DNA of 64,000 bases from an uncultured Rhodobacterales bacterium (GCA_964519035.1 CAZFKZ010000004.1:9820-73819); one strand, 5' to 3'. Counted from the stretch's first letter, positions 1 to 64,000 are shown. Program-made: numbers and translations. Notes: generated by a model from the letters alone, not told the origin.

Positions 1-66
1 TGTACTTCCATGTGGGGTTTTTATAAAATTTGTCATTTAAGATCCTAATAATTTAAGGCATAAAAT

Positions 67-1218
67 ATGATTAAAAATAAATATACTATAGCCCAAATTT
101 TACCAGCTTTAAATACTGGTGGTGTTGAACGAGGAGTTATAGAAGTTTCAAAATCATTAGTGGATAATAATTTTAAATCTATAGTAATTTCCTCAGGTGG
201 ACATATGGAAACTCAGCTTAAAAGAACTGGTTCAATCCATTATACACTTGATGTAAACTCTAAAAATCCCATGAAATGGCGTAAAATTAGGAAAAAACTA
301 AAATTTATTCTAGAAAAAGAAAAAGTAGATTTAATTCATTTTTGTTCTAGAGCGCCAGCATGGATAGGTTTTCCATTAGGGAAAATATTAGATATTCCTG
401 TAATTACTTCTGTGCATATGAGATTTAGGAAATCAAATTACTTTAAAAAAATATATAATAGTATTCTTACTAGAGGTGATGCCATTATTGCAATTTCTAA
501 CCATATAGAAATGAGTATAAAAAGTATTTTTCCAAAAGTTAGTAACAAAATTAAACTAATTCATAGAGGAGTTGACTTAAATTTATTTGACGCAAATAAA
601 ATAAAGCCTGCAAGAATTATTGCTCAATCTAAATTAATAGGTATCAAGGATAGCATCCCTGTTATTGTCATGGCAGCTCGACCAGCACTATGGAAAGGTT
701 ACTTAGTATTATTTGAGGCTTTATCCAAAGTTAAAAACAATTTCCAGTGCGTCTTAATTGGAGCAGCTGACGGCAATCAAAAATTTCAACAGCAATTAAT
801 TAACAGGATTATAAAATTTAATTTAGAAGGTAAAATAAAACTAGTTAAGTCATCAAGGGATATACAAGCAGCTATGATATTGGGTGACATAGTCGTAATG
901 CCTTCAGTGACGCCAGAACCTTTTGGTAGAATTATTGTTGAGGCCCAAGCACTTGGTAAAATACCTATAGCATTTGATCACGGAGGAGCGTCAGAGACTA
1001 TCATAGATGGTAAAACAGGTTTTTTAGCAGAAGCAAATAATGCCTCCAGTTTAGCTGAAAAAATATCATTTGCTTTGTCATTAAAGGATTCTAAAAGACA
1101 AAAAATGGGAGAATATAGTAAAAAATTTGTTTCCAAGAATTTTAGTCATGATAGAATGTGTAATCTTACGATATCTTTATATAAGCAATGTCTTGCTGAA
1201 CATAAAAGAAAAAGTTAA
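67..1218 (+). CDS. Glycosyltransferase, family 4 (GT-B fold, RfaG-like)
   Basis: 383-aa ORF. C-terminal EPFGRIIVEAQALGKIPIAFDHGGASETIIDGKTGFL matches the E-x7-E nucleotide-sugar motif of GT4 enzymes. Confidence 0.8.
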   Translation: MIKNKYTIAQILPALNTGGVERGVIEVSKSLVDNNFKSIVISSGGHMETQLKRTGSIHYTLDVNSKNPMKWRKIRKKLKFILEKEKVDLIHFCSRAPAWIGFPLGKILDIPVITSVHMRFRKSNYFKKIYNSILTRGDAIIAISNHIEMSIKSIFPKVSNKIKLIHRGVDLNLFDANKIKPARIIAQSKLIGIKDSIPVIVMAARPALWKGYLVLFEALSKVKNNFQCVLIGAADGNQKFQQQLINRIIKFNLEGKIKLVKSSRDIQAAMILGDIVVMPSVTPEPFGRIIVEAQALGKIPIAFDHGGASETIIDGKTGFLAEANNASSLAEKISFALSLKDSKRQKMGEYSKKFVSKNFSHDRMCNLTISLYKQCLAEHKRKS

Positions 1219-1259
1219 ATTAGCTAAAGTTAACCTAAATTAAATTAGAATATAAAATA

Positions 1260-3182
1260 ATGTTTATAATTACTCTCCCAAATAATGATACCATAGAATA
1301 TGACAAACCAATCACACCTATGCAAATAGCAACTAAGATTTCAAAAAACTTAGCTTCTGAGGCCTTTGTCTCAATGGTTAATGGAGAGTTATGGGACCTT
1401 GAGCGAATTATTAAAAAAGATAGTAAAGTTTCTATATTAACAAAAAAAAATAATGAAGTACTTGATGTAATTAGGCACGATGCTGCCCATATCATGGCTG
1501 AAGCAGTTTTGGAACTATACCCTGAAACTCAGGTTACAATTGGTCCTTCTATTGAAAATGGGTTTTATTATGATTTTTATAGAGAAAAATCATTTTCTAT
1601 GATTGATTTAGAATTAATTGAAAAAAGAATGCATGAAATAGTTGATAAAGATGAAAAAATTAAGAGAGAGGTTTGGTCGAGAGATGAAGCATTATCTTTT
1701 TTTAAAAAAAATAATGAACAATTTAAAGTTGAATTAGTTAATGCAATTCCTGACGATGAATTGCTTTCATTTTACAGACAAGGCAACTTTGTTGATCTTT
1801 GTAGAGGGCCACATTCTCCTTCTACAAAAAAGGTTGGGCATGCATTTAAATTAACAAAGTTAGCAGGTTCATATTGGAGAGGTGATAGCAATAAACAGGT
1901 TTTACAAAGAATTTATGGCACAGCTTTTTTAAATGAAAAGGATCTTAATAATTATCTTTTAATGATTGAAGAAGCGGAAAAAAGAGATCATAGAAAATTA
2001 GGAAAACAATTAGATCTTTTTCACCTTCAAGAAGAAGCTATTGGATCAGTTTTTTGGCATAAAAAAGGTTGGACTATTTATCTTGCCGTAGAAGCGTATA
2101 TGAGACGAAAATTACAACATTCTAATTATGAGGAAGTTAAAACTCCTCAAATTATTGACAGAGCACTTTGGGAAAAATCAGGTCATTGGGATAAATTCAA
2201 AGAACATATGTTTATGGCTAAAGGAGATGACGAAAAGGTTCTGGCTTTGAAACCAATGAATTGTCCTGGTCACGTTCAAATTTACAAACAAGGATTAAAA
2301 TCTTATAAGGATTTACCTATTAGGATGGCAGAGTTTGGTTCTTGTCACAGAAACGAACCTTCTGGTGCTTTACATGGTATTATGAGGGTAAGGCAGTTCA
2401 CTCAGGATGATGCTCATATATTCTGCACAGATACACAAATAACTTCAGAGTGTGTTATTTTTTGTGAATTATTACAGGAAATTTATAAAGATTTTGGATT
2501 TAAGAACTTAAAAGTAAAATTCTCGGATAGACCCGAAATTCGCGCTGGAGACGATAAAACTTGGGATAAAGCTGAAGAAGCTCTATTGGTTGCTGTTAAA
2601 GCAGCAAAGATAGATTATACTCTTAATCCGGGTGAAGGTGCTTTTTATGGTCCAAAATTAGAATTTGTCCTAACAGATGCAATAGGAAGAGACTGGCAAT
2701 GTGGAACTCTTCAGGTAGATTTTGTACTTCCTGCTCGTTTAGGTGCAACTTATATTGATGAAGTTGGACAAAAAAAAGAACCTGTTATGCTACATAGGGC
2801 TATACTAGGCTCACTAGAGAGGTGGATAGGAATTTTAATAGAACAGTATTCAGGAAGAATGCCTTTATGGTTATCGCCAGTCCAAGTTCAGATATGTTCC
2901 ATTGTAGATGAAACAAATGATTATATCTTTTCAATAAAAGAAAAATTAGATAAAGCTGCAATAAGAAATGAAATTGATATTAGAAATGAAAAAATTGGTT
3001 ATAAAATAAGAGAGCATTCTAATAATGCTATACCAATAATTGTTGTTATTGGTAAAATGGAAAAAGAAAATTCTACTGTCGCCATCAGATATTTAGGATC
3101 TAATAAACAAGAAATTTTGAAATTAAGTGATTTTGTTGAAGGTCTTGTTACAAAATGTTTGCCACCTGATTTAGCTAAATAG
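1260..3182 (+). CDS. thrS: Threonyl-tRNA synthetase
   Basis: 640 aa. N-terminal TGS-like region, [13 protein letters not shown], class II core ([14 protein letters not shown]) and C-terminal anticodon-binding region. Sits at the head of the conserved thrS-infC-rpmI-rplT-pheST cluster. Confidence 0.95.
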
Positions 3183-3310
3183 TTAAAATATGATTTGTAT
3201 TTTATATAATTGTAAAATTTTTTAGAGTTTTAAAAAAAAGTTATTAACAAATAAATGTAAATTAGTGTATTAATATTTTCTATTAATAATAACAAACAGG
3301 AGAATTTCAT

Positions 3311-3844
3311 ATAGTAGGTTTAAATAATAGCCCGCCCACACAAGCGGGACCACGAATTAATGAGGCTATTAATGCTGAAAATATAAGATGTATAGGCGCT
3401 GATGGAGAACAATTAGGAGTTCTTTCTTTAAATGAAGCATTAAATGCTGCATTAAGTTTAGGATTGGATCTAGTCGAGATTCAGCCAAATGTAGACCCAC
3501 CAGTTTGTAAAATACTAGATTACGGTAAATATAAGTATGAAGCGCAAAAAAGAAAAAATGAAGCTAAAAAAAAGCAGAAAGTTATAGAAGTAAAAGAAAT
3601 AAAGCTTAGACCAAATATAGATATAAATGATTTTACTATTAAGATGAAACAAGTAAAAAAGTTTATTGATAATGGTGATAAAGTAAAAATAACATTAAGG
3701 TTTAGAGGAAGAGAAATGGCTCATCAAGGCTTGGGTGCAACTGTTCTTGATAGAGTTAAAGAAAATACAGAAGAATTATGTAAAATTGAAGCAATGCCTA
3801 AATTAGAAGGTAGACAAATGGTCATGGTTTTAGCACCTAAGTAA
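3311..3844 (+). CDS. infC: Translation initiation factor IF-3, with inferred non-canonical ATA start
   Basis: The track ATG at 3464 truncates the protein. The frame is open back to 3293 and encodes [32 protein letters not shown], the IF3 N-domain. AGGAGA at 3298-3303 is followed 7 nt later by ATA at 3311. There is no in-frame ATG/GTG/TTG upstream of 3464. C-domain [16 protein letters not shown] is typical. Confidence 0.85.
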
Positions 3845-3948
3845 ATATACCACTAATTTTAGTGAAATATAGTTTTTTGGTGTTGAAAAATTGTCAATGG
3901 TTATGTATAAGCTTTTTAACAAATACTTATTAATTAGAAGAGATAGAA

Positions 3949-4146
3949 ATGCCTAAGTTAAAAACTAAAAGTGGTGCAAAAAAACGTTTTAGTCTTACCG
4001 CAAAAGGAAAAGTTAAGGGTAGCCCCGCTTTCTTAAGTCATAACCTGCGTAAACGATCTCAAAAAATGAAAAGACAAGCACGTGGAACAATGATATTAAG
4101 TGATTGTGATGCTAGAATAGTTAAGCAATTTATCCCATACGCCTAA
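3949..4146 (+). CDS. rpmI: 50S ribosomal protein L35
   Basis: 65 aa beginning [14 protein letters not shown]; positioned between infC and rplT. Confidence 0.95.
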
Positions 4147-4163
4147 ATTAAGGAGACATTAAA

Positions 4164-4520
4164 GTGGCTAGAGTAAAAAGAGGTGTAACAACCCATGCTA
4201 GGCATCAAAAAGTTATTAAAGCCGCTAAAGGTTACTATGGTGCTCGTAAAAATATATTTACTGTTGCTACTCAAGCTGTAGAAAAAGCTAGCCAATATTC
4301 TTACAGGGATAGAAGAAACAAAAAACGTACATTCAGAGGTCTTTGGATTCAAAGAATAAATGCTGGTTCACGTTTGTACGGTTTAACCTACTCTAGATTT
4401 ATGAATGGATTAAAACTTGCAGGAATTGAGGTTGATAGAAAAATACTAGCTGATATTGCTGTATACGACCCTTCAGCATTTGAAGGGTTAGTTTCTAAAG
4501 CAAAAGCTGCTACCGTTTAA
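4164..4520 (+). CDS. rplT: 50S ribosomal protein L20
   Basis: 118 aa beginning [22 protein letters not shown] start preceded by AAGGAGA. Confidence 0.95.
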
Positions 4521-4586
4521 GTCTGATAGTTTAAATCTTTATCGCTATTATGATATTATTGTCAATTTTCAGGTTTTAAATTTCTT

Positions 4587-5702
4587 ATGGTTGATCAATT
4601 ACAAGAAAAATTAATAAAGTTATCAGATGAAATTAGAGAGTTAATTTCAAAAGCTTCAGATTTAAAATCATTAGATGAAATTAGAATCAATAGTCTTGGA
4701 AAAAAAGGTTCTATAACCTCTCATTTAAAAAATTTAAGAGATTATGACAATGATTCTAAAATACAAATTGGATCTCTTGTAAATAAAATCAAAACAAATA
4801 TTAATGATTTAATTGAAAATAAAATTTTATCTTTTAAAAAAGATATTTTAGACCAAAGAATTAAAAATGATAAAATTGATGTTACTCTTACATCTCAAGA
4901 TAGAGATTTAGGTACTTTACATCCCTTATCAAGAACTATAGATGAGTTATCAGCTATTTTCGCAGATATGGGATTTTCTATAGTAGATGGTCCTGATATT
5001 GAAACAGATTATTACAACTTTACTGCATTGAATATTCCTCAAGAACATCCTGCGAGGCAAGAGCATGACACATTTTACTTAAAGCCAGATGAAGAGGGTA
5101 AGAGAAAAGTTTTAAGAACTCACACTAGTCCAGTTCAAATAAGAACAATGGAAAAACTCAAACTTAATGAATTTGACGAAATTAGATACATAATACCCGG
5201 AAGAACTTATAGGTCTGATCATGACGCAACCCATTCACCAATGTTTCACCAGTGTGAAGGTTTAGTGTTGGGTAAAAATATTAATATGGGCCACCTAAAA
5301 GGTTGTTTGATTGAATTTTGTCGTTCTTACTTTAATGAAAATGATTTACCTGTTCGCTTTAGACCAAGTTATTTTCCTTTTACAGAACCTTCAGCAGAAG
5401 TTGATATAGGTTGCAGAAAAGAAAAAGATGGCAGTTTATCAATAGGTGAAGGTGAAGACTGGTTAGAAATTCTAGGTTCTGGAATGGTTCACCCTCGCGT
5501 TTTACAAGGAGTTGGAATTGATCCTAATATTTATCAAGGATTTGCTTTTGGCATGGGGTTAGAAAGATTAACAATGTTAAAATATGGAATTCCAGATTTA
5601 AGACCATTTTATGATAGTGATTTAAGATGGTTAAAGCATTACGGTTTTATACCTGTTGATAATCCTAGTTTACATTCAGGCTTAAATGGAATTTTTTCAT
5701 GA
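4587..5702 (+). CDS. pheS: Phenylalanyl-tRNA synthetase alpha subunit
   Basis: 371 aa with ALNIPQEHPARQEHDTFY and FRPSYFPFTEPS class II motifs. ATGA overlap with pheT. Confidence 0.95.
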   Translation: MVDQLQEKLIKLSDEIRELISKASDLKSLDEIRINSLGKKGSITSHLKNLRDYDNDSKIQIGSLVNKIKTNINDLIENKILSFKKDILDQRIKNDKIDVTLTSQDRDLGTLHPLSRTIDELSAIFADMGFSIVDGPDIETDYYNFTALNIPQEHPARQEHDTFYLKPDEEGKRKVLRTHTSPVQIRTMEKLKLNEFDEIRYIIPGRTYRSDHDATHSPMFHQCEGLVLGKNINMGHLKGCLIEFCRSYFNENDLPVRFRPSYFPFTEPSAEVDIGCRKEKDGSLSIGEGEDWLEILGSGMVHPRVLQGVGIDPNIYQGFAFGMGLERLTMLKYGIPDLRPFYDSDLRWLKHYGFIPVDNPSLHSGLNGIFS

Positions 5703-8104
5703 AAATAACATGGAATTGGTTATGTGATCATTTAGACACTAAAGCTAATATTGATCAAATAGTAGATATTTTGCCTAAACTAGGTCTTGAAGTTGCATCT
5801 GTGTTTGATATTGCAGATCAACTTAAAGATTTTATTTCAGTCAAAGTAATAGAGGTAAATAAGCATCCAAATGCTGATAAGCTAAATATTTGCAAAGTTT
5901 TTGACGGGAATCAAAATATCCAAGTTATTTGTGGAGCTCATAATGTTAAATTGGGAATGGTAGGTGTATTTGCAAATATTAATACATATGTTCCAGGCTT
6001 AGATTTAACTTTGAAAAAAGGTAATATCCGGGGAGAAGAATCCAATGGTATGTTGTGCTCCGAAAAAGAGCTAACTATATCAAATAACCATGAAGGTATT
6101 ATAGAGTTACCTCAAGATACTAAACCAGGTATAAAAGTGGTTGATATACTTAATTTAAATGATCCTGTAATTGAAATTGAAATAACACCTAATAGGGGTG
6201 ATTGCCTAAGTGTTAGAGGCATTGCTAGAGACCTTGCTGCAACTGGTATTGGTAAATTAAAAAAACTAAATATTATAGAAGTTCAAGGTGAACATGAGAG
6301 TTTGATTAAATGGAAAGTGGACTTAAATCAAGATGATAACTATCTCTGTCCAAAAATTTTTGGTAGATCTTTTAAAAACTTAAATAATAATAATCAATCA
6401 CCTTTATGGATGCAAAACAGGCTTTTAGCTGTTGAGCAAAGACCTATATCGTCTTTAGTTGATATAACCAACTATATTATGATTGATATAGGTAGACCAT
6501 TGCATGCATATGATATTGATAAAATAGATGGTAAATACCTTACTGTTAGAAAATCAAAACTTGGAGATAAATTTAAAGCTTTAAATGGCAAATCTTATGA
6601 TTTAGATAATGAAATGCTAGTTATAGCCGATCAACAAGGGATTGATGATTTAGCTGGGATTATGGGTGGAGAAAGAACTGGTGTAAGTGAAAACACTACT
6701 AATATGTTCCTTGAAGCTGCTATTTTTGATCCTATCTCTGTTGCACAAACAGGAAGGAAATTAAATATAAATAGTGATGCACGTTATAGATTTGAAAGAG
6801 GTATAGATTACGAATCACCTGAATCAGTTATGCACTATGCTGCTGAAATGGTTCAAAAAATGTGTGGCGGAACAATAAGTAAAATTGTTTCGCATGAAAA
6901 AGATCATAAAAATCAAATAATACATTTTAATACTGATAAAATATTAAAATTAAGTGGTGTTGTTGTTGAAAAAAAACACGCATTAAATATTTTAGAAGTT
7001 TTAGGCTTTGTTGTGTCTAAAGTTAAAGATGATTGGAAGATAACTGTTCCTTCATGGAGATCGGATATTGATGGTGAAGCTGATATTGTTGAAGAAATAA
7101 TAAGAGTTAATGGGTATTCATTAATACCAACGATTTCTTTACCTAGAAACAATTATATTGCAAAGCCTGCATTAAAATCTAAACATCGCCAAGTTTTTTT
7201 TGCTTCAAGAATACTTGCTAGCAGGGGTTACAATGAGGTAATTACATTTTCATTTTTAAATGCAGTTATGGCAGAACAGTTTAATGGAGGTCTTGACTCA
7301 TTAAAATTAGTCAATCCAATTTCTTCAGAGCTAACAGATATGAGGCCTTCTATTCTTCCTAACTTAATACAAGCAGCTCAAAAAAATGTAAATAAAGGAA
7401 TAGAGGATATATCCTTATTTGAGGCGGGCCCAATTTTTCTTGGTGATAATCCTAAGGATCAATTAAATTCTATTTCAGGGATTCGTTTAGGAAATAGAAT
7501 TAAACGTGATTGGAAAAATTCATCAGAATACTTTGATTTCTATGATATTAAATCTGATGTATTAGAAACTTTACATAGTATTGGAGTTCCTAATAACAGT
7601 CTTAAAATTTACTCAGATACTCCAAGTTATTTCCATCCTGGAAGAAGTGCCACATTTAAAATTGGACCTAACCTTATTGCTAATTTTGGAGAAATACACC
7701 CAGAATTAAATGATTTCTATGGTTTTAGATTACCTATAATGGGATTTGAAATTTTTCCAGAAAATATTCCTATTCCTAGAAAAAACAAGACAGCTAGAAC
7801 AATGTTGAACATCGCATCTCTACAACCAGTAACTCGAGAGTTTGCTTTTATTTTAGATGCTTTAATAGAAACTGAAAAATTAATTCAAGTAGCTAAGTCA
7901 GTTGATAAAAAACTAATATCTGATATAATTATATATGATATTTATAAGGGTGAAAGAATTCCTTTAGGTAAAAAATCTGTTGCGATGAAGGTTGTAATCC
8001 AACCAGATAAAGAAACCCTTACTGACAAAAATTTAGAACAAATAAGCTCTGACATAATAAAAATTGTAAATGAAAAACTGTCAGGAGTTTTAAGAGAAAC
8101 ATAA
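5699..8104 (+). CDS. pheT: Phenylalanyl-tRNA synthetase beta subunit
   Basis: 801 aa with an N-terminal tRNA-binding domain (HPNADKLNICKVFDG), B3/4 and B5 regions and a C-terminal FDX-ACB-like domain. Confidence 0.95.
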   Translation: MKITWNWLCDHLDTKANIDQIVDILPKLGLEVASVFDIADQLKDFISVKVIEVNKHPNADKLNICKVFDGNQNIQVICGAHNVKLGMVGVFANINTYVPGLDLTLKKGNIRGEESNGMLCSEKELTISNNHEGIIELPQDTKPGIKVVDILNLNDPVIEIEITPNRGDCLSVRGIARDLAATGIGKLKKLNIIEVQGEHESLIKWKVDLNQDDNYLCPKIFGRSFKNLNNNNQSPLWMQNRLLAVEQRPISSLVDITNYIMIDIGRPLHAYDIDKIDGKYLTVRKSKLGDKFKALNGKSYDLDNEMLVIADQQGIDDLAGIMGGERTGVSENTTNMFLEAAIFDPISVAQTGRKLNINSDARYRFERGIDYESPESVMHYAAEMVQKMCGGTISKIVSHEKDHKNQIIHFNTDKILKLSGVVVEKKHALNILEVLGFVVSKVKDDWKITVPSWRSDIDGEADIVEEIIRVNGYSLIPTISLPRNNYIAKPALKSKHRQVFFASRILASRGYNEVITFSFLNAVMAEQFNGGLDSLKLVNPISSELTDMRPSILPNLIQAAQKNVNKGIEDISLFEAGPIFLGDNPKDQLNSISGIRLGNRIKRDWKNSSEYFDFYDIKSDVLETLHSIGVPNNSLKIYSDTPSYFHPGRSATFKIGPNLIANFGEIHPELNDFYGFRLPIMGFEIFPENIPIPRKNKTARTMLNIASLQPVTREFAFILDALIETEKLIQVAKSVDKKLISDIIIYDIYKGERIPLGKKSVAMKVVIQPDKETLTDKNLEQISSDIIKIVNEKLSGVLRET

Positions 8105-8130
8105 CTTTAATAATGTAATTTAGATTAAAG

Positions 8131-8206
8131 TGGTGCCGTCAACTGGATTTGAACCAGTGACCTCGTCATTACCAATGACGCGCTCTACCGCTGGAGCTAT
8201 GACGGC
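8131..8206 (-). tRNA. tRNA-Thr (anticodon GGU), CCA encoded
   Basis: The reverse complement folds as a cloverleaf: acceptor GCCGTCA/TGACGGC, D stem GCTC/GAGC, anticodon stem CGTCA/TGACG with loop TTGGTAA, T stem ACTGG/CCAGT, then A-CCA. Confidence 0.9.
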
Positions 8207-8323
8207 TTAATTATTGTACCCACAATTTAATTAACTTTTTGTGTATGACAAGTTTTAATTTTAGTATATTTTGATAAATCTAAGTTTACTTGTCTCGATT
8301 AGAATAGATAATGGAAGTTTAAT

Positions 8324-8488
8324 ATGATAAATAAAGATATAAAATCAAACGCTTTATCTGCTTCATTGAAGAATAACTTAAAATTACGAAAAAAACAAAT
8401 TTCTGAAAGAGATAAGAATGAAATTATTGGTAAACGTTTATCAAAAATTGGAGTATCAAGGCTTGAAACCAAAGATCAAAACAAATAG
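8324..8488 (+). CDS. Small basic hypothetical protein (54 aa), below the ORF-track cutoff
   Basis: ATG..TAG ORF MINKDIKSNALSASLKNNLKLRKKQISERDKNEIIGKRLSKIGVSRLETKDQNK fills the gap between tRNA-Thr and murA. No family recognised. Confidence 0.3.
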   Translation: MINKDIKSNALSASLKNNLKLRKKQISERDKNEIIGKRLSKIGVSRLETKDQNK

Positions 8489-8497
8489 TTATATTTT

Positions 8498-9781
8498 TTG
8501 GATATGAATTCTTACTCAACTCAAAATTATGAAAAGCTTTATATAACTGGTGAACAACCTCTTAAAGGACATATTAAAATAAGTGGTGCTAAAAATGCTG
8601 CATTACCTTTAATGGCATCGTCTTTGATCTTTAATACTGAATTTACACTTTCTAATGTTCCAGACTTAGCTGATACAAGGATAATGTCTAAATTACTAGT
8701 TGATTTAGGAATTAATGTAACAAACAAATTTGACAAAGTCATTTTTAATGGATCACCAAAAAGTAATGAAGCTTCTTATGATCTTGTGAGGCAAATGAGA
8801 GCATCAATTCTAATATTAGGTCCTTTGTTAGTTGCAAGAGGTTCCGCTCGTGTTCCCCTTCCAGGAGGATGTATGATCGGAACAAGACCGATTGATCTGC
8901 ATATACTCGTAATGGAAGCGCTCGGTGCTATTGTAACTTATGATTCTGGGTTTATTGTTGCATCCATAGGCACTGAAGGATTAAAAGGTGGGTTAATTGA
9001 TTTTCCTAAAGTATCTGTGGGCGCTACTGAAAGTGCAATAATGACTTCTGTTTTAGCTAAAGGCACAACTACTATACTAAATGCTGCTCAAGAGCCCGAA
9101 GTGGTTGATTTAGCAAAATGTTTAATTTCTGCTGGAGCAAAAATTAAAGGAGTTGGTACTAATGAAATTATTATAAATGGTATCAATGAACTTAATTCAG
9201 TTCATCATGAAATAGTCCCAGATAGAATAGAAGCTGGCTCTTTTGCTATAGCTGGATGTATGGTTGATAGTGACATAGTAATAAATGATATGAGACCAAG
9301 CGATTTAGAATTATTTTTAGAAAAATTAAAACAGACAGGAAGTGAAGTTGAAATAAGTAAAAGCTCCATATATATCAAATCATCAAAAAGACCAAAACCA
9401 GTTAATATAACAACTGAAGTTTACCCAGGATTTCCAACTGATTTACAAGCACAATTTATGGCATTGATGTCAATTGCCGATGGTAATGCTTTTATTAAGG
9501 AAACTATATTTGAAAATAGATTTATGCATGTTCCTGAGCTTTTACGAATGGGAGCAAATATTTCTCTTAATAATCAAACAGCAAATATCAAAGGTGTAAA
9601 AAGCTTGAAAGCTTCTAGAGTTATGGCTTCAGATCTGCGTGCTTCTATGTCGTTAATTTTAGCGGCCTTGGCTAGTGTTGGAACTAGTGAGATTGATGGA
9701 ATACACCATTTAGATAGAGGTTACGAGAAAATAGAAGATAAATTATCAAATATTGGAGCTGATATAAGAAGGTCAAAGTAA
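8498..9781 (+). CDS. murA: UDP-N-acetylglucosamine 1-carboxyvinyltransferase
   Basis: 427 aa with ISGAKNAALPLM, the active-site Cys loop LPGGCMIGTRPIDLH, and HLDRGYE near the C-terminus. The start may be ATG at 8504 rather than TTG at 8498. Confidence 0.95.
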   Translation: MDMNSYSTQNYEKLYITGEQPLKGHIKISGAKNAALPLMASSLIFNTEFTLSNVPDLADTRIMSKLLVDLGINVTNKFDKVIFNGSPKSNEASYDLVRQMRASILILGPLLVARGSARVPLPGGCMIGTRPIDLHILVMEALGAIVTYDSGFIVASIGTEGLKGGLIDFPKVSVGATESAIMTSVLAKGTTTILNAAQEPEVVDLAKCLISAGAKIKGVGTNEIIINGINELNSVHHEIVPDRIEAGSFAIAGCMVDSDIVINDMRPSDLELFLEKLKQTGSEVEISKSSIYIKSSKRPKPVNITTEVYPGFPTDLQAQFMALMSIADGNAFIKETIFENRFMHVPELLRMGANISLNNQTANIKGVKSLKASRVMASDLRASMSLILAALASVGTSEIDGIHHLDRGYEKIEDKLSNIGADIRRSK

Positions 9782-9812
9782 ATTTTGATTTTGATTTGTG
9801 GGTTAAAAGTTA

Positions 9813-10244
9813 ATGGATTATGAAAAAAAAATTAAATTAATAGCTAAAAATAATGAAGATTTAGAAATATTCTCTCAGCTTTGTCAAGATGCTATTCTAT
9901 CAAAAGATGAACTATTTTATGATGAAAAAGCCAAGATTATCTTTCTAACTTTTTCTAGGTATTGTTGGGAAAAAACAGAGTTAAATAATTCTAAAGTTAA
10001 CTTTAGAGTAATTTCAGGTTTGCAAATTAAAAATGTACAAAAAGTTCAATATATAAATTTCAAAGATACTTCAGAAACTAATTTTTTGAATTTATTAGCT
10101 GTTTCATATGAAAATAAAAAAATAAGGTTTTATTTCTCATCATTAGTAGAAATTATATTAACTGTAAATGATATATTTGCTATTTTAGAGGATATAGATA
10201 TACCTTGGCCAACTAAATTAAACCCTATACATAACTTTGATTAA
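9813..10244 (+). CDS. Conserved hypothetical protein, possibly the DUF2948-type protein found between murA and his genes in alphaproteobacteria
   Basis: 143-aa ORF in a tight co-directional array. The family assignment rests only on remembered synteny. Confidence 0.55.
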   Translation: MDYEKKIKLIAKNNEDLEIFSQLCQDAILSKDELFYDEKAKIIFLTFSRYCWEKTELNNSKVNFRVISGLQIKNVQKVQYINFKDTSETNFLNLLAVSYENKKIRFYFSSLVEIILTVNDIFAILEDIDIPWPTKLNPIHNFD

Positions 10245-10260
10245 ACTATGGTAACAAGAT

Positions 10261-10920
10261 ATGTCTAACAATAATGCTTTTACAATTGCTTTACCAAAAG
10301 GGAGAATTTTGGATGTTGTTCTTCCAATGCTATCAAAAATTGGAATAGAACCTGAAGAATCTTTTTTTGACACAAAAATAAGAAAACTCAAATTCAAATC
10401 AAACATCCAGAATATTGATATAATTAGGGTACGTTCTTTTGATGTAGTTACATTTTTAGCATATGGAGCTGCTCAGATGGCTTTTGTTGGAAGTGACGTA
10501 TTAAGTGAATTTAATCATTCAGAAGTTTACTCACCGTACGATCTTAATTTAGGTAAATGCAGAATGGTCGTAGCTGCTGAAAAAGAAATGTTAAAAAATG
10601 AAGATCCAAGAACATGGAGTCATGTTCGTGTAGCTACAAAATATCCCAATATAACACGCAAACATTTTGAATCCAGAGGAGTACACGCTGAGTGTATAAA
10701 GTTAAATGGCGCAATGGAATTAGCTCCATCAATGGGTTTATGCAAAAGAATAGTAGATTTAGTTGAAACAGGTTCTACATTAAATGCTAATGGTTTAGTT
10801 GAGGTTGAAGAAATTTGTAAAGTTTCAACTAGGTTAGCTATAAATAGAAGTTTCTTAAAAACAAGTTCATCTTCAATTCAGCCATGGATTGATAGAGTAG
10901 GTTTAATATTAGATGATTAA
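10261..10920 (+). CDS. hisG: ATP phosphoribosyltransferase, short (HisZ-dependent) form
   Basis: 219 aa with N-terminal IALPKGRIL and DLVETGSTLNANGL motifs. Lacks the C-terminal regulatory domain. Confidence 0.9.
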   Translation: MSNNNAFTIALPKGRILDVVLPMLSKIGIEPEESFFDTKIRKLKFKSNIQNIDIIRVRSFDVVTFLAYGAAQMAFVGSDVLSEFNHSEVYSPYDLNLGKCRMVVAAEKEMLKNEDPRTWSHVRVATKYPNITRKHFESRGVHAECIKLNGAMELAPSMGLCKRIVDLVETGSTLNANGLVEVEEICKVSTRLAINRSFLKTSSSSIQPWIDRVGLILDD

Positions 10921-12220
10921 AAAAAATGTAAATATTATGAATGTATTAGATGCTGATTTTAAATCTAAATTAAAATTGTTGTTAATTAAAGATGAACAAT
11001 TAGATGAACAAATTAATCAAACTGTATCTCGAATTATTAAAGAAGTTTGTAAATCTGGAGATAAAGCTTTACTTCAAATGGTAACTAAATTTGACGGTAT
11101 CAATGCATCGAAAATAAATGATCTAAAAATAGATAAATCTATCTTAAAATCATCTTATGATAAATTACCTAAAAATGAAAAGGAAGCTTTAAATTTTGCA
11201 GCTACAAGAATTAAAAATTTTCATCAAAAACAAATACCTCTAAATCTAAATTATGAAGATAAATTAAATGTAAAATTAGGGATGCTTTATAACCCTATTG
11301 AATCAGCAGGCTTTTATGTTCCGGGTGGCAAGGCTATTTACCCATCTTCGGTTTTAATGAATGCCATCCCAGCACTAATTGCTGGTGTTAAAAGAAGAAT
11401 TATGGTTAGTCCAATTTCGTGTTTAAATAAATCATCAATAGTTTTAGCCGCAGCGTATATTTCTGAAGTAACAGATTTTTATTGTATGGGAGGTGCTCAT
11501 TCAATTGCGGCTTTAGCTTATGGGACTGAAACAATTGAACGTGTAGATAAAATTGTTGGTCCAGGTAATGCATACGTAGCTGAAGCCAAAAGACAGGTAT
11601 TTGGAAAGGTTGGTATAGACTCTATTGCAGGGCCCTCTGAAGTTTTAATAGTTTGTGATAAACTAGCTTCTCCTGATCATGTTGCAATTGATCTTTTGTC
11701 TCAAGCTGAACATGACGAAAATGCTCAAGCAATACTGATAACTAACTGCAAAGATCACGCTACAAAAATAGAAAAAGCAGTAGATAAATTTTTAAAAATT
11801 TTACCTAGATCTCAAATAGCTAGTTCTTCATGGTATAATAGAGGAGCTATAATAATTATAGATAAAATTGAAGATGCTATAGATTTAATAAATTTCATTG
11901 CTCCTGAACATTTGGAGCTGGCATTTGAAAATGCTGAACAGTATATTAATAAAATTAAAAATGCTGGAGCAATTTTTGTTGGTTATAATACTCCAGAAGC
12001 TGTTGGAGACTATGTTGCCGGGCCAAATCATGTTTTACCTACAAATGGAACAGCTAAATTTTCAAGTGGTTTAAGTGTACTAGATTTTTATAAAAGAACG
12101 ACAGTTGTGAGTTGTAATGAGACAAATCTTCCAATTATAGGAAAGCATGCAATAACTCTTGCTAATGCAGAAGGTTTAAATGCTCATGCATTATCTATTT
12201 CACTCAGGATTAATTCATAA
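10913..12220 (+). CDS. hisD: Histidinol dehydrogenase
   Basis: 435 aa with IAGPSEVLIV, SQAEHDENAQA, APEHLEL and GDYVAGPNHVLPT motifs. 8-nt overlap with hisG. Confidence 0.95.
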   Translation: MIKKNVNIMNVLDADFKSKLKLLLIKDEQLDEQINQTVSRIIKEVCKSGDKALLQMVTKFDGINASKINDLKIDKSILKSSYDKLPKNEKEALNFAATRIKNFHQKQIPLNLNYEDKLNVKLGMLYNPIESAGFYVPGGKAIYPSSVLMNAIPALIAGVKRRIMVSPISCLNKSSIVLAAAYISEVTDFYCMGGAHSIAALAYGTETIERVDKIVGPGNAYVAEAKRQVFGKVGIDSIAGPSEVLIVCDKLASPDHVAIDLLSQAEHDENAQAILITNCKDHATKIEKAVDKFLKILPRSQIASSSWYNRGAIIIIDKIEDAIDLINFIAPEHLELAFENAEQYINKIKNAGAIFVGYNTPEAVGDYVAGPNHVLPTNGTAKFSSGLSVLDFYKRTTVVSCNETNLPIIGKHAITLANAEGLNAHALSISLRINS

Positions 12221-12308
12221 TAATATTATTATTATTATTTATATTAAAATCTTGACTAATTCATAGGAATAGTCAGATTACAACTAGATAAATTTTGAAA
12301 GAGATTAT

Positions 12309-12527
12309 ATGGCTAAAGAAGATGTAATAGAGTTTTCAGGAGTAGTTGAAGAACTTTTACCAAACGCAATGTTTAGAGTTAAGCTTGAAAATGAACATGA
12401 AGTTTTAGCTCATACAAGTGGAAAAATGAGAAAAAATAGAATAAGAGTTTTGCTTGGTGATAAAGTTAATGTTGAAATGACACCTTATGATTTAACTAAG
12501 GGTAGAATTACATTCCGATTTAAATAG
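12309..12527 (+). CDS. infA: Translation initiation factor IF-1
   Basis: 72 aa, [48 protein letters not shown]; near-canonical IF1. Confidence 0.95.
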
Positions 12528-12549
12528 TTTTAATTTTAAAGTCTGTTTT

Positions 12550-13152
12550 ATGTCTAAGAATTATACTAATAAACATTTTATTCTTGCTTCAGGTTCACCA
12601 AGAAGATCTGATTTATTAGAGCAGATAGGAATAAAACCTGATTTAATATTATCTCCTGATATAGACGAATCATCAGAAGCAAAAGAGTTACCCCTAACAT
12701 ATGTTAAAAGACTAGCCTTAAAAAAAAATATAGTTTTTAGAAACAAATACCCTAATTCCATCATTTTATCAGCTGATACTATTGTTTCAACTGGAAGAAT
12801 GATTTTGCCTAAAGCTGAAAATATAGTTATGGCTGAAATGTGTTTAAGAAAATTATCTGGAAGAAGACACAAAGTATACACTTCTTTCGTTTTATCAGAT
12901 TCAAACAATGTTGTAAAAACAAAAACAGTTCAATCAATAGTAAAATTCAAAAGATTAGATGAAAAAGAAATATTATTTTATCTTAGAACAAATGAATGGG
13001 AAGGTAAAGCTGGAGGCTATGCTATTCAAGGATTTGCATCTTCTTTTATAAACTTTATTTCAGGGTCTTATAGTAATATTGTTGGGTTGCCACTAGCTGA
13101 ATTATACAGAATGCTTATATCAATCGGTTATAAATTTGAAGATGAAAAATAA
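12550..13152 (+). CDS. maf: Maf-like nucleoside triphosphate pyrophosphatase
   Basis: 200 aa with ILASGSPRRSDLL and GKAGGYAIQG motifs. Confidence 0.9.
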   Translation: MSKNYTNKHFILASGSPRRSDLLEQIGIKPDLILSPDIDESSEAKELPLTYVKRLALKKNIVFRNKYPNSIILSADTIVSTGRMILPKAENIVMAEMCLRKLSGRRHKVYTSFVLSDSNNVVKTKTVQSIVKFKRLDEKEILFYLRTNEWEGKAGGYAIQGFASSFINFISGSYSNIVGLPLAELYRMLISIGYKFEDEK

Positions 13153-14173
13153 ATTTGATAGTCACTTTATTTTAATTGATAAATGTGCTGAAGAAACAAG
13201 AATAGCAGAGATTTTAGATGGGAAAATCATTAAGTGTATTTCTTGGTTTGATAATAATATCCCAATTATTGGGAATCAATTAGATGCATTTGTAGTTAAA
13301 AAATTACATGGAGGTCTTGCGCGAGCAAGGTTAAACGATAAGTCTTTAGTTACTATCAGAGGTACACCTAAATCATTAAAAGAAAACTCTTTAGTGAAAA
13401 TATTAATAACAAGTGAAAAATTTGATAATAAACCTATTCAAGCAAAATTAGTTGATCAAGATAATTACGATGTTACAAAATTAGAATATTTTAGTGTTGA
13501 AGATAAGGTTATTGCAGCTGTTTTTACTAGAGGTATTCCCATACTAAATGATAAGTATGCTATATATTGGGAAATGTTAAACTTAGATCAACAATACCTA
13601 AATGCACTTGAGCCAAAAGTCCATTTAGCGGAAGGTGGTTTGCTTTGGATTGAAAAAACTAAAGCCGCTACTTTAATAGATGTAGACACAGACAAATTAA
13701 AAATACATTCAATAGATCAATTATATTTTTTTTGTCTTTCTATTTTTGATAAATGCTTAAAAGAAATAAAGTTAAGGAATATTGGAGGAATGATTTTGGT
13801 CGATTTTCCAAGGCTACCTTTATCGAAAAGAAAGTTACTACATCAAAAATTTACTAATATTGGAAAAAACACTTTTGTAGATGGTTCCTTTTTAGGTTTT
13901 TCTAAACTATTGTTATATGAAATTTATATTCCAAGAAAATTACGCTTGCTTGGTGAATTTTATCAAGATAATAGTGAATTCACATTCCAAAATTATCTAA
14001 GATCTATTTGGAGAAAATCAAAAGAGATGAAATCTAAAAATAACATTCAATTTATATGTGGAAAAGATTTATATAATAAAATTAAAACAAAAATTACACC
14101 TGAATATATTAAAATAGTTGAGAGACAAGACCTTCCTCATGATTACGGAGAGTTGGTAGATTTAAGATTATGA
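13136..14173 (+). CDS. Rne/Rng-family ribonuclease, short (345 aa) RNase G-like form
   Basis: S1-like IIGNQLDAFVVKKLHGGLARARL, then AATLIDVDT and RNIGGMILVDFPRL, which resemble the two catalytic-Asp segments of RNase E/G. The infA-maf-rng order is typical of alphaproteobacteria. Confidence 0.7.
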   Translation: MKMKNKFDSHFILIDKCAEETRIAEILDGKIIKCISWFDNNIPIIGNQLDAFVVKKLHGGLARARLNDKSLVTIRGTPKSLKENSLVKILITSEKFDNKPIQAKLVDQDNYDVTKLEYFSVEDKVIAAVFTRGIPILNDKYAIYWEMLNLDQQYLNALEPKVHLAEGGLLWIEKTKAATLIDVDTDKLKIHSIDQLYFFCLSIFDKCLKEIKLRNIGGMILVDFPRLPLSKRKLLHQKFTNIGKNTFVDGSFLGFSKLLLYEIYIPRKLRLLGEFYQDNSEFTFQNYLRSIWRKSKEMKSKNNIQFICGKDLYNKIKTKITPEYIKIVERQDLPHDYGELVDLRL

Positions 14174-14337
14174 CAAATTATATAAAAAAAGAAATTAAAT
14201 GTCCTATATGTAATAAAATGTTTGATAAAACTTTAAACACAAAACCTTTTTGTTCGAAACGCTGTAGCTATATTGACTTAAATAATTGGTTAGGAGAAAA
14301 ATATTCAATACCAGCAAAAGAAGATGATTTAGAATAA
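14170..14337 (+). CDS. yacG: DNA gyrase inhibitor YacG (zinc-ribbon protein, 55 aa), missed by the ORF track
   Basis: ATGA overlap with the upstream stop. MTNYIKKEIKCPICNKMFDKTLNTKPFCSKRCSYIDLNNWLGEKYSIP has the CPxC...PFCSxRCxxxDLxxW signature. Confidence 0.75.
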   Translation: MTNYIKKEIKCPICNKMFDKTLNTKPFCSKRCSYIDLNNWLGEKYSIPAKEDDLE

Positions 14338-14398
14338 TAATTTATTTTGATATCTAGACATCTTAACGTGTTCGAGTTATAGATTACTTCAATAAATT

Positions 14399-14474
<76 letters not shown>

Positions 14475-14599
14475 CGTTTACTTAATTATTCTTTACAATT
14501 TTTTTAAATTTTTTTATCTAACTTTCTTATGGCTATCATCCTATTCTTAAAATGTTTATAACTTTATCTATTATATTAATTTAGTTTAAAAATAAAATT

Positions 14600-14797
14600 A
14601 TGAAATACAAAACTTTAGATGAAATAAAAAAGAATCCTGTTTGGATAAAACTTCAATCTAAAGGGACTGATAAAAAAGAGCTTGATAAGCAGTTTTTATC
14701 TCTTTCAGAGGATGAAAAAATCATTGCAATTGATTTGTTTGAGTCTTTAAAATTTGTTATGGAAAATATTATTAAAAATAAAAAAACTCATCATTAG
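14600..14797 (+). CDS. Hypothetical protein (65 aa)
   Basis: Isolated ORF between tRNA-Phe and the first catabolic cluster. No recognisable motif. Confidence 0.35.
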   Translation: MKYKTLDEIKKNPVWIKLQSKGTDKKELDKQFLSLSEDEKIIAIDLFESLKFVMENIIKNKKTHH

Positions 14798-14982
14798 ATC
14801 TTTTAATAAGATCATATAAACTCATTTTTTTTTAGGTTAATTATTAAAGTTATTTAATCATTTATAAAATATACAATAGAACTTATTGTTTGTATAATTA
14901 TGTTACTTTAACTAATATAAACACACCAACAAAGTTAATATGTTAACTATTATTAATATTCTTTTTTTCAGGGAGAATTAAA

Positions 14983-15969
14983 TTGAGTCAAATTAAAGAA
15001 ACAAATAAAAAAAAAGTTTTAATGGTTCAAGGTCTTCATGAAGAAGGGGTTAAATTGTTACAACAAAGGGATGATATAGAGGCAATAACAATTATGTCTT
15101 CTGATGAAGACGAAATCATGGAAGCTGCTAAAGATGTTCACGGTATTACAGTCAGAACAGCAAATATATCTAGGAAGATAATTGAAAATTCAAAGAACCT
15201 TGCAATAGTTTCAAGGCATGGCGTTGGATATGATTCAATTGATGTAAACGCATTAAATGATTGTGGAATTCCACTAGCTATAGCTGCTCATTCAAATATG
15301 ATTTCTGTAGCTGAACATGCAATGTATATGTTATTAGCTCTTTCCAAAAATGTTTTTTATTACGATCAATTTGCTAGAAAAGCGGATTGGACTAATCGAT
15401 GGGATATAAAAGCTTGGGATCTAGCCGAAAAAAATATCCTTGTAGTTGGTTTTGGAAGAATTGGATCGCGTTTGGTTAAAAGAGCTAAAGCTTTTGATAT
15501 GAATGTCTTTGTTTATGATCCATATGTAAACCCGTCTGAGATTAAAAACTCCGGTGCCATTCATGTTGATAACTATAAAGCTATACTAGCTAAAATGGAT
15601 GCAGTATCCTTGCATTGTCCCAAAAATGAAGACACTACAAATATGTTTTCTTCTGAAGAGTTCAGTATAATGAAAGATACATCTTTTCTAATAAATTGCG
15701 CAAGAGGAGGTATTGTTAATGAAATTGCACTTCATGAAGCCCTAACTTCTAAAAAAATACGAGCAGCTGGATTAGATGTCTATGATGATGAACCTTCAAC
15801 GTCCTCTAATCCTCTTTTCTCTTTAGAAAATGTTTTACTTTCCCCGCATATTGCTGGTGTTACAGTTGAGGCTACTATAAGAATGTCAAAACAATCTGTC
15901 CAAAATGTACTTGATCTTTTTGATAATAAAATAAACCCAGAAGTAATTATAAATAAAAATGTTTTATAG
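14983..15969 (+). CDS. D-isomer-specific 2-hydroxyacid dehydrogenase (PGDH/hydroxypyruvate reductase-like)
   Basis: 328 aa. NAD motif VVGFGRIGSRL and the catalytic R/E/H pattern CARGGIV, LDVYDDEP, SPHIAG. TTG start 6 nt after GGGAGA. Confidence 0.85.
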   Translation: MSQIKETNKKKVLMVQGLHEEGVKLLQQRDDIEAITIMSSDEDEIMEAAKDVHGITVRTANISRKIIENSKNLAIVSRHGVGYDSIDVNALNDCGIPLAIAAHSNMISVAEHAMYMLLALSKNVFYYDQFARKADWTNRWDIKAWDLAEKNILVVGFGRIGSRLVKRAKAFDMNVFVYDPYVNPSEIKNSGAIHVDNYKAILAKMDAVSLHCPKNEDTTNMFSSEEFSIMKDTSFLINCARGGIVNEIALHEALTSKKIRAAGLDVYDDEPSTSSNPLFSLENVLLSPHIAGVTVEATIRMSKQSVQNVLDLFDNKINPEVIINKNVL

Positions 15970-15980
15970 GAGATAATTAA

Positions 15981-16739
15981 ATGAAACAGCAATCATTAAG
16001 AAATTGTTGGTTAGAGGGCAAAGGTGCTATTAATGCATGGTGTTCAATTCCAAGTGCAGTCACAGCTGAAATGATGTCAATGAATGATTTTGATTCAATA
16101 ACAATTGATATGCAACATGGTTTAGTTGATTACCAAATGGCGCTTAATATGCTTCAAGTAATATCTGGGTCGGGCAAAACCCCTATGGTAAGAGTTCCCT
16201 GGAACGAACCAGGGATTATTATGAAATCTTTGGATGCAGGAGCACTTGGTATTATATGTCCGATGATAAATACTCCTCAAGACGCAACTAACTTTGTTGG
16301 AGCTACTAAGTATGCTCCAGTAGGACATAGAAGTTCTGGACCAACAAGAGCAATGATGGTGCATGGACCTGAATACCACAACGAATCTAATGATAATATT
16401 ATTTCTTTAGCTATGATAGAGACAGTAGAAGCTCTAGATAATGTAGAAAAAATAGCTGCAACGGAAGGGTTAACTGGAATATATATAGGACCATCAGATT
16501 TAAGTATTTCTATGGGATATAAACCAGGTTTAGATAGATCAGAACCAGAAATGGTTGAAGCAATAAAGAGAATTGAAACAGCTTGCATTAATAATAATAT
16601 TAAAGTGGGAATACATTGTCTTTCTCCTTCTTATTTAAAAGATAAGTTATCAAATGGATTCAACCTAGCAACCTTAGCTAGTGACGTTAGAATATATTCT
16701 GCAGGAATAGCTGAAAATTTAAAAGAAGCTAAATCTTAA
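15981..16739 (+). CDS. HpcH/HpaI-family class II aldolase (2-keto-3-deoxy-acid aldolase)
   Basis: 252 aa with ITIDMQHG, MVRVPWNEPGIIMKSLDAGALGIICPMI and IETVEALDNVEKIAATEGLTGIYIGPSDLS. Confidence 0.85.
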   Translation: MKQQSLRNCWLEGKGAINAWCSIPSAVTAEMMSMNDFDSITIDMQHGLVDYQMALNMLQVISGSGKTPMVRVPWNEPGIIMKSLDAGALGIICPMINTPQDATNFVGATKYAPVGHRSSGPTRAMMVHGPEYHNESNDNIISLAMIETVEALDNVEKIAATEGLTGIYIGPSDLSISMGYKPGLDRSEPEMVEAIKRIETACINNNIKVGIHCLSPSYLKDKLSNGFNLATLASDVRIYSAGIAENLKEAKS

Positions 16740-16771
16740 ATACACAATATAAATTAATCATTTAAGGAGAC

Positions 16772-17746
16772 TTGATGAAAGCGGTATTAGTAGCCAAAAA
16801 TGGGATTGAAATTATTGATGTTCAAATACCTGAACCTAAAAGTAATGAAGTGTTGGTTAAAGTTTTTGCATGTGGGTTAAATAGAGCAGATTTGATGGTT
16901 GCTGATGGAGGAGTTCATGGTTCCTCTGGAGGGTCTGGTACTATTGTAGGAATGGAATTTTCGGGTGAGGTTATTAATTTTGGTAGTGATGTAAATGGTT
17001 TATCAATTGGAGATAGAGTCATGTGTTCAGGTTCTTCAGCTTGGGCAGAATTTGCAGTTGCGGACTGGGGCAGAGTTATTAAAATACCAGATAATAATAT
17101 GGATTTTAACACTGCATGCACTTATCCAATTGCTTTAGGAACAATGCATAATGCTATTATTACAACAGGACAATTCACTAAAGGACAATCAATTTTAATT
17201 CAAGGGGCTAGCTCTGGTGTGGGAATAATGGGTTTGCAAATTGCTAAATATATGGAAGGCAAAACTATTATAGGAACTTCAACTAAAACCGAGAAATATG
17301 ATAAATTAAAACAAATGGGCGCTGATATTATTTTAAATTCAAAAGATCCTAGTTGGGTAGAGGAAGTTTTGGAATTAACCAATGGTAAGGGTGTTGATTT
17401 AATAATCGATCAACTGTCTGGTTATACGGTGAATCAAAATATGTCTGCTACGAAGGTTAAAGGAAACATTGTAAACGTTGGGAGACTTGCAGGTAGTCAA
17501 ACAGATTTTAATTGTGACCTTCATGCATTGAGGAGAATAAATTACAGAGGTGTCACGTTTAGAACTCGCTCTTTAGACGAAGTTAGAAAAGTATATTTGG
17601 ATATGTGGAACGATTTTAGTGCTCCTGTTATTGAAAAAAAGCTTCTACTACCTATTGAAAAGGTATTTGATTTTGATAACGTTAAGGAAGCTTTATCATA
17701 CATGAGAGAAAATAAGCACTTTGGAAAATTAGTTTTAAAATTATAA
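16772..17746 (+). CDS. MDR-superfamily NAD(P)H quinone oxidoreductase / alcohol dehydrogenase
   Basis: 324 aa with VLVKVFACGLNRADL and IQGASSGVGIMGLQIAK. The likely true start is ATG at 16775. Confidence 0.85.
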   Translation: MMKAVLVAKNGIEIIDVQIPEPKSNEVLVKVFACGLNRADLMVADGGVHGSSGGSGTIVGMEFSGEVINFGSDVNGLSIGDRVMCSGSSAWAEFAVADWGRVIKIPDNNMDFNTACTYPIALGTMHNAIITTGQFTKGQSILIQGASSGVGIMGLQIAKYMEGKTIIGTSTKTEKYDKLKQMGADIILNSKDPSWVEEVLELTNGKGVDLIIDQLSGYTVNQNMSATKVKGNIVNVGRLAGSQTDFNCDLHALRRINYRGVTFRTRSLDEVRKVYLDMWNDFSAPVIEKKLLLPIEKVFDFDNVKEALSYMRENKHFGKLVLKL

Positions 17747-17756
17747 AGTTTTCATT

Positions 17757-18500
17757 ATGATTTCTGATCCAATTATAATATTTGCAATTGTGATTGCTTT
17801 TGCATTGGGTGGCATCTTAAAAGGTGCTACTGGAGCTGGAGCTCCTATTATTACAATTCCAGTTATGGCAGCTTTTTATGACGTTAGAATTGCAGTTATA
17901 ATAATGGTTATTCCTAATTTTATAACTAATATTGGGCAATTGTATCAATATAGAAAAACTATTCTACCTCTTTTTTTTACAAGTTCATTTGCTTTAGGTG
18001 GAGGCTTAGGTGCTTTTCTAGGAACCGTTTTATTAGTTCACTTACCTATAAAAATTTTAACATTGTCAGTGGCAACTATAGTAATTATATATATATTTCT
18101 AAAATTAGCTGTCCCATCATGGAAATTAAATTACTACAAGGCTAAAAAGTTAGTTTTTTTAATGGGAACAGGTGGAGGAATACTCCAAGGCTCTGCAGGA
18201 TTATCGGCCCCCATTTCTATAACTTTTTTAAATTCAATGAAGTTAGATAGAAACCAGTTTATTCCTACGATATCTGTGTACTTTGGAGTAATGTCTATAT
18301 TTCAAATGCCTACTTTATATTATTATGATTTTATTAATTTAGAAAACGTTGTTATAAGTTGTGTTTCTACCGGTATATTAATGGCTTTTATGCCCTTAGG
18401 GTCATGGATAGCTAAAAGCGTTACAAAAGAAAGTTTTGATAAACTTACTTTAATTCTGCTTGCTTTTATTGCGATCAGAATTATTTATTTAAACTATTAA
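17757..18500 (+). CDS. TauE/SafE-family (DUF81) anion exporter
   Basis: 247-aa polytopic protein with internally repeated halves (GATGAGAPIITIPVM and GGGILQGSAGLSAPI), typical of TauE/SafE sulfite/sulfonate exporters. Confidence 0.8.
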   Translation: MISDPIIIFAIVIAFALGGILKGATGAGAPIITIPVMAAFYDVRIAVIIMVIPNFITNIGQLYQYRKTILPLFFTSSFALGGGLGAFLGTVLLVHLPIKILTLSVATIVIIYIFLKLAVPSWKLNYYKAKKLVFLMGTGGGILQGSAGLSAPISITFLNSMKLDRNQFIPTISVYFGVMSIFQMPTLYYYDFINLENVVISCVSTGILMAFMPLGSWIAKSVTKESFDKLTLILLAFIAIRIIYLNY

Positions 18501-18508
18501 ACATACAC

Positions 18509-19189
18509 TTACTGGTTTCCACAAATTAATCTCCCATTATGTGATGAACATTTATATCTAAGAGATTTGTTTATCTTGTTAATGTGTTTTTTAGTCATTT
18601 CAGGAAGACAATCTTGTAAGAAACTTGGCTTAAGTTTATTGTACTTAGAGATTGGATCTACTTCTTTTAAAAAACCATTCTTGGTTATTTTGTAATTAGA
18701 ATAAGGTAAAATATCAATTTGGTTAATTTTTTTTGGATGTATTTTTAATACTTTATTAAAGTTAAAAATCTCCAAATCTTTGTTTTTAGAAAAAACAAAA
18801 TCACTGTTAAGCTTATATATATTATATGAATTAAAATTAAAATTGTAAGAAATATTCTTATTAGGTTTTACTGAAAAAAATATATTACCTTTTAACAATG
18901 TAAAATTTACATTTTTTTGATCTATTGTAATATTGATTTTTAAGGATGATTGATTTGACAAACAAATTTTAGTCTTGTCTTTGAAAATCATAATTGCAGG
19001 TAATTCATTAGATTTTAAATAATCACCATTTTTGAGAATGGTATCTATATTCAATCGATTCCTTTTTCCATAAATATCTAAGATATTTATGGGGTTTTGA
19101 AATGATAATAATTTAATCTTGTTTGAAGAAAAAGCGGGTGTAAAAGAATAAGCAATTATTGAAATGGCTATTAATAATTTAGAAAACAT
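18509..19189 (-). CDS. Secreted hypothetical protein, possibly a FecR-like beta domain
   Basis: 226 aa with signal peptide MFSKLLIAISIIAYSFTPAFS and an N/K-rich beta-strand pattern (LLKGNIFFSVKP). The family call is weak. Confidence 0.5.
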   Translation of the reverse strand: MFSKLLIAISIIAYSFTPAFSSNKIKLLSFQNPINILDIYGKRNRLNIDTILKNGDYLKSNELPAIMIFKDKTKICLSNQSSLKINITIDQKNVNFTLLKGNIFFSVKPNKNISYNFNFNSYNIYKLNSDFVFSKNKDLEIFNFNKVLKIHPKKINQIDILPYSNYKITKNGFLKEVDPISKYNKLKPSFLQDCLPEMTKKHINKINKSLRYKCSSHNGRLICGNQ

Positions 19190-19219
19190 TTAACCATCAT
19201 AATTTTTTAAATAAATTTA

Positions 19220-19252
19220 ATTAGACAGCTAAAATGTCCTTAGCTGTCTAAT
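19220..19252 (-). terminator. Putative intrinsic terminator after the ABC-transporter operon
   Basis: Perfect 13-bp inverted repeat ATTAGACAGCTAA / TTAGCTGTCTAAT with a 7-nt loop, 15 nt downstream of the BMP gene stop. The flank is AT-rich, with no clean U-tract. Confidence 0.5.
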
Positions 19253-19266
19253 GATTTAATAAATTC

Positions 19267-20388
19267 TTAACCAGGTATTTTCCCATTAACACCTTTAAGA
19301 TAATAATTCATTCCCCAAAGAGCACGATCATCAAGTGTTTTTCCAGCTGGGATAATTTGTTTTCCTGTATTATCTTCTAGTGGACCAGCAAAAATATTAA
19401 TTTTTCCAGATTTGATATCATTTAAAGTGGTCATTGCCTTTTTAGCAACATTTGCAGGCATATTATTAAATTTTGATATTGTTAACATATCAGATTTTAA
19501 ACCACCCCAAGTATTCCCACCCCAGTGATCTGGAGCTTCACCTGTGTTCCATTTTTTATTCCTTAAAGCTTCAATTTTTTTAATATAATAAGGCCCCCAA
19601 TTATTTATTGAAGCAAACATCTGAGCCTTTGGTGCAAAGGTAGACATGTCAGTAGATTGACCAAAACCTAAAACGCCTTTTTTTTCAGCAATTTGAAGGA
19701 TAGCTGGTGAATCAGTATGTTGTGCTAATATGTCTGCACCCTCAGCAATATGAACTTTAGCGGCATCTGCTTCTTTTACTGGGTCATACCAAGTATTCGC
19801 CCATATAACCGAAATAGAAGCTTTTTCATTAACGGATCTTAAACCTTGAGCAAACGCATTTATACCCATAATAACTTCTGATATAGGATAAGCGCCTACA
19901 TAACCGATTTTATTTGTTTTAGTCATTAAACCTGCTACGACCCCTTGAAGATACCTGCCCTCGTAGAAGCGGATATTTCCTGTAGCTAAATTTTTAGTTC
20001 GCTTATATCCTGTCATATGCTCAAATTTAATATTTGGGAATTCTTTAGCGACCTTTAAAGTAGGCTCCATATAACCAAAAGAAGTTGTAAAAATAATTTC
20101 ATTGCCTTGCTTAGCAAGCTCTCTTATAACTCTTGTTGCATCAGGTCCTTCTGGCACATTTTCTATTACAGATGTTTTAACATTGTCTCCGAAATGTTTT
20201 TTTACCATTAGTCTTGCTAGTTCATGAGCATATGTCCAACCATGATCACCTGGTGTTGTTAAATAAACAAACCCAACTTTAGTTGGTTTTTCAGAATGGT
20301 TAGATGCAAAAGTACTATTATTTAAAATTAAGAATGAGATTGCACTAAGTGCAAAGATAGAAAAGAGACGGAAACAATTTGTTAGCAT
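19267..20388 (-). CDS. BMP-family ABC transporter substrate-binding protein (nucleoside-type)
   Basis: VGFVYLTTPGDHGWTYAHE and a periplasmic binding-protein fold pattern. Start moved to ATG 20388 (MLTNCFRLFSIFALSAISF signal peptide), 7 nt after AGGAG. The track start at 20442 adds an unlikely extension. Confidence 0.85.
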   Translation of the reverse strand: MLTNCFRLFSIFALSAISFLILNNSTFASNHSEKPTKVGFVYLTTPGDHGWTYAHELARLMVKKHFGDNVKTSVIENVPEGPDATRVIRELAKQGNEIIFTTSFGYMEPTLKVAKEFPNIKFEHMTGYKRTKNLATGNIRFYEGRYLQGVVAGLMTKTNKIGYVGAYPISEVIMGINAFAQGLRSVNEKASISVIWANTWYDPVKEADAAKVHIAEGADILAQHTDSPAILQIAEKKGVLGFGQSTDMSTFAPKAQMFASINNWGPYYIKKIEALRNKKWNTGEAPDHWGGNTWGGLKSDMLTISKFNNMPANVAKKAMTTLNDIKSGKINIFAGPLEDNTGKQIIPAGKTLDDRALWGMNYYLKGVNGKIPG

Positions 20389-20496
20389 TATATTACTCCT
20401 ATATTTATAAAAAAACCTTAAAGTGAATCTCTGAAATAACAACCAAAAAAGCAGATGATTTAAAAAAAATATAAAATTGTTTTATTTTTAATCACT

Positions 20497-21408
20497 TTAT
20501 TGAGTATCAAAAAATGGTTTTCCAAGTGATGCCGGAACAAGATTTTTATTTTTAGTTAATCTTCCTGAAATTATTGTTAAGGCTATGATTGTAGCAATAT
20601 ATGGCATCATTGATAAAACTTGTGATGGAATAGGCCATCCTCTAGCTTGACCCACTAGTTGAGCAATTGTTATGCCACCAAAAATTAAAGCACCAACTAT
20701 TAATCGCCACGGGATCCAAGACGCAAATACAACTAATGCTAATGCTATCCAACCTCTTCCCGCAGTCATTCCTTCAGACCAATGAGGTGTTAAAACCAAT
20801 GGTATGTAAGCCCCTCCTAACCCAGCGCACATTCCACCAAAACAAGTTGCCAACCATCTTATTTTTTTAACACTATAACCTATAGAATGAGCATTATTGT
20901 GATCGTCACCAACAGCTCTTAAAACTATTCCAAGTTTAGAAGAATTTAAGAAGAATGTAATCAAAATTACTATAATAACAGCTAAGTATGCAATTATATC
21001 CTGTTTAAATAAAATATCTCCTATAATAGGAATTTCAGAAAATAAATAAATATCTATTTTAGGTAAAGAAGGTATTGTTTTGCCTACAAGTGGAGCTCCA
21101 GCTAAACCTGAAAAGCCAGTTGCAAAAATAGTTAAACCAAGTCCTGTAGCTACTTGATTTGTCATAAAGTTTATTGCAAAGATTGAAAAAACAGCTGCCA
21201 TTAAAATACCACTGATTCCACCCGCAATGACACCGAAATAAGGATTTTCTAACCATAAAACAGCTCCTAAGGCGCCAACAGCTCCACTAAGCATCATGCC
21301 TTCTACGCCAAGGTTTAAAACACCGCTTTTTTCAGTGATTAGTTCTCCTGAAGCTGCCAATAAAAGTGGTATCGAAGTGGCAATAATAGTCAAAATCAAA
21401 GCGTCCAT
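20497..21408 (-). CDS. ABC transporter permease (BMP/ribose-type, second permease)
   Basis: 303-aa polytopic protein adjacent to a paralogous permease and a duplicated ATPase. Confidence 0.85.
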   Translation of the reverse strand: MDALILTIIATSIPLLLAASGELITEKSGVLNLGVEGMMLSGAVGALGAVLWLENPYFGVIAGGISGILMAAVFSIFAINFMTNQVATGLGLTIFATGFSGLAGAPLVGKTIPSLPKIDIYLFSEIPIIGDILFKQDIIAYLAVIIVILITFFLNSSKLGIVLRAVGDDHNNAHSIGYSVKKIRWLATCFGGMCAGLGGAYIPLVLTPHWSEGMTAGRGWIALALVVFASWIPWRLIVGALIFGGITIAQLVGQARGWPIPSQVLSMMPYIATIIALTIISGRLTKNKNLVPASLGKPFFDTQ

Positions 21409-21411
21409 AGT

Positions 21412-22494
21412 TTATTTATCCTTATGTCCTTTCCAAGCTATTTGGTATTTTTGAAGAGTTTCACCAGTTAGTAAAAAAAATAATAATATTCCTTCAAATA
21501 ATCCTGTTACAACTTTTGGAATTCCAATAGCCATTTGAGCATTATCAGCTCCTAACTTTACTGTAGCAATAATGATACCCGCAAAAATAATTCCTATTGG
21601 ATTTAATCTCCCAAGAAAAGCAACAATAATAGCTGTGAAACCATATCCAAAAGAAATTTCTGGTTGAAGTTGTCCCATATTAGCTGAAACTTCAATCACT
21701 CCAGCAACACCAGCTAATCCACCAGATATTATTAGAACAGTCATTGTAATTTTTTGTTCGTTAAAACCAGCAAACTTTAATGCTCTTGGTGCAGAACCAA
21801 GTACACTTATTTTAAATCCTAATAATGTTTTATTAACTAAAACCCAAGAAATAGGCACAATAATAAAAATCATTAAAACACCATAATGAAGTTGTCCAAG
21901 AAAACCTACGCCAGGAATTAGTATCTTATTAATTAAGGCACCTTCTGGGTAAGGCTTGGTCAAAGGAAAACCAAAACTCATTGGATCTCTGAGAGGACCT
22001 CTCACTATTAAATCTATTAATAACATTGCCACGTAGACTAACATTAAACTGACTAAAATTTCGTTTACGTTTAATTTAGTTTTTAAAATACCAGGAATAA
22101 ATGCCCATAAGGCACCACCTAAAAAACCAAAAATTATCATTATGAAAATTAAGAAGTGACTTTCAGTTTCAGGGAACATTAGACCAAAAGAGCCTGCTAA
22201 AAGTGCTCCAGTAATAAATTGTCCTTCTGCTCCTATATTCCAAATATTTGCCCTAAAACAGAACATTAAACCAGTGGCTATAATTATTAATGGACATGCC
22301 TTAACAAAAATATCGCTAACTCTGTCAACCCTGGAAAAAGGTGAAATAAAGATATGATATAGAGTTTCAACTGGATTATATCCAAGTAGTGAAAATATAA
22401 GTGTCCCTATAATAATAGTTAAAGATATAGATAAAATTGGAGCAATAATCATCCAATTTTTTGAAATTTTATTCCTAGGTGTAAATGTAATCAT
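21412..22494 (-). CDS. ABC transporter permease (BMP/ribose-type, first permease)
   Basis: 360-aa polytopic protein. 1-nt overlap with the ATPase gene. Confidence 0.85.
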   Translation of the reverse strand: MITFTPRNKISKNWMIIAPILSISLTIIIGTLIFSLLGYNPVETLYHIFISPFSRVDRVSDIFVKACPLIIIATGLMFCFRANIWNIGAEGQFITGALLAGSFGLMFPETESHFLIFIMIIFGFLGGALWAFIPGILKTKLNVNEILVSLMLVYVAMLLIDLIVRGPLRDPMSFGFPLTKPYPEGALINKILIPGVGFLGQLHYGVLMIFIIVPISWVLVNKTLLGFKISVLGSAPRALKFAGFNEQKITMTVLIISGGLAGVAGVIEVSANMGQLQPEISFGYGFTAIIVAFLGRLNPIGIIFAGIIIATVKLGADNAQMAIGIPKVVTGLFEGILLFFLLTGETLQKYQIAWKGHKDK

Positions 22495-24053
22495 TAATTT
22501 TGCTTAATATTATTTCTATAATTAGAATTAGAGCTCATCAAAAGTCCTATGTCGCTAGCTGAAATATTTTGTATAGGCTTTATCTCACTAAGAGAACCAT
22601 TATTTATTACACATATTTTATCAGATAATTGAAAAATTTCTTCTAAATCTTGGCTTATTAAAACAACTGCTTTACCATCATTAGCAATATTGATTAACTT
22701 TTGTCTTATTGATGTTGCTGCACCAATATCCACACCCCAAGTTGGCTGAGAAAAAATTGCAACACTTGGGTTAGATGCTAATGATCTTCCTAAAATAAAT
22801 TTTTGTAAATTACCTCCAGATAATTGATTTGCCAAAGGATTTGATTCTGGACATCTTACATCATTATCTTCTATAATTTTTTTACTTTCAACCAAGCTAT
22901 CAGTAGGATTTATAAATAACTGAGAAAAAAAATTTCTGTTTTTAAAATATTTATAATAATAAGTTAAAAAAACATTCTCATTTAATTTAAGGCCAGGGAC
23001 TGATGCATGATAATTTCTTTCTTCAGGTATAGTTTCTATTCCTTTTTCTCTTCGTGAGTGAACGTTCATTTTTCCTATTGGTTTATTATTGAATAAAATA
23101 TCATTGTCGTTTTGACAGACTATTTCCCCAGTCAGCATTTGCATTAACTCAACTTGACCATTTCCTGCAATGCCTGCAATGCCAAGTATTTCACCATAAT
23201 TTATCTCTGCAATTATATTATTTAATGAAGTTCCAAAAGGAGTTTGTTTTTCTTTATTCAAACCATTAATTCTTAGGGCAATTTTATTAGTATTATTTTT
23301 CTGATACTCTTTTTTTAACTTAACTATTTCTTTTCCAACCATTATTTCAGCAAGAGCAGTTGTTGTTGTAGATTTGGCTTCAATAGTAGAAATAACATTG
23401 CCAGCTTTTAAAACAGTTACTTGATCAGCCAACTCTATTATTTCTTCTAATTTATGACTTATATATAAAATTGAACAACCTGATTTAGACAGCTTTTTCA
23501 ATATTTTAAATAAGCTAATGATTTCTTGAGGGGTAAGGACAGACGTAGGTTCATCCATAATTAATAATTTAGGATTTTGCATTAAACATCTTATAATTTC
23601 AACTCTCTGTTGTTCACCAACAGATAATTCACTAACTTGTTTAAGGGGATCGATTGATAATTCCCATTTTTGAGAAAGATCAGAAATATCAATTATTAAT
23701 TGTTTAAAACTAACTTTATGATCTAAAGCGATTAATATATTTTCAGCAACATTTAAAGATGGAAACAAAGAAAAATGTTGAAAAACCATGCCTATACCAT
23801 TGCTTCTAGCAGAGTTAGGTGAAGAGATAGTTACTTTTTTATTATTGATCTCTATTATTCCAGAATCGGGTGTTAGTACTCCATAAAATATTTTTACTAG
23901 AGTAGATTTTCCAGCACCATTCTCACCTAATAAAGCGTGTATTTCACCTTTAGAGATAGATAGATCAATTTCATTGTTAGCTTTGAATTCACCAAATTGT
24001 TTACTGATTTTAGAGGCTTTAAAAAGAATCTCTAGCTCTTTTCTTTTCGCCAT
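22494..24053 (-). CDS. ABC transporter ATP-binding protein with two fused ATPase domains
   Basis: 519 aa with Walker A GENGAGKST, signature LSVGEQQRVEI and second-domain signature LSGGNLQKFILGR. Confidence 0.9.
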   Translation of the reverse strand: MAKRKELEILFKASKISKQFGEFKANNEIDLSISKGEIHALLGENGAGKSTLVKIFYGVLTPDSGIIEINNKKVTISSPNSARSNGIGMVFQHFSLFPSLNVAENILIALDHKVSFKQLIIDISDLSQKWELSIDPLKQVSELSVGEQQRVEIIRCLMQNPKLLIMDEPTSVLTPQEIISLFKILKKLSKSGCSILYISHKLEEIIELADQVTVLKAGNVISTIEAKSTTTTALAEIMVGKEIVKLKKEYQKNNTNKIALRINGLNKEKQTPFGTSLNNIIAEINYGEILGIAGIAGNGQVELMQMLTGEIVCQNDNDILFNNKPIGKMNVHSRREKGIETIPEERNYHASVPGLKLNENVFLTYYYKYFKNRNFFSQLFINPTDSLVESKKIIEDNDVRCPESNPLANQLSGGNLQKFILGRSLASNPSVAIFSQPTWGVDIGAATSIRQKLINIANDGKAVVLISQDLEEIFQLSDKICVINNGSLSEIKPIQNISASDIGLLMSSNSNYRNNIKQN

Positions 24054-24101
24054 TAGCTAAAACCTTATTGTCAAAACATAAAACTTAAACTAGATAAAAT
24101 A

Positions 24102-24308
24102 TTACCATTTTTCTCTAGTCACTTGAGTACCTTTTTTATATGTTTTTAAAATAAAAGCCAATAAAATTCCTATAATTGAGAATATTATAAAAATAAATAA
24201 ATTAAATTGAGTTACATGCATATGGACTTGTCCAGGCAAAAAAACAATTATCAAAGATACTATTAAAACAACCCAGTATTTAGCGGGACCTAGAAAAATA
24301 TTATTCAT
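24102..24308 (-). CDS. Small 2-TM membrane protein coupled to the TRAP permease gene
   Basis: 68 aa with two hydrophobic helices (YWVVLIVSLIIVFLPG and LFIFIIFSIIGILLAFIL). ATGA start/stop overlap with the upstream permease. Confidence 0.5.
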   Translation of the reverse strand: MNNIFLGPAKYWVVLIVSLIIVFLPGQVHMHVTQFNLFIFIIFSIIGILLAFILKTYKKGTQVTREKW

Positions 24309-26314
24309 GATTTTACCCTTGATAATTCTTGTTTATTAGGCATGAGATAGAGACTAATTAGAAAAACTAATCCAATTCCATTTATAGCAAAGCCTGAAAA
24401 ACCCATAAAGTTAATTAGTGGAGGTATTAAAAGTAACAAAGATGCAATTAGTGCGATTAATCTCTTTGAAAATGATAATGCTCCTTTAAGCCATCCTTCT
24501 AGTCCAAGTGTCATTGCCCAATAGGCTGCTAAGACAGAAATTAAGCTATATAAGCTAATCAAAATTGGACCTTGTAATAATAGTGAAGGATTATAGACAA
24601 ATGCAAAAGGTACTATGTATTTAGCTATTCCAACTTTACTTGACTCAAAAGCTGTGGCCATGGGGGGTGACTTTGCAATGGCTGCTCCTGCAAAAGATGC
24701 TAATGCCACTGGAGGTGTAATTGACGATACAACTCCAAAATAAAATGCAAACATGTGTGCCGCTACTGGAAGAATACCGGCTTTAACAAGCGATGGAACT
24801 ATCAAAGCTGCAACTGTTATATACACTGCAGTGGTTGTCATACCCATTCCTAGGATAATAGCGGCGACAGCTGTTAAACATAATAGAGGGAATAAGTTTC
24901 CACCTGATAAATCTATAACAGATTGTGTAAATTTTAATCCTAATCCAGACACAAAGACTGAACCTATAATAACACCAGCGCAAGCGCATGCTATAGTAAC
25001 AGGGACAGTTGATTTAATCCCAGCTTCAAAGGCACTTAAAATATCAACTACTGACATTCTAGTTTTAGCTTTTAAAAAACTAAGTAATATTACAGATACA
25101 ATACTCCAAAAACCTGCTGTCATTGCAGTATAGCCTATAATAAGAAGTCCTATTAATACCCCTAAAGATATTAGCATATGCCATCCATCTTTAAGAACTT
25201 CAAAAACATTAGGTAATCGTGACTTATCAATTTTCTCAATACCATGTTTTTCTGCTTCAACATGGACCATGAAATATATAGTAGCAAAATATAAAAAAGC
25301 AGGAATAATTGCTGCTAAAATAACGAAAGAATATGATGACTCTAGAAACTCTGCCATTATAAATGCTGCAGCACCCATAATTGGAGGTGTTATTTGTCCA
25401 CCAGAAGATGCGCAAGCCTCAACCGCTGCAGCAAATCTTGGTCGATAGCCATAATTTTTCATTAAAGGAATGGTAAATGAACCAGTTGTAACAACATTAG
25501 CTACTGCTGATCCATATACTGTTCCCGTCATTCCTGAAGCTACAACAGCGGCTTTAGCGGGGCCACCAACTCTATGACCAGTTAAAGCAACTGCAAGATC
25601 TACAAAAAATCTACCAACACCTGATCTAATCAGAATACTTCCAAAAATAATAAAAAGAACTATATAAGTTGATGCAACATAAAGTGGAATTCCAAAAATA
25701 CCATCAGATGTCATAAAAAGAGTATCAATAAACTTGTTGAAGCGTGTAGGCGGGCCATAAAAAAAACCAAAAAATTTATCTGCATATAATGCGTGTATTA
25801 CAAAAAAGCCTGCCACAAAAACCATCGCCCAACCCACGGTTCTTCTAGTTGCATCAAATAATAGTATCATAAAAATGGCCCCAACTAATATATCGCCAGG
25901 GTCTTTATCACCATATCTAAGGTTGAAAGCTTCAATATCCCAAATAGTCCAAGCTTGAACAAATAGAATTAAGATTATAATTGCTATGTCAGTTATAAAA
26001 CCGCCCATTCTAAGATAATTATCTTTAGAGCCAGGAATTAATATTTTCTCTTTGATACTTGACCTAAACAGAGGTTTAAAAAATATTGCCAAAACCATCA
26101 TTACTGAAAGATGAACTGATCTAAAAGATCTACCTTCTGGAGTTCCATAAACAGCAACATAAAGATGATATAAAGCTAAACTTATGGATAACCATGAGCA
26201 TACAACTATTATCCAGTAAGTGAGTGACTTATCTTTATTCCATAAAAGCAACTCGTCTAAAAAACTATATTCTTTTATCTCATTATATTCTAATTTTTTT
26301 AAATTATTGCTCAT
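24305..26314 (-). CDS. TRAP transporter fused permease (4TM/12TM fusion, TAXI-type)
   Basis: About 669-aa polytopic protein immediately downstream of a TAXI receptor gene. Start set at ATG 26314 (MSNNLKKLEY...), because the track GTG extension to 26350 runs into the intergenic hairpin. Confidence 0.85.
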   Translation of the reverse strand: MSNNLKKLEYNEIKEYSFLDELLLWNKDKSLTYWIIVVCSWLSISLALYHLYVAVYGTPEGRSFRSVHLSVMMVLAIFFKPLFRSSIKEKILIPGSKDNYLRMGGFITDIAIIILILFVQAWTIWDIEAFNLRYGDKDPGDILVGAIFMILLFDATRRTVGWAMVFVAGFFVIHALYADKFFGFFYGPPTRFNKFIDTLFMTSDGIFGIPLYVASTYIVLFIIFGSILIRSGVGRFFVDLAVALTGHRVGGPAKAAVVASGMTGTVYGSAVANVVTTGSFTIPLMKNYGYRPRFAAAVEACASSGGQITPPIMGAAAFIMAEFLESSYSFVILAAIIPAFLYFATIYFMVHVEAEKHGIEKIDKSRLPNVFEVLKDGWHMLISLGVLIGLLIIGYTAMTAGFWSIVSVILLSFLKAKTRMSVVDILSAFEAGIKSTVPVTIACACAGVIIGSVFVSGLGLKFTQSVIDLSGGNLFPLLCLTAVAAIILGMGMTTTAVYITVAALIVPSLVKAGILPVAAHMFAFYFGVVSSITPPVALASFAGAAIAKSPPMATAFESSKVGIAKYIVPFAFVYNPSLLLQGPILISLYSLISVLAAYWAMTLGLEGWLKGALSFSKRLIALIASLLLLIPPLINFMGFSGFAINGIGLVFLISLYLMPNKQELSRVKS

Positions 26315-26341
26315 TTTTTTCTCATTGATGTCATTAAAATA

Positions 26342-26370
26342 AAAGGGCACGTTTAAACCACGTGCCCTTT
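26342..26370 (-). terminator. Intercistronic hairpin / partial intrinsic terminator between the TAXI receptor and permease genes
   Basis: Perfect 11-bp stem AAAGGGCACGT / ACGTGCCCTTT with a 7-nt loop. On the coding (minus) strand it is followed by TATTTTAAT. The G/C-rich core stands out in AT-rich DNA. Confidence 0.6.
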
Positions 26371-26388
26371 ATAAAAGTTAAGTTAATT

Positions 26389-27348
26389 TTACTTAATTAA
26401 ACCTTTTTCTTTATAGTATTTAGCTGCACCAGGATGAATTGGTACTGCTGCACCATTTAAAGCATCAGCAAATTTAACTTTTTTCCAAATTGATTTAACT
26501 TCAGCAAAAGTACCATGATTATCCCAGAAAACTTTAGTCATCTTATAAACCATTTCGTCTGAAAGATCCTTATTTACAATCATAGATGTCACAATTCCCA
26601 AAGATGGAACATCTTTATCTAATGATTTATATGCACTAGCTGGAATGTTTCCATAAATATAACCAGGGTTATTCTTTACCAAGTTATCAATTCTATTTTT
26701 AGGTAACCCGATAAATCTAATTCCAGGACTATTCTCAAGTTCAATAAAGCTTGCTTGTGGAACAGAAGTAGCTGCCATAAACACGTCAGCTTGTCCATCT
26801 TTCATAAGAGCAACTGATTCTTTGTAACTTACCATATGCACTACACCACCATTTTTTTTAACGGTATTGAAGTCAAACCCATATTCTTTGAAAATTGATT
26901 CGCAAAATGCGGTTCCAGTCCATTTTGGTTTACCTGGGCTAATGTTAGCACCTTTCATATCTTCAAATGTTTTGATTTTTGAATCAGCTCTGACAGCTAC
27001 TTGAAAAGTTGCAGGATATAAAGTTGCAAAATAACGAATATTTTTTTGCGCTTTTTTAAACTTACCCTTACCTGCATATCCGTTGGCAACAGTGTGAGCA
27101 TAACTCCAACCTATTTCAGCATCACCACCACTAACTGAAAGAACATTTGAAATTCCGCCGCCAGACGTATTTGAAGTAGCAGTTCCTTTTATTTCAGCTT
27201 GCATAGTTTGCATTATTTTTGCACCAAGGGGATACCATGATCCTCCAGCTGGACCAGAAACCATTCTAAGGAATGTGTCGGCGTTAGCCATTGTAGACGT
27301 TGCTATTATCGAAGAAGCAACAAGTATTACGCTTGAAATTCGTTTCAT
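26389..27348 (-). CDS. TAXI-family TRAP transporter solute receptor
   Basis: 319 aa with signal peptide MKRISSVILVASSIIATSTMANA, then GPAGGSWYPLGAKI and SGGGISNVLSVSGGDAEIGWS, typical of TAXI receptors. Confidence 0.85.
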   Translation of the reverse strand: MKRISSVILVASSIIATSTMANADTFLRMVSGPAGGSWYPLGAKIMQTMQAEIKGTATSNTSGGGISNVLSVSGGDAEIGWSYAHTVANGYAGKGKFKKAQKNIRYFATLYPATFQVAVRADSKIKTFEDMKGANISPGKPKWTGTAFCESIFKEYGFDFNTVKKNGGVVHMVSYKESVALMKDGQADVFMAATSVPQASFIELENSPGIRFIGLPKNRIDNLVKNNPGYIYGNIPASAYKSLDKDVPSLGIVTSMIVNKDLSDEMVYKMTKVFWDNHGTFAEVKSIWKKVKFADALNGAAVPIHPGAAKYYKEKGLIK

Positions 27349-27563
27349 TAAAAACCCCCGTTTTGTTAAATTATTAAATTAGTTAGTTATTATCACAGTT
27401 TATTTGATAAAAGGTCAAGTTTTGTTGTATTATTTTAAATATTATTTCAAATAATAAAAGTATAGAAGTCATGAATGCTATATTAACAATTTTATGTTAA
27501 ACAAGTTAAATATATATATTGTTTTAAAGTGTTAATATTAAATCTTAATTGGAGTAAATTGTT

Positions 27564-28502
27564 GTGGAAATAAAAAAAGTTAAAATTACAGAAGTTGGAC
27601 CTCGCGATGGATTTCAATCTGAAAAAACAGTTTTAAAAACGGAAGATAAAATTAATATCATTAATGATTTAATAGATTCAGGATTCCCACGTATAGAAGT
27701 TTCTTCATTTGTCTCTCCAAAAGCAATTCCCCAATTAGCTGATGCTGAGATGATACTTAATAACGTTAAAAGAAGTACTAATACTACTTTAGCTGCATTA
27801 GTTCCAAATGCTAGAGGGGCACTTAGAGCGGTTGAAGCAAATTTAGATGAAATTGTGGTTTTTTTGTCAGCATCTGAAAGCCATAACACAAAAAATGTAA
27901 ACAGAACTGTAAAAGACTCACTAGCTGGATTTAAAGACATAGCAGACATAGCTGGAAAAAATAATATTCCAATCCAAGGAGATATTGCCACCGCATTTGG
28001 ATGTCCTTTTGAAGGAAATGTTTCTTCCAAAAGATTAGTTGAAATTTCAAAAGAATATAAACAAATGGGTTTTAAAGGAGTTACCTTAGGCGACACAACT
28101 GGAATGGCAACTCCTCCAGTAGTAACCGAAGCTGTTGATTCAATTAGACAAGCTTTGCCAGATTTTAATATTACACTGCATTTTCACAATACAAGAGGTA
28201 TTGGTTTAGCTAACGTAATGTCTGCTTTAAATTTAGGTATAACAGATTATGAAAGTTGTTTTGGTGGAATGGGAGGTTGTCCTTTTGCGCCAAATGCGAC
28301 TGGTAATATTTGTTCAGAAGATTTAATTTATTTGTTACATGAAATGGGTATTGAAACAGGTATTGATTTAGATAAATTAATTTCAATTGCGCAAAATGTA
28401 GAAAATTTAGTAGGTCATAAGTTGCCCGGTCAAGTAATGAGAGCTGGGCATAGATTATTATCCTATTCAATGGATGAAGTTCCTACAGCTGTTGGTGCTT
28501 AA
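27564..28502 (+). CDS. HMG-CoA lyase-like (DRE-TIM) acyl-CoA lyase
   Basis: 312 aa with EVGPRDGFQSE, HFHNTRGIGLANV and GGMGGCPFAPNATGNICSEDLIYLL. GTG start after GGAG. Confidence 0.85.
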   Translation: MEIKKVKITEVGPRDGFQSEKTVLKTEDKINIINDLIDSGFPRIEVSSFVSPKAIPQLADAEMILNNVKRSTNTTLAALVPNARGALRAVEANLDEIVVFLSASESHNTKNVNRTVKDSLAGFKDIADIAGKNNIPIQGDIATAFGCPFEGNVSSKRLVEISKEYKQMGFKGVTLGDTTGMATPPVVTEAVDSIRQALPDFNITLHFHNTRGIGLANVMSALNLGITDYESCFGGMGGCPFAPNATGNICSEDLIYLLHEMGIETGIDLDKLISIAQNVENLVGHKLPGQVMRAGHRLLSYSMDEVPTAVGA

Positions 28503-29663
28503 ATGGAAAAAGATAATACTAATGGAGCACTTTCAGGTATCAAAGTAATTGATCTTACAAGAGTACTTTCAGGCCCATTTTGTACTATGTTGTTAGCTGA
28601 TATGGGAGCTGAGGTTATTAAAATCGAACCTCCAAAAGGTGACAATGTAAGAAATCAAGGAGATATGGTTGACGGTTACAGCTCATACTTTGCTCAGTTT
28701 AATAGAAATAAAAAATCCGTAATTTTAGATTTATACAAAGAAGCTGATAAAGATATTCTTAAATTATTATTGAGTGATGCAGATGTTGTTGTAGAAAATT
28801 TTAAAGCTGGGGTTTTTGCTAAAATGGGTTTTGATGACCAAGTCTTAAAATCTATAAATCCAAGACTAATTAGTGCTTCTGTAAATGGTTTTGGTAGTAA
28901 AGGTGAGATGAGTGAAAGGCCTGCTTTTGATTTTATTGCACAGGCTTTAAGTGGTTTTATGTCTTTAAATGGAACAGAAGGCAGTGGACCAATGCGTTCT
29001 GCCATACCTATATCTGATTTAGTAGCAGGACTATATTGTTCTTTTGGTATTGTGTGTGCTTTACACTCAAGAGTAAAAAGCAATAAAGGTCAAAAAGTTG
29101 AATCAAGTTTAACGTCTGGATTAATTTCGATGATGGCTTATTTATCGTCAGAAAGTTTTGTAAATGGCATAGCTCCAAAAAAATCAGGTAATAATCATCC
29201 TATTTTAGCACCCTATGGTTTATTTAAATCATCAGACGGAGAGGTGGCTGTGGCCCCGGCAAGTAACAAATTTTGTAGTATATTTTTGGAATGTATTGGA
29301 TTAACAGATTTATTAAATCAGGAAATTTATAAAAATAACGAAAATAGGATGAAAAATAGATTAACTTTAAATGATATAATTAACAAAAAAATGATAAAGG
29401 AAACATCTGATTATTGGATTAAAAAATTAAATGACTCTGGTTGTCCTGCTGCTAAAGTAGCATCTCTTCCAGAAGCTCTTAATAGTCAATTGATTAAAGA
29501 CACTGAAATGGTGATAAGCTCATCAGGTCCTGAAGGAAGAAAAATTAAAATGACAGGATTTCCAGTGAAATTATCTGAAACACCCGCTCAACTATATAGA
29601 TCTCCTCCATTACTAGGTGAGCATACAGACGAAGTTCTAAAGGCATTAAAAAATAATAATTAA
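28503..29663 (+). CDS. Family III (CaiB/BaiF) CoA-transferase
   Basis: 386 aa with LSGIKVIDLTRVLSGPFCTMLLADMGAEVIKIEPP and the Asp-containing PISDLVAG segment. Starts 1 nt after the lyase stop. Confidence 0.85.
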   Translation: MEKDNTNGALSGIKVIDLTRVLSGPFCTMLLADMGAEVIKIEPPKGDNVRNQGDMVDGYSSYFAQFNRNKKSVILDLYKEADKDILKLLLSDADVVVENFKAGVFAKMGFDDQVLKSINPRLISASVNGFGSKGEMSERPAFDFIAQALSGFMSLNGTEGSGPMRSAIPISDLVAGLYCSFGIVCALHSRVKSNKGQKVESSLTSGLISMMAYLSSESFVNGIAPKKSGNNHPILAPYGLFKSSDGEVAVAPASNKFCSIFLECIGLTDLLNQEIYKNNENRMKNRLTLNDIINKKMIKETSDYWIKKLNDSGCPAAKVASLPEALNSQLIKDTEMVISSSGPEGRKIKMTGFPVKLSETPAQLYRSPPLLGEHTDEVLKALKNNN

Positions 29664-29675
29664 ACGAGGGTTATA

Positions 29676-30467
29676 ATGGAATTAAAAACAATAAATTTTA
29701 AAATAGAAAATGACATAGCATTTATTGAATTAAATAGGCCTGATCATTATAATTCGTTAAATCAAGATATGGCAGAAGATTTATTCAAGGTATCGTTAGA
29801 ATGTGATGATAATACAAATATAAGGTCAGTGCTATTAACTGGAGTTGGTGATAAAGCTTTTTGTGCAGGTGGTGATTTAAATTCATTTAATAAATACGGT
29901 GATAAAATTTCTAGCCATTTAAAAGAAGTTACAACTATTCTTCACGGAGCGATTTCAAGATTATCAAGAATGAATGCTCCTCTGGTGGTCGCTGTCAATG
30001 GTGTTGCTGCTGGTGCGGGATTCTCTTTTGTAGGTTTTGCAGATATTGCAATTGCATCAACAAACGCTACATTTGTATCAGCCTATTCTAAAGCAGGTTT
30101 AACACCAGACGGGTCTTCTACCTATTTTCTTCCAAGAATTATTGGTAGTAGAAGATATACTGAATTAGTTCTAACTAATAGAGTTTTAAGTGCAGACGAA
30201 GCTTTAGATTGGGGGCTTATAAATAAAGTTGTAGACTTTAAAGATTTACAAACCGAAGCTCTTATACTAGCTAAAAAGTTTGCTGAAGGTCCTACTTTAG
30301 CTTATGGCAAAATAAAAAATTTAGTACATAATAGTTTTATAGATTCATTAGAGGGACAAATGGAATTTGAAGCTAGAATGATTGCGGAATCAGCTAAAAC
30401 TAAAGACGGAATTAAAGGTGTGGATGGTTTTGTAAATAAAAAGTCAGTCTCTTTTACAGGTGAATAA
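29676..30467 (+). CDS. Enoyl-CoA hydratase/isomerase (crotonase) family
   Basis: 263 aa with LTGVGDKAFCAGGDL and VAVNGVAAGAGFSF oxyanion-hole motifs. Confidence 0.85.
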   Translation: MELKTINFKIENDIAFIELNRPDHYNSLNQDMAEDLFKVSLECDDNTNIRSVLLTGVGDKAFCAGGDLNSFNKYGDKISSHLKEVTTILHGAISRLSRMNAPLVVAVNGVAAGAGFSFVGFADIAIASTNATFVSAYSKAGLTPDGSSTYFLPRIIGSRRYTELVLTNRVLSADEALDWGLINKVVDFKDLQTEALILAKKFAEGPTLAYGKIKNLVHNSFIDSLEGQMEFEARMIAESAKTKDGIKGVDGFVNKKSVSFTGE

Positions 30468-30482
30468 AAATTAAGGACGTAA

Positions 30483-31574
30483 ATGACTATTAACATTTTA
30501 GCTTTTGATGGTGACGGTATCGGTCCAGAAATAATGACTTCAACTTTGGATGTTATAAGTTTTTTAAACACAAAGTTAAACTTAAACATTAATATTGAAA
30601 AAGAAGTCATAGGATTTAAATCTTTAGAAACAGATGGAACAACTTTCACAGAAAAAGCTTTGTTTAAATCAAAAGAAGCGGATGGGATTATTTTAGGTCC
30701 AGTTGACCATAATAATTATCCTGACAAATCAGAAGGTGGGGTAAATCCTTCAGGCATTCTTCGTATAAAATTAGATTTGTTTGCCAATATTAGGCCAGCA
30801 AAAAATTATAAAAATGTTAAATCTCTATCTAAAAATATGAATTTAATAATTGTAAGAGAGAATACTGAAGGGTTCTATGCAGACAGGAACATGTTTGACG
30901 GTAATGGTGAATTTAGTCCTGTTCAGGGTGTTGGTCTGGCATTTAGAAAAATTACAAAAAAAGCTTCTTTAAGAATAGCTGAATCTGCTTTTAACATTGC
31001 TAAGAACATATCTGCATCAACGGATAAAAAAATTAGAGTACATGCTATTCACAAAGCAAATGTAATGAGACTTACTGATGGAATTTTTCTAGATGCTTGT
31101 CGTCAGATCTCCTTAAAATATGATAATATACATTATAAAGAGATGTTAGTTGATGCTTGTGCCGCTCACATAGTAAGGGATCCAAGTCAATTTGATATCA
31201 TTTTGACTACTAATATGTTTGGTGATATTTTGTCAGACTTAGCTACAGAATTATCTGGTTCTTTGGGCTTGGCGGGCTCATTAAACGCTGGTGAAAGTCA
31301 AGCTATGGCTCAAGCACAACATGGTTCTGCTAATGATATTGCTGGGAAAAACATCGCTAATCCAATATCATTAATATTATCTACTAGCATGTTATTAAAT
31401 TGGTTGGGAGATAAAAGAAAGTTGGAGAACCTTATTTTAGCATCGAGATTAATAAATAATTCTGTTATAAAGCTTTTAGAAACTGAAATAAACTTAACTA
31501 AAGACCTTGGTGGAACAACTTCAACGCAAGAAACAACAAAAAAGTTAATTAATATTTTGAATCACTTTATTTAA
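30483..31574 (+). CDS. Isopropylmalate/tartrate/isocitrate dehydrogenase-family beta-decarboxylating dehydrogenase
   Basis: 363 aa with ILAFDGDGIGPEI, IVRENTEGFYA and NMFGDILSDLATELSGSLGLAGS. Confidence 0.85.
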   Translation: MTINILAFDGDGIGPEIMTSTLDVISFLNTKLNLNINIEKEVIGFKSLETDGTTFTEKALFKSKEADGIILGPVDHNNYPDKSEGGVNPSGILRIKLDLFANIRPAKNYKNVKSLSKNMNLIIVRENTEGFYADRNMFDGNGEFSPVQGVGLAFRKITKKASLRIAESAFNIAKNISASTDKKIRVHAIHKANVMRLTDGIFLDACRQISLKYDNIHYKEMLVDACAAHIVRDPSQFDIILTTNMFGDILSDLATELSGSLGLAGSLNAGESQAMAQAQHGSANDIAGKNIANPISLILSTSMLLNWLGDKRKLENLILASRLINNSVIKLLETEINLTKDLGGTTSTQETTKKLINILNHFI

Positions 31575-31581
31575 TAAAATT

Positions 31582-32682
31582 ATGTCAGATCAAATATCAA
31601 TACCTACAGTCTATATGAGAGGAGGTACTTCTAAAGGGCTACTCTTCAATAAAAAACATTTGCCTATTAACCAGACTAAGTTGACAAGCTATTTACTTGC
31701 AGCCATGGGCTCTCCAGACACAAGGCAAATAAATGGGATGGGCGGAGCTACTTCAGTCACTAGTAAAGTTTGTATTATATCAAAAAGTGAAATTGCTAAT
31801 GTTGATATTGACTATTTCTTTGCTCAGGTCTTAATTGATGAAGCTAAGGTTGATTATGGCCCTACTTGTGGAAACATGCTTTCTGCGGTTGGCCCTTTTG
31901 CTATAGAACAAGGTTTAATTGAAGCAACAGAAACCTATACTAAAATTGTAATAAGATCTGTAAACACAGGTGCAATAATTGATGCAACAATCCCCACTCC
32001 TAAAAAATTACTAACCTACTCTGGTGATTATAAAATTGCAGGAGTTCCAGGTAATGGGTCTCCAATCCTATTAAAATTTAAAAATATTGTAGGAGGAGCA
32101 ACTGGAAAGCTTTTGCCTGCTGGACAAACAGTAACAAATATTAAAGGTGTTGAAGTAACTTGTTTAGATGTATCAATGCCAATTGCGATGGCCAATGCAA
32201 AGGATTTTGGCATAGACGGTAATGAAACTTCTTTAGTTTTAAATTCTAATAAAAATTTATTAAAAAAAATTGAAGAAATACGCCTGCTTGCAGGTTTAGA
32301 GATGGGCATGGGAAACGTAAATGGTAAAGTCTTACCAAAATTTGCACTACTATCTAAGCCTTTGCATGGAGGCACAATTACCTCAAGATATTTTACTCCT
32401 AAAACATGTCACGAGTCCCACGCTGCAACAGGCACTAATTGTATTGCTTCTGCATGTTTGATTTCAGGAACTGTGGCTTCAAAAATTGCAAATATCAAAG
32501 CTACTGGAGAAGATACAATTATAATTGAGCATCCTTTGGGGTCTATAGATTGTATAGTGGAGACTTCAAGAACAACCCAAGAAACAGATAGTAAATATAT
32601 AAAATCTTGCGGTGTATATCGTACCTCAAGAAAAATTATGGATGGAAATATCTATATCCCAAAAGACATTGAAAATGATTAA
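31582..32682 (+). CDS. PrpF-family isomerase (aconitate/methylitaconate/oxalomesaconate isomerase-type)
   Basis: 366 aa with IPTVYMRGGTSKGLLF and the catalytic-Cys segment GPTCGNMLSAVGPFA. Confidence 0.8.
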   Translation: MSDQISIPTVYMRGGTSKGLLFNKKHLPINQTKLTSYLLAAMGSPDTRQINGMGGATSVTSKVCIISKSEIANVDIDYFFAQVLIDEAKVDYGPTCGNMLSAVGPFAIEQGLIEATETYTKIVIRSVNTGAIIDATIPTPKKLLTYSGDYKIAGVPGNGSPILLKFKNIVGGATGKLLPAGQTVTNIKGVEVTCLDVSMPIAMANAKDFGIDGNETSLVLNSNKNLLKKIEEIRLLAGLEMGMGNVNGKVLPKFALLSKPLHGGTITSRYFTPKTCHESHAATGTNCIASACLISGTVASKIANIKATGEDTIIIEHPLGSIDCIVETSRTTQETDSKYIKSCGVYRTSRKIMDGNIYIPKDIEND

Positions 32683-33745
32683 AATAACATCCTCTTATTT
32701 TGATTTTCTTTTTGACTGGTGGCCTCAAAAATGGAGATATATATTAAGTTTGATTTTAGCTGTAATAAGTAGTTTTATAGCTTATTATCTAGGGCTGCCT
32801 TTACCATGGATGCTAGGACCTTTATTAGGGTGTGGTTTTTTTTCAGCAATTGGTAAACCGGTTATAATAGGAAAAAAACCAAGACCTCTTTGTAGAGCGC
32901 TTTTAGGTTGTACAATTGGAGCCAATTTTGGCCCAGAAATACTGGATAGGATATCTGAGATTGGAATGTCTTTATTGTTTATTCCTGGTTTTGTAATGAT
33001 AATGGGGTTTACAACTTATATATATTTATCCAAAATTATGAAACTGAACAAATCAACATCCGTTTATGGTTCTATACCTGGCGGTTTGAATGAAATGGTT
33101 ATTCTTGGGCAAGAAATAGGTGCTGATCCAAGAACTCTTGTTTTAATTCATGCAACAAGAATAGTGGTAGTAGTTTTTTTAGCTTCTTTGTTAATTTTAT
33201 TTGTTCCAAATATAGGAATAAAAAATATGCCCCAACCTGATTTATTTTACAATTGGCAACAGCTTCCATTTGTATTTTTAATTTCAATTCTTGGATGGTT
33301 TTTAGCTGTTAAATTCAAAGTTCCTGGTCCAACAATAATAGGGCCGATGATTTTATCTGCTTTTATTCATGTTTTTGAAATAGTTGATGCTATGCCAATA
33401 TATATATTAGTAATTTCTATTCAAATTTTGTTGGGTTCGGCTCTTGGATGTTTGTTTAAAAATATTACGTTAAAAGAAATGTCTGGTCCAATTCTGGCAG
33501 GACTTATTACAACTTTAATTTCTATTATCCCATTAGCTTTAATCTATTTTATTTTAATAAATTTAGGTTATGATCCATTGTCAATCTTGTTAGCTTTTTC
33601 ACCTGGTGGTCAATCTGAAATGAACATTCTAGCTCTTTCAATTGGAGCTGATATGTCATTTATAAGTCCTCATCATATGTTTAGAGTTTTTCTTGTGATT
33701 ATATGTGCTGGAGTTTTACATAAAATTTTGAAAAAAAATATCTAA
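32675..33745 (+). CDS. AbrB-family (PF05145, formerly 'putative ammonia monooxygenase') membrane protein, putative transporter
   Basis: Polytopic with repeated PGGLNEM and SPGGQSEM motifs. Start set at ATG 32675 (MIKITSSYFDF), an 8-nt overlap with the PrpF gene. The track start at 32612 lies inside the PrpF gene. Confidence 0.7.
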   Translation: MIKITSSYFDFLFDWWPQKWRYILSLILAVISSFIAYYLGLPLPWMLGPLLGCGFFSAIGKPVIIGKKPRPLCRALLGCTIGANFGPEILDRISEIGMSLLFIPGFVMIMGFTTYIYLSKIMKLNKSTSVYGSIPGGLNEMVILGQEIGADPRTLVLIHATRIVVVVFLASLLILFVPNIGIKNMPQPDLFYNWQQLPFVFLISILGWFLAVKFKVPGPTIIGPMILSAFIHVFEIVDAMPIYILVISIQILLGSALGCLFKNITLKEMSGPILAGLITTLISIIPLALIYFILINLGYDPLSILLAFSPGGQSEMNILALSIGADMSFISPHHMFRVFLVIICAGVLHKILKKNI

Positions 33746-33759
33746 TTAAAATTTATCAA

Positions 33760-34152
33760 CTATGCTTTTTTAATATTATTTATCAAGCTCATTTTTATGT
33801 TATCTACAAAAGGTATATCCTCAATCCAGGACATTTCAAAGCCCTCTATACAGCCAATATTATATCCATACTGATTTGGGTCAGATCTTCTTTTATGGTG
33901 AGTATTTATACCACATATTTTACAAAAAAAATGTTCAGCTATTTTTGTATTCCATTTATAGGAGGTTAAATTTTTTTCCCCTGATGTAATAGTTAATTCA
34001 TCTATTAAAGCTGTTCCCATCACAAAGCCTTTTCTAGAACACATGGAGCAATTACATCTTCGTAAATCTCTAATTTTTGTGTTTATCGTAAATTTAACTG
34101 ATCCGCAGTGACACTTTCCTTTAAGAGGTAAGGTTAAATCATTTATGTTCAT
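33760..34152 (-). CDS. GFA/CENP-V-family zinc protein (glutathione-dependent formaldehyde-activating-like)
   Basis: 130 aa with CHCGSVKF, RRCNCSMCSRKG and FCKICG cysteine motifs. Confidence 0.75.
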   Translation of the reverse strand: MNINDLTLPLKGKCHCGSVKFTINTKIRDLRRCNCSMCSRKGFVMGTALIDELTITSGEKNLTSYKWNTKIAEHFFCKICGINTHHKRRSDPNQYGYNIGCIEGFEMSWIEDIPFVDNIKMSLINNIKKA

Positions 34153-34169
34153 TAATTCTCTTTTGTTCT

Positions 34170-35069
34170 TTAAAATGCAAATCCAAATTCATCCCTTAAT
34201 GTATTGGCTAATTCAGCACTTTTTTCTTTTGAAATTTGCTGGAATGGTGGCCTTAAATTATTCCACATAGGATTTTTTGTTTGAATGGCTAATAAAGCTT
34301 TTTGTGCTGGAATTGGAGCATAATCTTGAAATAATAATCGAACTGATTTTACTTTCTTTTGAAGTTTTTCAGCTTCATCCCAATTTTTAGAATGGCAAAG
34401 GTCTATGACACTTGCAATATCTTTACTATTTAAATTTGCTGTTGCTGATATACAACCTGGCGCGCCAAGTTTAATTGCTTCAATCACAGGCAGTTCTGCT
34501 CCTGGATATACAATTAAGTCTTTAATTTTTAATAAAGCTTCTGTATTCTCCCATACACCTGAGCTATCTTTTATTCCAACTATAGTCTCAGGAAAAGAAG
34601 ATTTTAATTTTTGAACAAGATCTATTGATAAGCCAACGCCACAAACTTGTGGAATGTGATACAAGTAAATTTTAAGCTTATTAGTATTCACACCTTCAAT
34701 TAATTTTTCAAAATGTTCAAATAAACCATCATCAGTCATTCCTTTAAAATAAAAAGGAGGTAACGTCATCACTCCATGACACCCCATATCAATTGCATGT
34801 TTAGTTAGTTTAATAGTATCAGGTAAGTTACATAATCCTGTTCCAGGAATTAATATATCTGGATCAATACCACTTTTTATTAAGCCCTCAAGAGCATCCA
34901 TTCTTTCGTCATTTCCAACGGACAGAGCTTCTCCTGTAGTTCCAAATGGTGCAAGTCCTGAACAACCGTTATTTAGCAAATCTTTAGCTAGATCATTATA
35001 CATCTTTTGATCAAGTTTTAGTTGCTTATCAAATGGTGTTAGTATTGGTGCTATCAAACCTTTAATCAT
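34170..35069 (-). CDS. DapA/NAL-family class I aldolase or dehydratase (dihydrodipicolinate synthase-like)
   Basis: FGTTGEALSV, YHIPQVCGV and Schiff-base lysine motif VGIKDSSG. Start set at ATG 35069 (MIKGLIAPILTPF), 5 nt after GGAGA. Confidence 0.85.
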   Translation of the reverse strand: MIKGLIAPILTPFDKQLKLDQKMYNDLAKDLLNNGCSGLAPFGTTGEALSVGNDERMDALEGLIKSGIDPDILIPGTGLCNLPDTIKLTKHAIDMGCHGVMTLPPFYFKGMTDDGLFEHFEKLIEGVNTNKLKIYLYHIPQVCGVGLSIDLVQKLKSSFPETIVGIKDSSGVWENTEALLKIKDLIVYPGAELPVIEAIKLGAPGCISATANLNSKDIASVIDLCHSKNWDEAEKLQKKVKSVRLLFQDYAPIPAQKALLAIQTKNPMWNNLRPPFQQISKEKSAELANTLRDEFGFAF

Positions 35070-35288
35070 TTTTTCTCCATATAAATAAAATTCATCCCTT
35101 AACATAAACTATTTAGTTTATTAATAAAACTATCAATACAAATATATCATTAAAACTTTGTTTGATTTGCTTTTATAACTCATAATTTTTAGCGTTTTTA
35201 ATTTACTAAACATATTAAATAAATTAAGTTGATTAATAATATAATTAAAAATTTATAGTTTATATTTTATAATAGTTAGGGGTTTAAT

Positions 35289-36416
35289 GTGTCTGAAAAC
35301 ATTAAAAAATCTGAAATTCGTGTTAACGTTAAAGATGCAATCGAGCTTATAACAGAGATCTTTAAATCAAAATCTTGCAGTGATTATGAAGCAAAAACAG
35401 TTGCTGAAAGATTATGTGGAGCTAACTTAAAAGGGCATGATAGTCATGGTATTGTTAGAGTTCCAAGGTATGTTGAATGGATGGGTGAAGGTAAGGTTTT
35501 TGCAAATAAGAAACCTGAACTTGTTATAGATGCGGGTGCCTTAGCCTGTTTAGATGCTAAACAAGGTTTTGGTCAAGTAGCTGGTGAACACGCAGTTGAT
35601 GAGGGTATACTTAGAGCAAAAAAATATGGAGTTTCAGTTGTAGGTCTTAGAAATTCTGGTCATCTTGGTAGGATTGGAGATTGGGCAGAAAGAGCAGGAG
35701 ATGCAGGTTTTGTTTCTTTTCATTTCGTAAATGTAAGAGGTAGTCTACTTGTTGCTCCATTCGGTGGGACTGATCGAAGAGGTAGCACTTCCCCTTTAGC
35801 TATTGGAATTCCGTCTAAAGGGCAAGAGCATATAGTTCTAGATATGGCAACATCCACTGTTGCAGAAGGTAAAGTTTTAGTTGCGCAAAAGGGGGGTAAA
35901 AGCTTACCTGAAGGCGCTCTAATTGATAGCTCCGGAAATTTAAGTGCTAATCCAGAAGTGCTCTATGGGAAAGTTAACGATGATGAAGTGCCTGATGCTT
36001 TAAATGGACCTGGTGCTATTACTGCTTTTGGCCTTCATAAAGGTTCTGGAATAAATTTTATGATGGAAATGTTAGGTGGAGCTTTGACAGGTTCAGGTGT
36101 TTCAGAAGGAATAGATGATAAGGAAACAAGGCTGTTTGCAAATGGTATGTTATCCATATACATATCGGTAGAGAAAATGGTTGATATTGATTATTTTACT
36201 AAAGAAGTAAAATCATATGCTGATTTTGTTAGAGCTTCGCCCCCCGCAGATAAAAATGGTAAAGTACTAATTCCAGGGGATAAAGAAATAATGACGAATA
36301 AAGATAGATTAGTAAACGGATTGCCAGTTGCGCCTCTAGTTTGGGAAAACATTAGACAAACAGCTGAAAAGTTGAGTATTCCTAAACTAGATAGATTTAA
36401 AAATGCAATTTTATAA
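35289..36416 (+). CDS. Ldh_2-family (malate/L-lactate/Pyr2C-reductase type) NAD(P)H oxidoreductase
   Basis: 375 aa with GHDSHGIVRVPRYV, NSGHLGRIG and HKGSGINFMMEMLGG. GTG start. Confidence 0.8.
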   Translation: MSENIKKSEIRVNVKDAIELITEIFKSKSCSDYEAKTVAERLCGANLKGHDSHGIVRVPRYVEWMGEGKVFANKKPELVIDAGALACLDAKQGFGQVAGEHAVDEGILRAKKYGVSVVGLRNSGHLGRIGDWAERAGDAGFVSFHFVNVRGSLLVAPFGGTDRRGSTSPLAIGIPSKGQEHIVLDMATSTVAEGKVLVAQKGGKSLPEGALIDSSGNLSANPEVLYGKVNDDEVPDALNGPGAITAFGLHKGSGINFMMEMLGGALTGSGVSEGIDDKETRLFANGMLSIYISVEKMVDIDYFTKEVKSYADFVRASPPADKNGKVLIPGDKEIMTNKDRLVNGLPVAPLVWENIRQTAEKLSIPKLDRFKNAIL

Positions 36417-36431
36417 TTATATCTTTTTGTT

Positions 36432-36659
36432 ATGAAAAAAATAGAAATATTGAAGTGGTTAGCCACCGCTACTCTTATAATTGGAACAGCTGTAAACTCT
36501 TATGGATATTATCCTGAAGGACCTTTGATATTAGCTTTAGGTGGATTTATATGGCTGATTGTTTCTATTATGTGGAAAGAATGGAGCTTGATTGTGACCA
36601 ATGTTATTTTGACTATAATGGGTGTAGGAGGTGTAATAATTAAATACTACTTTAATTAA
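36432..36659 (+). CDS. Small 3-TM membrane protein
   Basis: 75 aa with three hydrophobic helices. Starts 15 nt after the Ldh_2 gene. No family recognised. Confidence 0.5.
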   Translation: MKKIEILKWLATATLIIGTAVNSYGYYPEGPLILALGGFIWLIVSIMWKEWSLIVTNVILTIMGVGGVIIKYYFN

Positions 36660-36662
36660 TTT

Positions 36663-37409
36663 TTATTTTCTTCTTAAAAATTGAGAGAAATAACCATCAT
36701 AATTCTTATTAGTATTATCATCATTTGATCCTAGTTTATTTACTTTGTAATTTAATTTCAATAACATCTCAATCATAGCTACAGCTGCCGAAACTCCCTC
36801 AATTATTGGAATTTGAAACTCCTTTTCTAATTCTTGAGTTAACCTCATAATACCTGGGCTGCAAAGAATTATAGCCTCTGCTTTATCTTCTAGCATTGTT
36901 CTTTTTATTTCATTTTTAAGCTTTAATAAGTTTGACTTTGACATAGTTTCTAAATCAAGAACTGGAACTTCTATTGAGTTTAAAGAAACACATTTATCAT
37001 TTAAGCCATATTTTATTAGGTTATTCTTAATGGCCTCATTTGATCGTGATATTGGTGTTATTATAGAGAAATTTTTTCCAATAATATTAGCAATATAAAA
37101 AGAAGCTTCTCCAAGACCTAAAATTAATTTAGATTTAATACTTCTGGCTATATTTATTCCAGGATCTTCAAAACAAGTTATTATAAATGCATCAGATGTT
37201 TTGTTATTTTCAATTTCTTTAATTAAGTTTGTAACATTAACACTTTCATCATAATATCCATCAAACAAACTATCTTCAATGGCTTGCTTATTCATCAGAA
37301 TTTTATTTTGGGATGACACTGTTTTAAATGCAGTAGCTTCGATTTTATTAGTCAATAAATCTGTTTTATAAGGGTTAATAATACAAATCTCAAAACTCAA
37401 GCTAATCAA
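36663..37409 (-). CDS. Asp/Glu/hydantoin racemase-family protein
   Basis: 248 aa with two Cys-containing segments, FIITCFEDPGI and AIILCSPGIM, in the positions of the catalytic Cys pair of hydantoin/Asp racemases. The TTG start overlaps the upstream TGA (TTGA). Confidence 0.7.
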   Translation of the reverse strand: MISLSFEICIINPYKTDLLTNKIEATAFKTVSSQNKILMNKQAIEDSLFDGYYDESVNVTNLIKEIENNKTSDAFIITCFEDPGINIARSIKSKLILGLGEASFYIANIIGKNFSIITPISRSNEAIKNNLIKYGLNDKCVSLNSIEVPVLDLETMSKSNLLKLKNEIKRTMLEDKAEAIILCSPGIMRLTQELEKEFQIPIIEGVSAAVAMIEMLLKLNYKVNKLGSNDDNTNKNYDGYFSQFLRRK

Positions 37410-39757
37410 CGTTTTTTAGTTGTTATGATTGGTCTTCTAAAGACATTAAGTTCAGGGAGTTCTCCTATAAACTTTTTAATTTCGACTAATGTTGAATGTG
37501 CTGATGGCCCTTGTGAAAGAGAAGAGGTTCCTTGGTCAATTGTAAGCACGTTTGGGTTGCCGTGTATACAAAAACTACCATCATCAACAGGGTCATACCA
37601 TGCACCTACTGGAAGAAAAATTACACCCTTCATAACTTCGCGACTAATTGTAACTCCAGCAAGGCATTTCCCTCTTTTATTATAAACTTCAACGACATCT
37701 CCATTTTTAAGATTTCTATATAAAGCATCTTGAGGATGAATTTTCAAAGGTTCTCTTCCAGATATTTTGTCTTTTTGACTTTCAGAACCATTATCTAGTT
37801 GACTATGTAGTCTATTTACTGGTTGCCCTGAAATTAGTTGAAGAGGAAAATCTTTTGCTACAGGTGACCCTAACCATTCATCTTGTTCAAGCCAAACTGG
37901 ATGTCCAGGGCAATCCTCATAATTAAAATCAGCAATTGTTTGAGAAAAAATTTCAATTCTACCAGAAGGAGTTGGCAACGCATTAGTTATTGGATCTTTT
38001 CTAAAGTCTTCCAATAAAATAGTTTGTTGTTTAGGATATAACACTTCTTGGAAACCATTTTTCCAAAATTTGTCAAATTCTGGCAAATTAAAATTTGCTT
38101 CAGTAGCGCTTTCTCGAGCTTGTTCCCATAGATGCCTTAACCATTCATCTGTATTACGGCCTTCAGTAAATTTTTCTTTAATATTAAGCTTTTCAGACAG
38201 GCCAGAAAAAATCTCATAATCAGATTTAGATTCGCCTATTGGTTCTATTGCTTTGTGCATAGGAGATATTGTTTGATCCCAATGTCTAATAGCAATATCA
38301 TCTCTTTCTAAAGATGTTGACGCAGGTAAAATTATATCAGCATGTCTTGATAGACTATTCCACCAGATTTCATTAACAATAATGGTATCAGGCTTTTTAA
38401 ATGCTTTTGTCAGTTTTTTTAAATCCATTTGATGGTGAAAAGGGTTGCCACCTGCCCAATAGACTAATTTGATATCAGGGTATTTATAATTTTCTCCATT
38501 ATAAGGAAATACATCTCCAGGGTTAAGGAGCATATCTGATATTCTTGCAACTGGTATAAAATCAGAAACTATATTTTTAAATTGGTTTAGTGCTGGCCAT
38601 TTATGATATTGTACTGGGTTTCCTATTCCATTTTCTGCACTATAACCTAGTCCAAAACCTCCTCCAGGAAGTCCAATTTGTCCCAACATACAAGCTAACA
38701 CAGTTATCATCCAATGAGGCTGTTCTCCATATTGCTGTCTTTGTAGTGCCCATGCGCCTGTTATCATGGTTCTTTTAGTTGAAATTTTTTTAGCTAAATT
38801 CTGTATAGTACTACTTGGTATTCCAGTTACTTTTGAAGCCCAAAAAGGCGTTTTGGCTTTTCCATCTGATATACCTTTTAAGTATTGAGTGAACTCTTCA
38901 TAACCAGTACAGTATTTTTTTATAAATTCTTTGTTTACCATGCTTTCAGTTTCAAGAACAAAAGCAATGGCAAGCATTAATGCTGTGTCAGTACCAGGCC
39001 TGATTTTAATCCAATCAGCATTAGTTATTATGTCAGCTTCCATTTCCATTGGACTAATATTAATAAATTCAATGCCTTTTTTACTACAAGCTTTTAAATA
39101 TTCCTTAGTAGTATGTTTCCCTACACCACCTGAAGTTACTTGAGAGTTTTTGAGTGGCAAGCCTCCAAACATTAATATCAGTTCTGAATTATCTTTGATA
39201 TTATTCCAATCTGTGTGGGTATCTAAAAATTTTCTATAAGAGAGACCTATGACATGAGGCATTATTGTTTCACTTGCGGCATATGAATAAGTGTTAACTG
39301 ATTTAGTGTAACCACCATAAGAGTTAAAAAATCTATGAAGTTGGCTTTGCGGGTGATGAAATCTTCCTGATGAACCCCACCCATATGACCCAGCAAAAAA
39401 AGCATTGTTACTATATTTCTTTTTAATCCTCTGCAATTCAAATGCAGAAATTTCAAATGCTTCTTCCCATGTGATAGCTACAAAACTATCAATGCCTCTT
39501 TTTTCTCTAGACCGTTTGTTAGCTATATTATCCTTGCTAGTAGACATTTCCTTTCGAATTTCTCTAAGGTAACCCTTTCTCACATGTGGCACTTTGATTC
39601 TTAAGTCATCATCAATGGCATCAATTATACCATTTGCTATCAAAGATGGGTCTTTATCTTTTTCGTAAGGTCGCATTCCAACCAATTTATTATCATCAAC
39701 TTCAGCGTAATAACTACCCCAATGTGCAGAAGTAGGTTTTTTATTTTTAAATGACAT
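37406..39757 (-). CDS. Cytoplasmic molybdopterin oxidoreductase, DMSO-reductase family type III (BisC/TorZ-like S- or N-oxide reductase)
   Basis: 783 aa. N-terminus TSAHWGSYYAEVDDNKLVGMRP resembles BisC. No twin-arginine signal and no N-terminal Cys cluster. Molybdopterin-binding and C-terminal MGD-binding beta-barrel regions are present. Confidence 0.85.
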   Translation of the reverse strand: MSFKNKKPTSAHWGSYYAEVDDNKLVGMRPYEKDKDPSLIANGIIDAIDDDLRIKVPHVRKGYLREIRKEMSTSKDNIANKRSREKRGIDSFVAITWEEAFEISAFELQRIKKKYSNNAFFAGSYGWGSSGRFHHPQSQLHRFFNSYGGYTKSVNTYSYAASETIMPHVIGLSYRKFLDTHTDWNNIKDNSELILMFGGLPLKNSQVTSGGVGKHTTKEYLKACSKKGIEFINISPMEMEADIITNADWIKIRPGTDTALMLAIAFVLETESMVNKEFIKKYCTGYEEFTQYLKGISDGKAKTPFWASKVTGIPSSTIQNLAKKISTKRTMITGAWALQRQQYGEQPHWMITVLACMLGQIGLPGGGFGLGYSAENGIGNPVQYHKWPALNQFKNIVSDFIPVARISDMLLNPGDVFPYNGENYKYPDIKLVYWAGGNPFHHQMDLKKLTKAFKKPDTIIVNEIWWNSLSRHADIILPASTSLERDDIAIRHWDQTISPMHKAIEPIGESKSDYEIFSGLSEKLNIKEKFTEGRNTDEWLRHLWEQARESATEANFNLPEFDKFWKNGFQEVLYPKQQTILLEDFRKDPITNALPTPSGRIEIFSQTIADFNYEDCPGHPVWLEQDEWLGSPVAKDFPLQLISGQPVNRLHSQLDNGSESQKDKISGREPLKIHPQDALYRNLKNGDVVEVYNKRGKCLAGVTISREVMKGVIFLPVGAWYDPVDDGSFCIHGNPNVLTIDQGTSSLSQGPSAHSTLVEIKKFIGELPELNVFRRPIITTKKR

Positions 39758-39797
39758 ATGTACCTCTTATATATTAAAGATAGTAGTCTTAAACTAT

Positions 39798-42755
39798 TTA
39801 GTAAATTATATTTTTATCAAGAAATCGTGCTACGTGAACAGATTCTCTATTGATACCATCTTTAATCTGACATCTACACGATGTTCCATCTGCTATAACC
39901 GTAATATCTTCTTTAGTTTTCATTATCGCTGGAAACAGCCTTTCTTTAGCCATTTTCAAAGATATATCATAGGTATTTTTATTATAACCAAATGAACCAG
40001 CCATACCGCAGCAACTTGTATCAATTGTTTCAACTTTTAAACCTTCTATCATTCCAAGAACACTCTCAATTGGCTTTACTGCGTCAAATGCTTTTTGATG
40101 ACAATGTCCATGAAGTAAAACTTTTTTATTCATTTTTTTAAAATTTAATTTGTCACATTGTTTTGATAGAAGTTCTTCAAAGGTGAAAGAATTATTTTTT
40201 AACAAGTTAATGTTAGGGTCATTAATTAATGCTGGTAATTCGTCTCTAAATGATAAAATACAAGATGGTTCAAGTCCGACCACTGGAATTCCATCTTTTA
40301 AATATGGAAGAAAAGTTTTTAATATAAGCTCACCTTCAGCTTTTGCTTTATCAATCAAACCATTGCTAAGGTATGTTCTACCACAACATAGAGGCTTTTT
40401 AGACACTTTAGGAGAGGGTAAAAAAGGATAGTAACCTGCAGCTTTTAGAACTTTAATGGCTGATCTTATGTTTTCTGGTTCAAAATAGCGACTAAACGTA
40501 TCGACAAACATAATGACAGGCAATTTATTTGAATTTAAAATTATTGAATTAGGTAATTCATCATCTTTAAAGAAATCTTTTCTCCATTTTGGAAGAGGAC
40601 GCTTGGATGTAAAGTCTAGAAATATCTCACTTAACTTTGCAACTCCAGGAATTTTATCTCGTAGGTTAAATAAACTAGGTATTTTTGATGCAATTTTTGC
40701 ATAGTCTGGAAGGTAAGCAATTAATTTATCATGTAAGTTTAATCCATACTTTTGAGTTTTAAGATTAGTCAACTCAATTTTCATTTTTGACATATCCACA
40801 CCAGTAGGACATTCACGTTTACAAGCTTTACAAGAAACACATAAACTCATTGTATCTGACATATGTTTACTAGTTAAAGCTTCTTCGCCTAATTGGCCAG
40901 ATAATGCTAACCTTAAAGTATTAGCTCTACCTCTAGTAGAATCTTTCTCGTCACGAGTAACTCTAAAAGATGGACACATTACACCTCCATCCAATTTTCT
41001 ACAAGAACCATTGTTATTGCACATTTCAATTGCGCCTTGAAAGCCACCAGCTTTTCCTGGCCAATCAGCCCAATTTAGTATTGTCGAAATATTTTCTGAT
41101 GCATAACCTGGAGCATATCTAAATAGATTTCTGCTATCCATTTTGGGAGCATCTATTATTTTGCCAGGGTTGAATATGTTATCTGGGTCAAAAGATGTTT
41201 TAATAGTTCTAAATATATCGATCATCTTTTTTCCAAACATAACTTCGTTAAATTCAGATCTAACTATTCCGTCACCATGTTCACCAGAAAACGACCCTTG
41301 GAATTTTTTAACTAACTCACTAGCTTCGTTAGCAATATTTCTCATTTTACTTACATCATTTTGCAGTTTCATATTTAAAACTGGCCTAACATGTAAACAC
41401 CCTACTGAAGCATGAGCATACCAAGTGCCTTTTGTCTCATATTTATCGAAGATTTTATTTAACCCGTCTGTATATTCTGCAAGATCTTTTAATTCGACTG
41501 CACAATCTTCTACGAAAGAAACAGGCTTAGCTTCATCTTTCATAGACATCATAATGTTTAATCCAGACTTTCTCATCTCACTAACTTTTGCTTGAAGATC
41601 ATTGTCAATTACATCTACTACACCCCCAAGCTTACTTGACGATCCTTTCCACGTAAAACCTAATTCACCCATCATATCATGAAGCTTTTTTAGCTGAATA
41701 TGATTATCATCCATTAACTCTTCAGCAAACTCGACAAGTAATAAAGATTTGGGATTACCTTTTACAACAGCTTCAACTGTAGGCTTAAACATATCAATTT
41801 TTCTAGCAAGACTGAGCATTGTGTCATCAACTAATTCAACTGCAATAGGATTTAATTTAACAATATGCTGAGCAGCATCCATTGCTTCATAAAAACTTGG
41901 GAAATGACATATTCCCATAATTTTTTGAGAAGGTAAAATAGATAATTTTAATGTTATGGATGATGAATATGCAAGAGTTCCCTCTGATCCAACCAATAAA
42001 TGTGAGAGATTAATACCGTCTCCAACTTTACCATTTGGTCTTGAAGACATGGCATCTGGCAAAAGAGCATCAATATTATATCCACCAACTCTTCTTAATA
42101 CTTTGGGAAATTTAGAAAGAATCTCATTTTGATTTTTGTTTGCTAGTTTTAAAAGTTTAGAAATAATTTTAGAACCTGTTTCATTTGATGAATTTAATTT
42201 ATCAAGCTCAAGGTTTTCAAAGTTGTAAGTGGATCCGTCATATAATATTCCTTCAACACCTATAACATTATCTCTCATCATCCCGTATCGAATAGATCGA
42301 CCACCACAACTGTTATTTCCTGCCATGCCGCCAATAGTTGCTCTACTGGAAGTTGATACATCTACAGGAAACCATAATCCATATGGTTTAAGAAAACGAT
42401 TTAGTTCATCTAAAACTATACCAGGTTCAACAATGCAAAACATTTTATCTTTATCAAAATGTAAAACTTTGTTTAAATATTTTGAGTTATCAATAACAAT
42501 TGCTTCATTAACGGTTTGTCCACACTGTGACGTCCCACCACCTCGTGGTAATAAAGGAATTTTAGTTTCTCTTGCTAAATTAATAGCTTCGATTATGTCC
42601 AATTTTGTTTTTGGTATTAATACTCCATAAGGCATCATTTGATATATTGATGCATCAGTGGAATATCTTCCTCTGGTAAAATCATCGTAAAAAACTTCTG
42701 AATTAATATTTTTTTTAAATTTTTTTAATAAATCTTTATTAGCACCGTCTGGCAT
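39798..42755 (-). CDS. Fused FAD-linked oxidase / Fe-S / CCG-domain 2-hydroxyacid dehydrogenase (GlcD-GlcF fusion, YdiJ-like)
   Basis: 985 aa with FAD_binding_4 region LPRGGGTSQCGQ, ferredoxin motif CVSCKACKRECPTGVD and C-terminal CCG motifs (CCGMAGSFG). Confidence 0.85.
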   Translation of the reverse strand: MPDGANKDLLKKFKKNINSEVFYDDFTRGRYSTDASIYQMMPYGVLIPKTKLDIIEAINLARETKIPLLPRGGGTSQCGQTVNEAIVIDNSKYLNKVLHFDKDKMFCIVEPGIVLDELNRFLKPYGLWFPVDVSTSSRATIGGMAGNNSCGGRSIRYGMMRDNVIGVEGILYDGSTYNFENLELDKLNSSNETGSKIISKLLKLANKNQNEILSKFPKVLRRVGGYNIDALLPDAMSSRPNGKVGDGINLSHLLVGSEGTLAYSSSITLKLSILPSQKIMGICHFPSFYEAMDAAQHIVKLNPIAVELVDDTMLSLARKIDMFKPTVEAVVKGNPKSLLLVEFAEELMDDNHIQLKKLHDMMGELGFTWKGSSSKLGGVVDVIDNDLQAKVSEMRKSGLNIMMSMKDEAKPVSFVEDCAVELKDLAEYTDGLNKIFDKYETKGTWYAHASVGCLHVRPVLNMKLQNDVSKMRNIANEASELVKKFQGSFSGEHGDGIVRSEFNEVMFGKKMIDIFRTIKTSFDPDNIFNPGKIIDAPKMDSRNLFRYAPGYASENISTILNWADWPGKAGGFQGAIEMCNNNGSCRKLDGGVMCPSFRVTRDEKDSTRGRANTLRLALSGQLGEEALTSKHMSDTMSLCVSCKACKRECPTGVDMSKMKIELTNLKTQKYGLNLHDKLIAYLPDYAKIASKIPSLFNLRDKIPGVAKLSEIFLDFTSKRPLPKWRKDFFKDDELPNSIILNSNKLPVIMFVDTFSRYFEPENIRSAIKVLKAAGYYPFLPSPKVSKKPLCCGRTYLSNGLIDKAKAEGELILKTFLPYLKDGIPVVGLEPSCILSFRDELPALINDPNINLLKNNSFTFEELLSKQCDKLNFKKMNKKVLLHGHCHQKAFDAVKPIESVLGMIEGLKVETIDTSCCGMAGSFGYNKNTYDISLKMAKERLFPAIMKTKEDITVIADGTSCRCQIKDGINRESVHVARFLDKNIIY

Positions 42756-42882
42756 ATATATGACCTTGAGATTATTTTTAATTCGATATGGAAAGTATTT
42801 AATTATGAGTGTATATGTAATATAATTATAAAGATAATAATTTCAACAAACCATTAAAACAATAATAAGGATCCTTTTCTAA

Positions 42883-44061
42883 ATGAATAACCCTAATTAC
42901 AAGCCAGGAAAACATTTTTTACAACTACCAGGCCCTTCAAATGTTCCAGATAGAATTTTAAGAGCTATGGATTTTCCTACTATAGATCACAGAGGCCCAG
43001 ATTTTAGTTTGTTAGCTCAAGATTGTCTTGAGGGCATGAAAACTATTTTTAAAACTAAAGAAAATGTCATTATATATCCCGCTTCTGGAACAGGTGCATG
43101 GGAAGCAGCTCTTGTAAATATAGTAAATTCTGGAGAATTAGTTTTAATGGTAGAAACAGGGCACTTTGCTTCTCTATGGGAAAACATGGCAAAAAAATTA
43201 GATATTAATTGTGAGTTCCTAAAAACAGATTGGAGAAGAGGTGTCGACCCTCAGGCTATAGAAGACAGATTAAAAAAAGATACAAATAATGAGATTAAAG
43301 CTTTATGTGTTGTGCATAATGAAACTTCTACAGGAAGTACATCAAGAATTAGTGAAGTAAGAAAAGCTATTGATAATGCAGGTCATGATTGCATTTTGAT
43401 GGTTGATACAATCTCAGGTCTTGGTTCAATGGAATTTAAACATGATGAATGGGGTGTTGATGTAACAATTTCCGGCTCTCAAAAAGGTTTAATGCTTCCT
43501 CCAGGTTTGTCATTTAACGCTGTTTCTGAAAAGGCTTTATCTATATCAAAAAAATCTGGAATGAAAAGATCATATTGGGATTGGCAAGATCAAGTTGATT
43601 CTAATAAATTAGGATCATTTCCCTATACCCCAGCAACGAACCTACTTTATGGTCTAAAAGAGGCTATTAAAATGCTTCATGAAGAAGGGCTTGAAAATGT
43701 ATTTAAACGTCATGATAGACATGCTGAGGCAACCAGAGCTGCAGTTCAAGCCTGGGGTTTAGAAGTTCTGTGTTTAGACGATAGAGATTTCTCAAGTGTT
43801 TTAACTGCTGTCCTTTTGCCTGAAGGATCTAATGCTGACGCTTTAAGAAAAATTATCTTAGAAAATTTTAATATGTCATTAGGAAATGGTCTATCTAAAC
43901 TTGCCGGCAAAGTTTTTAGAATAGGTCATCTTGGAGATTTTAATGATTTAATGTTGATGGGCACTCTCAATGGTGTTGAAATGGGTCTGTCTCTTGCAGG
44001 AATCCCTTTTCAAAAAGGCGGATCACAAACTGCGATGCAAACCCTATTAGACAATAAATAA
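42883..44061 (+). CDS. Class V aminotransferase (serine/alanine-glyoxylate aminotransferase type)
   Basis: 392 aa with PGPSNVPDRIL at the N-terminus and PLP-lysine segment SGSQKGLMLPPGLSF. Confidence 0.85.
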   Translation: MNNPNYKPGKHFLQLPGPSNVPDRILRAMDFPTIDHRGPDFSLLAQDCLEGMKTIFKTKENVIIYPASGTGAWEAALVNIVNSGELVLMVETGHFASLWENMAKKLDINCEFLKTDWRRGVDPQAIEDRLKKDTNNEIKALCVVHNETSTGSTSRISEVRKAIDNAGHDCILMVDTISGLGSMEFKHDEWGVDVTISGSQKGLMLPPGLSFNAVSEKALSISKKSGMKRSYWDWQDQVDSNKLGSFPYTPATNLLYGLKEAIKMLHEEGLENVFKRHDRHAEATRAAVQAWGLEVLCLDDRDFSSVLTAVLLPEGSNADALRKIILENFNMSLGNGLSKLAGKVFRIGHLGDFNDLMLMGTLNGVEMGLSLAGIPFQKGGSQTAMQTLLDNK

Positions 44062-44096
44062 TTCTAATAAGAAAATTTGAATAAAGGTGTATTTAG

Positions 44097-45413
44097 TTGA
44101 GCAATCTTAAATTTTTTCAGGGCCTTTTAAATTCTCTTTTTGAAAAGCCAATAAATAAATCAAAGTTTAGTTTTTTCTCAGAAAATAAACTGCCTGTGAG
44201 TTCTAAAGAATATATTGACAATGTTGCCACAGCAATGGGAGAAGTTTCAGCTCTTGGTCATGCAGAGATGTTGATGCAGCATTGTGAAAAATTAAATGAT
44301 GATGAATTACTAAATTTCTTTCAATTACTTAATAGTAGTTATAATTTCGATAATGACAATCTTACTCTAAAACTAAAAAATTATACGGTTAGACAAAATT
44401 CTGAAAATCTAATTAATTTTTTAAAATTAGTAGAGCCTCAAAGACGCGAAATTTTTCGTAGGTGTAATGCAATTAGTAGAGGTACAATCAGATTAGTTAA
44501 ACTAAGAAGCAGATTACTAAAATTAATTAAGAGGAATTCTGACTTAAATGCTGTGGATTTTGACTTGGTTTACCTATTTAAAAACTGGTTTAATAGAGGA
44601 TTCCTAATTCTAAGGCCTATAAATTGGGAAACTCCAGCGCATATTTTAGAAAAAATTATTGCTTATGAAGCAGTGCATGAGATTAACTCATGGGATGAGT
44701 TAAGATCTCGTTTAGCTCCAAGTGATAGAAGATGTTTTGCTTTTTTTCACCCTGCTATGCAAGACGAACCAATTATATTTGTTGAAGTTGCTCTTATGAA
44801 AGAAGTACCTTCAGAAATTGATAGTGTGCTAAAAGAAAAAAGAGATATTTTAAAGCCTGAAGATACTAACATAGCCGTTTTTTATTCAATATCCAATTGT
44901 CAGAAAGGTTTGGCAGGTATTTCTTTTGGTAACTTTTTAATTAAACAAGTTGCTAATGATTTAAACTTAGAATTTAAAAATCTGAAAAAATTTGTAACTC
45001 TTTCTCCTGTTCCTGGATTAAGAAAATGGTTAAAAAATAAATTTCCACAATTTGATCTTAGGTTAGATAAATGTCAAAAACCTGAACATTATCTAAAGCT
45101 TCACGATGATTTAATGGATTATGCAGGTCAATATTTCATCAACTCTGACCGCCCGGATAAAATGCCTAATGATCCTGTCGCAAGATTTCATCTTGGAAAT
45201 GGTGCATCTTTGGAGCAGATCAATTTTTTAGGAGATACTTCTGCTAATGGCATATCTTTATCGGGAGGTTTAATGGTAAATTATTTGTATGATCTTGAAA
45301 AAGTAGAACAAAATCATGAATTTCTGATCTCTGATAAAAAGATAAATATATCAAAATCTGCAAAAAAAGATTTACTTAAATATATGAAAAGTTCTAAGTT
45401 GCAAGCACTATAA
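44097..45413 (+). CDS. Malonyl-CoA decarboxylase
   Basis: 438 aa with FFHPAMQDEPIIFVEVAL and FYSISNCQKGLAGISFGNFLIKQV, hallmarks of the MCD family. TTG start 7 nt after AAGGTG. Confidence 0.85.
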   Translation: MSNLKFFQGLLNSLFEKPINKSKFSFFSENKLPVSSKEYIDNVATAMGEVSALGHAEMLMQHCEKLNDDELLNFFQLLNSSYNFDNDNLTLKLKNYTVRQNSENLINFLKLVEPQRREIFRRCNAISRGTIRLVKLRSRLLKLIKRNSDLNAVDFDLVYLFKNWFNRGFLILRPINWETPAHILEKIIAYEAVHEINSWDELRSRLAPSDRRCFAFFHPAMQDEPIIFVEVALMKEVPSEIDSVLKEKRDILKPEDTNIAVFYSISNCQKGLAGISFGNFLIKQVANDLNLEFKNLKKFVTLSPVPGLRKWLKNKFPQFDLRLDKCQKPEHYLKLHDDLMDYAGQYFINSDRPDKMPNDPVARFHLGNGASLEQINFLGDTSANGISLSGGLMVNYLYDLEKVEQNHEFLISDKKINISKSAKKDLLKYMKSSKLQAL

Positions 45414-45431
45414 TTATTGATAAGGAAAAAA

Positions 45432-45818
45432 ATGTTTATTATAAAATCTATTTTGGCTTTCTTGTTATTCTCCTTTATCTCAACAAGTAGCTTTGCAAAG
45501 CAAATATCATATGATTGCAAACCTAAAAGTGCTGCAGCAATAAGATCAGACGGAATTCAAGTCTTTAAAATTACTGGAAAAGAAAAATCTGTTGAGGTAA
45601 TTATAAGAGATGGAGAAAATTTAGATCCAGGTTTTTTTCTTGTTAATAAGTCAAAATACGAAATACTTGATCTAGGCACTGGAAAAACTTACGCGTTTGA
45701 TAGAAATGAACCTTGGACACATATTCAAGATATTTTTTTTATGAATGATAAAACGTTATCATTCGTGCTTTCAGCAAATGGTTCTATTACTCGATACCTT
45801 TGTGACGAAAATAAATAA
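45432..45818 (+). CDS. Secreted hypothetical protein
   Basis: Start set at ATG 45432 after AAGGA. Signal peptide MFIIKSILAFLLFSFISTSSFA. No family recognised. Confidence 0.5.
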   Translation: MFIIKSILAFLLFSFISTSSFAKQISYDCKPKSAAAIRSDGIQVFKITGKEKSVEVIIRDGENLDPGFFLVNKSKYEILDLGTGKTYAFDRNEPWTHIQDIFFMNDKTLSFVLSANGSITRYLCDENK

Positions 45819-46737
45819 AATTTTTAACAATCTATTATTTTCCAAAAATTTAAAAAACATCAAGTTAATTTTTATTCTAGTTTTTTTGATTATTGTTTGG
45901 AGTGTAGTCTGGCCTTTATTTCGTTTTGTTGTTCAAGAAATACCCCCATTGGTATTCAGGGTATCAGCAGGAATACCAGCAGCATTTTTACTTTTATTTC
46001 TTGCGAAAATTAATAGTCATAAACTTAGTATTCCAAAAAATAAGTGGAAACCTTTATTTTTCATAAGCCTATGTAACGTTACTTTATGGCAAGTGTTGAT
46101 GCTATATGGTGTAAGTCTGCTAGGTGGAGGAAGGGCAGCCGTTTTAGGTTATACTATGCCCGTTTGGGCTGTTATTGTCGCTTCTATATTTGGATATGAG
46201 CGCATGACATTATCTAGTTTTCTTGCTCTTTGTTTAGGAGTTTTTGGAGTGGTTTCATTAACTTTTGGCATAGATTTTTTTTCTAACTGGATTGGTATAT
46301 TAGTAATGCTAATGGCTGGTTTAAGTTGGGGTGTCGGGACTATGATACTGAAATATGGAGGATTAAATTATAATGGTTTTGTAATTGCAGGTTGGCAACA
46401 ATTAATTGGTATTGTGCCTGTAATTCCATTTGCTATTCTATGGGATTTTGAAAATATAGGTAATCCTGATTTCAGACATTTTTTAGTATTAATATTTGCA
46501 GTGTTTTTTTCAAGTGCCTATACTTACTGGGCGTACTTTGTTGTGTTGCAAAATTTCACTGTCACCGTTACTTCTATATCTGTTATGATGGTTCCAGTTT
46601 TAGCTTTACTGATAGACACATTTTATTTAAATTTAGATATTTCTTATTACGATTTGATAGCTTTATTGTTAATTGTAATAAGTATTTTTGTTGCGGCTAC
46701 AAAACCATTTGAAAACAAGAAGAAAAAATTGGAGTGA
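45778..46737 (+). CDS. EamA/DMT-family transporter (start uncertain)
   Basis: About ten TM helices in two EamA repeats. The only in-frame ATGs (45745, 45778) lie inside the upstream gene, giving 74- or 41-nt overlaps. Confidence 0.75.
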   Translation: MVLLLDTFVTKINKIFNNLLFSKNLKNIKLIFILVFLIIVWSVVWPLFRFVVQEIPPLVFRVSAGIPAAFLLLFLAKINSHKLSIPKNKWKPLFFISLCNVTLWQVLMLYGVSLLGGGRAAVLGYTMPVWAVIVASIFGYERMTLSSFLALCLGVFGVVSLTFGIDFFSNWIGILVMLMAGLSWGVGTMILKYGGLNYNGFVIAGWQQLIGIVPVIPFAILWDFENIGNPDFRHFLVLIFAVFFSSAYTYWAYFVVLQNFTVTVTSISVMMVPVLALLIDTFYLNLDISYYDLIALLLIVISIFVAATKPFENKKKKLE

Positions 46738-46739
46738 TT

Positions 46740-47768
46740 ATGTTTACCCATTCACAACTTATGAAATTTTGTACTGAAATATTTTTATCTTTAAAAATGG
46801 ATAATGAAAAAGCCCATGATACGTCTGAAATCTTAATAGAAGCAGACATGATGAAACATTCTACTCACGGAGTTAGGTTATTACCGCTTTATATTAAAGA
46901 TATTGAATTAGGAAATATGAGAGTTAATGGACAAGAAAAAATTTTGAAAGACACTGGAAGTTGTTTGACTTGGGATGGAAAATTATTGCCAGGCACTTGG
47001 CTAACAAAAAAAGCATTAAAAACAGCTGCTGAAAGGGCACAAAAGTTTGGTGTAGCAACTGTATCAATAAGTAATAGTCATCATAATGGAGCATTAGCCG
47101 CATATATGTTACCTATTGTAGATAAAGGGTTAATACCTATAATTAAAAGCTCTGTTCCTTCTTCTGCTACTGTAGCACCATTTGGTGGAACCAAAGCCTT
47201 GTTTACCCCAGATCCAATGGCAATGGCTTATCCAACGAATGATAATCCGGTCATTATTGATATAAGTGCATCTATTACAACTAATAATATGATATCTGAC
47301 AAGATTTCCAAAAATGAGCTCTTTGATTTTGATTGTTTATTAACTTCTGATGGCTTGCCAACAAATGATCCTAATGAAGTAAGAAATAATAATGGTACAG
47401 TTATGCCACTTGGTGGAATGGAATATGGTCATAAAGGATATGGATTGGCTTTAGGTATAGAGGCGTTGTCTCAAGGATTATCAGGCTCTGGAAGAAGTAA
47501 AAAGCCTAAAACAATGAATTTATCTACTTTTATACAAGTGATAGATCCAGAAGCTTTTTCAGGGCTTGATTTTTTTAAAAAGGAAATGAGTTTTTTGGCA
47601 CAGCAATGTTTGGCTAATCCTCCAAAAAACCCAAACCGAAAGGTAAGGTTGCCTGGACAAAACGCACTTAAATTTAGAAAAAAATCTCTCAAAGAAGGTA
47701 TATCTTTAGATCAGGAAACAGTACTAATTTTAGAAGAAATTGCTGAAAAATTTAAAATTATTATTTAG
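46740..47768 (+). CDS. Ldh_2-family NAD(P)H oxidoreductase (second paralog)
   Basis: HSTHGVRLLPLYIK, NSHHNGALAAY and GHKGYGLALGIEAL. ATG 46740 follows GGAG by about 6 nt. Confidence 0.8.
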   Translation: MFTHSQLMKFCTEIFLSLKMDNEKAHDTSEILIEADMMKHSTHGVRLLPLYIKDIELGNMRVNGQEKILKDTGSCLTWDGKLLPGTWLTKKALKTAAERAQKFGVATVSISNSHHNGALAAYMLPIVDKGLIPIIKSSVPSSATVAPFGGTKALFTPDPMAMAYPTNDNPVIIDISASITTNNMISDKISKNELFDFDCLLTSDGLPTNDPNEVRNNNGTVMPLGGMEYGHKGYGLALGIEALSQGLSGSGRSKKPKTMNLSTFIQVIDPEAFSGLDFFKKEMSFLAQQCLANPPKNPNRKVRLPGQNALKFRKKSLKEGISLDQETVLILEEIAEKFKIII

Positions 47769-47775
47769 AACCAAC

Positions 47776-48228
47776 TTAGCGTCCTCTCCACTCACTGATT
47801 TCTCCAAGCAACTCTATAAGAGTTGTTAATTTTTCTTCACCATAACGTCTGTGAAGTGCTTTGAAGAAATTATCAATTTCAGGAGCAATCTTTTCAAGAG
47901 TGTCTTCACCCAGCTTAGTTATTGTAAGGTTTATTCTTCTGCCATCATTAGCGTCAATGAAACGTGAAATAAATTTATCATTCTCAAGTTTACTAATAAT
48001 TCTAGATAAACTTGGAGCAAGAATACATGCATCAAAAGCCACTTGACCAGCATCAGAAGTTCCTTTTTCTCCTAATACTCTCAAAACTCGCCATTGTTGT
48101 TCGGTAAAACCATGTTTAGATAGAACTGGTCTAACTGACAGCATTAGTGCCTCTCGTCCTCTTAGCATAGCTATAGGGAGTGATCTACTGGTATCAGGAT
48201 AGCTAATTTTATTTTGTTCTTCTTGCAT
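47776..48228 (-). CDS. MarR-family transcriptional regulator (HpaR-like)
   Basis: 150 aa wHTH: EQQWRVLRVLGEKGTSDAGQVAFDACILAPSLSRIISKLENDKFISRFIDANDGRRINLTITKLG. Divergent from an HpcH aldolase. Confidence 0.85.
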   Translation of the reverse strand: MQEEQNKISYPDTSRSLPIAMLRGREALMLSVRPVLSKHGFTEQQWRVLRVLGEKGTSDAGQVAFDACILAPSLSRIISKLENDKFISRFIDANDGRRINLTITKLGEDTLEKIAPEIDNFFKALHRRYGEEKLTTLIELLGEISEWRGR

Positions 48229-48300
48229 TTTTTTAACATCTCCATAACAATTTAAACTGTAAACAAAAGCAATCTATTTTGACACATTAAAGAACTTAAC

Positions 48301-48319
48301 ATATTAAATACTTTAATAT
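48301..48319. promoter_or_regulatory. Candidate operator palindrome in the MarR/aldolase divergent spacer
   Basis: ATATTAAA-TAC-TTTAATAT (8+3+8), 22 nt upstream of the aldolase ATG. The arms are pure A/T, so a chance occurrence is plausible. Confidence 0.3.
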
Positions 48320-48340
48320 TCAATTATGAGGTAAAAAAAG

Positions 48341-49117
48341 ATGAAAAACATAGCTAAAGAACAAATTTTAAATGGTGATTTATCTCTAGGTGTTGGATTA
48401 AGGCAAAGTAGAACTTCAGATATTGGAAAAATCATGGCTACTTGCGGTTATGATTGGCTATTTATTGATATGGAACATAATAGCATGAGTGTGGATATAG
48501 CGTCTCAAATTTCTGTAGCGGCTCAAGATGCTGGTATAACACCTATTGTAAGAGTACCTGACTTTGCTCATCATCACGCCACAAGAGTACTTGATTGTGG
48601 AGCTATGGGAATTGTGTTTCCCCATGTTGATGACGCTAAAACAGCAAAAAAGCTAGTATCTTATTGTTTGTTTCCGCCTCATGGTCATCGCTCAATGACA
48701 GGTGCTTTACCACAGTTAAACTTTGAACAGTTGCCAATACCTGAAGTAGCAAAAAAAATTAATGAGAATATGATAGTAGTTATAATGTTAGAAAGTCCAA
48801 CTGCTATTGATAACGTTGAAGAAATAGCAGCTGTTGAGGGTATTGATGTGATATTGATTGGAACCAATGATTTATGTATGGAAATGGGTATCCCTGGAGA
48901 CTATTCTAATCCTAAAATTAAAGACGCTTATTACAAAGTTATTTCAGCTTGCAGTAAATTTAATAAAACACCTGGCATGGGTGGTGTTTATGATGAAGAA
49001 TTAATGTCTGAATATATTAATATGGGTATGAAATTTATATTATCAGGATCAGATCTGTCATTTATGATGGCTTCAGCTAAACAAAAATCTAAAAATCTGA
49101 GGTCTTTTTTGAAATAA
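48341..49117 (+). CDS. HpcH/HpaI-family aldolase (second paralog)
   Basis: 258 aa with LFIDMEHNSMS, IVRVPDFAHHHATRVLDCGAMGIVFPHV and LESPTAIDNVEEIAAVEGIDVILIGTNDL. Confidence 0.85.
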   Translation: MKNIAKEQILNGDLSLGVGLRQSRTSDIGKIMATCGYDWLFIDMEHNSMSVDIASQISVAAQDAGITPIVRVPDFAHHHATRVLDCGAMGIVFPHVDDAKTAKKLVSYCLFPPHGHRSMTGALPQLNFEQLPIPEVAKKINENMIVVIMLESPTAIDNVEEIAAVEGIDVILIGTNDLCMEMGIPGDYSNPKIKDAYYKVISACSKFNKTPGMGGVYDEELMSEYINMGMKFILSGSDLSFMMASAKQKSKNLRSFLK

Positions 49118-49150
49118 TACACTAATAATAAATTATAAGGAGTTTATATT

Positions 49151-50287
49151 ATGAACGAGCCAGCCTTGTTTTCATCTTTTGAAATCAAATCTAAAATATT
49201 AAGAAACCGTGTTGTATTGTCTCCGATGTGTCAATATAAAGCTGAAAACGGAATGATTAGTGATTGGCATTCTCAGCATTATTCAAGATTTGCTTTTTCT
49301 GGACTTGGTGCTGCTTTTATTGAGGCTACTGGAGTTTCATCGCAAGGAAGAATTACACATGGATGTACTGGAATTTGGAGTGATGATCATATACAAGGCT
49401 TGTCAAGAATAGTTAATATTTTTAAAGAATATAATTGTATTAGCGGGATACAATTGGCTCATGCAGGTAGAAAAGCAAGTTTTCTTAGGCCTTGGGATGG
49501 AGCCAGCCCTATCACTAGTGATGCAGTAAAAGAAACTGCATGGGAAACAATTGGACCGAGTGCAATTCCAATAAATAATTCGTCACCTGTTCCAAAAGAG
49601 ATGACAATCGAGGATATTAATAATCTAAAGGATGATTTTAAAAAAGCTGCTCAAAGAGCAAATAAAAGTGGGTTTGATATGGTTGAAATCCATGGCGCAC
49701 ATGGGTACTTGTTACATTCATTTTTTTCACCTATTTCCAATAAAAGAAATGATGCATATGGTGGTAATTTTGAAAATAGAATAAGGCTATCCCTTGAAAT
49801 TGTAAAAGAAGTTAAATCTGTTTGGCCAGAAAATAAACCCATTTTTTATAGATTATCATCTGTAGATGGAGCGGAAGGCGGAGCAACTTTAGAAGAAAAT
49901 GTTAAATTGGCAAAAGCATTAAAAGTTGCTGGAGTTGATGTTGTTGATTGTTCGTCTGGTGGAATAGGAGGATCTCCTGTTTTAACTAAATCTAAAATTA
50001 TTCCTGGTTTCCAAGTTCCTTATTCTGAAAAAATTAAAAATGAAGCTAATATTAGTTCTATGGCTGTCGGTGCTATTATCGATGCTAATCAGGCTAATGA
50101 AATTATCTTAAACCAAAGAGCTGATTTAGTAGCTTTAGGAAGAGAGCTTCTCGCTGATCCTCAATGGGTTTATAAAGCTGCTACATATTTTAATTTAGAA
50201 AATGCTAAGTCATATCTTCCAGATAGTTATTCATTTTATTTATCTAGGAGAGACGAGTTTTTGGATCGTTCAGCTAAACCAGCTTAG
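49151..50287 (+). CDS. Old Yellow Enzyme-family NAD(P)H:flavin oxidoreductase (YqjM/NamA-like ene-reductase)
   Basis: 378 aa with SPMCQYKAENG and GFDMVEIHGAHGYLLHSFFSPISNKRNDAYGG. Confidence 0.9.
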   Translation: MNEPALFSSFEIKSKILRNRVVLSPMCQYKAENGMISDWHSQHYSRFAFSGLGAAFIEATGVSSQGRITHGCTGIWSDDHIQGLSRIVNIFKEYNCISGIQLAHAGRKASFLRPWDGASPITSDAVKETAWETIGPSAIPINNSSPVPKEMTIEDINNLKDDFKKAAQRANKSGFDMVEIHGAHGYLLHSFFSPISNKRNDAYGGNFENRIRLSLEIVKEVKSVWPENKPIFYRLSSVDGAEGGATLEENVKLAKALKVAGVDVVDCSSGGIGGSPVLTKSKIIPGFQVPYSEKIKNEANISSMAVGAIIDANQANEIILNQRADLVALGRELLADPQWVYKAATYFNLENAKSYLPDSYSFYLSRRDEFLDRSAKPA

Positions 50288-50294
50288 TAAAAAT

Positions 50295-50621
50295 CTAGGT
50301 TTTATTAAATTCGTAAAAATCAACAGGGTTTAAAAGTTTATTTTCTTGAGATTCTAAAGCACCTAATTTAGCGCTTTCTTGTGTATAATTTACCCAATCT
50401 GGGTCATTCCACATTGCTGCTCTTTTTTTCTCTCTATCATCTGCATTTTTATATACCCAGATATGCGTGTATTCATTAGGGTTACCTGTCTCAGTTGTTG
50501 CAAATAAAAGTGGGCTTCCTAGATTTCTCGACTGAGCAGGTTTTCCTATTTCTCTGTATAATTTTAGATGGGCTTTTATCATTCCCGGTTTACATCTATA
50601 TGTTCTTACATCTAAAAGCAT
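50295..50621 (-). CDS. NIPSNAP-domain protein
   Basis: MLLDVRTYRCKPGMIKAHLKLY... and HIWVYKNADDREKKRAAMWNDPDW fit the NIPSNAP pattern. Start set at ATG 50621 after GGGGA. Confidence 0.7.
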   Translation of the reverse strand: MLLDVRTYRCKPGMIKAHLKLYREIGKPAQSRNLGSPLLFATTETGNPNEYTHIWVYKNADDREKKRAAMWNDPDWVNYTQESAKLGALESQENKLLNPVDFYEFNKT

Positions 50622-50716
50622 AATTTTCCCCAATTTAATTAAATACATTAAAATAATAACGTGATTGTGTAATAATGTAAAAGAAATAAAAAGTTGAGAT
50701 TTTTTGGAGTGTTATT

Positions 50717-51004
50717 ATGGAATTAGGAGAAAAAATTAATACAAATGAAAGGATTATAATAGAAGCTTCTAATGTAACAAGATATCTTGGTTATCCAAGA
50801 AAGGTTCCAATTTGGAGAATAAATTTTAAACTTCCTTTATATTGTTATGTCAGCAGGAACAAAGATAACTCAGATATTTCTTTAGAGATTGAAGATATGA
50901 GGGGCTTTGCAGTAATACCATCTTTGTCAAAAGAAGAAGCTTTGAAAAGGTTAAAAACAATCATCACAGAATTTAAAGTAGAAGGTAATGTTTTAAGAAT
51001 ATGA
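50717..51004 (+). CDS. Hypothetical protein (95 aa)
   Basis: ORF with an ATGA overlap onto the downstream YaiI-like gene. No motif recognised. Confidence 0.4.
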   Translation: MELGEKINTNERIIIEASNVTRYLGYPRKVPIWRINFKLPLYCYVSRNKDNSDISLEIEDMRGFAVIPSLSKEEALKRLKTIITEFKVEGNVLRI

Positions 51005-51435
51005 AAGTAATTTTTGTAGATGCAGATGCTTGCCCTGTAAAAGATGAGATTGTAAAAATAGCAACACGACATGGTGTTTTGGTAAATATGGTATGTAATG
51101 GAGGAATAAGACCTTTTAAAAATGATTTGATTAAATTAATAATAGTTAACGAAGGCGCAGATGAAGCTGATAAGTGGATTTATGATAATGTAAAACAAAA
51201 TGATATTGTTATTACAGCTGACATACCACTCGCGGCAAAATGTATTGAGAAACAAGCAATAGTTTTAAAACATGATGGTAATTTACTAAATAAAAATAAT
51301 ATTGGCAATATACTTGCTACACGAGATTTAATGTCAGATTTGAGATCATTTGATCCTTTTATGAAAGGTGGCAATAAGCCATTTTCAAAAAATAATAGGA
51401 GTAATTTTTCAAATATATTAGAAAACTTAATATAA
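51001..51435 (+). CDS. YaiI/YqxD-family protein (UPF0178/DUF188)
   Basis: 144 aa beginning MKVIFVDADACPVKDEI, the family's hallmark N-terminus. Confidence 0.75.
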   Translation: MKVIFVDADACPVKDEIVKIATRHGVLVNMVCNGGIRPFKNDLIKLIIVNEGADEADKWIYDNVKQNDIVITADIPLAAKCIEKQAIVLKHDGNLLNKNNIGNILATRDLMSDLRSFDPFMKGGNKPFSKNNRSNFSNILENLI

Positions 51436-51535
51436 TTTCTTTTTATTATACATTTAGAACTGTGTTTTAATTAAGTATTCACTTTTTGTTTGCTAATTTT
51501 TAAAAATTGTCTTATGTAGGTTATTAATTATCTTA

Positions 51536-51666
51536 GCCTAATTTAGGCAGTCAGTTTTTCTGACTAATACGATACGACTTCTTTGTCATTATATGTTCAA
51601 TCTAGTCTAACGTGTTTTGATTGAACAACTACGCTCATTAACTGAGCAAATTACAAGGAGCAAAGA
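51536..51666 (+). promoter_or_regulatory. Structured 5' leader of the cold-shock gene
   Basis: Consecutive hairpins: GCCTA-ATT-TAGGC (51536-51548), AGTCAG-TTTTT-CTGACT (51549-51565), a 9-bp stem TGTTCAATC/GATTGAACA (51594-51627) and GCTCA-TTAAC-TGAGC (51633-51647). They precede AAGGAG and the ATG at 51667. Confidence 0.45.
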
Positions 51667-51873
51667 ATGCCTAACGGTACAGTTAAATGGTTTAACCCAA
51701 ATAAAGGTTTTGGCTTTATAGAGCCAGAAGGTGGATCTCAAGATGTATTCGTACATATTTCAGCAGTAGAAGCTGCTGGTATGAATACTCTAAACGATGG
51801 AGCAAAAGTAAGCTTTGAGTTAGAGACTGGAAAAAATGGAAAAGTAGCTGCAGTTAACTTACAGCCTTTATAA
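51667..51873 (+). CDS. Cold-shock protein (CspA family)
   Basis: 68 aa, [31 protein letters not shown], with RNP1/RNP2 motifs. Confidence 0.95.
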
Positions 51874-51895
51874 ACCATTATAAAACACGATATTT

Positions 51896-51920
51896 AAAAA
51901 GGGCCTTTGGCCCTTTTTTT
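51896..51920. terminator. Intrinsic terminator with symmetric A/T flanks, potentially bidirectional
   Basis: AAAAAGGGCC-TTT-GGCCCTTTTTTT, 23 nt after the csp stop. Confidence 0.7.
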
Positions 51921-51992
51921 GTTTTTAAGATTTACTAGTGAATTTAATTTCTGTTAGGTTAAAGTTATTATTTTATTAAAGTAGGCAAAAAA

Positions 51993-52565
51993 ATGAAAAC
52001 AAATAAATTAACTAAAACGTATATGGAAAAAAGAATATCTCGATATTTAAATTTAGAGCCCTTACCTATTCAATTAGATGAGACTATTCCTCAAGCTGGA
52101 AAAGATATTGTTTATGCAAGGAAATTACTTTCAATTATAGGTTTAGATCCTGCTGAAGGTAAGACACCTATCAATTCTGGTGCACCTATTACTGGAGCAG
52201 GTGGAATAACAATAACTTTAGCTAAATGCCCTGCGGGCCAAGGGCCAGGTCTTCATAATCATTTAGCTACTTTTGAGACTTTTACTGTTTTAGAAGGTGA
52301 GTTTTTAATTAAATGGAATGATGACGGTTCTGAAGAATTAATTCTTGAAAAATATGACACAATTTCAATTCCACCAGGTGTTTGTAGATCATTTACTAAT
52401 ATAGGAAAAACTGAAGGTTTACTGCAAGTAATAATATCAGGTGGTGTTCACGATATGAATGATATTTCTTTTACCCCGCATGCAGCTCAAAAGATGAATG
52501 ATATTCAACCTGATTTGTCTAAAAAATTTGAAAAAATAGGTTTTAAATTTAATGCTGGGATTTAG
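51993..52565 (+). CDS. Cupin-domain protein
   Basis: 190 aa. GQGPGLHNHLATFETFTVLEG matches cupin motif 1, G-x5-H-x-H-x4-E-x6-G. Confidence 0.7.
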   Translation: MKTNKLTKTYMEKRISRYLNLEPLPIQLDETIPQAGKDIVYARKLLSIIGLDPAEGKTPINSGAPITGAGGITITLAKCPAGQGPGLHNHLATFETFTVLEGEFLIKWNDDGSEELILEKYDTISIPPGVCRSFTNIGKTEGLLQVIISGGVHDMNDISFTPHAAQKMNDIQPDLSKKFEKIGFKFNAGI

Positions 52566-52613
52566 GTTTTTCATTATTGTTTAAAATTAGAAAGATAAAC
52601 TCTCTTTATTCAG

Positions 52614-53495
52614 TTATTTTCGTTTTATTTTAATAATTATAAATCCTGCTATAATAATTAATGCTGCACCAGTGATCGTATTATCACTTGGAATTTCATC
52701 GTAAAGTACAAATCCCCAAAATGAAGCTAGCAAAACTGTTAGATAAACAAATGGTGCTGCAAATGAAGCTTTTATAACTTTCAAAGCTTCTATAAAAAGA
52801 AAATGTCCAATAGTAGCAAGTAAACCCAAACAGAACATTAGAAATAGATCAAAAATATCTGGTTGATCCCAGTAAATAAAAATGAATGGCAATGATAAAA
52901 TTGTTCCACTTAAGGCAGTAAACAATAGTGTAGTTTGATTTGTATCTGACGAGTTAAGAAACTTGGTAGAAATTGTAAATAAAGCAAAACATATTGCAGC
53001 TAAAAAAGGAAAAATAACTGCAAAGTTAAAAGATTCATTGTTTGGGTTAGCAATTATTATAGCTCCTACTAATCCTATTAACACAACTAAAACTTGAAGA
53101 AATGAAATTTTTTCTTTTAAAATAAAGTAGGCTAGAACTGTTGTAATTACTGGGCCAATCATATAAATAGCTATGTTTTCGGCAAAAGGTAAATATGCTA
53201 ATCCTGAAAACATAAAACATGTTGTAATTAAAAGTAGACTTCCTCTTAAAATTTGTAAAAAAGGAAAACCACTTTGTAAATAATTTAATGAATTTTTATT
53301 GAATAATAAAAGTAATAATAGTAATTGCGAACTATATCTTGCAAAAACAATTTGAAATGGATTAAAGCTTTGTCCCAATTCTTTTGCTGTTAATTCCATT
53401 ATAGAAAAGAAAAAATATGTGCCTACTAATAGAAAAGTTCCTAATATGGTATTCGATATTTTTGTTTTAGAAATTTGTTTAAATGCATTTAACAT
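52614..53495 (-). CDS. EamA/DMT-family transporter (second copy)
   Basis: 293 aa with ten predicted TM helices in two repeats. Confidence 0.8.
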   Translation of the reverse strand: MLNAFKQISKTKISNTILGTFLLVGTYFFFSIMELTAKELGQSFNPFQIVFARYSSQLLLLLLLFNKNSLNYLQSGFPFLQILRGSLLLITTCFMFSGLAYLPFAENIAIYMIGPVITTVLAYFILKEKISFLQVLVVLIGLVGAIIIANPNNESFNFAVIFPFLAAICFALFTISTKFLNSSDTNQTTLLFTALSGTILSLPFIFIYWDQPDIFDLFLMFCLGLLATIGHFLFIEALKVIKASFAAPFVYLTVLLASFWGFVLYDEIPSDNTITGAALIIIAGFIIIKIKRK

Positions 53496-53550
53496 TACTT
53501 AACATATTAAGCTTATACATTTATGGCAATAAAATAATGCTTTATCATGT

Positions 53551-53868
53551 TTAGCCTAATTTTTTTGATACTGAAATCCAAGATTTACGTCTATCAATAT
53601 TATCTTTTGTAACTGTTATAAATTTTGTTTGTCGAAGCTTTTTCATGCTTCTAAAAAAAGTTGCACGCGGGTGAATATTTTTATCTAAAATTTCATCTAA
53701 AAGTATTCTTTTATTATTTTCTTTCATAAGTGATAGAATGTTTTCTAAAATATCTCTATCTGTAAAAGATAAAATATCCAATCCTACACTATTTTCTTTT
53801 TTCCTTAGCAATTCCCAGAGTTCAGAAAGAGATTGCTCTGTCTCTTTTAATATATTCTTAACTTCCAT
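53551..53868 (-). CDS. Small winged-helix (MarR-like) protein
   Basis: 105 aa. LDEILDKNIHPRATFFRSMKKLRQTKFITVTKDNIDRRKSWISVSKK resembles the recognition helix plus wing (D-x-R-R) of MarR proteins, but it is shorter than a full MarR. Confidence 0.45.
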   Translation of the reverse strand: MEVKNILKETEQSLSELWELLRKKENSVGLDILSFTDRDILENILSLMKENNKRILLDEILDKNIHPRATFFRSMKKLRQTKFITVTKDNIDRRKSWISVSKKLG

Positions 53869-54199
53869 TTATTATCCCCAACCATAATTAATAAAACTAT
53901 TAAATAATTTTACATTTATGGTTTGGATAGAAAAGAAATAGAAGAATAAATTTTAATATAAAAGGTGAAAAATGAGTTTGTTTTCTGTATTTAAGCTTTT
54001 CCCATCTAAATTTTTTTCTGATCATATTGAAATCAACTTAAGCATTTTATAAAAAAATCAAATTTAACATATCACCAAAAATATATAAAGTAAATGTTAC
54101 TGATTAAATTAAATCATATATATCAATGTGATACAAGAAATGTGTTTTAAAAATCATAAAATTATAGATTTCTAAAGTTTATGCGTATATACCCACATA

Positions 54200-54613
54200 A
54201 TGGAAAATAATGTATTATGTAATTGTGGTATTTTACGTCAATCATCACAAAAATTGACTGCTATTTATGATGAAGCTCTTAAATCAAGTGGTTTGAGAGT
54301 AACTCAATTCGCTGTTCTTAAAAATATTCATAAACTAGGTAAAACATCAATTACTGAATTAGACACTTATTTAGAACAAGATAGAAGCACAATAGGTCGA
54401 AATATTAGAATTTTAGAGAAGATCAAAGTTGTCTCTATCAATAAAAGTAGTGACAAAAGAGAATTTGAAATACTGATAACCAAATATGGAATTGAGTGTT
54501 TACAGTTGGCTAGAAAATCTTGGGAAGATATTAACATTAAAATATCTTCTAAATTGGGCAAAGAAAAACAAAAACAAATGATTGAAATAATGAATGTTAT
54601 CCAATCTATCTAA
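54200..54613 (+). CDS. MarR-family transcriptional regulator
   Basis: 137 aa with GLRVTQFAVLKNIHKLGKTSITELDTYLEQDRSTIGRNIRILEKIKVVSINKSSDKREFEILITKYG. Confidence 0.8.
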   Translation: MENNVLCNCGILRQSSQKLTAIYDEALKSSGLRVTQFAVLKNIHKLGKTSITELDTYLEQDRSTIGRNIRILEKIKVVSINKSSDKREFEILITKYGIECLQLARKSWEDINIKISSKLGKEKQKQMIEIMNVIQSI

Positions 54614-54632
54614 TGAATAAGGAGTTTATATC

Positions 54633-55091
54633 TTGGCAAAATCGTTCTTACTTTGGTGGATACAAATTGTAACTATTTGTTTCGCTATAGCGCTTATTTA
54701 TACTTATGGTTGGTTTGAAAAACTTTATGAAGCAGATCAAACTAAAATTAGCTTTATTATTATCATCATTTTTGCCGGGGCATCTATAGCATCAGGATAC
54801 ATAAGCTTTAAAAGTAGTAAAAGTTATCTAAAATTAAGCAATTATATTTGGTTTGCTTCAGAAACCATGATAACGCTTGGGTTAATTGGTACTGTTGCTG
54901 GGTTTCTTTTGATGCTTAGTTCTGCTTTTGAAAACCTGGACGTTGGGAATATTGAAAATGTTCAAAAAGTAATATCGAATATGGCTTTAGGTATGAGTAC
55001 CGCATTATGTACAACTTTAGCTGGTTTAGTAGGGAGTGTTTTAACTAAAATACAAATGGTTATTTTAGAGAATAATTTAGATAATGAATGA
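54633..55091 (+). CDS. Miniature MotA/TolQ/ExbB-like proton-channel family protein (152 aa, 4 TM)
   Basis: TTG start 8 nt after AAGGAG. The last two TM helices carry TLGLIGTVAGF and MALGMSTALCTTLAGLVG, matching the family signature as remembered. No large cytoplasmic domain. Confidence 0.6.
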   Translation: MAKSFLLWWIQIVTICFAIALIYTYGWFEKLYEADQTKISFIIIIIFAGASIASGYISFKSSKSYLKLSNYIWFASETMITLGLIGTVAGFLLMLSSAFENLDVGNIENVQKVISNMALGMSTALCTTLAGLVGSVLTKIQMVILENNLDNE

Positions 55092-55704
55092 TCCAAGGTA
55101 CAGATCATCTTTTGGGTTTATAGACCTATTATTTAATATGTTAATAGGCTTTGTCTTTTTATTTATGCTTGCTTTTTTGTTAATTAATCCTGTAGCTAAG
55201 AAAGAAACTATTAAACCAAAAGCTGAATATTTTATTGAATTAGAATGGGATGGAGAAAAACCATATGATCTAGATGTTTGGGTTAAAGATAACATGGGGC
55301 ACGTAGTGAGTTTTAGGAGACCTGATGATGCTTTAATTCATTTAGAAAGAGATGATTTAGGTACAATTAATGATACATATGTTGATCAAAACGGAAAAAC
55401 TGTATACTTGAAAGAAAATAGAGAAGTTGTAGCCATAAGGACACCGGAAGCTAGATCTTATCTAGTTACAATTCATTTTTATAATGCAAGAAAATTTCCA
55501 GCACCATTAACCCATGTTTCTGTAAAACTTATAAAAGTAAATCCATACAAAGAGGAGTATCATAAGAAACTTTTTTTTAGCGAAGAAGGTCAAGAGCTTC
55601 CAGCTTTTAAATTTAGAGTGGATTACAATGGTATTGTCCATGTTGATTCTACTAATGAATTAATTATTGATGGAGAAGTCATCAGGAAAAAAGGGGGTGC
55701 TTAA
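55084..55704 (+). CDS. ExbD/TolR-like N-terminal Asp-containing TM anchor fused to an unrecognised ~165-aa periplasmic domain
   Basis: 8-nt overlap with the upstream gene. RSSFGFIDLLFNMLIGFVFLFMLAFLL parallels the x-P-F/L-I/L-D-V-M/L-L-V-L-L TM segment of ExbD/TolR. The C-terminal domain (ELEWDGEKPYDLDVWVKD...) is not ExbD-like. Confidence 0.5.
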   Translation: MNDPRYRSSFGFIDLLFNMLIGFVFLFMLAFLLINPVAKKETIKPKAEYFIELEWDGEKPYDLDVWVKDNMGHVVSFRRPDDALIHLERDDLGTINDTYVDQNGKTVYLKENREVVAIRTPEARSYLVTIHFYNARKFPAPLTHVSVKLIKVNPYKEEYHKKLFFSEEGQELPAFKFRVDYNGIVHVDSTNELIIDGEVIRKKGGA

Positions 55705-56180
55705 TGTTAGATTTTTCAGTTAGTACTGGTCAATTAATTCTTATTTGGTCATTTGCTGGTGCTGTATGTTGTTTGCCTTTTTTTACTAAAAATATATGGC
55801 AAAGATTTTTTACGGTTCCAGTTATTTTCATTTCAATTTGGTTAAGTTTTTATACTAATTATGAATTCATTGGTCGTCCCATGGATGATAGGCCTCCAGA
55901 AAAATTTGTATATGAGCATCATGCGGTCATTTATGAAAGGAATGGGGATAGATTAATAATACTTTGGGCCTTAAAGGATGGGATTAATAAATTATTTAGA
56001 TTTCCATGGACTGAACAAAATGAAGAAGCATTGGATCAAGCTAAAAGAAATGCAGAAAGATCTGGTATTCCTCAAATGGGAGAAATTATAAAAGAAGATC
56101 CAGTTGAGAAAAGATCCCGTAATAATGAGTTTACTTTAAAAACATATAGATTTCCTTTTCAGGAAATGATGCCTAAGTAA
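55704..56180 (+). CDS. 2-TM membrane protein with an unknown soluble C-terminal domain
   Basis: TAATG 1-nt overlap with the upstream gene. Helices at about residues 9-27 and 35-53, then a charged domain (FVYEHHAVIYERNGDRLIILWALKDG...). No family recognised. Confidence 0.5.
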   Translation: MLDFSVSTGQLILIWSFAGAVCCLPFFTKNIWQRFFTVPVIFISIWLSFYTNYEFIGRPMDDRPPEKFVYEHHAVIYERNGDRLIILWALKDGINKLFRFPWTEQNEEALDQAKRNAERSGIPQMGEIIKEDPVEKRSRNNEFTLKTYRFPFQEMMPK

Positions 56181-56196
56181 TTCTTTATAAAAGATT

Positions 56197-57294
56197 TTAA
56201 GAAATTTGTTTTATATATTTGCTTAATATTGGTTGAATAGTTTTAGACATTGTTGAGAATGAATTTTTCCAAAGTTCAATTTTGTTAGTCATGTCGTGTC
56301 CAGTCAGAAGGAGTGTGCCAAATGGTCCAACAATATCAATAAAGTTTATTAATTGTTCAGTTACAGCTTTTTCGTTACCAATAATAATGAGCTCTTTAGC
56401 CTTTTTCATTGCGTCAGGTAATTCATTTTTTAACTTTATATTTTTACCTAAAGTACCAGATGCAAGTTTACCTACAGTATTTAAATATAAAAAATAATGA
56501 GAAAAAACTCCATCAGGATCATTCATTATTTCTTCAGTTTCATCATTGCCTGAAGTAATTAATACACTTCTACCTACTCTCCATTTTGTAAAATCTGCAG
56601 TTTTCCCAATATTTTTAGCACCACTTTTATAAGTAGGCCAATGTGTTGCAATATCTTTTGCCTCAATAAAGTTCCCAGATATAGGAATCCAACCTTTTTC
56701 ACCAGCAAGTTTTGCCGTCATAGAATTTGGATTTTTTAGAGAGATTGCAATTTCTGGATGAGGAGTTTGATATGGTTTTATGAACTCTCCAATCCCTAAC
56801 TCTTTCACAATATTATTGTTAAGAGAAATATCTAAAAACTCACCCTTATAATTATAACTTTTATTTTCAGTCCAAAATTTCAAAATGGCTTCGACAGATT
56901 CTATCATTGTAATAGCTCGTGATCTTCCGTCCATATTGTCAAATAATTCCCAATCACTTACAAGACCACCAGCACCAATACCTAAAATAAGCCTTCCTTT
57001 TGATAAATGATCAAAAAGGCTAGCTTGACCAGCAACAATAGCAGGATGTTGTTGAGGAAGTGAAATAACACCTGTTCCAAATTTAATATTTGTAGTTTCC
57101 GAAATTAATGAAGCATTAAATATTAATGGAGAAGTAACGGGTTCTCCTGTAGAGCTATAATGTTCCCCCATCCATGCCTCTGTAAAACCTAATTTTTCTG
57201 CAAGAAGAATTAATTGTCTATTTTCTTCAAAAGATACGCCAATATCCTTTTTTGCAGGATGAAGGGGCATCATAAATAATCCAAGGTTTAGCAT
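56197..57294 (-). CDS. LLM-class (luciferase-like) flavin-dependent oxidoreductase
   Basis: 365 aa with the TIM-barrel LLM pattern (GFTEAWMGEHY, LILGIGAGG). Confidence 0.85.
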   Translation of the reverse strand: MLNLGLFMMPLHPAKKDIGVSFEENRQLILLAEKLGFTEAWMGEHYSSTGEPVTSPLIFNASLISETTNIKFGTGVISLPQQHPAIVAGQASLFDHLSKGRLILGIGAGGLVSDWELFDNMDGRSRAITMIESVEAILKFWTENKSYNYKGEFLDISLNNNIVKELGIGEFIKPYQTPHPEIAISLKNPNSMTAKLAGEKGWIPISGNFIEAKDIATHWPTYKSGAKNIGKTADFTKWRVGRSVLITSGNDETEEIMNDPDGVFSHYFLYLNTVGKLASGTLGKNIKLKNELPDAMKKAKELIIIGNEKAVTEQLINFIDIVGPFGTLLLTGHDMTNKIELWKNSFSTMSKTIQPILSKYIKQIS

Positions 57295-57359
57295 TTAAAA
57301 AACTCCTCAAAGTATTTATAGTAAGTTATGAAGTAAGAAGTGTGAAGGATTTATTATTA

Positions 57360-58364
57360 TTAACAAAATTTTTCAGGTCCTTCCCATTGAGCGATAGAGT
57401 ACCTATCTCCATGACACCAACCTACAGGTAATATATCTTCAATTTCTTTGATTTGGTTCTCTGATAGTTTAAATGAACCACCGACAGCATGTTCTTTTAA
57501 GTGTTCAACAGATCTTGTTCCAGGAATAGTAATAATATTATTACCTTTTTGAAGAAGCCAAGCAATTGATAATGAGGCTGTAGATATTTTATAGTCTTTG
57601 GCGTATTCTCTTATTTTTTTAGTTATATTTGTATTATAATCTAAGTTCTTACCATTAAATCTAGGGTTTGCTCTCAAAAAATCAATTAATTGTGCTTTTT
57701 CCTTTGTTGGAGGGTTGTCGGTTAATAAACCTCTGCCTAGAGGAGAAAATGCTACAAGGCTTGTGTTATTTTTTTTTGTTGCCTGTAACAGTCCTAATTC
57801 AGGACTCCTAACGCTCAAAGAATATTCATTTTGAACAGCCGCAACAGGGTGTATCTTAGAGGCTCTTTCTAAAGATGAGGGTGCAATTTCAGAAAAACCA
57901 AAATTTTTTATTTTTCCTTCTTTAATAAATATTTTTAAAGTCTCTACTACTTCCTCAATTTCAATACTTTGATCCCTTCGATGTATATAAAAAAGATCAA
58001 TACATTCTAAGCCTAATCGTTTAAGGCTATTAGTAAGTTCTAGTCTAAGATGACTTTCTGAATTATCAAACTCTCTTTCACCAGTTACTGAGTTTTTTGA
58101 AATTGACGCTTTTGTAGCTATTTTAAATAAAGAATTTTTTTGTTTACCTTGTTTTAACAAAAAATTGCCTATTACAGTTTCAGATTGCCCCATTCCATAA
58201 ACATTTGATGTATCAATATGATTTATTTCAAAGTCCAATGCACTTGAGAGAATATTATGCGAAGATTTTTCATCAGTCTTTCCATAAAAATCTGTAAATG
58301 ACATAGCTCCAATACCTACAGCGGATATGATGGTGTTAGTATTACCTAATTTTCTTTTTAACAT
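57360..58364 (-). CDS. Aldo/keto reductase
   Basis: 334 aa with HIDTSNVYGMGQSE, IDLFYIHRRD and FSPLGRGLL. Confidence 0.9.
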   Translation of the reverse strand: MLKRKLGNTNTIISAVGIGAMSFTDFYGKTDEKSSHNILSSALDFEINHIDTSNVYGMGQSETVIGNFLLKQGKQKNSLFKIATKASISKNSVTGEREFDNSESHLRLELTNSLKRLGLECIDLFYIHRRDQSIEIEEVVETLKIFIKEGKIKNFGFSEIAPSSLERASKIHPVAAVQNEYSLSVRSPELGLLQATKKNNTSLVAFSPLGRGLLTDNPPTKEKAQLIDFLRANPRFNGKNLDYNTNITKKIREYAKDYKISTASLSIAWLLQKGNNIITIPGTRSVEHLKEHAVGGSFKLSENQIKEIEDILPVGWCHGDRYSIAQWEGPEKFC

Positions 58365-58381
58365 CTAAATTCTTTCTGCAT

Positions 58382-59356
58382 CTAAAAACTTAAAACTATA
58401 GATCCTGTTGTTAATCTATTTTCCATTTTATGTTGGGCTTGTTTAATGTCATCAATTGGTATTATTTCACTAATATTAACTTTAATTTCTTCTTTATATA
58501 AAAGATCAAATAAGTGATTTGCATTTTGTTGCATATCATCATGTTTCTTTATAAATGTATTCAAACCTCCAGTAGATATTGAGCCTGATATTGGTCTTAT
58601 AGTGTTTAAATCTATTGGACCTATTGGGCCTGAAGAAACTCCAAAACTAACTAATCTCCCTTTTGGTGCCAGGCATTTAAGTCCTGATGAAAACGTATCT
58701 TTTCCAACAGAATCATATATTACATCAACTCCTTGATTGTTTGTGATTTCTAAAACTTTCTCTTTAAAGTCTTCTTCTAAATAATTAATCGTGTGATGAC
58801 ATCCATTTTGTTTTGCTATTAGTTCTTTTTCTTTAGTGCTAACTGTTCCAATTACAGTTGCCCCAATTTTATTTGCCCATTGACATAATATTTGTCCAAC
58901 TCCTCCAGCAGATGCATGCATTAGTATCACTTGACCTTTTTTTAATTCATATGAAGAGTTTAGTAAATATTGAGCTGTTAAGCCTTGTAAAGTTGTTGCT
59001 GCTGCAATTTTTAAATCAAAATTTTGATTTAATTTGATTATCTTATTTTCTGGAAGATGCATTATATTTGAGAATGATCCTAAATTCATGCAATGGGTTA
59101 CCTTATCACCAACTTTAAACTTAGTAACTTGTGACCCAATTTGGATTATGAATCCTGACGCTTCCATGCCCATGATAGATGGAAGTGTTTTAAGAGGATA
59201 AGTCCCTTTTCTTTGATTGATGTCTATAAAGTTTAATCCAGCATATTCATGCTTAATTAATACTTCATTAGAATTAATATCTCTTAACTCAGATTCTTCA
59301 ATTTTCAAAACATCAATTGAACCCTGCTCATAAATTTTAACTACCTTTGATTTCAT
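58382..59356 (-). CDS. NADPH:quinone oxidoreductase (zeta-crystallin/Qor type)
   Basis: 324 aa with VLIKHEYAGLNFIDINQRKGTYP and MHASAGGVGQILCQWA. Confidence 0.85.
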   Translation of the reverse strand: MKSKVVKIYEQGSIDVLKIEESELRDINSNEVLIKHEYAGLNFIDINQRKGTYPLKTLPSIMGMEASGFIIQIGSQVTKFKVGDKVTHCMNLGSFSNIMHLPENKIIKLNQNFDLKIAAATTLQGLTAQYLLNSSYELKKGQVILMHASAGGVGQILCQWANKIGATVIGTVSTKEKELIAKQNGCHHTINYLEEDFKEKVLEITNNQGVDVIYDSVGKDTFSSGLKCLAPKGRLVSFGVSSGPIGPIDLNTIRPISGSISTGGLNTFIKKHDDMQQNANHLFDLLYKEEIKVNISEIIPIDDIKQAQHKMENRLTTGSIVLSF

Positions 59357-59357
59357 A

Positions 59358-60020
59358 TTATTCCTTCAATAAATGATTAATTAGGAAATTACCTAATATA
59401 TCCGATCCTCCTTCAGTGCCGAAAGATTCTGGATGGTATTGTATTCCATAAATAGGATATTTTTTATGTTTGATTGACATTATTTCATTGGTTTCATTCA
59501 TATTTTTAAAGTTAGTGTTAATAACTTGTTTATCTTCATCTTGTGAAACAGCATTAATTTCTAAACAGTCTGGTAATGTTGTTGAGTCTACTATGAGCGA
59601 ATGATATCTCATTATTTCAACATTTTGAGGAATATTTAAATGTAGTCCTTTGTTATCATGTGTTAAAAAAGAAGTTTTTCCATGCATTGGCTCTTTTGCG
59701 TGTATTATGTTACCTCCAAAGGAATGAACTATACCCTGCATACCTAAACATATACCTAGTAATGGAACTGTTGGTCCAAATCTTAAAATAGTTTCTTCAC
59801 ATATACCAAAATATTTTTTTTTATCTGGAGATCCTGGTCCTGGAGAAATAATGATTTTATCAGGCTTTAAATTTTTAATATCATTTAAATTAATTTTATC
59901 ATTTCTTTTAACAATAATATCATGCTTTGAATTAGATAATTGTTTATTTAATATTTCACCACAACATTGATAAAGATTGAAAGTAAATGAATCATAATTA
60001 TCAATAATTAAAATTTTCAT
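59358..60020 (-). CDS. trpG: Anthranilate synthase component II (class I glutamine amidotransferase; PabA function not excluded)
   Basis: 220 aa with nucleophile segment LGICLGMQGI and GIQYHPES. 4-nt overlap with the component I gene. Confidence 0.8.
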   Translation of the reverse strand: MKILIIDNYDSFTFNLYQCCGEILNKQLSNSKHDIIVKRNDKINLNDIKNLKPDKIIISPGPGSPDKKKYFGICEETILRFGPTVPLLGICLGMQGIVHSFGGNIIHAKEPMHGKTSFLTHDNKGLHLNIPQNVEIMRYHSLIVDSTTLPDCLEINAVSQDEDKQVINTNFKNMNETNEIMSIKHKKYPIYGIQYHPESFGTEGGSDILGNFLINHLLKE

Positions 60021-61423
60021 TTTGTTTTCTTTTCAAATTGTTTAAGAACTATTTTCATAGCTTCTAATTTTCTTTCAATTTCAATATACTCTTTCTCAGG
60101 ATCTGAATCATAAACGTTTCCTCCGCAAGTTTGGGCATATGCTTTTTCTCCTTTTATAAATAAAGATCTAATAGGTATTGCAAAAGTACAGTCTCCATTA
60201 AAGCCAAATTGACCAATAGCCCCTCCATATGGACCTCTACCTTCTGGCTCAATTCTATTAATAATTTTCATTGCCTCAATTTTAGGTGCTCCAGATAAAG
60301 TTCCGGCTGGAAAGTTTGCTGATAATGCTGAAAACATATCTTCATCTTCTTTAATAATTCCTACAATTTCAGAAGATATATGTTGAACATGAGAATATTT
60401 TTTTATGTCCATTAAGCTTCTTACTTTTACAGTTCCAAATTTTGCAACACGTCCAATATCATTTCTATGAAGATCAACTAACATATTATGTTCTGCAATT
60501 TCTTTTGGATCGTTAAGAAGCTCTCGTGCGAGTTTTAAATCTTCAACTTTGTTCGAACCTCTTTTATTGGTTCCAGCTAATGGAAATGTTTCCATTTCTC
60601 CATTTCTTAGTCTAAATAATAGTTCTGGAGATGCACCAATTATTTTTTGATCATTAAACTTCATATAGTACATATGAGGGGAAGGATTAAGTTCTCGTAA
60701 TTTAGAATATATTTCTGAAGTGTTTCCTTTAATATTATAATAACTTTTAAACCCAACTTCACACTGAAATATCAACCCATTTTTAATATCTTCTTTTATT
60801 TTAAGTACAGCTTTCTTGTGATCATCTTTATTCATGGTATTACCAAGGAATTCACATTCCACATAATCATCTGTAATATCTTTTTTATTTAAAATATCTT
60901 TTAAGTTTTCAATTTGGTTTTTTTGGTAATAATAGTAAAAAATTTCACCTGTCATTTGATCAAATACTAAACCATCAAGATATACTCCAAATTTAAAGGT
61001 TTCAAAATCTTCATTTTTTTTTATATTTAAATCATCTTCAAAAAAATTGATACTGTCGTAGCTTATAAAACCAACTAATCCTCCAGCATACTTCCTTGAT
61101 ATAATATTTTGAGGAACTATAGTACGTAGCGTAAAATAAGGATTTTCACATTTATACTTTTTTTCAGTTTTCTTTAATGTATCACTTATCGATAATTCAT
61201 TTCTTTTGTTTGAAGAAATTAAGTACCTTGGGTCAAATCCAATAATATGAAATCGTGATACATTACTTTCTTCACCTAATGACTCGAATAAAAAGCAATT
61301 ATCGTAATTATCTTCTATTTTTTTAAATATTGAAAAAAAATTATAATCGTCACCTAATTTAATATATTTAGGTTTTCCTTCAATTACGATTTTATCTGGT
61401 ATAGCCTCATTCATTTTTTTCAT
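60017..61423 (-). CDS. trpE: Anthranilate synthase component I (chorismate-utilising enzyme; PabB not fully excluded)
   Basis: 468 aa with FLFESLGEESNVSRF (Trp-feedback-like LLES...SR region), NPSPHMYYM, FPLAGTNKRG (Ala rather than the PabB Lys in P-I-K-G-T), LSGAPK and GPYGGAIG. Confidence 0.8.
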   Translation of the reverse strand: MKKMNEAIPDKIVIEGKPKYIKLGDDYNFFSIFKKIEDNYDNCFLFESLGEESNVSRFHIIGFDPRYLISSNKRNELSISDTLKKTEKKYKCENPYFTLRTIVPQNIISRKYAGGLVGFISYDSINFFEDDLNIKKNEDFETFKFGVYLDGLVFDQMTGEIFYYYYQKNQIENLKDILNKKDITDDYVECEFLGNTMNKDDHKKAVLKIKEDIKNGLIFQCEVGFKSYYNIKGNTSEIYSKLRELNPSPHMYYMKFNDQKIIGASPELLFRLRNGEMETFPLAGTNKRGSNKVEDLKLARELLNDPKEIAEHNMLVDLHRNDIGRVAKFGTVKVRSLMDIKKYSHVQHISSEIVGIIKEDEDMFSALSANFPAGTLSGAPKIEAMKIINRIEPEGRGPYGGAIGQFGFNGDCTFAIPIRSLFIKGEKAYAQTCGGNVYDSDPEKEYIEIERKLEAMKIVLKQFEKKTK

Positions 61424-61703
61424 TCTTAATAAGTTTTAATTTTTGTAAAATAGGAATTTTTTTTTCAAATACTTTTTCTTTTTCTAAGGCATTTGCCCCT
61501 CGTGTAACAGTAGCAATGCCTACATTTAAAATTTCTGATATTTCTCTATGTTTTCTTCCTTGCATTAAAAGCTGAAATATTTTAATTCGATTTTCTAATT
61601 CTTTTAACTCTTTCCTTGTCAATAAAGCTTCTAAAAATAAAGACATATCTTTTTTATTATTAATTGAAGTAAGTATTGTATTTAAAAAGTTATAATTTTT
61701 CAT
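61407..61703 (-). CDS. TrpR-related YerC/YecD-family DNA-binding protein
   Basis: 98 aa. LTRKELKELENRIKIFQLLMQGRKHREISEILNVGIATVTRGANAL fits the Trp-repressor fold HTH. Overlaps the trpE start. Confidence 0.7.
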   Translation of the reverse strand: MKNYNFLNTILTSINNKKDMSLFLEALLTRKELKELENRIKIFQLLMQGRKHREISEILNVGIATVTRGANALEKEKVFEKKIPILQKLKLIKNEKNE

Positions 61704-61715
61704 GTACTAGTACAT
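61702..61715. promoter_or_regulatory. Candidate trp-operator-like palindrome overlapping the TrpR-like start codon
   Basis: Perfect 14-bp palindrome ATGTACTAGTACAT. It contains ACTAGTAC, identical to the right arm of the E. coli trp operator (consensus GTACTAGTTAACTAGTAC). Confidence 0.4.
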
Positions 61716-61763
61716 TATTTTATTTGTTAAGTTATTATATTCATTAAAAAGGAAAATGATATA

Positions 61764-61970
61764 TTATATGGCTTTTAAATTTCCAGCAGAAACTTTACCG
61801 TCTTTGCCGTCTTCAAGTTCATATTGTATTTTTTGATCTGGTTGTAATGTTGTCATTCCAGCAGCCTGAACTGCACTTATATGGACAAACACATCTTTAT
61901 CTCCACCTTCAGGCTCAATAAACCCAAAACCTTTTGTTGGATTAAACCATTTTACTGTTCCTGTAGCCAT
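61764..61970 (-). CDS. Cold-shock protein (CspA family), second paralog
   Basis: 68 aa, [31 protein letters not shown]. Confidence 0.95.
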   Translation of the reverse strand: MATGTVKWFNPTKGFGFIEPEGGDKDVFVHISAVQAAGMTTLQPDQKIQYELEDGKDGKVSAGNLKAI

Positions 61971-62138
61971 TTTATTTCCTTTTCTTTGCTTAAACTTTTT
62001 AAAGCATTGTAGTTGATATAAATATTTACTTTAAAATATCCAAGATACTTTATTAACAAATATTATGATATTTTATCTTCATCTAACATCACCCAATAAT
62101 CATATTAAATATAATTTAATTAAGCAAGCTTTGAAATA

Positions 62139-63062
62139 TCAGCTATATTCGTTTTCTTTTGCTTTAATAATTGAACTCACCGCGGTGTTATATGGGGTCT
62201 CAAAGCCTAATTCTTTTCCTAATGTTACTACCATTCCGTTAATAGCATCCACTTCAGATAATCTTTTTGCTTCTACGTCTTGAAGCATTGATGGCTTTGA
62301 GTCTAACAGATTTTTGCCAAAATCTGTTATGTACTTGACTGTATCACCAAAAGTGAAATTAACGTTTTTAATATCTCCCATTTGTTTTGCTTCTAAGGCA
62401 CATCCCTTAGCTATATTGAACATATGCTCATTATTCATAACTTCTCCAAGAGTTTTACCAAAAATTGAACAAGATCCACTGTAAGCTACGTTACATACAA
62501 ATTTTTCCCAAATTAATTGTTCTATGTCTTCAAAAGCTTTTGCGTTAAAACCTGCATCACACCAAATTTTAACTAAATCATTTAATCTTGGAGTTATTCC
62601 TCCATTCATTTCACCAATTCTGATCATACTCATGTTATTGTGGTGAGCATGGCCAGGGCCTAACATTGATGCTCCAAAACCTTGTGCTACTCCCAACAGA
62701 ATATTATCAGTAGGCATATATGAAGCTATTCTCTCACCTGCACCAAGTCCATTTTGTATTGTTAATATGATGGCTTCTTTGGAAATTATTTTGCTAAGTT
62801 TAGATGCAACCGTTCCAACTCCGGAAGCTTTAGTAGCTATTATAAAAAGATCACAGTCTCTAGCATCTTCAATACTGTTAGAGACTTTTACATTTTTAAC
62901 AACATTATCGCCGCTAAAACCTGATACTCTGAGACCATTCTCTCTAATGGCATTTAGATGATCTTCCCATAGATCTATTGCTAAAACATCATTATTATTC
63001 CTAGCAAGAAAGGATGCATAAATTGATCCCATTGCTCCAGCGCCTAAAACAGCTATTTTCAT
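62139..63062 (-). CDS. panE: 2-dehydropantoate 2-reductase (ApbA/PanE family)
   Basis: 307 aa with MKIAVLGAGAMGSIYASFLA, IIATKASG, TIQNGLG and SMLQDVEAKRLSEVDAING. Confidence 0.85.
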   Translation of the reverse strand: MKIAVLGAGAMGSIYASFLARNNNDVLAIDLWEDHLNAIRENGLRVSGFSGDNVVKNVKVSNSIEDARDCDLFIIATKASGVGTVASKLSKIISKEAIILTIQNGLGAGERIASYMPTDNILLGVAQGFGASMLGPGHAHHNNMSMIRIGEMNGGITPRLNDLVKIWCDAGFNAKAFEDIEQLIWEKFVCNVAYSGSCSIFGKTLGEVMNNEHMFNIAKGCALEAKQMGDIKNVNFTFGDTVKYITDFGKNLLDSKPSMLQDVEAKRLSEVDAINGMVVTLGKELGFETPYNTAVSSIIKAKENEYS

Positions 63063-63080
63063 TTTTAATCTCCTTATAAA

Positions 63081-63983
63081 TTACTTTATAAACGTTCCAT
63101 TATTAAGTTCTTTCATTGCATTATTTAACTCTTCTTCTGTATTCATAACGATTGGACCATGCCAAGCAACAGGTTCCTTAATAGGAGTTCCTGAAATTAA
63201 AAGAAACCTTAAACCTTCTTTACCAGATTTAACTTTAACCTCGTCCCCATTATCAAAAGTTATTAATGTTCGATTTCCTGATAAATCTTTAATTACAAAA
63301 TCCTCATTTTTATATGATTTTTCTAAATTTATACCATCTGGTATTGAAGCGTAATTAAAATTTCCAGATCCTTCAAATATATATGCAAAGCAATTATTAT
63401 AAGTTGAGACTGGTATAGTCTTATCTTTATTTGGCGGAACATAGATATCTAGATATTGTGGCGCAGAAGCAATGCCAGTAACTTTACCTTTATAACCTTT
63501 ATACTCCCCTGCCATTATTTTTATTATAGTTCCATCATCATCATAAAGTTTTTTAATTTCCGAGCTCGTAATGTCTTGATATTTAGGTTCTGTCATTTTA
63601 AGATTTGAAGGAAGGTTTGCCCATAATTGAAAGCCATGCATTTGCCCTTTTATATTTCCTTTAGGCATTTCTTGATGAAGGATACCTGACCCAGCAGTCA
63701 TCCATTGAATATCACCTTCATATAATTGGCCATTATTACCAAGGCTATCAGCGTGTTCTACAGAACCTTTTATAATATAAGTGATTGTCTCTATTCCTCT
63801 ATGAGGATGCCAAGGAAAACCTTTTATATAATCATTAGGATTATTATTTCTAAAGTCATCTAGTAATAGAAAAGGATCAAATTGACTAGTATCACCAAAG
63901 CCAAAAGCTCTATTTAAGTGAACTCCAGCACCTTCTAAGACAGGCTTTGATGAAGTAATATCTATTATGGGCCTAAAAGTCAT
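63081..63983 (-). CDS. Pirin-family protein
   Basis: 300 aa with FPWHPHRGIETITYIIKGSVEHADSLGN, a bicupin metal-binding motif. Confidence 0.9.
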   Translation of the reverse strand: MTFRPIIDITSSKPVLEGAGVHLNRAFGFGDTSQFDPFLLLDDFRNNNPNDYIKGFPWHPHRGIETITYIIKGSVEHADSLGNNGQLYEGDIQWMTAGSGILHQEMPKGNIKGQMHGFQLWANLPSNLKMTEPKYQDITSSEIKKLYDDDGTIIKIMAGEYKGYKGKVTGIASAPQYLDIYVPPNKDKTIPVSTYNNCFAYIFEGSGNFNYASIPDGINLEKSYKNEDFVIKDLSGNRTLITFDNGDEVKVKSGKEGLRFLLISGTPIKEPVAWHGPIVMNTEEELNNAMKELNNGTFIK

Positions 63984-64000
63984 CTGATATCCTCAAATTT

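What the first reader, a model, noticed from the sequence alone, without database searches (positions are those of the whole stretch)
54200..56180. MarR-linked three-gene membrane module: a miniature MotA/ExbB-like channel, an ExbD/TolR-like Asp-anchored protein with an unknown periplasmic domain, and a 2-TM partner
Four co-directional genes are packed with a 19-nt gap, an 8-nt overlap (ATGAATGA) and a 1-nt overlap (TAATG), so they are very likely one transcript with translational coupling.

- Gene 1 (54633-55091) is only 152 aa with four predicted TM helices. Its last two helices carry TLGLIGTVAGF and MALGMSTALCTTLAGLVG, which match the G-L-x-G-T-V-x-G / A-L-x-T-T-x-x-G-L signature of the MotA/TolQ/ExbB proton-channel family (PF01618, from memory). 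It lacks the cytoplasmic domain of ExbB/TolQ/MotA/ZorA and the usual Pro in the final helix.
- Gene 2 (55084-55704) begins RSSFGFIDLLFNMLIGFVFLFMLAFLL. This is a single N-terminal TM helix with an Asp near its cytoplasmic end, in the same local context as the essential Asp of E. coli ExbD (D25), TolR (D23) and MotB (D32). Its ~165-aa C-terminal part (ELEWDGEKPYDLDVWVKDNMGHVVSFRRP...) looks neither like an ExbD/TolR periplasmic domain nor like an OmpA-type peptidoglycan-binding domain.
- Gene 3 (55704-56180) has two TM helices and a soluble domain I cannot place.

No TonB, TolA/TolB/Pal, flagellar, gliding or Zorya-effector genes are nearby. Taken together, this looks like the core of a 5:2-type ion-driven stator coupled to an unknown output and controlled by a dedicated MarR regulator. 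That would be an unusual accessory item in a streamlined genome.
Basis: partly seen in the sequence, partly recalled or inferred. Interest (0 to 1): 0.8.

Follow-up and report, generated by a model that had tools for sequence, protein, structure and literature searches.

The report
Phage-borne three-protein miniature ion motor
Three tightly coupled membrane-protein genes in this SAR116 marine bacterium encode an undescribed, stripped-down relative of the proton-driven Mot/Exb/Tol motors; it faces the periplasm and is carried mostly by phages, which would make it a candidate virus-encoded ion-driven motor.

Summary
Genes at 54633-55091 (A), 55084-55704 (B) and 55704-56180 (C) overlap by 8 nt and 1 nt.

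- **A:** a 152-aa, four-helix protein that passes the Pfam MotA_ExbB cut-off. It keeps every channel Gly/Thr (125/125 homologs) but has almost no cytoplasmic mass.
- **B:** one N-terminal helix with an Asp conserved in 361/361 homologs, then a periplasmic beta-sandwich with an invariant acidic cluster. It shows no detectable homology to ExbD/TolR, OmpA-type domains or TerD.
- **C:** a two-helix anchor, a small periplasmic domain and a disordered tail ending in a conserved Pro-Lys.
- **Conservation:** the A-B-C order holds in 152/161 loci, and no fourth gene is conserved.

The window is SAR116, not Pelagibacterales. MarR sits in a strain-variable slot and is absent from most relatives. The family is mainly phage-borne: 382 IMG/VR contigs beside T4-type replication genes, and 29 cultured rhizobiophage records including phage 16-3.

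In SAR116 the cassette is chromosomal, compositionally ameliorated and under strong purifying selection.

I read it as a self-contained 5:2-type, ion-driven, periplasm-directed motor of a new family. Its biological role, possibly superinfection exclusion or envelope defence, is inferred. The stoichiometry is untested.

The parts
54633..55091 (+). Gene A: minimal MotA/TolQ/ExbB-family subunit. 152 aa, four TM helices, N-in/C-in, no cytoplasmic domain. Channel motifs are LGLIGTVAGF in TM3 (T87 codon 54891-54893) and GMSTALCTTLAGL in TM4 (T127/T128 codons 55011-55016).
   Evidence: - PF01618 32.5 bits, above the gathering cut-off of 22.9; 14/14 family members match.
- G83, G86, T87, G120, A124, T127, T128, G131 and Q141 are invariant in 125/125 homologs.
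- Equally remote from MotA, TolQ and ExbB in the PDB, 17-19 bits each.
- Weak ZorA membrane-core hits in 11/14 members.
- Topology assigned by the positive-inside rule over 101 homologs.
55084..55704 (+). Gene B: axle-like subunit. 206 aa, with a short basic N-terminus, one TM helix carrying Asp14 (codon 55123-55125) and Asn18, an INP exit motif, a linker of about 12 residues, and a periplasmic beta-sandwich of about 160 aa with an invariant acidic cluster (D62, D64, D90, D91, D97, E114).
   Evidence: - D14 is present in 361/361 homologs; D62 and D64 in 368/368; D90 in 369/369; D91 in 368/369; E114 in 367/369.
- AlphaFold2 model has pLDDT 77, with helix 7-34 followed by an all-beta domain.
- Foldseek finds only generic beta-sandwich matches.
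- No Pfam, PDB-sequence, ExbD or TerD profile match.
- The family has 2039 representatives at 50% identity.
55704..56180 (+). Gene C: third subunit. 158 aa, N-out, with two TM helices joined by a short basic cytoplasmic loop and a G57-x-P59 motif at the periplasmic exit. A small beta-meander plus helix domain (about 73-120) follows, then a charged disordered tail (123-158) ending in the conserved ...FP...PK.
   Evidence: - The downstream ORF belongs to one family in 151/156 loci.
- G57 is present in 236/237 homologs; the terminal Lys in 179/179 where present; PK lies within the last 14 residues in 205/246.
- Topology: N-terminus K+R 0.04, loop K+R 1.65 and D+E 0.09.
- AlphaFold2 model is low confidence, pLDDT 58.
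- No Pfam hit.
54619..54635 (+). Shine-Dalgarno site AAGGAG (54619-54624), an 8-nt spacer, and the TTG start codon of gene A. This is the left boundary of the DNA conserved with other SAR116 strains.
   Evidence: The sequence is read. The same AAGGAG...TTG arrangement occurs in relatives. DNA homology with relatives begins at about 54618.
54200..54613 (+). MarR-family gene. It is a strain-variable neighbour, not part of the conserved module. It may still be co-transcribed with the module in this strain.
   Evidence: - PF01047 27.2 bits, above the cut-off of 24.6.
- Found upstream of gene A in only about 8 of 55 SAR116 loci and in none of the others.
- No terminator-like site is predicted between it and gene A.
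53510..54618 (.). Strain-variable, lower-GC slot between the conserved EamA transporter gene and the cassette. In this window it holds a 105-aa ORF (53551-53868, minus strand) and MarR.
   Evidence: The blastn homology break against 55 close loci is. GC is 0.23-0.25 against 0.30 in the flanks. Other strains carry a 74-84 aa ORF in this slot that looks DUF1127-like by eye (not scanned).

Best explanation
Genes A, B and C encode a self-contained inner-membrane machine of a previously undescribed branch of the MotA/ExbB/TolQ superfamily of ion-driven 5:2 motors.

Shown:
- A is a bona fide member of the channel family, reduced to its four helices, with every pore-lining Gly/Thr invariant.
- B has the architecture of the axle subunits (MotB/ExbD/TolR/ZorB): it is encoded immediately downstream with an overlapping start, and it has one N-in helix with a universally conserved Asp near its cytoplasmic end. 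Its periplasmic part is instead an unrelated beta-sandwich with an invariant acidic, Ca2+-site-like cluster.
- C is an obligatory third membrane protein whose soluble part is periplasmic.
- Nothing substantial faces the cytoplasm.
- No fourth gene is conserved.
- The family is carried mainly by phages, in their early/replication gene blocks, and has been fixed in a few bacterial lineages including SAR116.

Inferred:
- A forms a pentamer around a B dimer.
- Ion flow through the Asp/Thr path turns A relative to B.
- Because there is no cytoplasmic surface, the work is delivered in the periplasm. It would go through B's beta-sandwich, sitting just above the membrane on a 12-residue linker, and through C. 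C probably rides on the outside of the A ring, as TonB and TolA do, and uses its flexible tail with the conserved terminal motif.

Most speculative: the biological role. Phages express the genes alongside replication genes, and cells keep them as an isolated cassette. I therefore favour an envelope-level protective function, such as superinfection exclusion or blocking of incoming phage or DNA at the inner membrane or periplasm. In SAR116 this would have been domesticated as a standing defence or envelope function.
For: - **Family membership of A:**
- **Asp and Asn in the B helix, and the acidic cluster:**
- **Register of B Asp14 with ExbD Asp25:** seen in the hhalign output, though not significant.
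- **Trio conservation:** order and overlaps hold in 152/161 loci; homology of the flanking ORFs is 154/156 and 151/156; no fourth conserved gene exists, the next most common neighbour occurring in 35/106 loci.
- **Periplasm-facing topology:**
- **Phage carriage:** 382 IMG/VR contigs; neighbours are family-B DNA polymerase, T4 RNase H, ClpP, UvsX and DnaB-like helicase; 25-29 cultured rhizobiophage records with the trio inside replication modules; a diverged copy in temperate phage 16-3.
- **SAR116 copy is chromosomal:** it is ameliorated, syntenic and under purifying selection, and it is closest to a marine viral cluster at 49% identity.
- **Published precedent:** TolQ-like pentamers paired with non-ExbD partners bearing an Asp 'transpore helix' are described in PMC12204202, section 8.
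Against: - No oligomer model or stoichiometry could be computed, so 5:2 is by analogy only.
- B shows no statistically detectable homology to ExbD/TolR (hhalign probability 0.2%; no PF02472 hit). The axle role therefore rests on architecture and gene context.
- A lacks the cytoplasmic domain present in MotA, ExbB, TolQ, GldL and ZorA. It also lacks the Pro found in the channel helices of the classical families.
- The C model is poor (pLDDT 58). C lacks the His/SHLS anchor that docks TonB and TolA on their motors.
- Nothing here tests function. A superinfection-exclusion or defence role is suggested only by the gene neighbourhood in phages. There is no robust hit to any known defence family: PDC-M11A matched in only 2/30 members.
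- Cellular copies sit among housekeeping genes rather than in defence islands.
Confidence: 0.55

Rival explanations
1. Ton/Tol-type force transducer. The A5B2 motor pulls on C, which acts as a short TonB/TolA analogue. C would reach a peptidoglycan- or outer-membrane-associated target, such as a receptor or a lipoprotein. Phages would use it to keep or alter outer-membrane function during infection, and cells would use it as an extra Tol/Ton paralogue.
For: - The gene order A-B-C mirrors tolQ-tolR-tolA.
- C is membrane-anchored with a periplasmic domain, a charged disordered linker and a conserved terminal motif.
- In Geminicoccaceae-type homologs the tail is Pro-rich.
- All carriers that can be identified are diderm bacteria or their phages.
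- New non-TonB transducers next to motor genes are documented in PMC12204202.
Against: - C has two TM helices, no conserved His/SHLS and no TonB_C or TolA domain.
- Its tail is only about 35 residues, which is short for spanning the periplasm.
- No outer-membrane partner gene co-occurs.
Confidence: 0.2
2. Gated ion leak rather than a motor. The complex is a plugged channel whose periplasmic sandwich senses a signal, such as Ca2+, envelope damage or ejected phage material. It then opens to depolarise the membrane, blocking PMF-dependent DNA entry by competitors or timing lysis.
For: - Only the ion path and the periplasmic acidic cluster are strictly invariant.
- There is no cytoplasmic output surface.
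- The genes lie in phage early/replication regions, which is where I recall T4 superinfection-immunity genes such as imm being located (memory, not tested).
Against: - An obligatory third subunit with its own conserved motifs is unnecessary for a simple leak.
- Long-term retention in streamlined SAR116 genomes under purifying selection argues against a merely toxic channel.
Confidence: 0.15
3. One reading: a cellular accessory stator under dedicated MarR control, coupled to an unknown output encoded elsewhere in the bacterial genome.
For: In this window MarR precedes gene A by 19 nt, with no predicted terminator between them.
Against: - MarR is absent from most SAR116 relatives and from all other lineages.
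- The cassette works in phage genomes that share no other gene with SAR116, so it needs no cell-encoded partner operon.
Confidence: 0.05
4. Interference decoy. A tail-less, ZorA-like mini-subunit made by phages would co-assemble with and poison host 5:2 motors (Zorya, Tol or Ton) as an anti-defence measure.
For: The A family hits ZorA membrane-core profiles in 11/14 members and looks like a ZorA core without the tail.
Against: - The hits are weak (E about 1e-6) and no better than those to MotA, TolQ or ExbB.
- The system brings its own B and C partners with invariant functional residues.
- Cellular lineages keep it stably.
Confidence: 0.05

Closest known systems
TolQ-TolR-TolA and ExbB-ExbD-TonB (PMF-driven periplasmic force transduction)
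   Same: - Three co-transcribed inner-membrane proteins in the order channel, Asp-helix protein, anchored periplasmic protein.
- A matches PF01618 and shares the TM Gly/Thr motifs.
- B has the Asp in the same helix position as ExbD D25 and TolR D23.
- The output faces the periplasm.
   Different: - A has four TM helices (MotA-like topology) and no cytoplasmic domain.
- B's periplasmic domain is a beta-sandwich with no detectable homology to ExbD/TolR.
- C has two TM helices, no His anchor, no TonB_C or TolA domain and only a short tail.
- The system is carried mainly by phages.
TolQ-like pentamers paired with Asp-bearing 'transpore helix' vWA proteins (PMC12204202, 2025)
   Same: A MotA/TolQ-family gene is tightly linked to a non-ExbD partner. 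That partner supplies the Asp-containing helix and carries a novel periplasmic domain. Both are predicted, uncharacterised systems.
   Different: The partner domain here is a beta-sandwich, not vWA. Here a single B gene plus an obligatory third protein is present, whereas those vWA genes occur in heterologous pairs. That paper does not mention phage carriage, a minimal four-TM A subunit or this family.
ZorA-ZorB core of the Zorya anti-phage system
   Same: A gives weak but consistent profile similarity to the ZorA membrane core. ZorAB is likewise a MotAB-like complex connected to phage-host conflict.
   Different: There is no ZorA cytoplasmic tail, no ZorC/D/E effectors and no OmpA-like peptidoglycan-binding domain in B. 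This system is encoded by phages rather than being known to act against them.
MotA-MotB / PomA-PomB flagellar stators
   Same: A has the four-TM N-in/C-in topology. The best single PDB hit is a MotA (8gqy). B has an Asp-bearing single-pass helix.
   Different: There is no torque-generating cytoplasmic domain, no plug helix, no OmpA-like domain and no flagellar genes. The channel-helix prolines are absent.
GldL-GldM / PorL-PorM (gliding and type IX secretion motor)
   Same: In both, a small membrane-embedded ring subunit drives a periplasm-directed partner, so the work is done in the periplasm by the axle protein.
   Different: There is no sequence relationship to GldL or GldM. GldM is a long multi-domain periplasmic shaft, whereas B here is a single compact sandwich.

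Membership tests
MotA/TolQ/ExbB proton channel family (PF01618) - gene A | Profile HMM score above the curated gathering threshold | tested here: met
   32.5 bits against a cut-off of 22.9, E 8e-8. All 14 of 14 diverse homologs match. Phage homologs are pre-labelled PF01618.
MotA/TolQ/ExbB proton channel family (PF01618) - gene A | Conserved Gly/Thr residues in the last two TM helices that line the ion path | tested here: met
   G83, G86, T87, G120, A124, T127, T128 and G131 are invariant in 125/125 homologs. They align with GMIGT and GMAVALITTLYG of MotA 8gqy.
MotA/TolQ/ExbB proton channel family (PF01618) - gene A | Sizeable cytoplasmic domain between TM helices and/or at the C-terminus, as in MotA, ExbB, TolQ and ZorA | tested here: not met
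   The cytoplasmic loop in this protein is about 20 residues and the C-terminal tail about 15. The family means are 26 and 16. Only the soil Alphaproteobacteria versions carry an insert.
MotA/TolQ/ExbB proton channel family (PF01618) - gene A | Pentameric ring enclosing a dimer of the partner helix (5:2) | not testable with these tools
   No multimer structure prediction was available.
ExbD/TolR (PF02472) - gene B | Profile HMM match or demonstrable sequence homology | tested here: not met
   No Pfam hit at E<=1 for the window protein or for 30 homologs. hhalign against PDB-verified E. coli ExbD plus TolR gives probability 0.2%.
ExbD/TolR/MotB/ZorB-type axle subunit (functional class) - gene B | Single N-terminal TM helix with an essential Asp near its cytoplasmic end, encoded directly downstream of the channel gene | tested here: met
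   D14 is present in 361/361 homologs. The gene lies immediately downstream, with an overlapping start in most loci. The Asp aligns in register with ExbD D25 (alignment only).
MotB/ZorB - gene B | OmpA-like peptidoglycan-binding periplasmic domain | tested here: not met
   No OmpA hit. The model is an all-beta sandwich. One of 30 homologs gives a ZorB hit at E 0.007.
TerD Ca2+-binding beta-sandwich - periplasmic domain of gene B | Sequence-profile or fold similarity to TerD | tested here: inconclusive
   The Foldseek top PDB hits are TerD-family entries 2qng and 2qz7 (E 5e-3, TM 0.44-0.46), and their family membership is confirmed. However, there is no Pfam TerD hit, hhalign gives probability 0.2%, and the viral library returns generic BACON, CUB and galactose-binding-like sandwiches instead.
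TonB/TolA force transducers - gene C | Single N-terminal TM helix with a conserved His (SHLS motif) that docks on the motor | tested here: not met
   C has two TM helices. No His is conserved: only 90/246 homologs have any His in the first 55 residues.
TonB/TolA force transducers - gene C | TonB_C or TolA C-terminal domain | tested here: not met
   No Pfam or NCBIfam hit.
TonB/TolA force transducers - gene C | Third gene after the motor pair; periplasmic, with an extended or disordered linker | tested here: met
   The third position holds in 151/156 loci. The periplasmic orientation comes from the positive-inside rule. The tail 123-158 is disordered.
Zorya anti-phage system | ZorA with a long cytoplasmic tail plus ZorC/D or ZorE effector genes nearby | tested here: not met
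   Only the ZorA membrane core is matched, weakly. No effector genes are in the window and no fourth gene is conserved.
MarR family transcription regulator - upstream gene | Profile HMM above threshold | tested here: met
   PF01047 27.2 bits against a cut-off of 24.6.
MarR as dedicated regulator of the cassette | Conserved linkage of MarR with the cassette | tested here: not met
   MarR is present in about 8 of 55 SAR116 loci and in 0 of 106 other loci. It lies in the variable slot.

The most novel reading that the evidence does not exclude
This is the first family of virus-encoded ion-driven rotary (5:2-type) motors. It would be a minimal, cytoplasm-less A5B2(+C) machine that T4-like marine phages and rhizobiophages install in the host inner membrane early in infection to do PMF-powered work in the periplasm, for example excluding competing phages. 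A few bacterial lineages, including SAR116, would have captured and kept it.
Probability: 0.4. Interest if true: 0.85.

Novelty: new variant of a known kind. Interest (0 to 1): 0.72.

Why it matters
Ion-driven 5:2 motors (Mot, Exb, Tol, Gld, Zor) are a small set of machines that carry membrane energy to other compartments. Every new output has so far revealed new biology.

This family offers three things:
- **A minimal ring subunit.** At 152 aa and four helices it is an unusually small member of the family, which helps define what the motor core actually needs.
- **A new kind of axle protein and an obligatory third partner.** Both are periplasmic.
- **A home in phage genomes.** I found no description of a phage-encoded member in the searched literature.

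If phages deploy a PMF-powered machine in the host envelope, that opens a testable question about what energy-requiring step of infection or competition happens in the periplasm. Cultured, genetically tractable carriers exist: phage 16-3 of Sinorhizobium meliloti and the RHph rhizobiophages.

The strict retention in streamlined SAR116 genomes suggests ecological importance in the surface ocean.

Tried and rejected
- **TerD homology of the B domain.** Foldseek hinted at it. A profile-profile test against PDB-verified TerD sequences gave probability 0.2%, and Pfam gave no TerD hit. I keep it only as 'beta-sandwich with an acidic cluster'.
- **ExbD/TolR homology of B.** No Pfam hit was found, and hhalign was not significant.
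- **Link to defence candidate PDC-M11A.** The single hit at E 9e-5 is not reproduced across the family, appearing in 2/30 members. Rejected.
- **PPC and DUF2135 domains.** Only 3/30 and 1/30 members hit them weakly. Not used.
- **Structure of C.** Even with a 34-sequence alignment the model reached only pLDDT 58. I therefore ran no fold search on it.
- **Prophage origin of the window copy.** Rejected: the flanks are metabolic genes, GC is ameliorated and the site is syntenic across species.
- **MarR as part of the system.** Rejected by synteny.
- **Sequence match of B to any solved structure.** None was found at E<=10.
- **Promoter and terminator scan.** Uninformative: promoter-like sites were no more frequent than in shuffled sequence, and no terminators were found.
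- **Literature.** Six full-text searches and four papers found no description of this trio or of a phage-encoded MotA/ExbB-type system. One apparent hit was the unrelated T4 MotA transcription factor.
- **Cultured marine phages.** tblastn with four divergent B queries found only rhizobiophages.
Full report
**1. The observation**

They are MarR 54200-54613, gene A 54633-55091 (TTG start, 152 aa), gene B 55084-55704 (206 aa) and gene C 55704-56180 (158 aa).

The sequence shows a 19-nt MarR-A spacer with AAGGAG at 54619-54624. It also shows the 8-nt A/B overlap ATGAATGA and the 1-nt B/C overlap TAATG. A hydropathy scan gives four TM helices in A and one in B. C has two.

These are real genes:
- Against SAR116 relatives the DNA is only about 78% identical, while protein B is 95% identical.
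- Nei-Gojobori dN/dS is 0.03-0.16 for all three genes, with saturated dS.
- The TTG start and its Shine-Dalgarno site recur in relatives.

**2. Whose genome**

A genome-wide scan placed the window in the SAR116 clade, with relatives labelled Ca. Levibacter and 'SAR116 cluster'. It is not Pelagibacterales.

The flanks are ordinary metabolic genes: cupin, EamA transporter, luciferase-like monooxygenase, aldo-keto reductase, quinone oxidoreductase and a chorismate-binding enzyme. Those flanks are syntenic in other SAR116 species. The cassette GC (0.30-0.315) equals that of the flanks. It is therefore not a prophage or a recent island.

**3. MarR**

DNA homology with 55 close loci stops at about 53510 and resumes at about 54618, just before the Shine-Dalgarno site of gene A. 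In this window the intervening slot has lower GC and holds a 105-aa minus-strand ORF plus MarR. Other strains carry a small ORF there instead that looks DUF1127-like by eye.

MarR is detected upstream of A in only about 8 of 55 SAR116 loci and never elsewhere. It may be co-transcribed here, since no terminator is predicted. It is not part of the system.

**4. Gene A**

- It passes the Pfam gathering threshold for MotA_ExbB (32.5 against 22.9 bits), as do 14/14 diverse homologs.
- A family profile hits solved MotA (8gqy), TolQ (8odt) and ExbB (5sv0) about equally weakly, at 17-19 bits, and only over the last two helices.
- It hits ZorA membrane-core models weakly in 11/14 members.
- G83, G86, T87, G120, A124, T127, T128, G131 and Q141 are invariant in 125/125 unique homologs.
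- Charge statistics over 101 homologs give an N-in/C-in four-helix topology. In this protein the cytoplasmic loop is about 20 residues and the C-terminal tail about 15 (family means 26 and 16). There is no cytoplasmic domain.
- Soil alphaproteobacterial versions carry an insert at that position.

**5. Gene B**

It has no Pfam, NCBIfam or PHROG family and no sequence match to any PDB chain. The family is nevertheless large: 2039 representatives at 50% identity, uniformly about 200 aa.

Asp14 is present in 361/361 unique homologs that cover the position, and Asn18 in 337/362.

AlphaFold2 (pLDDT 77) gives a helix at 7-34, a 12-residue linker and an all-beta domain. That domain carries an invariant cluster: D62 368/368, D64 368/368, D90 369/369, D91 368/369, G93, D97, N112, E114 367/369 and R119.

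On the fold:
- Foldseek's best PDB matches are TerD-family sandwiches (E 5e-3, TM about 0.45).
- Profile-profile comparison with PDB-verified TerD sequences gives no support.
- The viral structure library returns generic BACON, CUB and galactose-binding-type sandwiches.
- I therefore call it a beta-sandwich binding module with a probable metal or ligand site, and nothing more specific.

On the anchor: hhalign against PDB-verified ExbD plus TolR puts D14 in register with ExbD D25 ('gFiDLL' against 'pFIDVM'). The probability is 0.2%. B works like an axle subunit by architecture and context, but membership in the ExbD/TolR family is not shown.

**6. Gene C**

It has no family hit, and word-indexed search finds only close relatives. 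Iterative profile search shows that the ORF downstream of B is homologous in 151/156 loci.

Conserved features:
- G57 (236/237) and P59 at the exit of TM2.
- I85 and W88 in a strand, and P101.
- A terminal Pro-Lys: the Lys in 179/179 where present, and PK in the last 14 residues of 205/246 homologs.

The N-terminus is acidic (K+R 0.04) and the inter-helix loop is basic (K+R 1.65, D+E 0.09). The soluble part is therefore periplasmic. The model is weak (pLDDT 58), showing two helices, a beta-meander plus helix at 73-120, and a disordered tail at 123-158. There is no conserved His of the TonB/TolA anchor type.

**7. The unit**

Across 161 loci with a complete B gene, 152 have A upstream and C downstream on the same strand. 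The modal junctions are -8 and -1 nt. In 106 non-SAR116 loci the three genes are present in 101, 106 and 99 loci, while the next most frequent neighbour occurs in 35. The system is thus a self-sufficient three-gene cassette.

**8. Phages**

- A scan of IMG/VR found 382 viral contigs encoding a B relative.
- Recurrent neighbours are family-B DNA polymerase, T4 RNase H/5'-3' exonuclease and ClpP. UvsX and a DnaB-type helicase appear in L167. Heme oxygenase, bilin reductase and ClpS appear in L164-L166.
- Two 'cellular MAG' loci (L056, L057) are evidently phage contigs.
- Among cultured phages, tblastn finds the family only in rhizobiophages, with 25-29 records. These span the 150-kb Pootjesviridae, the 68-kb RHph_N3_19 group, the 171-kb RHph_I1_18 and the classic temperate phage 16-3.
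- In the annotated genomes the trio lies among replication and early genes and is labelled hypothetical throughout.
- Phage 16-3 has a split version, p038 (A), p040 (B, D-x-L-F-N kept) and p042 (C), with two small genes interleaved.

By identity clustering, the SAR116 B proteins group with a 44-member marine viral cluster at about 49% identity. They do not group with the other three cellular lineages: MarineAlpha6 (labelled Pelagibacteraceae), soil Alphaproteobacteria/Geminicoccaceae and Desulfobacterales. Those three cluster together. The direction of transfer is undetermined.

**9. Mechanism**

Shown:
- An A subunit of the ion-channel family with an intact pore signature.
- A partner with the universally conserved Asp helix.
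- A third, periplasm-facing membrane partner.
- No cytoplasmic mass.

Inferred by analogy with solved MotAB, ExbBD and TolQR complexes (established knowledge, reviewed in PMC9389320 and PMC12905483):
- A5 surrounds B2.
- Protonation cycles of the Asp against the Thr ring drive relative rotation.
- Work is delivered in the periplasm through B's sandwich and through C.

A published precedent exists for TolQ-like pentamers that use non-ExbD partners with an Asp 'transpore helix' (PMC12204202). The kind is therefore known, while this family, its third subunit and its phage carriage are not described there.

The biological role is the weakest step. Placement with early/replication genes in phages, plus stable stand-alone retention in cells, leads me to favour an envelope-level protective role such as superinfection exclusion or defence. 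The rivals are a Ton/Tol-like pull on an envelope target via C, a gated depolarising leak, and a decoy against host motors.

**10. Literature**

Six full-text searches and four papers gave no description of this trio or of any phage-encoded MotA/ExbB-type system. The library is incomplete, so absence from it is not proof of novelty.

**11. Verdict**

- The thing is a new variant of a known kind, a 5:2-type ion-driven machine. It has an unusually minimal ring subunit, a novel axle domain and an obligatory third partner, and it is unexpectedly distributed mainly on phages.
- Stoichiometry, ion coupling and function remain untested.

Noticed in passing
window 53510-54618: A strain-variable, lower-GC slot (0.23-0.25 against 0.30) lies between the EamA transporter gene and the cassette. 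Here it holds a 105-aa minus-strand ORF (53551-53868) with no Pfam hit that looks winged-helix-like by eye, and it is divergent from MarR. Other SAR116 strains carry a 74-84 aa ORF there instead that looks DUF1127-like by eye (not scanned).
   Followed up: partly
L003-L034 (SAR116 single-cell genome contigs), first 50-150 nt: About 25 independent SAG/MAG contigs end 50-150 nt upstream of gene A, in extremely AT-rich DNA. This is the same boundary as the variable slot, and it suggests a systematic assembly break or hypervariable junction.
   Followed up: partly
L056 (labelled Chloroflexota MAG) and L057 (labelled Legionellales MAG): Both contigs carry ClpP or a family-B DNA polymerase together with strings of small co-directional genes around the trio. 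They look like phage contigs mis-binned into MAGs.
   Followed up: partly
L164:305-1526, and the same genes in L165: Heme oxygenase and a ferredoxin-dependent bilin reductase, together with ClpS and ClpP, lie a few kb from the trio on phage-like contigs. From memory this resembles the pigment-gene cassettes reported on uncultured marine phages.
   Followed up: no
L163 (phage 16-3) 2184-5072; L161 (RHph_N3_19) 8285-8977: Phage 16-3 has a split version of the system, p038-p039-p040-p041-p042. A signal-peptide-bearing trypsin-like protease (p036) and a 44-aa TM peptide (p037) lie just upstream. RHph_N3_19 also encodes a trypsin-like peptidase about 3 kb downstream of its trio. A possible periplasmic protease association was not tested.
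   Followed up: no
L065:4169-5008, L077:4238-4996: In soil Alphaproteobacteria/Geminicoccaceae the gene A homolog is 250-290 aa. It has a 60-100 aa cytoplasmic insert between TM2 and TM3 and a C-terminal extension, so some cellular versions do have cytoplasmic mass. In these genomes the trio sits next to what look, by eye from the N-terminal sequences, like trehalose-6-phosphate synthase and glucoamylase genes.
   Followed up: no
non-SAR116 loci, positions -2 and +2 relative to gene B (e.g. L081:3924-4235, L057:6161-6418): A protein of about 107 aa with no family hit precedes the trio in 35/106 loci. A protein of about 88 aa (phrog_12534, weakly phrog_639 'transcriptional regulator') follows it in 32/106 loci. 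Both may be lineage-specific accessory or regulatory genes.
   Followed up: partly
window 8134-8206 (-) and 14399-14471 (+): These two tRNA genes are the only Rfam matches in the 64-kb window.
   Followed up: no
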